Assembly (NCBI GenBank): GCA_964016885.1
Contig: CAXHJY010000317.1
Location: 1-30,965, forward strand
DNA from: Eledone cirrhosa
Taxonomy: Eukaryota
Reading direction: 5' to 3'
Length of the DNA: 30,965 bases
Part shown: in pieces, positions 1 to 30,965 of the stretch
How the letters are laid out: every line of letters starts with the position of its first letter
Numbering within the stretch: the stretch's first letter is position 1
Position numbers and translations under genes: made by a program
The notes under the pieces: generated by a model
Database searches by the model: none
The model's input: the letters and a program-made list of their open reading frames with translations, nothing else
What the model was told of the DNA's origin: nothing

Positions 1-374
1 AAGATAATTCCTCTGGTGAATAGTTCCTTTTCTTTTGTTGTCTTTACCAGAATTAATAATCGATGATCGATTTCCACTTGTCTAACTTTCCCTTGGAACT
101 GTAAAACAGTACTGTCAGGAATATCACTTAATATTCCACCTTTAGTATGTGTACTTTTTCCTGAATATTATTTGTATTAAATAGGTGTACAAAATACTAT
201 GTGCTTCTCAACCAATATATGACTCTTTCTCTCTCTCTAAATATATCTTTTGAATTTGAATTATTGATGCTCTGAACTAATGTCCATTAAGCTTATTTAA
301 AGAAAAACATGGTTATCATACATATTAAATATGTTTTGATACCTTAACAGTGTATATATAGATAGACAGATAGA

Positions 375-790
375 TATATGTGTGTTTGCCCATGTATCTG
401 TAATTATATCCCCTAATTTAGTAGTTCAACAAAAAGAAATTGATAAAATAAGTACTAGACTTGAAATGAAAAAAATAATTACTGGGTCAATATAAATGTC
501 TAAATCCCTTTATCCCTTTAGCATTTACATTACTCTATATCTACTATTGTATTTTCATGGTAAAGGCTTTATCTCATATAATTATCTCACATAGTTTCGA
601 ATCTATGAGATTTTGATATTATTTATTTTGAGAACAATTTCTTAACATCAGTATGAGTGACCAGTTACGACTGGCTTGAACGGAAAGAGGTGAGAGAATT
701 TTGGCTGGATATGGCCGGTTTAAATGCTAAAGAGTTAAGGCACTGCCCCAGCATTGCTGCAATCCTGAAACTAATGAAATAAATATGTAA
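375..790 (+). repeat. SINE-like 3' portion, split by a TTAA MITE (514-734)
   Basis: 375-509 joined to 735-790 resembles the uninterrupted copy at ~1935-2100 (aagtac..gcttgaaa ... aaat.cctt.aaggca.tgc.ccagcat.gct.ca.tc). Confidence 0.5.
514..734. mobile_element. 221-bp piggyBac-like (TTAA) MITE
   Basis: Ends ccctttagcattta / taaatgctaaagag are inverted repeats. Flanks are ttat (510-513) and ttaa (735-738). A colinear copy of the same length lies at 18764-18984. Confidence 0.8.
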
Positions 791-1454
791 CGTAAATACA
801 TGAATATTAAACATTTTTTTTTTAATCTAATCTGAAATGTGACTCGGTGAGTTGCTATTTAATTACTATTAGGTAGGGCAGAGAAGCAATTTGCATAGCT
901 ATGTGTAGACCTTGACTGTAGTTTTGTAACTCTGTTGCTTTGATATATGTGAAGAAATGAAAAAGGTGGACATGTGTTAAGCATATCAGTTATGTTTTTG
1001 ACCAACCTAAGGTTGACATATTATATATAATCTACACTGACAAGTTTTTATGCCACTATCGGGTGGTGGCAGGTAAGTAAGAGGTGAGGAAAATAATCAG
1101 TCAGTATCTCATGATTAGTGGGAGTTGGTTGATTTCAGAAATTATACATGTTGTTGCATATGTCAAAAACAAATTATTCTATAGAACAAGTAACAAAGAA
1201 AAGATAGATACATTTTATTGCCCTGGATCAACTTATCCCTTTCATTACCATATTTGTCACCATTTTGAAAATATTCAAGAACTTGGAGGGTTTTAGTATT
1301 ATAAGTAACTTTTTCATCATTATGATGGCGTTTGGAACATAACTTAACAAAGATTGTTGCATTAAACTCACTCATTCCTGATAATTTCAAATGAATGAAA
1401 CAATACTAGACCTGTTGAAGTAATTTCTCCCCCTCCCCCTCTATATATATATAT

Positions 1455-1632
1455 AAAGTCGATCGACTTTCGTCAAATCGGACCGAGGAAATTGCTAATA
1501 CTTACTATTGGTCGCAACTCCAGGTAGGAGCAATGTGAAATAAAGTGTGTTGCTCAAGGACATAACGCATCGCCCAGTCCAGGAATCAAACTGACAACCT
1601 CACGATTGTGAATCCAGTTCTCTAACCAATCA
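1455..1632 (-). mobile_element. tRNA-derived SINE (head plus conserved central domain)
   Basis: The minus strand reads ggttagagaactggattcacaatcgtgaggttgtcagtttgattcc...ccttgagcaacacactttatttcacattgctcc, homologous to the head of the SINE at 14530, but with a different tail. Confidence 0.7.
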
Positions 1633-1656
1633 CCCTCTCTCTCTATATATATATAT

Positions 1657-1905
1657 GAATTTTGGCTTGGTTTCTACAGCTGGATGCTCTTCCTAATAAC
1701 AACCATATATAGATGGTCATTTGGGTGACCTGACAAAAAGCATCCAGCCCATACTAACATGGTTGTTATTAGGAAGGGCATCCAGCTGTAGAAACTAAGC
1801 TAAAATTCAGATTCTTAGCAAGATGTGAGTCACCTGACCTGACTTGGCTTATAGTGTGGCAAACCCATCAAATCCATGGAAAAATAGATGTCAAATGAGG
1901 ATGAT
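1657..1905 (+). repeat. RTE/SINE 3'-tail fragment with a 50-bp 5' fold-back
   Basis: 1657-1706 is the reverse complement of 1759-1808 (about 3 mismatches). The right arm continues into the RTE-type tail (ttaggaagggcatccagctgtagaaa...aacccat...gatgat). Confidence 0.7.
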
Positions 1906-1934
1906 ATATCTATGTGTGTGTGTCCATTTCTGCT

Positions 1935-2100
1935 TATGTTAACTGTCTGTTTATGTCCTCTAATGCTGTTCAATAAAGTAAGTACCAGGCTTGAAAATAT
2001 AAGAACAAGGGGCAATTTGATCAACTAAATTCCTTCAAGGCAGTGCTCCAGCATGGCTACAGTCTATTGACTGAAACCAGTAAAAGAAAAGAAAGAAAAT
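1935..2100 (+). repeat. SINE-like 3' portion
   Basis: Homologous to 375-790 once the MITE is removed; ends in an (aaaag)n tail. Confidence 0.45.
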
Positions 2101-2277
2101 AATACATAGTTTTTTAATATGGTGGGGATGGGGTGTGGAATATATTGAGAGTATAAAATGAGTGATAAGGTGGGGACTACTGTAGAAAGATAGGTTGTAG
2201 GAGCAGGTTTGACATGAATGTAATTACACCAGGTGAATTATCAGCAACATCTGTAAGAGTGACAAGATTTATGATTA

Positions 2278-2444
2278 ATGTGGAATGTAGGAATATCATA
2301 CATTCCACATAAGTCCAGGTTAGGTTGTTGAACTCATGATCATGAGTTCAACAACCTAACCTCTATGCTAAGCACCTTAGTGGAAGGATATATATATACA
2401 AATACATGATGAAACCTACAACCTCATGAGGTTGTAGGTTTCAT
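2278..2444. repeat. Cluster of three palindromes/hairpins
   Basis: 12-bp stem at 2278-2289/2299-2310; perfect 46-bp palindrome at 2317-2362; perfect 36-bp palindrome at 2409-2444. Confidence 0.9.
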
Positions 2445-2860
2445 TCCTGGATCAAGTAGTTTTATTTCATGCTGCAATCTATTCAGCTGCAAAAAAAAAT
2501 TTAATGTTGATCCCTTCAAGAGACAAGTGTCTGATCTAGGTGGCAGAGAGTTTTTTCATAAGACTGTGAACCCTTATTAAAACAAATGAGAACCTATGAG
2601 ATGCAACCTTGTAAGAGGCCAGCTGCAAAGGTATGAGCTATAACAACACTAAAAACTAGATTTTATTTTTACCTGTTATATAATAAGGAATTGACACACT
2701 GACAAATTATAATTTTAATTCCTTTGTAAAGAAATTGGTGTACATGAAGAATTTATTTAACCTTTTCCTTTCCACATTTCTAATGAAAACCAAATAATTT
2801 AACAGTTTCTTATGTAGAATTATGGTAGAAGTTATTTTGTTTTTAGATAATCATAAACAT

Positions 2861-3085
2861 TTAAATCCTTCTGTTACTGTATTTCTAATGAAAGACACTG
2901 CCTGTGATTTTAAAATAATTTTTGAAAATAATCAAGGATTTGGAGGGATAAAGTAATAATATAATTCACTTTCTTGTTATTTAACTGGTGTATGGAACAT
3001 AACTTAACAAAGGTTAACACTTTGAAAAACTTTATATCATAGAACCATGGCTGGTTTCAGGCAATTTGGTACCAAAAGACTTAGG
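2861..3085. mobile_element. Decayed TTAA-type MITE (second family); related fragment at ~1235-1355
   Basis: Degenerate inverted ends (ttaaatccttctgttac / ggtaccaaaagacttag). Shares ttttgaaaata...ggaggg...tggaacataacttaacaaag with 1260-1352. Confidence 0.45.
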
Positions 3086-3681
3086 TAATACTGTTATAGT
3101 GAATATAAAGTATGTATATTTTTTATTGCTACCATACCTGTTCCACAGTCCTTGGTCAGGGAAAATGGGTCTGGAACCAAAGATGTCTAGAAATTGATGG
3201 TGCCTCTGTATTTAAGAAAACAGAAGCATTAGTTTCTTTAACTTTCCACAAAGAAACTTTTTGATATCCTTCCATATTTACAAATCATGAACGTTAATTT
3301 TAAGTGATCCGTATTCCTCATTTGTGCCAAAATTGATTTGGCAAGCCTGTACTGGAAGAAGACAATAAGAGTTTTAAATAGGGATTACCGCCCTCCCCCT
3401 CCACACACACACACACACATAAAAACAACATGACCTCAAAAGTTTTAGCCCTGTTCCACTTCACCAGTTTTGCTTCCACTATCAGGCAGTAAAAAAAACG
3501 ATGAAAATAATAAAACATGGTTCAATTGAAGAATGTTATTATTGTTGTAATAGAGTATCCTAGTGGTGTGAGAGAATATACCCCCCCCCCCACACACGCA
3601 CACTTTAAACTTCATATTTCACAATACAAATCCCAAACATTGCTGACTTGGTTATAAAGGACTTTTAAACTTGATAATAGA

Positions 3682-3910
3682 ATCATCATCATCACTGTTT
3701 AATGTCCATTTTTCCGTGCTAGCATGGGTTAGACAAGTTGTCCCATTGTGAGACAAGTCAGATTAGATAACCATGTCTTGCTCACACAGAACTGTTTCTG
3801 GCTTGGTTTCTATAATTGGATATCCTTCCTTACGGCAACCACATTTACAGCATGGAGTGAATGCCTTTTTTGTGGCACCAAGATGACCAACTGACAGGTT
3901 GGACTGGGTG
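3682..3910 (-). mobile_element. RTE LINE 3' UTR fragment with (GAT)n tail
   Basis: The reverse complement aligns to 7420-7598 (aaggaagg.atcca..t.tagaaa.caagccag ... tctaacccatgctagc..ggaa ... gatgatgat). Confidence 0.8.
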
Positions 3911-4490
3911 CTTTTTGTCATGTCGCCAACACTACCACTTTACAGAGTTGACTGGGTCTTTTTGTCATCTCACCAGCATGACCACTTTACAGGGTGGACG
4001 GTGTACTTTTTGTCATGTCGCCAACACTACCACTTTACAGAGTAGACTGGGTGTTTTTGTCATCTCACCAGCATGACCACTTTACAGGGTGGACGGTGTA
4101 CTTTTTGTCATGTCGCCAACACTACCACTTTACAGAGTAGACTGGGTGTTTTTGTCATCTCACCAGCATGACCACTTTACAGGGTGGACGGTGTACTTTT
4201 TGTCATGTCACCAACACTACCACTTTACAGAGTAGACTGGGTGTTTTTGTCATCTCACCAGCATGACCACTTTACAGGGTGGACGGTGTACTTTTTGTCA
4301 TGTCGCCAACACTACCACTTTACAGAGTAGACTGGGTGTTTTTGTCATCTCACCAGCATGACCACTTTACAGGGTGGACGGTGTACTTTTTGTCATGTCG
4401 CCAACACTACCACTTTACAGAGTAGACTGGGTGTTTTTGTCATCTCACCAGCATGACCACTTTACAGGGTGGACGGTGTACTTTTTGTCA
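3911..4490. repeat. Tandem array, 6 x 95-bp dimeric unit (two ~47-bp subunits) derived from the RTE 3' UTR sub-repeat
   Basis: The anchor tgtc(g/a)ccaac recurs at 3921, 4016, 4111, 4206, 4301 and 4396. Subunits match the reverse complement of the ~47-bp repeat at ~7335-7430. Confidence 0.92.
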
Positions 4491-4744
4491 ACACACATAT
4501 ACATACAATACACACATATATACACAATACATATATACACAATACATATATATATATACAATACACACACATATATACACAATACACACATATATACCTA
4601 ACACATTGCTAGAAAATCTTAAAGTATTCTATAATATCTAAATGAAAAAGAGAAGAAATCATGCATCCAAGCTAACTTGGGGCAACTAGTATGTGGTAAT
4701 TAAGGTGATGTTTGTATCAAAGAAATAAGATGACAGTCAAATGT

Positions 4745-4978
4745 GTCCAAACACAGAAGAGCCAAACTGCCACTGTCATCACCTCCATCTCTGTCACCCT
4801 CCCCATCTCTCTGTATTATGAGCAAATGGGGTCCCATGTGCTGGCCGCCCCACGATCCCGGTAGACAGAATGGAGAAGGTGTTTCCCCAGAGGATGGTAA
4901 AGGAGATACACTGGAAAAGCCATTTCATCTTGCGAGGCTGACACCTGTGGCTGGTCAACTCAGCGCGTATGGTGGTAA
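4745..4978 (-). pseudogene. 3' fragment of a CRE-like non-LTR retrotransposon (C-terminus of RLE domain)
   Basis: TTIRAELTSHRCQPRKMKWLFQCISFTILWGNTFSI aligns with [36 protein letters not shown], encoded at 30857-30964. Confidence 0.75.
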
Positions 4979-5203
4979 CACACACATATATATATATCAT
5001 CCACATTGCCATTGTATTTATATTTGCATGGGTGGGACAAAATATTTTGAGGCCATATTCTAAGGCTGGATAATACCTTTCCTGTTGACAACTCATACTT
5101 TATTTTTAAGTAAGGTACTTATTTCACTGATCTTTGTCTAATTGTTAAACTTTGGACAAATAAATAGTGTTACTATGAAGACATACATTTACACACAGAG
5201 TCA

Positions 5204-7598
5204 AGACCTCAAGCAGGAGGAGAGTGACTTGGTGGTGGAACAATAAGGTAGATGAAGCAGTCAAGGCCAAGAGACAGGCATGGAAAGAATGGAAGAACGG
5301 GGGGAGCAGGGTACATTACATAGAGACCAAGAGGGAAGCTAGGCGACAAGTATACTTAGCTAGGAGGGAAGCAGAGGATAGAAAATTCAAGCATGTTTTA
5401 CAACGTGAGGACCAGAAACAGGAGGTATTCAAGATTGCGAGGCAGTGTGTCAGAGATAGTTGTGATGTCATTGGAGAGAAGTGTATCCGGAATGATAAAG
5501 GTGAGCTTGCCCTCACAAGTGCTGAGAAGAAAGATGCATGGAAGAGTCATTATGATAGATTACTAAATGAGGAGAATGCATGGGAAGAAGAGACCCTACC
5601 CCACGTAGACCCTATAGAGGGACCAGCAGTACAAGTCAGCGGCAGCGTAGTAAGTAAGGCAATCAGAGATATGAAGATAGGGAAGGCAACCGGTCCATCG
5701 GGTATAGCTGCCGAGATGCTGAAGGCATCTGGGTCTGTAGGTCACACTATAACCACACGTATCGTTAACCAGGTAATACTAGAGGGGGCCATACCAAAAG
5801 ATTGGTGCAGTAGCATCATTGTCAACTGCTACAAAGGTAAAGGCGATGCACTAGATAGAGGAAACTATAGAGGTATAAAGTTGATGGACCAGGTCATGAA
5901 AGTAACAGAAAGAGTTATAGCACAGCTGATTAGGGACCGGGTGAATATAGACGAGATGCAATTTGGGTTTGTTCCAGGGAAAGGCACCACTGATGCGCTC
6001 TTCCTTGTGAGGCAATTACAGGAAAAGTACCTAGCTAAAAGTAAGCCACTCTACTTGGCATTTGTCGACCTTGAGAAAGCCTTTGACAGAGTTCCACGTG
6101 CAGTAATCTGGTGGGCTCTTAGAAAACTAGGAGTAGATGAATGGCTTGTGAAAGCGGTACAAGCCATGTATAGGGGAGCAGTCAGCAAAGTTAGGATTGG
6201 CAATGAGTATAGCGAGGAATTTAGCGTACAGGTTGGGGTCCACCAGGGCTCTGTTCTTAGCCCTCTCCTGTTCATCATAGTCCTGCAGGCAATAACGGAG
6301 GAGTTTAAGACCGGATGCCCATGGGAACTCCTGTATGCTGATGACCTCGCACTCATAGCTGAATCTATGGTAGAACTAGAGAATAAATTCCAAACCTGGA
6401 AGCAGGGACTAGAGAGAAAGGGCCTCAAAGTCAACATGACAAAGACTAAGGTCCTTATAAGTAGACGAGAAAACAGAACCCAGATCCCCTCAGGGAAATG
6501 GCCTTGCTCAGTATGTAGGAAAGGTGTAGGTAGGAACTCCATTCTTTGCCCCAAATGCAAACAATGGGTACACAAGAGATGTAGCGGGATCTCAGGAAGC
6601 TTAATTAAGAATGTAGGATTCACATGCAGCAGCTGTGCTGAAACAGCAAGCAAACAGCCACAGGAAACAAGTACCACCAATCTCTGGGAGGGCCCTGTAG
6701 AAACAGTAGACAGCTTCTGCTACCTAGGTGACCGAATTAGCAACGGAGGTGGGTGCTCAGAAAGTACAATAACTAGGGTAAGAACGGGATGGAAGAAGTT
6801 TAGGGAACTACTACCACTGCTAGCTGCAAAAGGCTTCTCCCTCAGAATGAAAGGCAGACTGTATGATGCGTGTATCCGAACAGCGATGTTGCATGGTAGT
6901 GAGACCTGGGCGCTGAAGGTGGAAGACTTACGTAGATTAGAGAGAAACGAAGCCTGCATGCTCCGATGGATGTGTAACAGTAATATACGTGAACGACAAA
7001 GCATAAATGAATTGAGAGAGAGACTGAGCATAAGAGGAATCAAATGCTGCGTGCAGGAGAGGCGGTTACGCTGGTATGGACATGTGATGCGTATGAAGGA
7101 TGACAGCTGCATAAAAAGGTGCAGAGCACTAGAAGTTGATGGAAACCGCGGAGTGGGGAGACCCAAGATGACTTGGGATGAGGTGATAAAAGCCGACCTT
7201 ACCCAACTACACCTCTCAAAGTCAATGACACACGACCGTGACTTCTGGCGTCACGCAGTAATACAGGGTACCCGACCTCCCATGGGTACATGCTGAAGCA
7301 TATAAACAATATGCCCCCCCCCCCCCCACCGCAAGGTGGTCGTGGAGGTGCCACGGCAAAAAAGCACCCAGCCCACACTGTAAAGTGGACGTGTAGGCGC
7401 CACGAAAAAGCACCCAGCACTCACTGTAAATGAGGTTGGTGTTAGGAAGGGCATCCAACTGTAGAAATCAAGCCAGATCAGTTCCTGTATGAGCAAGGCA
7501 TGGTCAGCCGACCAGACACTGCCCACAACAGGACAACCCGTCTAACCCATGCTAGCGTGGAAGAACGGACGTAAAACGGTGATGATGATGATGATGAT
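5204..7598 (+). mobile_element. 5'-truncated RTE-clade LINE
   Basis: RT ORF, ~300-bp 3' UTR and (GAT)n tail at 7581-7598. Candidate TSD gagtca at 5198-5203 and 7599-7604. Confidence 0.93.
5224..7296 (+). CDS. RTE-type reverse transcriptase (N-terminally truncated, no APE domain) with inserted PHD-type zinc finger
   Basis: 690 open codons. Motifs TWWWN, KATGPSG, NYRGIKL, QFGF, FVDLEKAFD, GVHQGSVLSP, YADD, FCYLG, RRLRWYGHV, GRPK. C4HC3 pattern at 6505-6636. The GTG start is probably an artefact of truncation. Confidence 0.9.
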   Translation: MTWWWNNKVDEAVKAKRQAWKEWKNGGSRVHYIETKREARRQVYLARREAEDRKFKHVLQREDQKQEVFKIARQCVRDSCDVIGEKCIRNDKGELALTSAEKKDAWKSHYDRLLNEENAWEEETLPHVDPIEGPAVQVSGSVVSKAIRDMKIGKATGPSGIAAEMLKASGSVGHTITTRIVNQVILEGAIPKDWCSSIIVNCYKGKGDALDRGNYRGIKLMDQVMKVTERVIAQLIRDRVNIDEMQFGFVPGKGTTDALFLVRQLQEKYLAKSKPLYLAFVDLEKAFDRVPRAVIWWALRKLGVDEWLVKAVQAMYRGAVSKVRIGNEYSEEFSVQVGVHQGSVLSPLLFIIVLQAITEEFKTGCPWELLYADDLALIAESMVELENKFQTWKQGLERKGLKVNMTKTKVLISRRENRTQIPSGKWPCSVCRKGVGRNSILCPKCKQWVHKRCSGISGSLIKNVGFTCSSCAETASKQPQETSTTNLWEGPVETVDSFCYLGDRISNGGGCSESTITRVRTGWKKFRELLPLLAAKGFSLRMKGRLYDACIRTAMLHGSETWALKVEDLRRLERNEACMLRWMCNSNIRERQSINELRERLSIRGIKCCVQERRLRWYGHVMRMKDDSCIKRCRALEVDGNRGVGRPKMTWDEVIKADLTQLHLSKSMTHDRDFWRHAVIQGTRPPMGTC

Positions 7599-7673
7599 GA
7601 GTCACACACACACACACGGAAGATCTGAGAGGATTCTTCAGTTTGAACAATCATGTGACAACCTCTTTAATGC

Positions 7674-8413
7674 TGGACAACATGAGAAGATTTCATTTCT
7701 TGAATTTAGGCAATCGCTATTGCGTAATTGCCTTAGAATATTTATCCTTTCTTCAATACACAGTCCACAAGATGGATTGCTCCTTGCGTATGGCTTGGAC
7801 TTAGTGATAACTTTCCATTGAATATAGTAGTCTATACCTGAGTCTTTGAGGGACCATAGTGTCTCGTGAGCTTTGTGGATGATCGTTTGTCCGGGTACCT
7901 AAAGGTCGACTGATGGTTCAGGAAGCGTTCCTTAAATCGGCCCTCTGCCATATTTGATTTGACCTCCTGTGGTCAGTTGGAAGTGACCTCAGCTTCATAA
8001 ACTACAGCGGGTGTGTTGCATTACTTTTGAAGCTTCAGGCTTTCAGCAAGAGCATCCTGGTGGGGTGCCGCTCTTAGGACTGTTGGTGATGTGAGCCTTC
8101 ATGTTCTTAGCGTAAGAGTACCCTAGTTTTACTCTGTGTCTATTAAAGATGGAGCAGTATTTGTGACCTATGGGAAAGTGTTTATCTAAGAAGTCTAACA
8201 TTTTTTTCTTTTTCCTGCATAGTTTTAACATTGAGTGAGAACCAGATAGTTTGTCTATTGTTACGATTTCTTTTCTTATTGCTGTTGTTAGTGGGGGAGT
8301 AAGTAATTGGTTGTGAAAAGCTGCTGTTAGCTAACGCTGTGTTATAGTAGGGGGTCGCTCTGTCAAAGATAGCCTGATTAGAGGAGAGGTTAGAGATTCT
8401 AGTACTGATATTA
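7674..8413 (-). pseudogene. Penelope-like element, C-terminal linker and GIY-YIG endonuclease (inverted arm)
   Basis: Reverse complement of 8464-9194 with scattered substitutions and indels. Confidence 0.85.
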
Positions 8414-8463
8414 CATACACAAGGACTCATGCCACCCTCCCACTGTTTTTAGAAACTTCATAA

Positions 8464-9485
8464 TAATATCAGTACTAGAATCTCTAACCTCTCCTCTAAT
8501 CAGGCTATCTTTGACAGAGCGGCACCCTACTATAACACGGCGTTAGCTAACAGCAGCTTTTCACAACCAATTACTTACTCCCCCACTAACAACAACAACA
8601 ATAAGAAAAGAAATTGTAACAATAGACAAACTATCTGGTTCTCTCCTCCATTCTCACTCAATGTTAAAACTAATGTAGGGAAAAATGTTTTAGCCCTCTT
8701 AGATAGACACTTTCCCATAGGTCACAAATACTGCTCCATCTTTAACAGACACAGAGTAAAACTAGGGTACTCCTGCGTTAAGAACATGAAGGCTCACATC
8801 ACCGACAGTCCTAAGATGTTCTTGCTGAAAGCCTGAAGCTTCTCCCCTTCAAAAGCAATGCAACACACCCGCTGTAGTTTATGAAGCTGAGGTCACTTCC
8901 AACCGACCACAGGAGATCAAATCCAATGTAGGTATGGCGGAGGGCCGATTTAAGGAACGCTTCCTGAACCATCAGTCGACCTTTAGGTACCTGGACAAAC
9001 GATCATCCACAAAGCTCACAAGCCACTATGGTCTCTCAAAGACTCAGGTATAGACTACTACATTCAATGGAAAGCTATCACTAAGGGGCAATCCGTCTTG
9101 TGGACTGTGTATTGAAGAAAGGATAAATATTCTAAGGCGATTACGTAATAGCGATTGCCTAAATTCAAGAAATGAAATCTTCTCATGTTGTCCACATGTC
9201 TGGAAACACCTCTTGCATAACTACAAAGCTCCGGATTGAATAGCAACATCATTCTAATTTTCTAATCAACTTGAACATATTATTCCAGACTCTTGCAGTT
9301 ATCTCCCTTACACCTTTCGCCCGTGGTTTTGTATTGCCTGGGTGAAGTGACCGTTTCTGCGCATGCACATTCATACGGTTGTCCTTCCTGTTCCGTATAA
9401 TCATTACCAGTCTGAGCTGAAGATCTGCTTAAAGTGAAACAATTGTTCTCGGTATGGTGAACTAATTGTTGTGTTACTACTTATA
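8464..9485 (+). mobile_element. 5'-truncated Penelope-like element (probably Naiad-type): linker, GIY-YIG EN, 3' UTR with hammerhead
   Basis: Translation across frameshifts gives IWFSPPFSLNVKTNVGK..LLDRHFP..IFNRHRVKLGYSC..CSC..PLQKQCNTPAVVYEAEV..VGMAEGRFKERFLNH..W..CGLCIEE..LNSRNEIFSCCPH, with stop at 9237-9239. The element ends at a (TA)n tract. Clade assignment is from recalled motifs only. Confidence 0.85.
9404..9460 (+). ncRNA. Minimal type I hammerhead ribozyme (stem II degenerate)
   Basis: Stem I ctgag/ctcgg with ttacca/tggtga extension; CUGAAGA 9417-9423; GAAAC 9436-9440; palindromic stem III acaattgt; triplet GUU 9445-9447. Confidence 0.75.
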
Positions 9486-9638
9486 TTTATATATATATAT
9501 GTATATTTAAAAGTTAAACAAGGTTCAATGAATAAATCAAAGAATGAGTTTTACAATAGATTGGAAGCACTCAACAGATTGGTTTTCCAGAGTTATTAAT
9601 ATTAATTCAAAATATTAACAAAATAGATATTCTTGTGA

Positions 9639-9705
9639 TATTTTATTATACATATTTCAGAGGTACTGAGTTAAGTTCAACAGTACGTCCTAATCAGATA
9701 AAATA
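9639..9705 (-). ncRNA. Type I hammerhead motif, core variant CUGAUUA
   Basis: Stem I tattttat/ataaaata, long stem II gtactg/cagtac, GAAA, quasi-palindromic stem III, triplet AUA. Confidence 0.6.
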
Positions 9706-9819
9706 AGATGATGCATGACATTCCCTGACATATTAGATGGTTAAGATTCAGTCATTAAAATTCACTACCATGACTGAATCTTAACCATCTAATATGTCAG
9801 GATATGTCATGCATCATCT

Positions 9820-9886
9820 TATTTTATCCGATGAGGATGTACTGTTGAACTTAACTCAGTACCTCTGAAATATGTATAATAAAATA
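9820..9886 (+). ncRNA. Type I hammerhead motif, core variant CCGAUGA
   Basis: Same fold as 9639-9705. The consensus of the two arms restores CUGAUGA. Confidence 0.6.
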
Positions 9887-9926
9887 TACTTGATCACAAG
9901 AATATCTATTTTGTTAATATTTTGAA

Positions 9927-9970
<44 letters not shown>

Positions 9971-9974
<4 letters not shown>

Positions 9975-10288
9975 CTTGCAATCGAAAGGTTGTGAGTTCA
10001 ATTCTCAGACTGGGTGATGTGTTGTTACCTTGAGCAAGACACTTTATTTCACATTGCTCAAGTTTACTCAGCTGTAGAAATGAGATGATAGGGACTGGGG
10101 TCCCTATCATTCCACTGCAAAGTGGTCGTGGCGGTGCCACGGCAAAAAAGCACCCAGCACTCACTGTAAAGGAGGTTGCTGTTAGGAAGGGCATCCAGCT
10201 GTAGAAATCAAGCCAGAATCAGTTCCCGTCCCACCCTTGTAAGCAGGGAAAAAGTGGACGTAAAATGAAATGAAAAAAATGAAATGAA
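9971..10288 (+). mobile_element. tRNA-derived SINE with RTE-derived 3' end (5'-truncated)
   Basis: Nearly identical to 14558-14850; B-box gagttcaattc; 3' half matches the LINE 3' UTR; (aaatg)n tail. Confidence 0.88.
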
Positions 10289-10464
10289 TATATATGTTTA
10301 TTATAAACATACAGAATATTTTCGAATATTCTATGTCTATATTCACATATATATCGCTATTTCAGAGCATTTATTCCAATTTCTAATTTCTGCCGGACCG
10401 GCAACCGCTCTTTCAAACCAGTTCCTGTACACAGCTAAGTATTCTATAAGTCTCTAGCTGTGTC

Positions 10465-10554
10465 ATTCTCGATAAAAGCACTGGATATGTAGTCCTGACG
10501 ATTTCTAACGAGAATGAAACGCGTAGATTTACTTCCCTTGCTTTTATCGAGAAT
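10465..10554 (+). ncRNA. Minimal type I hammerhead ribozyme, copy 1
   Basis: Outer 16-bp stem attctcgataaaagca/tgcttttatcgagaat; stem I gtagtc/gatttac; CUGACGA 10495-10501; stem II ttct-aacg-agaa closed by U.U; GAAAC 10516-10520; palindromic stem III acgcgt; GUA triplet, predicted cut after 10525. Confidence 0.88.
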
Positions 10555-10775
10555 CTAATTGTAATACGTGACGTATTCTATTCTATAGCGATTAGGTCTT
10601 CAAAATGTTTATTATAAACATACAGAATATTTTCGAATATTCTATGTCTATATTCACATATATATCGCTATTTCAGAGCATTTATTCCAATTTCTAATTT
10701 CTGCCGGACCGGCAACCGCTCTTTCAAACCAGTTCCTGTACACAGCTAAGTATTCTATAAGTCTCTAGCTGTGTC

Positions 10776-10865
10776 ATTCTCGATAAAAGCACTGGATATG
10801 TAGTCCTGACGATTTCTAACGAGAATGAAACGCGTAGATTTACTTCCCTTGCTTTTATCGAGAAT
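10776..10865 (+). ncRNA. Hammerhead ribozyme, copy 2
   Basis: Same sequence as copy 1 (+311). Confidence 0.88.
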
Positions 10866-11086
10866 CTAATTGTAATACGTGACGTATTCTATTCTATAGC
10901 GATTAGGTCTTCAAAATGTTTATTATAAACATACAGAATATTTTCGAATATTCTATGTCTATATTCACATATATATCGCTATTTCAGAGCATTTATTCCA
11001 ATTTCTAATTTCTGCCGGACCGGCAACCGCTCTTTCAAACCAGTTCCTGTACACAGCTAAGTATTCTATAAGTCTCTAGCTGTGTC

Positions 11087-11176
11087 ATTCTCGATAAAAG
11101 CACTGGATATGTAGTCCTGACGATTTCTAACGAGAATGAAACGCGTAGATTTACTTCCCTTGCTTTTATCGAGAAT
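11087..11176 (+). ncRNA. Hammerhead ribozyme, copy 3
   Basis: Same sequence as copy 1 (+622). Confidence 0.88.
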
Positions 11177-11397
11177 CTAATTGTAATACGTGACGTATTC
11201 TATTCTATAGCGATTAGGTCTTCAAAATGTTTATTATAAACATACAGAATATTTTCGAATATTCTATGTCTATATTCACATATATATCGCTATTTCAGAG
11301 CATTTATTCCAATTTCTAATTTCTGCCGGACCGGCAACCGCTCTTTCAAACCAGTTCCTGTACACAGCTAAGTATTCTATAAGTCTCTAGCTGTGTC

Positions 11398-11487
11398 ATT
11401 CTCGATAAAAGCACTGGATATGTAGTCCTGACGATTTCTAACGAGAATGAAACGCGTAGATTTACTTCCCTTGCTTTTATCGAGAAT
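11398..11487 (+). ncRNA. Hammerhead ribozyme, copy 4
   Basis: Same sequence as copy 1 (+933). Confidence 0.88.
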
Positions 11488-11708
11488 CTAATTGTAATAC
11501 GTGACGTATTCTATTCTATAGCGATTAGGTCTTCAAAATGTTTATTATAAACATACAGAATATTTTCGAATATTCTATGTCTATATTCACATATATATCG
11601 CTATTTCAGAGCATTTATTCCAATTTCTAATTTCTGCCGGACCGGCAACCGCTCTTTCAAACCAGTTCCTGTACACAGCTAAGTATTCTATAAGTCTCTA
11701 GCTGTGTC

Positions 11709-11798
11709 ATTCTCGATAAAAGCACTGGATATGTAGTCCTGACGATTTCTAACGAGAATGAAACGCGTAGATTTACTTCCCTTGCTTTTATCGAGAAT
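11709..11798 (+). ncRNA. Hammerhead ribozyme, copy 5
   Basis: Same sequence as copy 1 (+1244). Confidence 0.88.
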
Positions 11799-12019
11799 CT
11801 AATTGTAATACGTGACGTATTCTATTCTATAGCGATTAGGTCTTCAAAATGTTTATTATAAACATACAGAATATTTTCGAATATTCTATGTCTATATTCA
11901 CATATATATCGCTATTTCAGAGCATTTATTCCAATTTCTAATTTCTGCCGGACCGGCAACCGCTCTTTCAAACCAGTTCCTGTACACAGCTAAGTATTCT
12001 ATAAGTCTCTAGCTGTGTC

Positions 12020-12109
12020 ATTCTCGATAAAAGCACTGGATATGTAGTCCTGACGATTTCTAACGAGAATGAAACGCGTAGATTTACTTCCCTTGCTTTT
12101 ATCGAGAAT
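12020..12109 (+). ncRNA. Hammerhead ribozyme, copy 6
   Basis: Same sequence as copy 1 (+1555). Confidence 0.88.
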
Positions 12110-12330
12110 CTAATTGTAATACGTGACGTATTCTATTCTATAGCGATTAGGTCTTCAAAATGTTTATTATAAACATACAGAATATTTTCGAATATTCTAT
12201 GTCTATATTCACATATATATCGCTATTTCAGAGCATTTATTCCAATTTCTAATTTCTGCCGGACCGGCAACCGCTCTTTCAAACCAGTTCCTGTACACAG
12301 CTAAGTATTCTATAAGTCTCTAGCTGTGTC

Positions 12331-12420
12331 ATTCTCGATAAAAGCACTGGATATGTAGTCCTGACGATTTCTAACGAGAATGAAACGCGTAGATTTACTT
12401 CCCTTGCTTTTATCGAGAAT
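12331..12420 (+). ncRNA. Hammerhead ribozyme, copy 7
   Basis: Same sequence as copy 1 (+1866). Confidence 0.88.
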
Positions 12421-13049
12421 CTAATTGTAATACGTGACGTATTCTATTCTATAGCGATTAGGTCTTCAAAATGTTTATTATAAACATACAGAATATTTTC
12501 GAATATTCTATGTCTATATTCACATATATATCGCTATTTCAGAGCATTTATTCCAATTTCGAATATATATATATATATATATATGCACACATACACACAT
12601 GTAAAAATACCATTTCATGAAAGAATAAGTGGAAGCTGTACAATTTGAAAAACTCTCAAATTTTACTCACAACTCTTGAAACCCTTGCCTTTTTATTTTT
12701 TTTTATCAAGAAATATCCCCAGAATATTTTAGGGAACCCTAGGTCAGAGATCATTAAAACAAATTAAAATATCTTCTCTGATACACTGGATTCATTTCAC
12801 ATGCTCAGCTTACATACACATATATATATATATTTTTTCCCATCTATTTTTCTTTTCTTTCCCTGCCTCTTTCTCCCAGCAGCAGATGTGTTACTATCAT
12901 AGTTACCATTGCTCCCTCTACAATGCCTTTTCTGACATACTCTCACATCCTTCTCTCCTTTCCTCCCACTTTTCACCCTACCAAGGACACACCAACCTCT
13001 TTGCATTCAGGCCATCATATAATCTTCCTTGTGCACTCTGTAAGTAGTT

Positions 13050-13243
13050 GTGTTGCTGCCATGATAAAATGCACCCAACACATTCTGTAATGGGTTTGGG
13101 ATTAAAAAGGACATCCAGCCATATAAACCATGTTAAAAATGTAAGTTATAAACAAGTTACGTCCATCAATCTGTCTAATCTTGGACTGTGACAACCCATC
13201 CAACCCATGCCAGCTAGGAAAGCAGACATAAAACGATGATGAT
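13050..13243 (+). repeat. Decayed RTE/SINE 3' tail
   Basis: gcacccaacacattctgtaa...ggacatccagcc...ccaacccatgccagc.aggaa...cataaaacgatgatgat. Confidence 0.65.
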
Positions 13244-13544
13244 ATATATATGTCTATATATATATAATGTGTATGTATATACATATCTGTGTGTGTAGTA
13301 AAATATTGATGAATGTGAAAAAGGAAAAGGAAAACAATGCTCAAGCTAGTGTGAGAGCTGATATATTATATTTATGTTCATATATATAGAACAAACAGCA
13401 CTACTTTACATTTCAAGTTCCAGTTATTGCCATCTCTCCATTATGCATGGTGGTGCAGAATGCATGGAAAAGCAAACAAATTCACGACCTAGTTATCAGG
13501 CACTAGTATGAGATTGAAGATACCATTAAAAATATAGCATGTTA

Positions 13545-13812
13545 TGTAGCCCACACTGTAAGGTGATTATGTAGGTGTCGCGACTAAAAGCATCCAGCTC
13601 ACACTGTAAAGTGGTCATGTAAGAGTCATGACAAAAAAAACTAGCACACACTGTAAATGTGGCTGGCGTTAGGAAGGGTATCTAGCTGTAGAAATCTAGC
13701 CAGAAACAGTCCTTTATGAGCAATACATGGTCATCTGACCCAACTTATCTCTAATGGGATAACCCATTTAACCCATGCTAACATGGAAAAAGAACATTAA
13801 ATAATGATGATT
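13545..13812 (+). repeat. RTE LINE 3' UTR fragment
   Basis: Colinear with 7335-7598, including several ~47-bp sub-repeats and a taatgatgat tail. Confidence 0.75.
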
Positions 13813-14529
13813 TATTACATTCTGTAACAATGGGAAATAGTTCATATCAAATTGAAATGTATGTCTGTGTTCAGTGCTGTAAGTATGTTGCATGGTAATT
13901 TGTATTTAATTGTGGTGGTGTTGTAATATAGAGATTTGTTTTAAGTGTTTGAATTTCAGTAGTATAGAAGGTGTGCAGTGCTATGTAAGTGGGAAAAGCA
14001 GAAGTAGTTATGTAGAAAGTATGGAAATCAATGTCAAGGTGCTTGAAAATCTAGTGAATTCATTGTTTCCACTTAGAAAGGAGTTGACTTTTCAGATGTA
14101 GGCATTCTTTAAAAGTGTCATTCTTAAAGTTCAGGTAATTATTTGCAGAGGACAAACCTTGTAAAATCCTGAATTTTTTACTGATAACATCTTATTTTAG
14201 AGATAACATCTCTTGGCACCAGTATCTTCAAACTCGTCCCAGCACCTGATGACTGGGTCTGGAATTTGATTGCCTAACCATGCATTCTGCATCACTGTGC
14301 ACAATCTGGGGAAATGGGCATGACTGCACCTTGAAACTGAAGGTAGAGCTTTTTGTTCTGTGTATTAATAATAATAATAATTATATATATATATGTATAT
14401 ATATATTATACTTTGGGAGGGTCATGCTGCAAATAAAAACACATGCGCCTGTTGGTTTTCACTTTAATTTATTATAAAGTTCCGGTTGGTTCGATAACTG
14501 GATGGTTGTTATATATATATTTATATAAA

Positions 14530-14866
14530 GGAGGCACATGGCTTAGTGGTTAGAGCATTGGCCTTGCAATCGAAAGGTTGTGAGTTCAATTCTCAGACTG
14601 GGTGATGTGTTGTTTCCTTGAGCAAGACACTTTATTTCACATTGCTCCAGTTTACTCAGCTGTAGAAATGAGATGATGGGGTCCCTATCATTCCATTGTA
14701 AAGTGGACGTGTAGGCGCCATGGAAAAAAAGCACCCAGCACTCATTGTAAATGAGGTTGGTGTTAGGAAGGGCATCCAGCTGTAGAAATCAAGCCAGAAT
14801 CAGTTCCTGTCCCACCCTTGCAAGCAGGGAAAAGCGGACGTAAATTGAAATGATAATGATGATGAT
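14530..14866 (+). mobile_element. Full-length tRNA-derived SINE with RTE-derived 3' end
   Basis: Pol III A-box tggcttagtgg (14539-14549) and B-box gagttcaattc (14582-14592); central ccttgagcaagacactt domain; LINE-like 3' half; (GAT)n tail; (TA)n flanks. Confidence 0.9.
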
Positions 14867-14881
14867 TATATATATATATTA

Positions 14882-15125
14882 ACCCTTACCTATTGTCAGG
14901 AGTCTTGGGTAATGACTGAAAAATATGATCGTGAAAACAAGCAGACAAAATGGGGTTCTTCTGAAGGGTCTCTGGAGTAATGTTACTTCAGGAAGTCACT
15001 CCTGGGAGAGCCACTACTTCTCCGAATTGAGAGATCACAACTCTGATACTTTAGACATGTGGTTAGAATGTCTCAGGAAAGAATCACTGGACAGATTTTA
15101 CAGGCAAAATCAACCAGCAATAAGA
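14882..15125 (+). pseudogene. Fragment of a second RTE lineage (Expander/Rex3-like RT C-terminus)
   Basis: Across frames: TLTYCQESWVMTEK..MGFF*RVSG..EPLLLRIERSQL*YFRHVVRMSQERITGQILQ. Confidence 0.75.
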
Positions 15126-15408
15126 AAAAAAATCACCAATACACACCCGCGTGTAGACGCACTCACACACACACTCATTCAACACACACATACACACACA
15201 ATCATACACACTCGCATACATAGAAATTACAGAAAAAGCCCCCCCCCACTCACACACAAAAAAAACTAAAACCTCACAGACGTATTCACACACAACCACA
15301 CCCATAGCATCCACCCTTTCACACACCTACCCCTATCACTTTTTTTAACTTCCTTCCCTAACTTTCTCACACTACCCATATGTCTATCTGTTCTCTCCTT
15401 ATCTGAAC

Positions 15409-15444
15409 TTTCCTGATGAAAGACTTCTGTCTGAAACGTTGAAA
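15409..15444 (+). ncRNA. Minimal type I hammerhead ribozyme (Penelope pLTR type)
   Basis: Stem I tttc/gaaa; CUGAUGA 15413-15419 plus A; stem II agac-ttct-gtct; GAAAC-GUU with loopless palindromic stem III acgt. Confidence 0.75.
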
Positions 15445-15518
15445 CCTCCTCCAGTTCCTCCAAGTGTGAACCTTATATGTTTTGTATTGTTTCATTTATT
15501 AACTACACACACACACTG

Positions 15519-15552
<34 letters not shown>

Positions 15553-16162
15553 TGAAAATAAGGGCGCACAGGACAAAGACAATGCTATCTTCTGAGTCAA
15601 CCTCTGAAAATCACTACAGTTTCGGCTACGCACACACGCAACATGTAATTAATCCTGTAAATTTCCATTCAAGATCTTTTGCCAATGATACCTGGTGGGT
15701 TCTTGCTATACAACAACTAAATAGATAAATAAACAAAAAAAAAAATCACAAAGAAAGAGAGAGAGAGATGTGTAACAAATTGAAATAGATAACACCATCT
15801 TAATTTGCCCACCTTGCCTCCCCCCACGAAAAAAAAAAAATGTCAATAAAAATCTGTTATGTCACCGGCTTGTATTTCTTCTATAAAAGTACAGTGGTGG
15901 TGGTGTTGTTTGTAGTAGAGGTGATGTCGATGTTGTTATTAGTGTTGTTGGTGGGAGTGTTGGTGGTGTTGGTGAATGTGGTATGTTAGTGTAGGTGATA
16001 GGCGTGGTGTTGATATTGGTTTACATTATCACACAGTATGAAATACAGCACTTGGTTGGATGTACAAGGTAAAACTTGCAGTCAGCGATGTCTTCTTACT
16101 ACTTCAGGTAAATAGGGCATCACAAATTATGAATTTGGTTTTGCGTTGTATGTGTTGCTAAA

Positions 16163-16187
<25 letters not shown>

Positions 16188-16194
<7 letters not shown>

Positions 16195-16364
16195 ATATAG
16201 AAATGGCTTCTACAGGACTAGAACTGTTTCATTCAAAGGAAATCATCAGGCTTCGAATGAAACAGTTCTAGCCCTGTAGAAGCCATTTCTATATTAAATA
16301 TTTATACTCTGCTATGTATTGAGTACCTTACTTAATGTGGTTACCCCCGATTGAACCCGGGATA

Positions 16365-16365
<1 letters not shown>
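16188..16365. mobile_element. Small fold-back element containing a truncated hammerhead
   Basis: Arms 16188-16234 and 16255-16301. The minus strand reads ctgatga-tttcctttgaat-gaaac-a-gtt-ctag. The right arm continues to the (CA)n tract, and (TA)n lies on the left. Confidence 0.65.

Positions 16366-16367
<2 letters not shown>

Positions 16368-16453
<86 letters not shown>
16368..16453. repeat. (CA)n/(TA)n compound microsatellite
   Basis: Direct reading. Confidence 0.95.
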
Positions 16454-16454
<1 letters not shown>

Positions 16455-17699
16455 CAGCAAATAAAACTCAAAGGAAAGTAGAAAATATATATGTGTGTAA
16501 GGAGTATGATTTTTTTTTTCATTTTTCCATTGATATACTTGTATACTTCTTTATACACACCCACACACATATATATATACACATAGCATCTATATGTGTA
16601 TATATGTAAATATCTAAATTTTTTTAAATGTTTATTTTTTACTATCAATTCAAAATATGAAGACTATAAATATGAGAGCTGTTGGCTACTATAAGGCCTC
16701 CTTTGGTCATGACTGTCAAGGTGTTTGTACCTTGAAAGTTCCTCTCCAAGGTTCAAGCCTGGGTAAGTTGTTTTATGGAAAACCAGCAGTCTCCATTGGT
16801 GTTGTCCAAGGGAAAAGTAAAAGCTGATAGAGCTTGGCACCAGGGATATTGTAGACAAAATCAGAATTCAAAGGGCTGAAAGAAGTGATTTAAAGCATTA
16901 TGTCTGTTAATTATTAATGTCTAATAATTCTACCAGGCCATCATCAAGGGCTAGTACTTTATTTAGTTGTTCTTGGCAAAGATTTTAAACCAACTAATGA
17001 CTGTCAATTCATTTAACCAACCAATAACTAGACAACCGAGGGAATTGAATTAAGGACCTTATATATATATATATATATATATAGGTTTAGGAATAACCAA
17101 AGAGTGCTTAGAAATACATTGTTTTATTAGCTAACAGTGTTTCATCCGTACCAGTTATCCTACATTGAGCTAAAACCACACTGTCATACCAAGGGCAATA
17201 TATCTGCATGTCTGAGCACATTGATATATTTGTCAACGAAACTATATATATGTATCTATATATATATATATATATATATTAATATATATTATATATATGA
17301 GTGTGTGTGTGTGAGGTAAACAAGAAGCAAAAAAAGAGTTCTTAGTACCGAAGCTTAAGAATTAGTGTTAGTTAATTATTGAAGCCAACACTTTACATTT
17401 TATAACAGAAAGTTTTATGTCTCCCATGCTCAGACAAAATATTCGTTTTATTTAAATGCCTAAGAAAACTAGAACGATAAGCAAAATTTTGATTGCATGT
17501 AGGTAAGTGTTTCTCAAAGACGCAGATTACATTCCTCCCATTACAATCCCAGGTTTCTTCAATTCCTCCAGATTTTGAATTGTCACCAAGTAACTTTTCA
17601 CGAGGAAGCTCAATAATTGTATATATCCCCAATGGAATTAATCTGACGGAGAAGCAGTTTTTTGCGAACTGTTAATTCATAATCTCCTTTATAGTTGGC

Positions 17700-17972
17700 T
17701 ATGTTATTATTTCATTTGATATAAACAAAATGTACACTAATGCTGGGTATATTGGTGCAATAGTTGGGTATTTCATTTGATATATATATACAATGTACAC
17801 TATATTAGTATTTCATTTGATATATAGTTGGGTATATTAGTATTTCATTTGATATATATACACAATATAACTATAGTTGTGTATATTAGTATTTCATTTG
17901 ATATATATTCACAATATACACTATAGTTGGGTATATTGGTATTTCATTTGATATACACACAATGTACACTAT
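17700..17972. repeat. Degenerate ~50-bp minisatellite
   Basis: The motif gtatttcatttgatata recurs about 6 times, with gttgggtatatt and caatgtacacta. Confidence 0.8.
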
Positions 17973-18763
17973 TCTTTCCTAGTTTCAATTCTTCCCCTGG
18001 GAGCCAAGTGCTTCCAATTTGAGAATCACTGGTTTTAGGGGAATGGTTGGAAGGATAAAGTAATAAAAAAAAAATAGTTATAAAAGCTATATTGAACTGT
18101 GAAAGACAATGATCATAGCAGTTCTCTGTATAAACATTTTGATAAGTGTGTACGTGAGAATGTATGTAATAGTATCAAATAGGAATGACACTCATCTGTA
18201 AAAATGAAAATGATACTTTGAAGAAAACAATAAAATGGAATCCCAATACATTGGTGTGTATTAAAGTAAAACAATTCTTTTTATCACTTTCCTTGGGTGT
18301 GGGGTGGGGGAATGGGCACAATTTTGATGGTTTGAAATTAGTTCAAACGAATATACTTTTGTTACTAGAAAGCAAACAATAGAAATATATCGACTTCTGG
18401 TCAGTGAACCAACAAGTTCGGATTTCGAATCTGTCCAGAATTTCTATCATGTGTGTGCACACACACGCCTGCATATATATGATACGGGATAATGGGGAGA
18501 ACAGTACATTAATTTAACACTTAAGAGAAATAATAAAATAAGTCTTAATATTTTGGATGCTAGTCCTTAATTGAAAAGTAAAACAGAGAAAGAAAAAGGA
18601 GTTTGGGGAGCAGGGACGAGGACAAATGATAAAAATGGAAAAAAGAAAAAAAGTATGTGATCAAATGTCTGGTCCTCTTCATCAAATAAAAGGCAATATA
18701 ACACCAGATATAACAAAGTTACATAAAATGTTTCCTAAATGTTTACCAAAACAAATGCTTTAA

Positions 18764-18984
18764 CCCTTTACCATTTACATTACTCTATATATACTCTTGT
18801 ATTTTTGTGGTAAAGGCTTTATCTTACATAATTATCTCACATAATCTTGAATCTATGAGATTTTGATATTATTTATTTAGAGAATAATACCTCAACATCA
18901 ATATGAGCAGCTGGTTATGGCTGGTTTGAACAGAAAGAGGTGAGCGAATTCTGGCCAGACATGGCAAGTTTAAATGCTAAAAGG
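18764..18984. mobile_element. 221-bp piggyBac-like (TTAA) MITE
   Basis: TTAA at 18760-18763 and 18985-18988; ends cccttta.cattta / taaatgctaaaagg; homologous to 514-734. Confidence 0.85.
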
Positions 18985-19165
18985 TTAAATTTTGGTTCAC
19001 AAAATATACATGACTAGCTTCTACATAGTTTCTGTCTACTTAATTGCACCACTGAAGTCATTGATCAACGTGAGAGTATGGGGGGGGGGGGGGGGGGCTT
19101 GCCCAAGGTGATGCTACAGAGTGGGAAGCTAAACTTGGGATAAAGAAATTCACTGCTGTCACATT

Positions 19166-21094
19166 ATCATCATCATTGCTTTTACATCGTCTTTTCCATG
19201 CTGGCTCAGGTTGGGTGGGATCTTTTGAGACAATGTTTTACAGCCAGATGCCCTCCCTTACACCAATGTTTACAACACACGGAGATATGGTGTACCTATT
19301 CTAAACTGGATACGCATGGTCCTTCTCAGCATGGCATCTCTCTACTCATTGCATTCTTTTGTCATCTCCTTTGTGAGTCTCAGCAATTTGAGGTTAGCTT
19401 TCACAGCTTCAGCCCAGGTCTTCCTTGGTCTACCTGTAGTGTGACTTCCTTCCACTGGAATTTCCTGGCACTTCTTCACCTTGTAGACATCATCCATGTT
19501 GATCACATGTCCATACCAATTAAGTTTTCTCTCCTGCACACCATCTCCGATTCCCCTTAAACCCAGCTTCTCCCTCAACTCAACCAAGCTCTGCTTTTCT
19601 CTCACACTTACATTGCATATCTAACAAAGCATGATTGCTTCAGTTCTCTCCAGTCTATGCGTGTCCTCTGCAGTCATAGACCATGTTTCACTATCATGCA
19701 GTATCGCAGTTTGCACACAGGCATCATACAGTTGTCCTTTTGTATGTAGGGAGAAACCTTTTTTGGTCAACAGTGGGAATAGCTCTCTAAACTTCTTCCA
19801 TCCTAACCCTATTCTAGCTATTATGCTCTTAGAGCATCCTCCTCTATTGCTAATTAAATTGCCTTGATAGCAGAAGCTATCAACCACTTCAATGGGCCCT
19901 TCCTGAAACTGGAAAAGATTTATATCATTGGCGCTCTTCCCCTCATTTACCCATGCACATCTTCTACAGAAAAAAATTTTCTCTTCCTGTTAATCTACTT
20001 GTTATCCTACTACCTCTCTTATCTACCCAAGATTTACATTGTGTACATCGTATGGAGTTTATGCCTACTCCTCCTTTTCTACATACTGAGCAGGGCCACT
20101 TCCATGAAGAAATAAAGGTCCTATCTTCTCTCCTACTCATTAACACTTTAGTTTTGGCTAAGTTTTCTCTCAGACCTGCTGATCTGAAATTCCATAGTCG
20201 GAAGTTATTTTCTAATTCTTTTATGGATTCGGTTATAAAGACCAAATCATCTGCATAGAGAAGTTCCCATGGAAAGCACATTTAAACTCCTCTGTTATGG
20301 CCTGAAGAACTATGATGAATTGTAGTGTGCTAAGAACCGAACCTTGATGAACTCCTACCTGTACTTTGAATTCCTCGCTACACTCACAGTTCCTCTATAC
20401 ATAGCTTCCACTGCTCTCACAAGCCATTCTTCTACACCTAATTTCCTTAAAAACCACCAGATAATAGATCAACATACTCTGACAAAGGCCTTTTCTAGAT
20501 CAACAAAAGCTAAATATAGTGGCTTATTTTTGGCTAGGAACTTCTCTTGCAGTTGCCACACTAAGAAGAGGGCATCTGTAGTACTTTTCCCAGGCATGAA
20601 ACCAAACTGCATCTCATCTATTTTGACTCTTTCCCTAATTAGCTGCACTATAACTCTTTCTGTCACTGTCATAACTTGGTCCTTTTGTTTTATTCCTCTA
20701 TAGTTGCTCCTTTCTAGAACATCACCTTTGCCCTTGTAGCAGTTTATGATTGTACTACTGCACCTGTCATTGGGTCCTGTACTCTGTCCTGTACTATCTG
20801 ATTGACTATGTGGGTTACTAGTTTGACTCCTACTTCTCCCAATGCTTTTAATATCTCAGCAGCTAGCTCTGATGGTCCCACAGCTTTACCATCCTTCATC
20901 TCTTAGATTGTTTCTCTATAGCTGATCCTGCTGTTGGATAGGCTGGGGTAGTTTCTCTTCCTTCTGTATAACCCCTAGATTCATCAGTCTCTCATAGTAA
21001 CATTTCCAGGCCTCTTTCTTTTGAGCATCAGTGGTGCTAAATGCATTGGTGTCATTTATAACACACTTTTCCCTAACAACATATTGATTTACAC
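19166..21094 (-). pseudogene. Decayed RTE LINE, RT/PHD and 3' part
   Basis: ORF fragments QFGFMPGKSTTDALFL, FVDLEKAF, PWELLYADD, WPCSVCRKG, GWKKFRELF, WYGHV parallel the 5224-7296 protein; (GAT)n tail at 19166-19177. Confidence 0.92.
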
Positions 21095-21736
21095 CACAGG
21101 TTCTCAACCTGTCCCTCGAATACACAAAACGCCCCCTACCCTATTTTTCCATTTTTTAATATACTACTGATTTTGATATCAGTAGATTACTAAAAAATTG
21201 ATTAACAATATTCCAAAGATACCATTACAGGCAGCTGAGAGTATAAATACATTCCTTGAAAGGAAATATATAAATTTCAAAAAAAGGAACATAAATGTTC
21301 TTTTTTATGAATAAGGACCAGTTGAATTTGTTATATTCCCACCAGGCGATACCAACTATTTTGAACATTTATACAAGAGCAACTCTGTCTATCCAAAGAG
21401 TGCTCTTATCTGGAAGAAAGTGGCAATTATATCATTTCAAAGCTTTCAAATTTTCCCTTTAATGAAACGGACAGAATAAATGTTGATATCTAACTTGATG
21501 TCCCCTCTGCTTTGTGAGCTTAGAGACCACGGATGAGGGTTTTCATGACCACGCGGGAGGGTATATTTATTAGTAAATGGTAAAATATATACAACAAATG
21601 AGTAAGTGAATTGTAGTAGATGGTTTCCAGTCCAGTCAGACTGCAACTACAAATAAACAAATTTGTTAGTTTGCTTTGTAACAATAGCATATCCAAGTTT
21701 TCGGATAAATCAACTTACTTTAACTTTGACCTCATT

Positions 21737-22785
21737 TCAATGGGACCCTTGAACTTTATGGAGTCTAGCTAACTCTTTGACGTCAGGCTGGATTTTCGTA
21801 AGATGTAGCTGGAGATCTCCACATGTAATTACATTGTAGCGGTTGCAAGCCTTACTGTGCAGTCTGGAAACAGCACCAAATCTCCTCTTGACTAAGTATG
21901 AGCTTGGAAAAGGCAGAGAAAATCTCTTAGCCTCTGCATATAGGTGTGGAAATCGACGCTGAATTTCCTCTTGCATCCAAAAAAGAGGTTCACCTATGTT
22001 TGGAAATCTAATTTTGATCATGTCATCTGCTTGAAGTTCAAAGAATTCTTCCTGAAATATAATGTCCAAATCATTAACGTTAGCTATGAAGGGATCTGCT
22101 ACCCACATTGGGATGTCCATCGGCAAAAGGTCGACAAACAGTTCTCCCATGTTGTCTTGTAGCGCACGGAGCTGAGTGGTATAAATTTGGAGTTGGTCAT
22201 CGCTTACAATGTTTTAAACATTGGCGACACTAGGAAAATTATAGAATTCCCGTCAACAAAGATTCCTTTCGATGACATTCAATTTGGCCAGGAATGTTTT
22301 TCACAGCATTCCTTGCTTTAACCAAGGTGATCTTCTTCCTCTGCAAAGCCAAAATGACGCTATTGCATTTGTCGATGATGTTGGTGAGGTAGGCGCAGTT
22401 TTGCCTCACATTTCTTGTACAGTCTGTGTTGCGTCCTCGCAGAAACACAATGATAGAGTCGAACAGTTCAAAGAAGTGAGTAAGGTACTTGCCCTTTGAA
22501 AGCCACCTCACTTCATTATGAAGGAGCAACTTGACAAATTCTTCGTCATTATCTTAGCACAGTTGCCGGAAAATTCGTTCATTAAGGGAATGCGGTTTGA
22601 TGACATCAAGGGCCACCTGCAAGGACTTGCTCAGTGGCTTGCTGAGTTTCTTCGCAGCCAAGTGTTGTCGATGAATGACACAATGAACAACAAATACAGA
22701 TAGATTTTCTCTCTTCAGAAGAGTGATGAAACCCTTATGTTGGCCGACCATTGCTCTTGCGTCGTCCGTAGCACATGATACAATG
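21737..22785 (-). pseudogene. Buster-family hAT transposase, C-terminal two-thirds, frameshifted
   Basis: CATDDARAMVG, HCVIHRQHL, LLHNEVRWLSKG, LPFPSSYL, GDLQLHLTKIQPD..QGSH. Confidence 0.9.
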
Positions 22786-23310
22786 TGTGTTGTATTTGGT
22801 CCTAGATGTATATATTACCTGCTTATGTATTGCATGTGGTCCCAGCTGTATGTATTACCTGCTTGTGTGTTGTATGTGGTCCTAGATGTGTGTATTACCT
22901 GCTTGTGTGTTGTATGTGGTCCTAGATGTGTGTATTACCTCCTTATGTGTTGTATGTGGTCCTAGATGTATGTATTACCTGATTATGTGTTGTATGTGGT
23001 CCTAGATGTTTGTATTACCTGATTATGTGTTGTATGTGGTCCTAGATGTTTGTATTACCTGCTTATGTGTTGTATGTGGTCCTAAATGTATGTATTACTT
23101 GCTTGTGTGTTGTATGTGATCTTAGATGCGTGTATTACCTGCTTATGTGTTGTATGTAGTCCTAGATGTATGTATTACCTGATTATGTGTTGTATGTGGT
23201 CCTAAATGTGTGTATTACCTGCTTATGTGTTGTATGTGGTCCTAAATGTATGTATTACCTGCTTGTGTGTTGTATGTGGTCCTAGATGTGTGTGCTACCC
23301 GCTTCTGTGT
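22783..23310. repeat. 40-bp minisatellite, ~13 copies
   Basis: Unit atgtgttgtatgtggtcctagatgtgtgtattacctgctt; anchors at 22801, 22841, 22881 and so on. Confidence 0.95.
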
Positions 23311-23766
23311 TTTTTTTTATTTTTTTATTTGTAATATTATTTATACAATAGGGAATACAATAGATCTACATAGTGTTAACTCGTTACAGTTGAGTCAATC
23401 ATTTCAGACATGAAATACATTGTTATCAGTGAAGGAAAGACAAGATCCTAACTGGCTGCACCCGAAGTGTCCTTGACCCAGTTGACTCGGTTTTTCCATT
23501 GTTAGGATCTCAATTGCCAGTTAATGTCTAGACACACCTGCACACCTGCTCACATCAGCGGTCAGACAATAGTTATGCTGTCTGCATGCTCATTCAAATG
23601 CATTCACACTGGCTGTCTCAAAGACATATAAATATGGTTTATAAAACTTACCAAAGTAAAGAGTCTTCCAGTGCCCCTCAAAGCTCCAAACGCCCCCCCC
23701 CTAACGCCCCCTTGGAGTTCCAAAACGCCCCCCGGGGGTGCATATGCCCCCCGTTGAGAACCTTTG

Positions 23767-25120
23767 ATTTACACTAACACACTGCCTTGCAATGCAGAAC
23801 ATTTTGTGTCTCGGGACATTGACAAACTTTCTTTCTTCACCCTCTCTCCAAGCTGTGTATACCTGTCATCTAGCTTCGCTCTCAGCTACCTGGTACCAGT
23901 CTCTGCTACCTGGTACCAGTCTCTGCTACCCCCATGTTTCCAGTCTTTGGCTCTATCCATTGTGCTGTTCCACCGCCAGGTCACCTTCTGTCTGACTGGT
24001 GCTCTACTCCAACCACAAGTCTTGTCAGTAGTTCACAAAAGGTTGTCACGCAAGAATTTCCAGTTGTTCTCTATGTCATATGTATCTAACTTATCACCTC
24101 TCTCATCAAATGCAACTCGAAGGGCTTTTCTAAACCTATATTTAACCAAAAGGTCCTTTAGCTTTCAAACTTTCCATCTCCATATTTTCCTGTGTATCTT
24201 GTTCTGTCTTGTGCTTATTTTGATGTCACTAATAACTAACTTGTGTTGTGCAGTGCATTCTTTCCCTAGGGTGGGCCTTAGTATTTATTACAGTCCATTT
24301 AACTCGTCTTACAATTGAGTAATCAATGTGGCTTGTGTATTTGTCAGATTGATATGTGATCAGGTTGCTAACAGGTTACCTAAAATTTGTGTTGCAAATG
24401 GTTAGTTCATTTGCATCACAGAATTACAGGAGCCTCAATCCCTCTTCATTTCTTAAGCTATAACTATAGCCACCGTGAATTCCACAGAATCTGTCCTGGT
24501 ACTGCCCCACATGTCTATTGAAGCCACGAGCCAGGATGATGACATCACCTTCATTGGTACCTGAAGTTGTCTGTAAAAGTTCCTCATAGAACTTTTATCT
24601 TTGTTCTTTACTTCTATTTCCCAATACTAATCTAAGCTTGATAATTCTGACACCCTAACTACATTTATTATCTTATCTATCCATTTCTCAGTAATTCCAC
24701 TGAGGTACCCCATCATATCACCTCCCGTACATAGCATATATCCACTTCTCTCCTTACTAACAACTCCACAATTTCATCCAGTTTACCTTTCAGAATGCCA
24801 ACATTGAGGGTGGCAGCCCGGAGATTTGTACCTTGCCAGTTGTTACTTCCTTGGGTAGAAGTTCTAAGTGTCTGAAAGGGAAAAGGGTTGTGCAATTGCT
24901 TGATGATGGTTGAGGGGTTCTCATACATGGCTACTCTGGCCACTCCACTACCATGCACTGCACTAACATGACTAGAGTTAGCCCTATATACACAATTAAT
25001 GAGATTCATATTTGTCGTACTTTTCATGTTTTTGGCAGGGTTTTTATGGCTGGATGCCCTTTCTTCCACCAACCACTTTACAGTGTGGACTGGGTACATT
25101 ATTCATGCCACCAACACTAG
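23767..25120 (-). pseudogene. Decayed RTE LINE, 5' part (APE endonuclease, linker, 5' UTR)
   Basis: NLRAATLNVGILKGKLDEIVELLVRREVDICYVREV is an APE N-terminus. It is continuous with 19166-21094 across the hAT. The 5' boundary is uncertain and may reach ~25430. Confidence 0.8.
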
Positions 25121-25461
25121 AAAGATTGTTTTACTGGACTCGAGAGTCATCTTCACCCTGAGTCAGTTTTTATTTGGAGTGCCTACTCTCCTAGATGGGT
25201 TGCCTTCACTATGGGATACGAAGCCCATGTCTGCCCCATGCAGTCATTCTTAATCAGAGTCACTGCCCTCCTAGACAGGCTACCTTCATTTCAGGTGTGG
25301 GGTCCATGTCTGTCTCAGGAGGTCATTTTTAATTTGTGGTTTCTCCTATCCTGGATGATCTGTCGTCTCAATAACTTACAAAGCTCGGCATCTGCCCTGT
25401 GCAATCATCATTTACTTTTCTCGGAGCAAATTGGTATTGGTGATGTAGGAAGAACTGATAT

Positions 25462-25890
25462 ATATATAATATTATAAAGCTGAGTGTCGTGTGTATTATG
25501 TATGTATATATCCTACACACCTCCCTATAGTTTGTTAGCTTTACTCACTCCGTCGCTCTTCCCTCTCTCTATAATAGATCATTACCCCTCTCTATAATTT
25601 AACTGCTTTACTCTCTCTGTCGCTCTTCACTCTCAAATATTATAAAGCTGATCATCATTTCTCTCTCTCTCTCCCTCTTTTACTCTCTCCATCGCTCTTC
25701 CCTCTCTCTATAATAGATCATTCCCCCTCTCTATAATTTAACTGCTTTACTCTCTCTGTCGCTCTTCACTCTCAAATATTAAAAAGCTGAGCTATAATTT
25801 AACTGCTTTACTCTCTATATGACAACACTCTTTTACTTTCCGTAGCGTCGTCGTATGTATGTTTATTTCGGCAATTGCCGGATAACATCA
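25462..25890 (+). mobile_element. Possible non-autonomous Helitron-like element with internal direct repeats
   Basis: 5' aatattataaagctga followed by (gtat)n, and a subterminal palindrome cggcaattgccg at ~25869-25880. A second copy (25958-25989 plus 30190-30325) is split by the Gypsy element. No terminal CTAG seen. Confidence 0.45.
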
Positions 25891-25989
25891 AAACAGAACA
25901 CACAGACACACACATGCACAAACACACATACACAAACTCACACACACACACATATATATTTATAAAGCTGAAGGTCGTATGTATATATG

Positions 25990-26259
25990 TGTGGGTATGG
26001 TGCGGTGTGCGGTGGCCGGAAGCTGGGGAGTGCTCGACCGGAAGAGTGCTTGACCGGAAGGGTGCTTGGCCGGAAGGGTGCTCGACCGGAAGGGCCAGCA
26101 GATCGGTCTCTCTCTAGTGGTGACCACGAACGGTGTGGACGCGAGCTTGGCAGCTCCCGGGTGTTAATAAGTTGGACGCACGTGGAAGAGGAGAAACCAG
26201 CCTTGGGATTTAACGGTGCCTATGAAAAGCGGTAAGTGAGATAGCTTTTTCTAACCACA
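25990..26259 (+). repeat. 5' LTR (270 bp)
   Basis: TG...CA ends; four 16-bp internal repeats. Confidence 0.95.
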
Positions 26260-26394
26260 AGCTATTTAGGCACTGGAAACTGAGATCTGATTGAAAAAAA
26301 AAAAAAAAAACTTTCTCGAAAACAAAGCTACTGGAAAAACAGAGAGGAGTCTGTTGGGTTTTTTTTTATTACGTACCGCAAGACAAATTAGGAT

Positions 26395-27156
26395 ATGGTG
26401 ACGAGACTACGAACGAGTGAAGCGATTAGGGCATTTACTGGTGAAGGCGATGTTCTCGCTTGGCTGCGAAAAGTCCGGCTGATCGCAAGCTTACAGAAGA
26501 TAGAAGATGTGGCTGGCCTCATGGCACTGTACCTCGAGGGGGACGCGTTGGTACTCTTCCTTGAGTTAGATGAACACAGCCAAAGGGATGCGCAAAAGAT
26601 TGAGAGGCGCATGGTGGAAGCGTTCGCAGAGGGACTGTTAGCCGCTTTTGCTAAGCTGGCAAGAATTAGATGGAACGGCGAACGCGTTGACATTTTCGCA
26701 GCGGAAATAAGGCGATTGGCCATGTTGGCTGGATATCAGGTGGAATGCGAACGCACGGTGCGGTTGGCGTTCATAAATGGATTTCCAGACGACATAACGG
26801 TGAAACTGCAGCAAGTCCCGGGTTACAAAGAAATGGAGATGTGTTCACTGGTGGAACAAGCCCTGATCATAGCAGAAGATGCCAAGAAGAGTGTCGCGGC
26901 GATAGCAACTACAGAGGCTCAAGACAGCTGGCAGTGAAATGGTGAAAGGGAGGCAACCACAGCACGCGGTCGCCCGCGAACGTTTAGCGGTCGCTGTTTT
27001 AGGTGCCAAGGCCCGCACATGGCGAGAGACTGTAGAGAGTCAAGGCCGGAAATAATATGCTATCGGTGTAAGCAACCAGGCCACATCGCTACTAACTGCG
27101 ACCAGGGAAACGATCCAAGGGGAATTACTGCGCCGGTAGTTGCCCCTTACGAGTAG
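26395..27156 (+). pseudogene. gag: Gag with premature TGA at 26935-26937 and two zinc knuckles
   Basis: In frame after the stop: CFRCQGPHMARDC and CYRCKQPGHIATNC; TAG at 27154-27156. Confidence 0.88.
27105..27111 (+). other. -1 ribosomal frameshift slippery site G GGA AAC
   Basis: Correct X XXY YYZ phase in gag; the -1 frame is open through the protease motif RALVDTGC (27201). Confidence 0.75.
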
Positions 27157-29906
27157 AGGCGCTGCCCGTGGTGGAAGTCTTCGTGAGGGGAAAGCCACAG
27201 CGAGCCCTCGTGGACACGGGCTGTACGACGACACAGGTGACCGCGGGGGTGGTGGAGAGGGAAGAGCAGCGTAAGGGCAGTCGACGGCAGGAAAATTGAA
27301 TGCCGTGGTTGCAACGAGGTGGAGATGGCGGTACAGGGAAGGAAAATAAGGCTTTCTGCCATCGTAGTTGACAACGTGGTGGATGGGATCGGCGTGGTTA
27401 TGGGCATGGACGCAATTGGCCGTCTAGGAGGCGTCACAGTGAACAACGTCGGTGTGTCGTTTGGCGGCGCTGCATCGGTATGCGCTGTGAGTACGCGACA
27501 GGAGAACCAGAAGGCCCACGAGGAGAAACACCCCGCTTACACTGTGCAGGACAAAGACTTCAAGGCCGTGTTCGATGGGCAGCGATGGGTTGTTGAGTGG
27601 TACTGGAAGGGAGAACCACCAACACTGAAGACCAAAGTGGGCTGCTATCAACACATATTGAAGGGAGACATTAGGAGCGAGTTCGAGCGAGAGGTAGAGA
27701 GATGGATTGAGGAGGGCATACTGCTTCCCTGGAAAGAGGAGGTGAAGTGCGGAGTATTGCCGTTAATGGCGGTGGCGCAACCCACGAAGATCAAGGTGAG
27801 GCCGGTACTGGACTTTCGGGAGCTGAACGAGCATGTGTCATGCCACACGGGTGGCGTGGTCACGGATGTCTGTGGAGAAACCCTGCGTGAGTGGAGATGC
27901 ATGACGGGGGGCTCAGCAATCGTAGATCTAAAGTTGGCATACTTGCAATTGCATATAGATGAGAAGCTCTGGCAGTATCAGCTGGTCAGGTATAAGGGCC
28001 GGACATATTGCCTGACCAGGCTAGGTTTCGGGCTGAGCTCCGCACCGAAGATCATGGCGGTGGTCAAGACCATTCTGGGAAAGGCCGACAAGATGAAGAG
28101 AGCCACTAACTCCTACATTGACGACATCCTAGTGGACGAGTCTGTAGTGTAGGCAGCGGGGGTCACGAGCCATTTACAGGGGTATGGACTGGCTGCGAAG
28201 CCGTCAGAAGCGTTGGAGGGCGGAGCCGCGCTGGGACTTAGGCTACGGTGAGACAGGACGGGCGTCTTGGTATTCCAGAGGGTAAATGAAGTTCCAGAAC
28301 TGGGCCCAAGTATGAGTAGGCGGGAGCTTTTCTCGGTGTGTGGAAAGTTGGTGGGTCACTACCCGATTGCTGGGTGGCTCCGGACGGCATGCAGCTATGT
28401 CAAGAGACGAACGGGAGGGGTGACTTGGAGTGACAGAGTGGGAGAGAGGACGGTGGCCATGATGCAGGAGATCGTGGAGAGGGTGAAGGCCGACGACCCA
28501 GTGCGGGGACGCTGGTATGTTCCCAAATCGCAGAGCGGGACTGTATGGTGCGATGCCAGCAGCATAGCGCTGGGTTTCACGTTGGAGATAGGAGGTGTTG
28601 AGGTCGAGGATGCAGCCTGGCTTAGGAAGAAGGACAACTGCAACCACATCAATGTGGCCGAACTGGACGCAGTGTTGAGAGGGGTGAACTGGACGCAGTG
28701 TTGAGAGGACTGCGCACCATCGAGATATGCACCGACTCGGCTACTGTACTCGGATGGGTGGGGTGAGATCAGTGAGAAGAGAGTCCGAACGAGAGGGGCG
28801 GCGAAGATGCTGATAAAGCGCCGCCTGGGAACTTCAGGAGAGCTGGCCACCGAGTTCGACCTGAGGCTGAGCGTAGTTTTAACCAGGGTGAAGAAAGCCT
28901 GGATGGAAGCGCCGGAGGAGGTAGAAGATGAGATAGCTGCCGTGTGTCGGCTGACCGAGTCGGATCTGAAAAGGTTGCATGACATGCACCACATGGGAGT
29001 GGATAGGACCCTGTTCCTAGCCAGGAGAATCGACTCGGACGTCAACAGACACAGTGTTCAAAGGGTGGTTAGAGGCTGCGTCCGATATCAGTCCATTGAT
29101 CCCGCCCCGGATGTGCACAAAACGGGACCCTCCCGGTGGATCGCGACTTGAAGCGATTGGCAGTGGATGTAACGCACTACCGACAGGGAACGTACCTCTC
29201 GATGGTCGACTGTAGACCAGGACGGATGGCGATATGGAGGGAGATGAAGACTGGAACAGCCGAGGAAATCATGCGGACGTTGAGAGAGGTATTCTTGGAG
29301 CGGGGCCCTGTGGACGAACTGCTGATGGACAACAGCGCAGCGTTCCGCTCGGAGGCGCTGAGGGAGATGCTCGATGGATGGAAGGTGGACCATTTCTTCA
29401 GAGCAGCGCACAGGCCAGAATGGAATTGTGGAGCGACACCACCGGACGATCAAGGCGATGGCGGAGCGGGGCCATATCTCACGAATGGAGGCAGTGTTCT
29501 GGTACAACATGTCCCCTTGGATGGGACAGGTTGAGGAATCGGTGCCACACAGAGCAGTATTCAGATACGAGTGGCGGCACCCGTGCACGCCACCACAACG
29601 GCCAGTGGCGAGAGAGAATGCATTCGTGCAGGTGGGCGAAGAAGTCTGGGTTAAGCCCCAGATGCACGTTGCACATCTCAATGGGGAAGGGGAACGGTGA
29701 CGGCCGTAAATTCCAGAACAATGTGTCCGTGGACAGAGTACCACGTCATGTCCTGGATGTCCGTACAATCATTGTCAACGGACTCCGAGGAAGAGGAAAC
29801 TCAAAGTGCCTCCCCAACACTGCGGAGATCGCAAAGAAGTCGCAAACCACCAACCTGGACAGCAGACTTTCATATGCAGAAGGACGAGGGGGAAATTGAT
29901 CCTTGA
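27111..29906 (+). pseudogene. pol: Pol (PR-RT-RNaseH-IN), multiple stops and frameshifts
   Basis: LVDTGC; VRPVLDFRELN, LGFGLSSAP, YIDD; WCDAS, HINVAELDAV; HDMHHMG, LAVDVTH, LLMDN, NGIVERHHRTIK. Confidence 0.92.
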
Positions 29907-29930
29907 GATCAGGGGGGGGGGGGGGGGGCG

Positions 29931-30184
29931 TGTGGGTATGGTGCGGTGTGCGGTGGCCGGAAGCTGGGGAGTGCTTGACCGGAAGGGTGCTTGGCCGGAA
30001 GGGTGCTCGACCGGAAGGGCCAGCAGATCGGTCTCTCTCTAGTGGTGACCACGAACAGTGTGGACGCAAGCTTGGCAGCTCCCGGGTGTTAATGAGTTGG
30101 ATGCACGTGGAAGAGGAGAAATCAGCAATGGGATTTAGCGGCGCCTATGAAAAGCGGTAAGTGAGATAGCTTTTTCTAACCACA
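29931..30184 (+). repeat. 3' LTR (254 bp)
   Basis: Matches the 5' LTR minus one 16-bp repeat; I count 9 substitutions. Confidence 0.95.
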
Positions 30185-30215
<31 letters not shown>

Positions 30216-30467
30216 TGTATGTATGTATGTATGTATGTATGTATGTCTATATAATTTAACAGCTTTACTCTCTCTGTCGCTCTTCACTCTCTATATGACA
30301 ACACTGTTTTAGTTTCCGTATCTCCCTTCAATATATACACATAGAGAGAGAGAGAGAGAGAAATATTAGGAAAACTACACACACACATCTACAGAGAGAG
30401 ACAGAAAAACAGAGGGAGGGGAAAAGAGAGAGATGGGCCATTAGACAGAGAGAGATACAATTAAAGA

Positions 30468-30965
30468 GTGGACTCTTTCGGCCTCCACCTGCTTTCTTGT
30501 CGCCACAGTGCCGGCCGCATTCCACGCCATACTGCCCTCAACGAGGTCATTAAGCATGGTTTGGATGCTGCAGCCTTCCCTTCCCAGCTCGAGCCGGTGG
30601 GACTGGATCGAGGGGACGGCAAAAGGCCAGATGGCATGACCATCTTCCCGTTCCGTGGTGGCAAACCCCTCGTCTGGGATGCCACTTGCACCGACACTTT
30701 CTGCAGCCGCAACCTGCGACTGACCCAGGTTCTGCTGCACGTCGGGCTGAGGGGGCCAAACTCCTCAAATACCGGTCGCTCTCCGACAGGTTTGCGGTCG
30801 TACCCCTGGCAGTGGAGACTTCTGGTGTCCTCGGCCCCAGGGCTACCTCCTTACTCACCACCATAGGCGCTGAGCTGGCCAGCCGCAGGTGTGAGCCCCG
30901 CGAGTTGGAGTGGCTTTTCCAGCGCGTCTCCCTTGCCGTCCTCCGGGGAAACGCCTTCTCCATTC
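30468..30965 (+). pseudogene. CRE-like non-LTR retrotransposon, restriction-like endonuclease domain (5'-truncated, runs off window)
   Basis: HLLSC, RH, RPDG..WD, then after a frameshift [25 protein letters not shown]-rich and adjacent to a (GA)n tract. Confidence 0.85.

What the first reader, a model, noticed from the sequence alone, without database searches (positions are those of the whole stretch)
10286..12570. The array looks like one TSD-flanked, circularly permuted multimer, a footprint of rolling-circle reverse transcription
Seen: gaatatatat directly flanks both ends. The array starts 230 nt before the first cleavage site and stops 169 nt after the last, so neither end matches the ribozyme cut, and the units appear identical. 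Inference: a cleaved linear monomer cannot template this in a single pass, whereas an RT running ~7.3 times round a circular RNA would. Alternatives are an uncleaved multimeric RNA, DNA-level expansion, or assembly homogenisation. The TSD is low-complexity, so it is only suggestive.
Basis: partly seen in the sequence, partly recalled or inferred. Interest (0 to 1): 0.8.

Follow-up and report, generated by a model that had tools for sequence, protein, structure and literature searches.

The report
Ribozyme RNA circle pasted Penelope-style
This is a one-armed copy of a young 311-base repeat that carries a predicted self-cutting RNA motif and sits at over a thousand places in this animal genome, mostly as back-to-back arrays whose ends suggest that a Penelope-type jumping-gene enzyme likely copied one small RNA circle round and round from a staggered DNA cut.

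Summary
Observation confirmed: 7.28 identical 311-bp units, seven type I hammerhead cores, GAATATATAT on both sides. It is a non-LTR retrozyme; rolling-circle reverse transcription is already proposed in print for this class. The family has at least 1,006 insertions. Of 95 mapped, 87 are head-to-head two-armed arrays in (AT)n; this locus is one of 5 complete one-armed ones. Ends are not freely permuted: 3' ends sit at two sites about 35 nt apart, one arm at each (81 A/B, 0 A/A, 0 B/B), the Penelope 'tail' signature; 5' ends are uniform. Both arms share one array-wide haplotype in 66 of 70 (chance 4.4; 31 haplotypes), which favours one monomer template re-read many times. The duplication is likely real: a second locus has the same one, and 4 of 7 predicted 10-12-nt duplications were found, though a family-wide test showed no excess. 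Against a pure circle: two arrays carry the same mosaic in both arms. Cleavage, circles, empty allele and the helper element are unshown. The scan reported this family before on other pieces of this genome.

The parts
10286..10295 (+). Left copy of the 10-nt target-site duplication GAATATATAT; last 2 nt (AT) also match the unit (microhomology at the 5' junction)
   Evidence: same duplication round an unrelated insertion on C819
10296..12560 (+). One-armed retrozyme array, 7.28 identical 311-bp units; 5' end at phase 310-1 (phase 1 = 10296), 3' end at phase 88 (site B class)
10489..10532 (+). First type I hammerhead (helix I GUAGUC/GAUUUAC, core CUGACGA and GAAA, helix II with U-U base, palindromic ACGCGU helix III), predicted cut after 10525; repeated every 311 nt, 7 copies, last at 12355-12398
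   Evidence: sequence; (array-fixed variants touch the core only at N7)
12522..12531 (+). Site A (phases 50-59, ...UUCACAUAUAUAU) in the last partial unit: the family's second priming site, unused as an end at this locus
   Evidence: A ends at 50 (40) and 59 (24) most often
12532..12560 (+). 'Tail' between site A and site B; B end here at phase 88, commonest family end at 85 (12557)
12561..12570 (+). Right copy of the target-site duplication, running on into (AT)n to 12584
9973..10295 (+). Host site: dispersed tRNA-like SINE-type repeat whose tail runs into the (AT)n target (not part of the element)
   Evidence: copy at 14510-14879 carries the weak Rfam tRNA hit; label SINE is inferred

Best explanation
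The array is one insertion of a young, non-coding 311-bp retrozyme family, likely made when a Penelope-type enzyme cut an (AT)n site with a 10-12-nt stagger and likely reverse-transcribed a circular monomer RNA about seven times from an internal start site. Shown in sequence: the unit, the hammerhead core letters, over a thousand dispersed copies in (AT)n, two fixed 3' sites used one per arm, free 5' ends, one haplotype per array, short duplications at informative sites. Inferred: arrays are transcribed, cut by dimeric hammerheads and ligated to circles; a dimeric Penelope-like protein nicks both strands, leaving 3' overhangs; one end primes at site B and the other at site A on the same RNA, helped by AU microhomology; both polymerases run round by strand displacement, stop at random, and the two cDNA ends are joined by microhomology. 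At this locus only site B was used and the other overhang caught the cDNA end at a 2-nt AT match. Confidence in Penelope-type target-primed insertion about 0.9; in a circular template for most arrays about 0.65.
For: 1,006 exact site-B/(AT)n junctions and 18,060 hammerhead cores genome-wide, controls 0. 87 of 95 mapped elements two-armed head-to-head; 81 A/B, 0 A/A, 0 B/B, 4 with an odd end, 2 with an end unseen (in the set not chosen by its ends 28 of 33 pairs A/B). Same majority haplotype in both arms in 66 of 70 (10,000 permutations: mean 4.4, max 12); 31 haplotypes, 21 seen once. Minor variants mostly private to one arm: 61 unshared rows against 10 shared rows from 2 arrays. 5' phases uniform (170 arms, KS p 0.36), no pile-up at the cut (A 7 of 80, B 1 of 84; 5.4 and 5.7 expected). 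1,047 cut-site junctions crossed inside arms with 7 minor events at phases 226-236. No arm carries a donor's inversion point, apart from one local junction duplication (L073). Duplications: C819 and 4 of 7 predicted (background 0-4 of 80). Two RT start sites, both-strand nicking and extension, predicted dimer and AT preference for a Penelope-like protein in vitro (PMC11167929). A young 1,217-aa Penelope-like family here shows the same anatomy, 12 of 13 pairs with one short and one long end.
Against: L121 has two units of one haplotype then a second haplotype in both arms in register, and L104 shares a single-unit variant in register: a monomer circle cannot give this without a joint template switch. 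L095 changes haplotype in one arm only, and that arm stops at phase 43, next to site A, as twin priming on a linear multimer would; B-arm 5' ends near site A are 11 of 84 (5.7 expected, p 0.026 post hoc; scan test p 0.81). Arm lengths correlate in the unbiased set (rho 0.42, n 52), which a shared finite template also predicts. Family-wide duplication test: 14 against 16 in shuffles; 3 of 7 predicted sites did not match, and 3 of the 4 matches lie in interrupted microsatellites where the motif recurs. Helix III is minimal, and in the Penelope assay uncleaved RNA was the main substrate (PMC11167929). No helper element with this unit's sequence was found.
Confidence: 0.65

Rival explanations
1. 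Same Penelope-type insertion, but the template is a long uncleaved (or partly cleaved) multimeric transcript of an existing array, primed at A and B near its 3' part.
For: In-register mosaics in both arms of L121 and L104; L095 fits twin priming on a linear multimer; arm-length correlation; weak helix III and low cleavage of such hammerheads (PMC4209133 passages; 1 of 9 Xenopus elements cleaved in 10.64898/2026.07.22.740005); unprocessed RNA dominant in vitro (PMC11167929).
Against: Arrays could then only shorten; 31 haplotypes fixed across arms of up to 19 units need a one-unit bottleneck and regrowth. Donor variants should be shared in register often: seen in 2 of 85 arrays. A cut 5' end or a fixed start should pile 5' ends up at one phase, and read-through should carry donor inversion points: neither seen. 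Core letters are kept in all array-fixed haplotypes, as if cleavage is needed to spread.
Confidence: 0.22
2. The template is a cut linear monomer (a nicked circle held by helix I and the long stem) that the polymerase re-reads by jumping from its 5' end to its 3' end, giving rolling-circle-like products without a covalent circle, as reported for a bacterial defence RT (PMC12039810, seen as search listing only; jumping detail recalled).
For: Gives the same array-wide homogeneity; the long stem brackets the cut; the commonest fixed differences lie 2-3 nt after the cut (232-233); would make a joint switch in L121 easy.
Against: 1,047 junctions crossed with almost no per-round errors and no excess of arms ending at the cut.
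Confidence: 0.07
3. A short insertion later grew by unequal exchange or slippage at DNA level, or the assembler homogenised or inflated the array.
For: Some long arrays show scattered repeated variants that look like later exchange (L084, L085, L108); local amplification is the model discussed in 10.64898/2026.07.22.740005; the window is a 30,965-bp unplaced contig and no spanning read was seen.
Against: Both inverted arms would have to expand and homogenise to the same private haplotype at hundreds of young loci; the assembly keeps single-unit variants (0.45 per kb) and distinct haplotypes per array; summed contig depth over the unit against the flank in one sample is of the order expected from 18,000 cores (not a copy number).
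Confidence: 0.06

Closest known systems
Metazoan non-LTR retrozymes (Cervera and de la Pena 2020, PMC7229834: passages, section 13 and Discussion read; review PMC7761336: passages; Li, Clavereau, Pollet 2026, 10.64898/2026.07.22.740005: parts 1-3 of 5 read)
   Same: Non-coding tandem unit in the 150-450-bp range, GC under 50%, one type I hammerhead per unit, duplication longer than 4 bp, self-paired circular fold (z -3.8), co-occurrence with Penelope-like elements; multimer cDNA from a circle by a Penelope-like RT is proposed there.
   Different: The text read does not describe two-armed inverted arrays, fixed paired 3' sites, (AT)n targeting or haplotype sharing between arms; the review says no motif points to the helper. 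Circles and cleavage were shown there, not here. Supplements (e.g. Fig. S9 of PMC7229834, all preprint tables) were not seen.
EN+ Penelope-like elements: inverted 5'-truncated copy, 30-40-bp tail on one end, 8-10-bp duplications, microsatellite targets (PMC3846280 and PMC8557442, passages read)
   Same: Head-to-head arrangement, tail on one end only (here about 35 nt), short duplication, (TA)n target.
   Different: No ORF; both arms are many units long; the inversion point has no mirror symmetry, unlike the self-priming reading offered in PMC3846280.
Poseidon element of Anolis in vitro (Frangieh et al. 2024, PMC11167929, parts 1-2 of 4 read)
   Same: Two internal RT start sites downstream of the hammerhead cut that define the tail; both strands nicked and extended; AT-rich target; predicted dimer.
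   Different: There no start-site difference between strands was seen, priming was without homology, and 'circular', 'retrozyme' and 'duplication' do not occur in the main text; here the two sites are used strictly one per end and AU microhomology is present.
LINE-1 twin priming (recalled, no paper read)
   Same: Two DNA ends prime one RNA and give a 5' inversion joined by microhomology.
   Different: In L1 the second site is variable and the first cDNA stops at it; here both sites are fixed 35 nt apart and both arms usually pass them many times.

Membership tests
Metazoan non-LTR retrozyme | Tandem non-coding unit of 150-450 bp, GC below 50% | tested here: met
   311 bp, about 36% GC, no ORF of 120 aa over the array
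Metazoan non-LTR retrozyme | One type I hammerhead per unit with intact core | tested here: met
   7 cores; array-fixed variants spare the core except N7 and keep helix I/II pairing; no Rfam hit
Metazoan non-LTR retrozyme | Dispersed mobile copies, duplication longer than 4 bp when present | tested here: met
   1,006 junctions; 10-12-nt duplications at 6 informative sites including this one; family-wide test null
Metazoan non-LTR retrozyme | Self-cleavage of the transcript | not testable with these tools
   needs in vitro transcription of a dimer
Metazoan non-LTR retrozyme | Expressed as monomeric linear and circular RNA | not testable with these tools
   only folding; contigs cannot tell a circle from an array
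Penelope-like mobilisation (works like) | Inverted 5'-truncated arm, head-to-head | tested here: met
   87 of 95 elements; not at this locus, which is one-armed
Penelope-like mobilisation (works like) | 30-40-nt tail on one end only | tested here: met
   81 A/B, 0 A/A, 0 B/B; phases 50 and 85 commonest
Penelope-like mobilisation (works like) | AT-rich or microsatellite target | tested here: met
   pure (AT) in the 10 nt next to 70 left and 74 right junctions of 89
Penelope-like element (member) | Own RT plus GIY-YIG ORF | tested here: not met
   no coding frame; non-autonomous
Penelope-like element (member) | Sequence kinship with the pLTR of an autonomous family | tested here: inconclusive
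   none in about 600 kb of flanks, 30 motif loci and two Penelope-like families examined; many families unexamined
Plant LTR retrozyme | Type III hammerheads in LTRs, 4-bp duplication | tested here: not met
   type I topology, tandem units, 10-nt duplication

The most novel reading that the evidence does not exclude
Penelope-type retrotransposition is a double rolling circle: a dimer makes a 10-12-nt staggered cut and loads both 3' ends on one hammerhead-made RNA circle at two fixed sites, so that tandem pLTRs, the inverted copy and the one-sided tail of all such elements, and retrozyme arrays, are products of one reaction; this family is a natural barcoded record of it.
Probability: 0.45. Interest if true: 0.8.

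Novelty: new variant of a known kind. Interest (0 to 1): 0.6.

Why it matters
How animal retrozymes move, and why Penelope elements insert as inverted pairs with a tail on one end, are both stated as open in the papers read (PMC7229834, PMC7761336, PMC8557442, 10.64898/2026.07.22.740005). This family ties them together with countable rules (one arm per start site, one haplotype per insertion, 10-12-nt stagger) and supplies a 311-nt substrate for a direct test with a purified enzyme. The locus itself is an atypical one-armed member, useful because its target has a G that makes the duplication readable. Eight literature searches of the open library found no paper describing these rules; subscription papers and supplements were not covered.

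Tried and rejected
Empty allele: none in the assembly; the best flank match (C1, 90% over 1.7 kb) is an older paralogue with another junction; laid contigs stop at the AT run. It remains untested. Expression: no RNA holder listed. Rfam: no hammerhead model matched. Family-wide duplication test: no excess over shuffles. Fold-back self-priming for the second arm: rejected, the two 5' phases are independent (8 of 85 within 10 nt, 5.7 expected) and either arm can be the longer (33 and 47 of 80). Run-off at the cut site: not seen. Periodic variants that would show multimer circles: none clear (L085 two units 7 apart; L108 irregular). Helper search: the old Penelope-like family of 7674-9480, several flank families and a young 1,217-aa family show no likeness to the unit; 30 of 45 motif-variant loci examined were all retrozyme units. 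Pfam and PDB sequence searches gave no hit for the 1,217-aa frame, Pfam none for an 813-aa frame. C819 is not a second copy of this locus.

Full report
Observation. The window is a whole 30,965-bp contig of a 3.0-Gb animal assembly. The array runs 10296-12560: 7.28 units of 311 bp with no mismatch, flanked directly by GAATATATAT, with a 2-nt AT match between flank and unit at the left junction. Each unit holds a type I hammerhead read from its letters: helix I GUAGUC/GAUUUAC, CUGACGA, helix II, GAAA, palindromic ACGCGU and a cut after UA at phase 230 (phase 1 = 10296). Rfam does not detect it. The circular monomer folds better than 60 shuffles (z -3.8).

Family. The genome holds 18,060 exact core matches and 1,006 exact junctions of unit phase 85 with (AT)n, both lower bounds, controls 0. 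I mapped two samples: 33 loci from the best hits plus the window (35 elements; biased to long arrays and window-like haplotypes; one search listed 150 of 511 rows), and the first 60 of the 1,006 junctions (all on C1; chosen by having a B end). That is 95 elements (the script counts 96 because L073 has a duplicated centre). 87 are two arms head-to-head with both 3' ends outward; 5 are complete one-armed (this locus, L036a, L097, L116, L119); 3 run into a gap or off the stretch. So this locus is atypical.

Ends. 3' ends fall in two clusters, A (phases 41-59, mostly 50 or 59, an AUAUAUAU stretch) and B (78-93, mostly 85). Of the 87 pairs 81 are A/B, none A/A or B/B, 4 have an odd end (L037, L040, L042, L047) and 2 an unseen end. 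The 5' ends are uniform over the unit (170 arms, KS p 0.36) with no excess at the cut. Centre junctions show microhomology in 55, blunt joins in 8 and inserts in 22 of 85, without mirror symmetry. This is the published Penelope anatomy (inverted truncated copy, 30-40-bp tail on one end, short duplication; PMC3846280, PMC8557442, passages), and the two sites match the two internal RT starts found in vitro (PMC11167929, parts 1-2 of 4).

Duplication. A blanket test was null because (AT)n hides it (14 against a shuffled mean of 16). A sharper test used ends at phase 88: 37 genome-wide, 28 followed by plain AT. Only two are followed by GAAT: this locus and C819, a two-armed array of another haplotype in other flanks, and C819 also has GAATATATATA at its far end. 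I wrote down the prediction for the other 7: 4 matched at 10-12 nt (L238, L239, L242, L243), L244 has the motif further off, L240 does not match, and L241's far end is lost in degraded AT sequence. Background rates were 0, 4, 0, 0 and 1 of 80. Three of the four matches lie in interrupted microsatellites and weigh less. I take a 10-12-nt stagger as likely. The empty allele itself was not seen.

Template. In 70 pairs where both arms cover every phase, 66 share the majority haplotype (permutation mean 4.4, max 12); there are 31 haplotypes, 21 seen once (L073 and L032 left out). Variants fixed in arrays touch the core only at N7 and mostly keep helix I and II pairing, while 4 single-unit changes do hit the core. 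Minor variants are rare (141 in 316 kb) and mostly in one arm (61 unshared rows; 10 shared rows from 2 arrays). 1,047 cut-site junctions are crossed with 7 minor events nearby. This is what one monomer re-read many times by two polymerases gives. A caveat: a single active donor per cell would also give matching arms. Against: L121 (two units of one haplotype, then another, in both arms) and L104 are in-register mosaics; L095 switches in one arm that stops beside site A; arm lengths correlate in the second sample (rho 0.42) though not the first. At least a minority of insertions came from multimers or a joint template switch.

Helper. Not identified. Sister retrozyme families of about 320 bp share the tail region and the same kinds of ends but differ in the hammerhead, one with a U3-A8 core (numbering recalled). 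A young family with an open 1,217-aa frame (Atlas look-alikes with RT, GIY-YIG and HTH_animal; no Pfam or PDB hit) inserts in (AT)n with the same two-arm rule, 12 of 13 pairs, but its tail is about 45-60 nt and it shows no likeness to the unit. It shows that the machinery type is recently active here, not that it moved this family.

Reads. Contigs of one sample of the best-holding organism cover the unit at a summed depth of 2-7 x 10^5 against 5-21 in the flank, and mostly show other haplotypes; they cannot give unit number, strand or circles.

Comparison and verdict. It meets the sequence criteria of metazoan non-LTR retrozymes (PMC7229834); cleavage and circles are untested. Multimer cDNA from a circle and a Penelope-like helper are proposed in PMC7229834 (Discussion), PMC7761336 (passages) and the 2026 preprint (parts 1-3 of 5), which leans on local DNA amplification for tandem growth. 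What I did not find in eight searches is the genomic footprint described here; unseen supplements may bear on this. Verdict: real, a new variant of a known kind, mechanism likely but not shown; interest 0.6.

Noticed in passing
window 7674-9480: Old palindromic Penelope-like fragment (RT thumb and endonuclease frames, minimal hammerhead-like motif near 9417, ending in (AT)n); family about 85-91% identical with 44,226 first-look candidates.
   Followed up: partly
window 9500-9930: Small inverted element between two (AT)n runs, 118-nt arms, each with a decayed hammerhead-like core: probably an older two-armed insertion of another family.
   Followed up: no
window 16183-16306: 56-nt inverted arms next to (AT)n, possible short two-armed insertion.
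   Followed up: no
window 14387-14425: 40-nt piece of the short end of the young 1,217-aa Penelope-like family beside (AT)n.
   Followed up: partly
window 5179-7296 and about 19600-20900: 705-aa open RT frame of non-LTR type and a decayed inverted relative (77%) (type recalled).
   Followed up: no
window 25989-30019: GC-rich block with repeated termini and broken gag/pol-like frames, looks like an LTR retrotransposon (label recalled).
   Followed up: no
runs X4 and X7 laid on window:12250-13030: Two runs labelled as other organisms each hold one 340-nt contig that wraps round a whole 310-nt unit, of a haplotype also found as arrays here, with no flank.
   Followed up: partly
L121 2100-8501, L104 7222-8554, L095 1076-5094: Mosaic arrays: haplotype switch in register in both arms (L121), shared single-unit variant (L104), switch in one arm only (L095).
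   Followed up: yes
L040 3494-4788: Two-armed array of the window's haplotype with ends at phases 118 and 148: still 30 nt apart but shifted off the usual sites, hinting that spacing is set by the enzyme.
   Followed up: no
L078, L110, L129, L142, L146, L157-L186: Sister retrozyme families (about 320 bp) sharing the tail region, with compensated hairpins and variant hammerhead cores including U3-A8.
   Followed up: partly
L105 6439-8877 (minus): Open Penelope-like frame of over 800 aa with long AT-rich 3' region and no likeness to the unit.
   Followed up: partly
L208, L214, L221: The young Penelope-like family occurs as tandem copies with a period of about 4.15 kb inside one arm, as a circle or uncut multimer template would give.
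   Followed up: partly

Follow-up and report, generated by a model that had tools for sequence, protein, structure and literature searches.

The 30,965-nt stretch of Eledone cirrhosa DNA analysed here (the window) carries a tandem array of 311-bp hammerhead-bearing units; the enzyme of a Penelope-like element (PLE) is likely to have inserted it into a TA repeat, probably by copying round a 311-nt RNA circle. Judged from its sequence, the array represents a new and very young family of non-LTR retrozymes; the class itself is already known, and what is new is the anatomy of the insertions, which have two arms and follow a rule of one A end and one B end. The features of the window on which the argument draws are the following, unit position 1 being the first base after the cleavage site.

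10294..12560, + strand: putative retrozyme array, a single-arm insertion of 7.29 identical 311-bp units.
10286..10295, + strand: left copy of a probable 10-bp target-site duplication, GAATATATAT, whose final AT is also unit sequence.
12561..12570, + strand: right copy of the probable target-site duplication, continuing into (TA)n.
10465..10554, + strand: hammerhead domain with its enclosing helix in the first unit, recurring every 311 nt.
10489..10532, + strand: type I hammerhead of the first unit, with predicted cleavage after 10525.
10489-10494, 10495-10501 and 10502-10515, + strand: 5' side of stem I, core CUGACGA, and stem II with a U.U at its base.
10516-10525 and 10526-10532, + strand: GAAAC-GC-GUA (palindrome ACGCGU) and 3' side of stem I.
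10526..12391, + strand: six predicted 311-nt monomers, bounded by seven cleavage sites.
10585..10725, + strand: cassette of unit positions of about 60-200, 73-85% shared with older sister families.
12519..12531, + strand: site A (unit positions 128-140), the short 3' end, used at other loci.
12552..12560, + strand: site B (unit positions 161-173 across loci, 169 in the window), the long 3' end, abutting the (TA)n target.

The array spans 2,267 nt without a single mismatch between its units, so that the 7.3 identical units of a preliminary description hold, with a start at 10294 where that description had placed it at 10296. It is truncated at the 5' side at unit position 80-82 and ends at the 3' side at unit position 169, within site B. 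The unit has a GC content of 35%, and no stop-to-stop open reading frame of at least 100 amino acids lies inside the array, as had been stated; an ORF with reverse transcriptase (RT) and GIY-YIG domains is likewise absent, and the array does not qualify as an autonomous PLE. A search for an empty allele of the window locus found none, and at other loci target-site duplications are obscured by (TA)n. The cassette at unit positions 60-200 contains both end sites and a GC hairpin (10703-10713), and presumably provides the partner reverse transcriptase with its place of binding and priming. The exact base of site A is blurred by TA microhomology. Six sequencing runs are listed, none of them recorded as RNA; in three of the four that were analysed, of a kind not on record, the unit was recovered as one 340-nt contig (the unit plus 30), an outcome expected from a circle and from a tandem DNA repeat alike. 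The depth of the unit relative to the neighbouring short repeat resembles that in the run with genome-like diversity.

The hammerhead is very probably real and of the retrozyme class, as far as sequence can tell. Seven CUGACGA cores lie at 10495+311n, with predicted cuts after 10525+311n; the core, the 4-bp stem II, GAAAC-GC-GUA, stem I and the 16-bp helix were all found in each unit as first reported, and GAAAC-GC-GUA ends at the predicted cut positions 10525, 10836 ... 12391, bounding six full predicted monomers. Stem I is formed by gtagtc/gatttac with one bulged U, stem II by UUCU/AGAA (4 bp, loop AACG, U.U at the base), and the enclosing helix pairs 10465-10480 perfectly with 10539-10554 over 16 bp. 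The sequence thus holds the elements of a type I hammerhead, namely C3UGANGA9, G12AAA, a NUH triplet, stems I and II, and an open-ended stem I, and a descriptor for this type had matches in none of 20,000 dinucleotide shuffles of the unit on both strands. It had been called minimal, a label that did not survive comparison: the minimal hammerhead of PLEs has a 4-5-bp helix I, an ill-defined loop and a 7-8-bp helix II (Schistosoma examples; PMC4209133), whereas a helix I of 6 bp plus an extension and a helix II of 4 bp correspond to the canonical metazoan type I, with helices I and II of 6 and 4 bp and a helix III of 1-2 bp with a palindromic loop (PMC4209133). A helix III this short and palindromic depends on a second copy, and has been considered silent in monomer circles (PMC4209133). 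The self-duplex of the ACGCGU palindrome is computed at -9.5 kcal/mol, and the predicted lowest-energy fold of the monomer mispairs the core, with an opening cost of 3.4 kcal/mol and a stem II probability of 0.09 in the circle. Among dimers of Xenopus retrozymes, one of nine was cleaved in vitro (10.64898/2026.07.22.740005).

The Rfam search proposed in the preliminary description came out negative, with no match to the hammerhead families at E<=1 on the window or at E<=10 on 461 nt. Matches to mir-279 and other Rfam families stem from palindromes and simple repeats. The 101-nt hammerhead domain folds with a z-score of -4.7; folding energy is uninformative on the strand, the minus strand folding as well (z -5.0). 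Covariation of the core among genomic copies, on which the earlier reading had been made to depend, is present between two lineages. When eight variants of the window family were compared with nine copies of a sister family, seven pairs had changed on both sides, including the core pair C3-G8, which becomes U3-A8, two pairs in stem II and one each in stems I and III, although this is one comparison of two lineages and 31 of 500 shuffles also reach seven pairs. U3-A8 is a natural hammerhead variant (PMC4209133). Helix pairs of the hammerhead domain covary with the sister family, and 95.9% of the alignment cells pair, against 40-50% when the alignment is slid. Within the family, 11 of 15 recurrent locus-fixed variants fall at non-core positions of the 52-nt hammerhead domain, the tolerant positions that carry them being N7, loop II, 10.1 and stem I; none of 27 fixed variants lies in the 14 core positions, a count that alone is not significant, since about one would be expected.

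The genome holds this family in great abundance. In 3.0 Gb, the hammerhead core pattern has 18,871 matches with two mismatches allowed (0 for the reversed control), and an independent hairpin motif has 19,359, sister families included. Counted by exact end junctions, site A occurs 1,411 times and the commonest site B 1,015 times, and at least 1,400 loci must therefore exist. The copy number that had been suggested as a check is thus about 19,000 units, dispersed, amounting to about 6 Mb or 0.2% of the genome. Identical units occur on many contigs, loci differ by about 1%, and the dominant haplotypes account for 10, 9, 6 and 5 of 56 loci; the commoner unit length is 310 nt (295 of 495 units). 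An older sister family is 68% identical over one unit, and its copies, about 86-92% alike, have about 1-2 units per arm and 3.1 at most. Sister families use the same A and B end sites. They have a stem III of 3-4 bp and 1-2 units. The window family shows the traits of non-LTR retrozymes, that is tandem units within 150-450 bp, one type I hammerhead in each, GC below 50%, no ORF and dispersal, and the candidate retrozyme locus first proposed, with a hammerhead predicted to depend on dimers, is upheld by unit size, GC, lack of ORFs, copy number and sister covariation. Of the earlier term ribozyme satellite, the tandem hammerhead units stand, but satellite undersells what look like dispersed, dead-end retro-insertions.

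The anatomy of these insertions was established in four sets of loci: the 18 best-matching loci together with the window locus, the 10 loci that come first on C1, 35 loci chosen by their B end, and 20 chosen by an A end unpaired with the commonest B. Most loci consist of two arrays joined at their 5'-truncated ends, via short overlaps or templated inserts, and arranged head-to-head in 57 cases and tail-to-tail in one; the sense 3' ends point outward, and 112 of 120 arm 3' ends lie in (TA)n. One arm ends at A (unit position about 128-140) and the other at B (about 161-173), about 30-40 nt further on. This AB configuration was found, in the order of the sets, in 14 of 16, 9 of 9, 31 of 31 and 13 of 13 two-arm loci, a total of 67 out of 69, with no A/A or B/B locus among the 69. 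The two exceptions are L046, which adjoins an N gap, and L049. Single-arm loci number 3, 1, 4 and 7 in the four sets; of the four in the B-end-chosen set, one enters Ns and two, which leave the analysed stretch, are matched by coordinates with an A end. Pairing of the listed ends over the first 198 Mb of C1 gave AB in all 52 cases and left 48 A and 21 B ends without a mate, a count that overlaps the mapped locus sets. The window locus belongs to the minority type, with a single arm, a B end and a probable 10-bp duplication, which is why the preliminary description missed the two-arm, PLE-type anatomy.

Inner junctions vary from locus to locus, arm lengths fit an exponential, with means of 1.2 and 1.6 kb, and the two 5' breaks of a locus are unrelated, the offset between them being uniform. 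Fold-back self-priming (PMC3846280) is not favoured, and the junction is not read as a fold-back, because of this uniform offset.

The geometry points to PLEs. Hallmarks of these elements are a 5'-truncated copy in inverted orientation, a tail of 30-40 bp at one end and a bias for microsatellites (PMC8557442, PMC3846280), and the family displays all of them, with a head-to-head inverted 5'-truncated copy, a tail of about 30-40 bp at one end only, and a microsatellite or AT-rich target. Purified PLE protein nicks and extends both strands, and two internal RNA start sites delimit the tail (PMC11167929). Both strands used the same start sites in vitro, with no strand difference, so that the AB rule is not by itself predicted by these experiments (PMC11167929).

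The genome is rich in PLEs, several of which have a Neptune CX2-5CxxC linker and open frames of up to 1,096 amino acids. Clade labels used here are presumed from motifs rather than from a tree. Copies of family N1 are 97.9-98.7% alike. When the ends of two-arm PLE loci were compared by eye, with fragment pairs dropped, one short and one long end were seen at 6 of 6 loci of N1, 4 of N4, 5 of N5 and 5 of Hydra-like elements, as well as at about 16 loci of another hammerhead element; N3 gave one clear case and one ambiguous. Insertion of the retrozyme family by PLEs is, on the strength of these footprints, highly probable. For the subset of PLE families compared, BLAST found no homology between the unit and the terminal repeats (pLTR) of PLE loci: no homologous pLTR was found in the PLE family of the window, the GIY-YIG matches, 20 longer stretches, N5 or 40 further sister-family loci, and N5 has only a short TTCA(TA)n motif at site A in common with the unit. 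None of 69 sister-family loci has a contiguous PLE ORF, and a Pfam search with three Hydra-like ORFs gave no match.

What a PLE enzyme would have copied can be approached through the units themselves, of which 345 from 42 C1 loci were compared. Units differ by 0.46 changes within an arm, 0.23 between the arms of a locus and 3.69 between loci. The two arms share a haplotype at 26 of 27 loci (92 of 861 for random pairs), mosaicism is confined to 1 of 31 loci, and variants private to a locus are fixed in both of its arms, for example in 20 of 20 and 16 of 16 units. Units being clonal within a locus and private variants fixed in both arms, each insertion appears to have had a single unit as its template, and a closed monomer circle, which fits best, is the probable form of that template. 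Multimeric circles were considered and set aside, no variant recurring in phase in both arms.

A cleaved linear monomer, its ends held by stem I and the 16-bp helix so that the RT jumps from 5' to 3' end without ligation, would account equally well for clonal units and the AB rule, the helix does place the two ends side by side, and family variants cluster at unit positions 2-3, adjoining the cleavage junction. Jumps of a non-LTR RT are expected to fail or to add bases. The 5' breaks, however, do not pile up at the cleavage site (2 of 78 arms within 10 nt of it, 5.3 being expected), and only 2 of 367 units carry an unfixed change at the junction; we therefore hold this route to be unlikely. 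It is improbable, too, that PLEs copied uncleaved multimeric transcripts from a few source arrays, the hammerhead being incidental to transposition. Unprocessed RNA did serve for PLE insertion in vitro, hammerhead cleavage not being needed (PMC11167929), and the dominance of a few haplotypes would suit such a source, but multimers should transmit mosaicism, whereas family-polymorphic sites are uniform within 30 of 31 loci, against a difference of 3.7 changes between loci, so that repeated single-unit bottlenecks would be needed; the hammerhead has, moreover, been kept with compensatory changes.

Array length raises another possibility, that short PLE-type insertions of 1-2 units per arm grew later by unequal crossover or slippage, in line with the later tandem (minisatellite) growth discussed for vertebrate retrozymes (10.64898/2026.07.22.740005). 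Some variants are indeed repeated in the three longest arrays (L108, L109 and L130), part of whose length may therefore be later duplication, and L117 is mosaic. As a general account this is very improbable: growth with age is argued against by the shortness of the older sister copies, the youngest family being the one with kilobase arms, and both inverted arms would have to expand separately at more than 1,000 loci that differ by about 1%. Foldback elements are DNA transposons with long inverted arms built of tandem repeats, but although two-arm loci resemble them and excised DNA circles amplified by rolling circle would likewise yield clonal units, a DNA-level route is hardly credible, since the ends are unequal by a fixed tail and always outward in the hammerhead sense, the inner junctions differ between loci, and the same geometry is found in RT + GIY-YIG elements of the same genome.

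For PLE-driven copying of an RNA circle, the following course may be envisaged. The array would be transcribed, neighbouring hammerheads would pair through ACGCGU and cut as dimers, and the monomers would be ligated into circles by an RtcB-type ligase, a reaction shown in vitro for axolotl and mussel retrozymes (PMC7229834). The circle, we propose, stays closed because a lone hammerhead cannot form stem III. A PLE RT-endonuclease, plausibly as a dimer, would then nick both (TA)n strands, with site A as the start on one strand and site B on the other; each would copy several turns, and the two truncated cDNAs would be joined by short microhomology or templated fill-in. The window locus would be a single-arm outcome, primed at B and copied for about 7 turns, with a 10-bp duplication. 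Such copying would be a natural example of kilobase arrays laid down in an animal genome by rolling-circle reverse transcription. A bolder version, which we offer tentatively and consider somewhat doubtful, sees the locus as the fossil of twin rolling-circle target-primed reverse transcription by one PLE dimer on one 311-nt circle, in which two RTs would be forced to start at different fixed sites, A on one strand and B on the other, and both would roll for several to 25 or more turns. If this were true, the tail of PLEs would be the mark left by an asymmetric dimer on a single RNA, and the ribozyme would tune array length: hammerheads that act only as dimers would keep circles closed and yield long arrays, and the 3-4-bp stem III of the sisters would yield 1-2 units.

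In L1 twin priming, too, both target strands prime cDNA and the head-to-head junction has microhomology, but the two priming events, one at the poly(A) end and one internal, use non-overlapping RNA. The window family, in contrast, would be primed at two fixed positions that lie about 30-40 nt from each other, with many rounds of the same unit copied in each arm.

Two questions have been stated as open in the literature. One concerns animal retrozymes, namely the enzyme that moves them and whether their template is the circle (PMC7229834; 10.64898/2026.07.22.740005); the other is how the inverted copy and one-sided tail of PLEs arise (PMC8557442, PMC11167929). More than 1,400 near-unmutated insertions provide countable footprints for both, in the form of PLE geometry on a non-coding RNA, a single-unit bottleneck per insertion, and a one-A, one-B rule common to the PLEs of the genome, and they supply the existing in vitro assay with a substrate of 311 nt, a pair of start sites and (TA)n as target. 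The two-arm, A/B anatomy may prove common to retrozymes. In the openly searchable literature, no description of the window family or of the one-A, one-B rule was found.

Among the closest known systems are the metazoan non-LTR retrozymes of coral, mussel and axolotl or newt (satellite 2), with which the family shares 150-450-bp tandem units in thousands of copies, one type I hammerhead per unit, GC below 50% and no ORF (PMC7229834). Its stem III matches that of the dimer-acting HHR_Amex1, of 1 bp with a palindromic tetraloop, and the U.U at the base of stem II matches HHR_Amex2 (PMC7229834). Those retrozymes have target-site duplications, when present, of more than 4 bp (PMC7229834). Their expression is proven, as are circles in coral, mussel and axolotl, tandem cDNA from circles being hypothesised and PLEs named as candidates (PMC7229834). 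The window family, for which transcripts and circles are predicted, differs in being mostly two-armed, targeted to (TA)n and subject to the A/B end rule. The words inverted, tail and microsatellite do not occur in the main text of PMC7229834, and inverted arms or tails are absent from that text as from the main text of 10.64898/2026.07.22.740005. The latter, which covers 35 species, none of them a mollusc, proposes vertebrate non-LTR retrozymes as PLE-mobilised, non-autonomous PLE derivatives on the evidence of co-distribution with PLEs and pLTR homology in 24 of 57 Xenopus families, and regards the mechanism as unresolved. Co-occurrence with PLEs holds in the present genome as well, but here the link is an insertion footprint, with no pLTR homology among the PLE loci compared, and where the preprint considers later tandem expansion, the arrays of the window family look born long.

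With endonuclease-bearing PLEs (Neptune, Hydra, Poseidon; PMC8557442, PMC3846280, PMC11167929) the family shares the head-to-head inverted 5'-truncated copy, the 30-40-bp tail, AT-rich or microsatellite targets and a type I hammerhead upstream of the 3' end, and the probable 10-bp duplication of the window locus lies within the 8-10 bp of PLE target-site duplications (PMC8557442, PMC3846280). Unlike these elements it has neither RT nor endonuclease, and the whole insertion consists of multimers of the 311-nt unit; and whereas the PLE tail has been described as optional at one end, here it could be counted as a strict rule of one A and one B.

The two fixed 3' end sites of the retrozyme unit, A and B, are kept as a cassette in older sister retrozyme families of the same genome (loci L140-L169 and L295-L334), in which the arms hold only about 1-2 units each and the hammerheads differ, with either a U3-A8 core pair variant or, in L305, a 4-bp stem III. 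Among the retrozyme loci, the inter-arm junction at L100 (4843-5020) is complex and multi-switch, L037 carries at 5674 an AT hairpin with a 14-nt slippage duplication, and in L117 two haplotypes are mixed in the arms of one locus. The longest locus seen (G000 C1, 97461502-97476452) measures about 15 kb, equivalent to about 48 units, from its B end to the A end with which it is paired.

Besides the array of 311-bp retrozyme units, the window contains the following elements:

3876-4490, 95-bp tandem repeat
5179-7296, frame of a non-LTR retrotransposon, 705 aa long, that matches RVT_1 and PHD
7674-9482, two-arm head-to-head Penelope-like element (PLE) remnant, with an ORF fragment at 8453-8836 and a hammerhead-like motif at 9417
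14537-14600, weak tRNA-like Rfam match
16191-16364, F3, a third hammerhead element
21737-22553, fragments, presumably transposase-like
22786-23311, 40-bp tandem repeat
about 25800-30140, element resembling an LTR retrotransposon, in which the gag/pol frames are broken and the terminal repeats, near 26030 and 29971, match each other

Decayed copies of the 705-aa non-LTR frame lie near 19621-20855. F3 is also found at L135 (3095-3290) and L220-L239, and its stem II is identical to that of the retrozyme. Its copies are short and two-armed, their A and B ends being offset by about 70 nt, and those elsewhere in the genome are young (92-100%); no parent ORF was found.

The PLE remnant, which we take to be Hydra-like, belongs to an abundant family, and its right end sits in (TA)n. 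A second, palindromic insertion (about 9505-9938) has (TA)n on both sides, and a hammerhead-like motif, now decayed, can be read by eye near 9825; the Rfam mir-279 matches in the window are spurious, since they derive from this insertion. Neptune-like PLEs are represented at L200-L219 and L240-L269 by at least five families, whose open frames reach up to 1,096 aa, and in three of these families (N1, N4 and N5) U3-A8 hammerhead-like motifs could likewise be read by eye.
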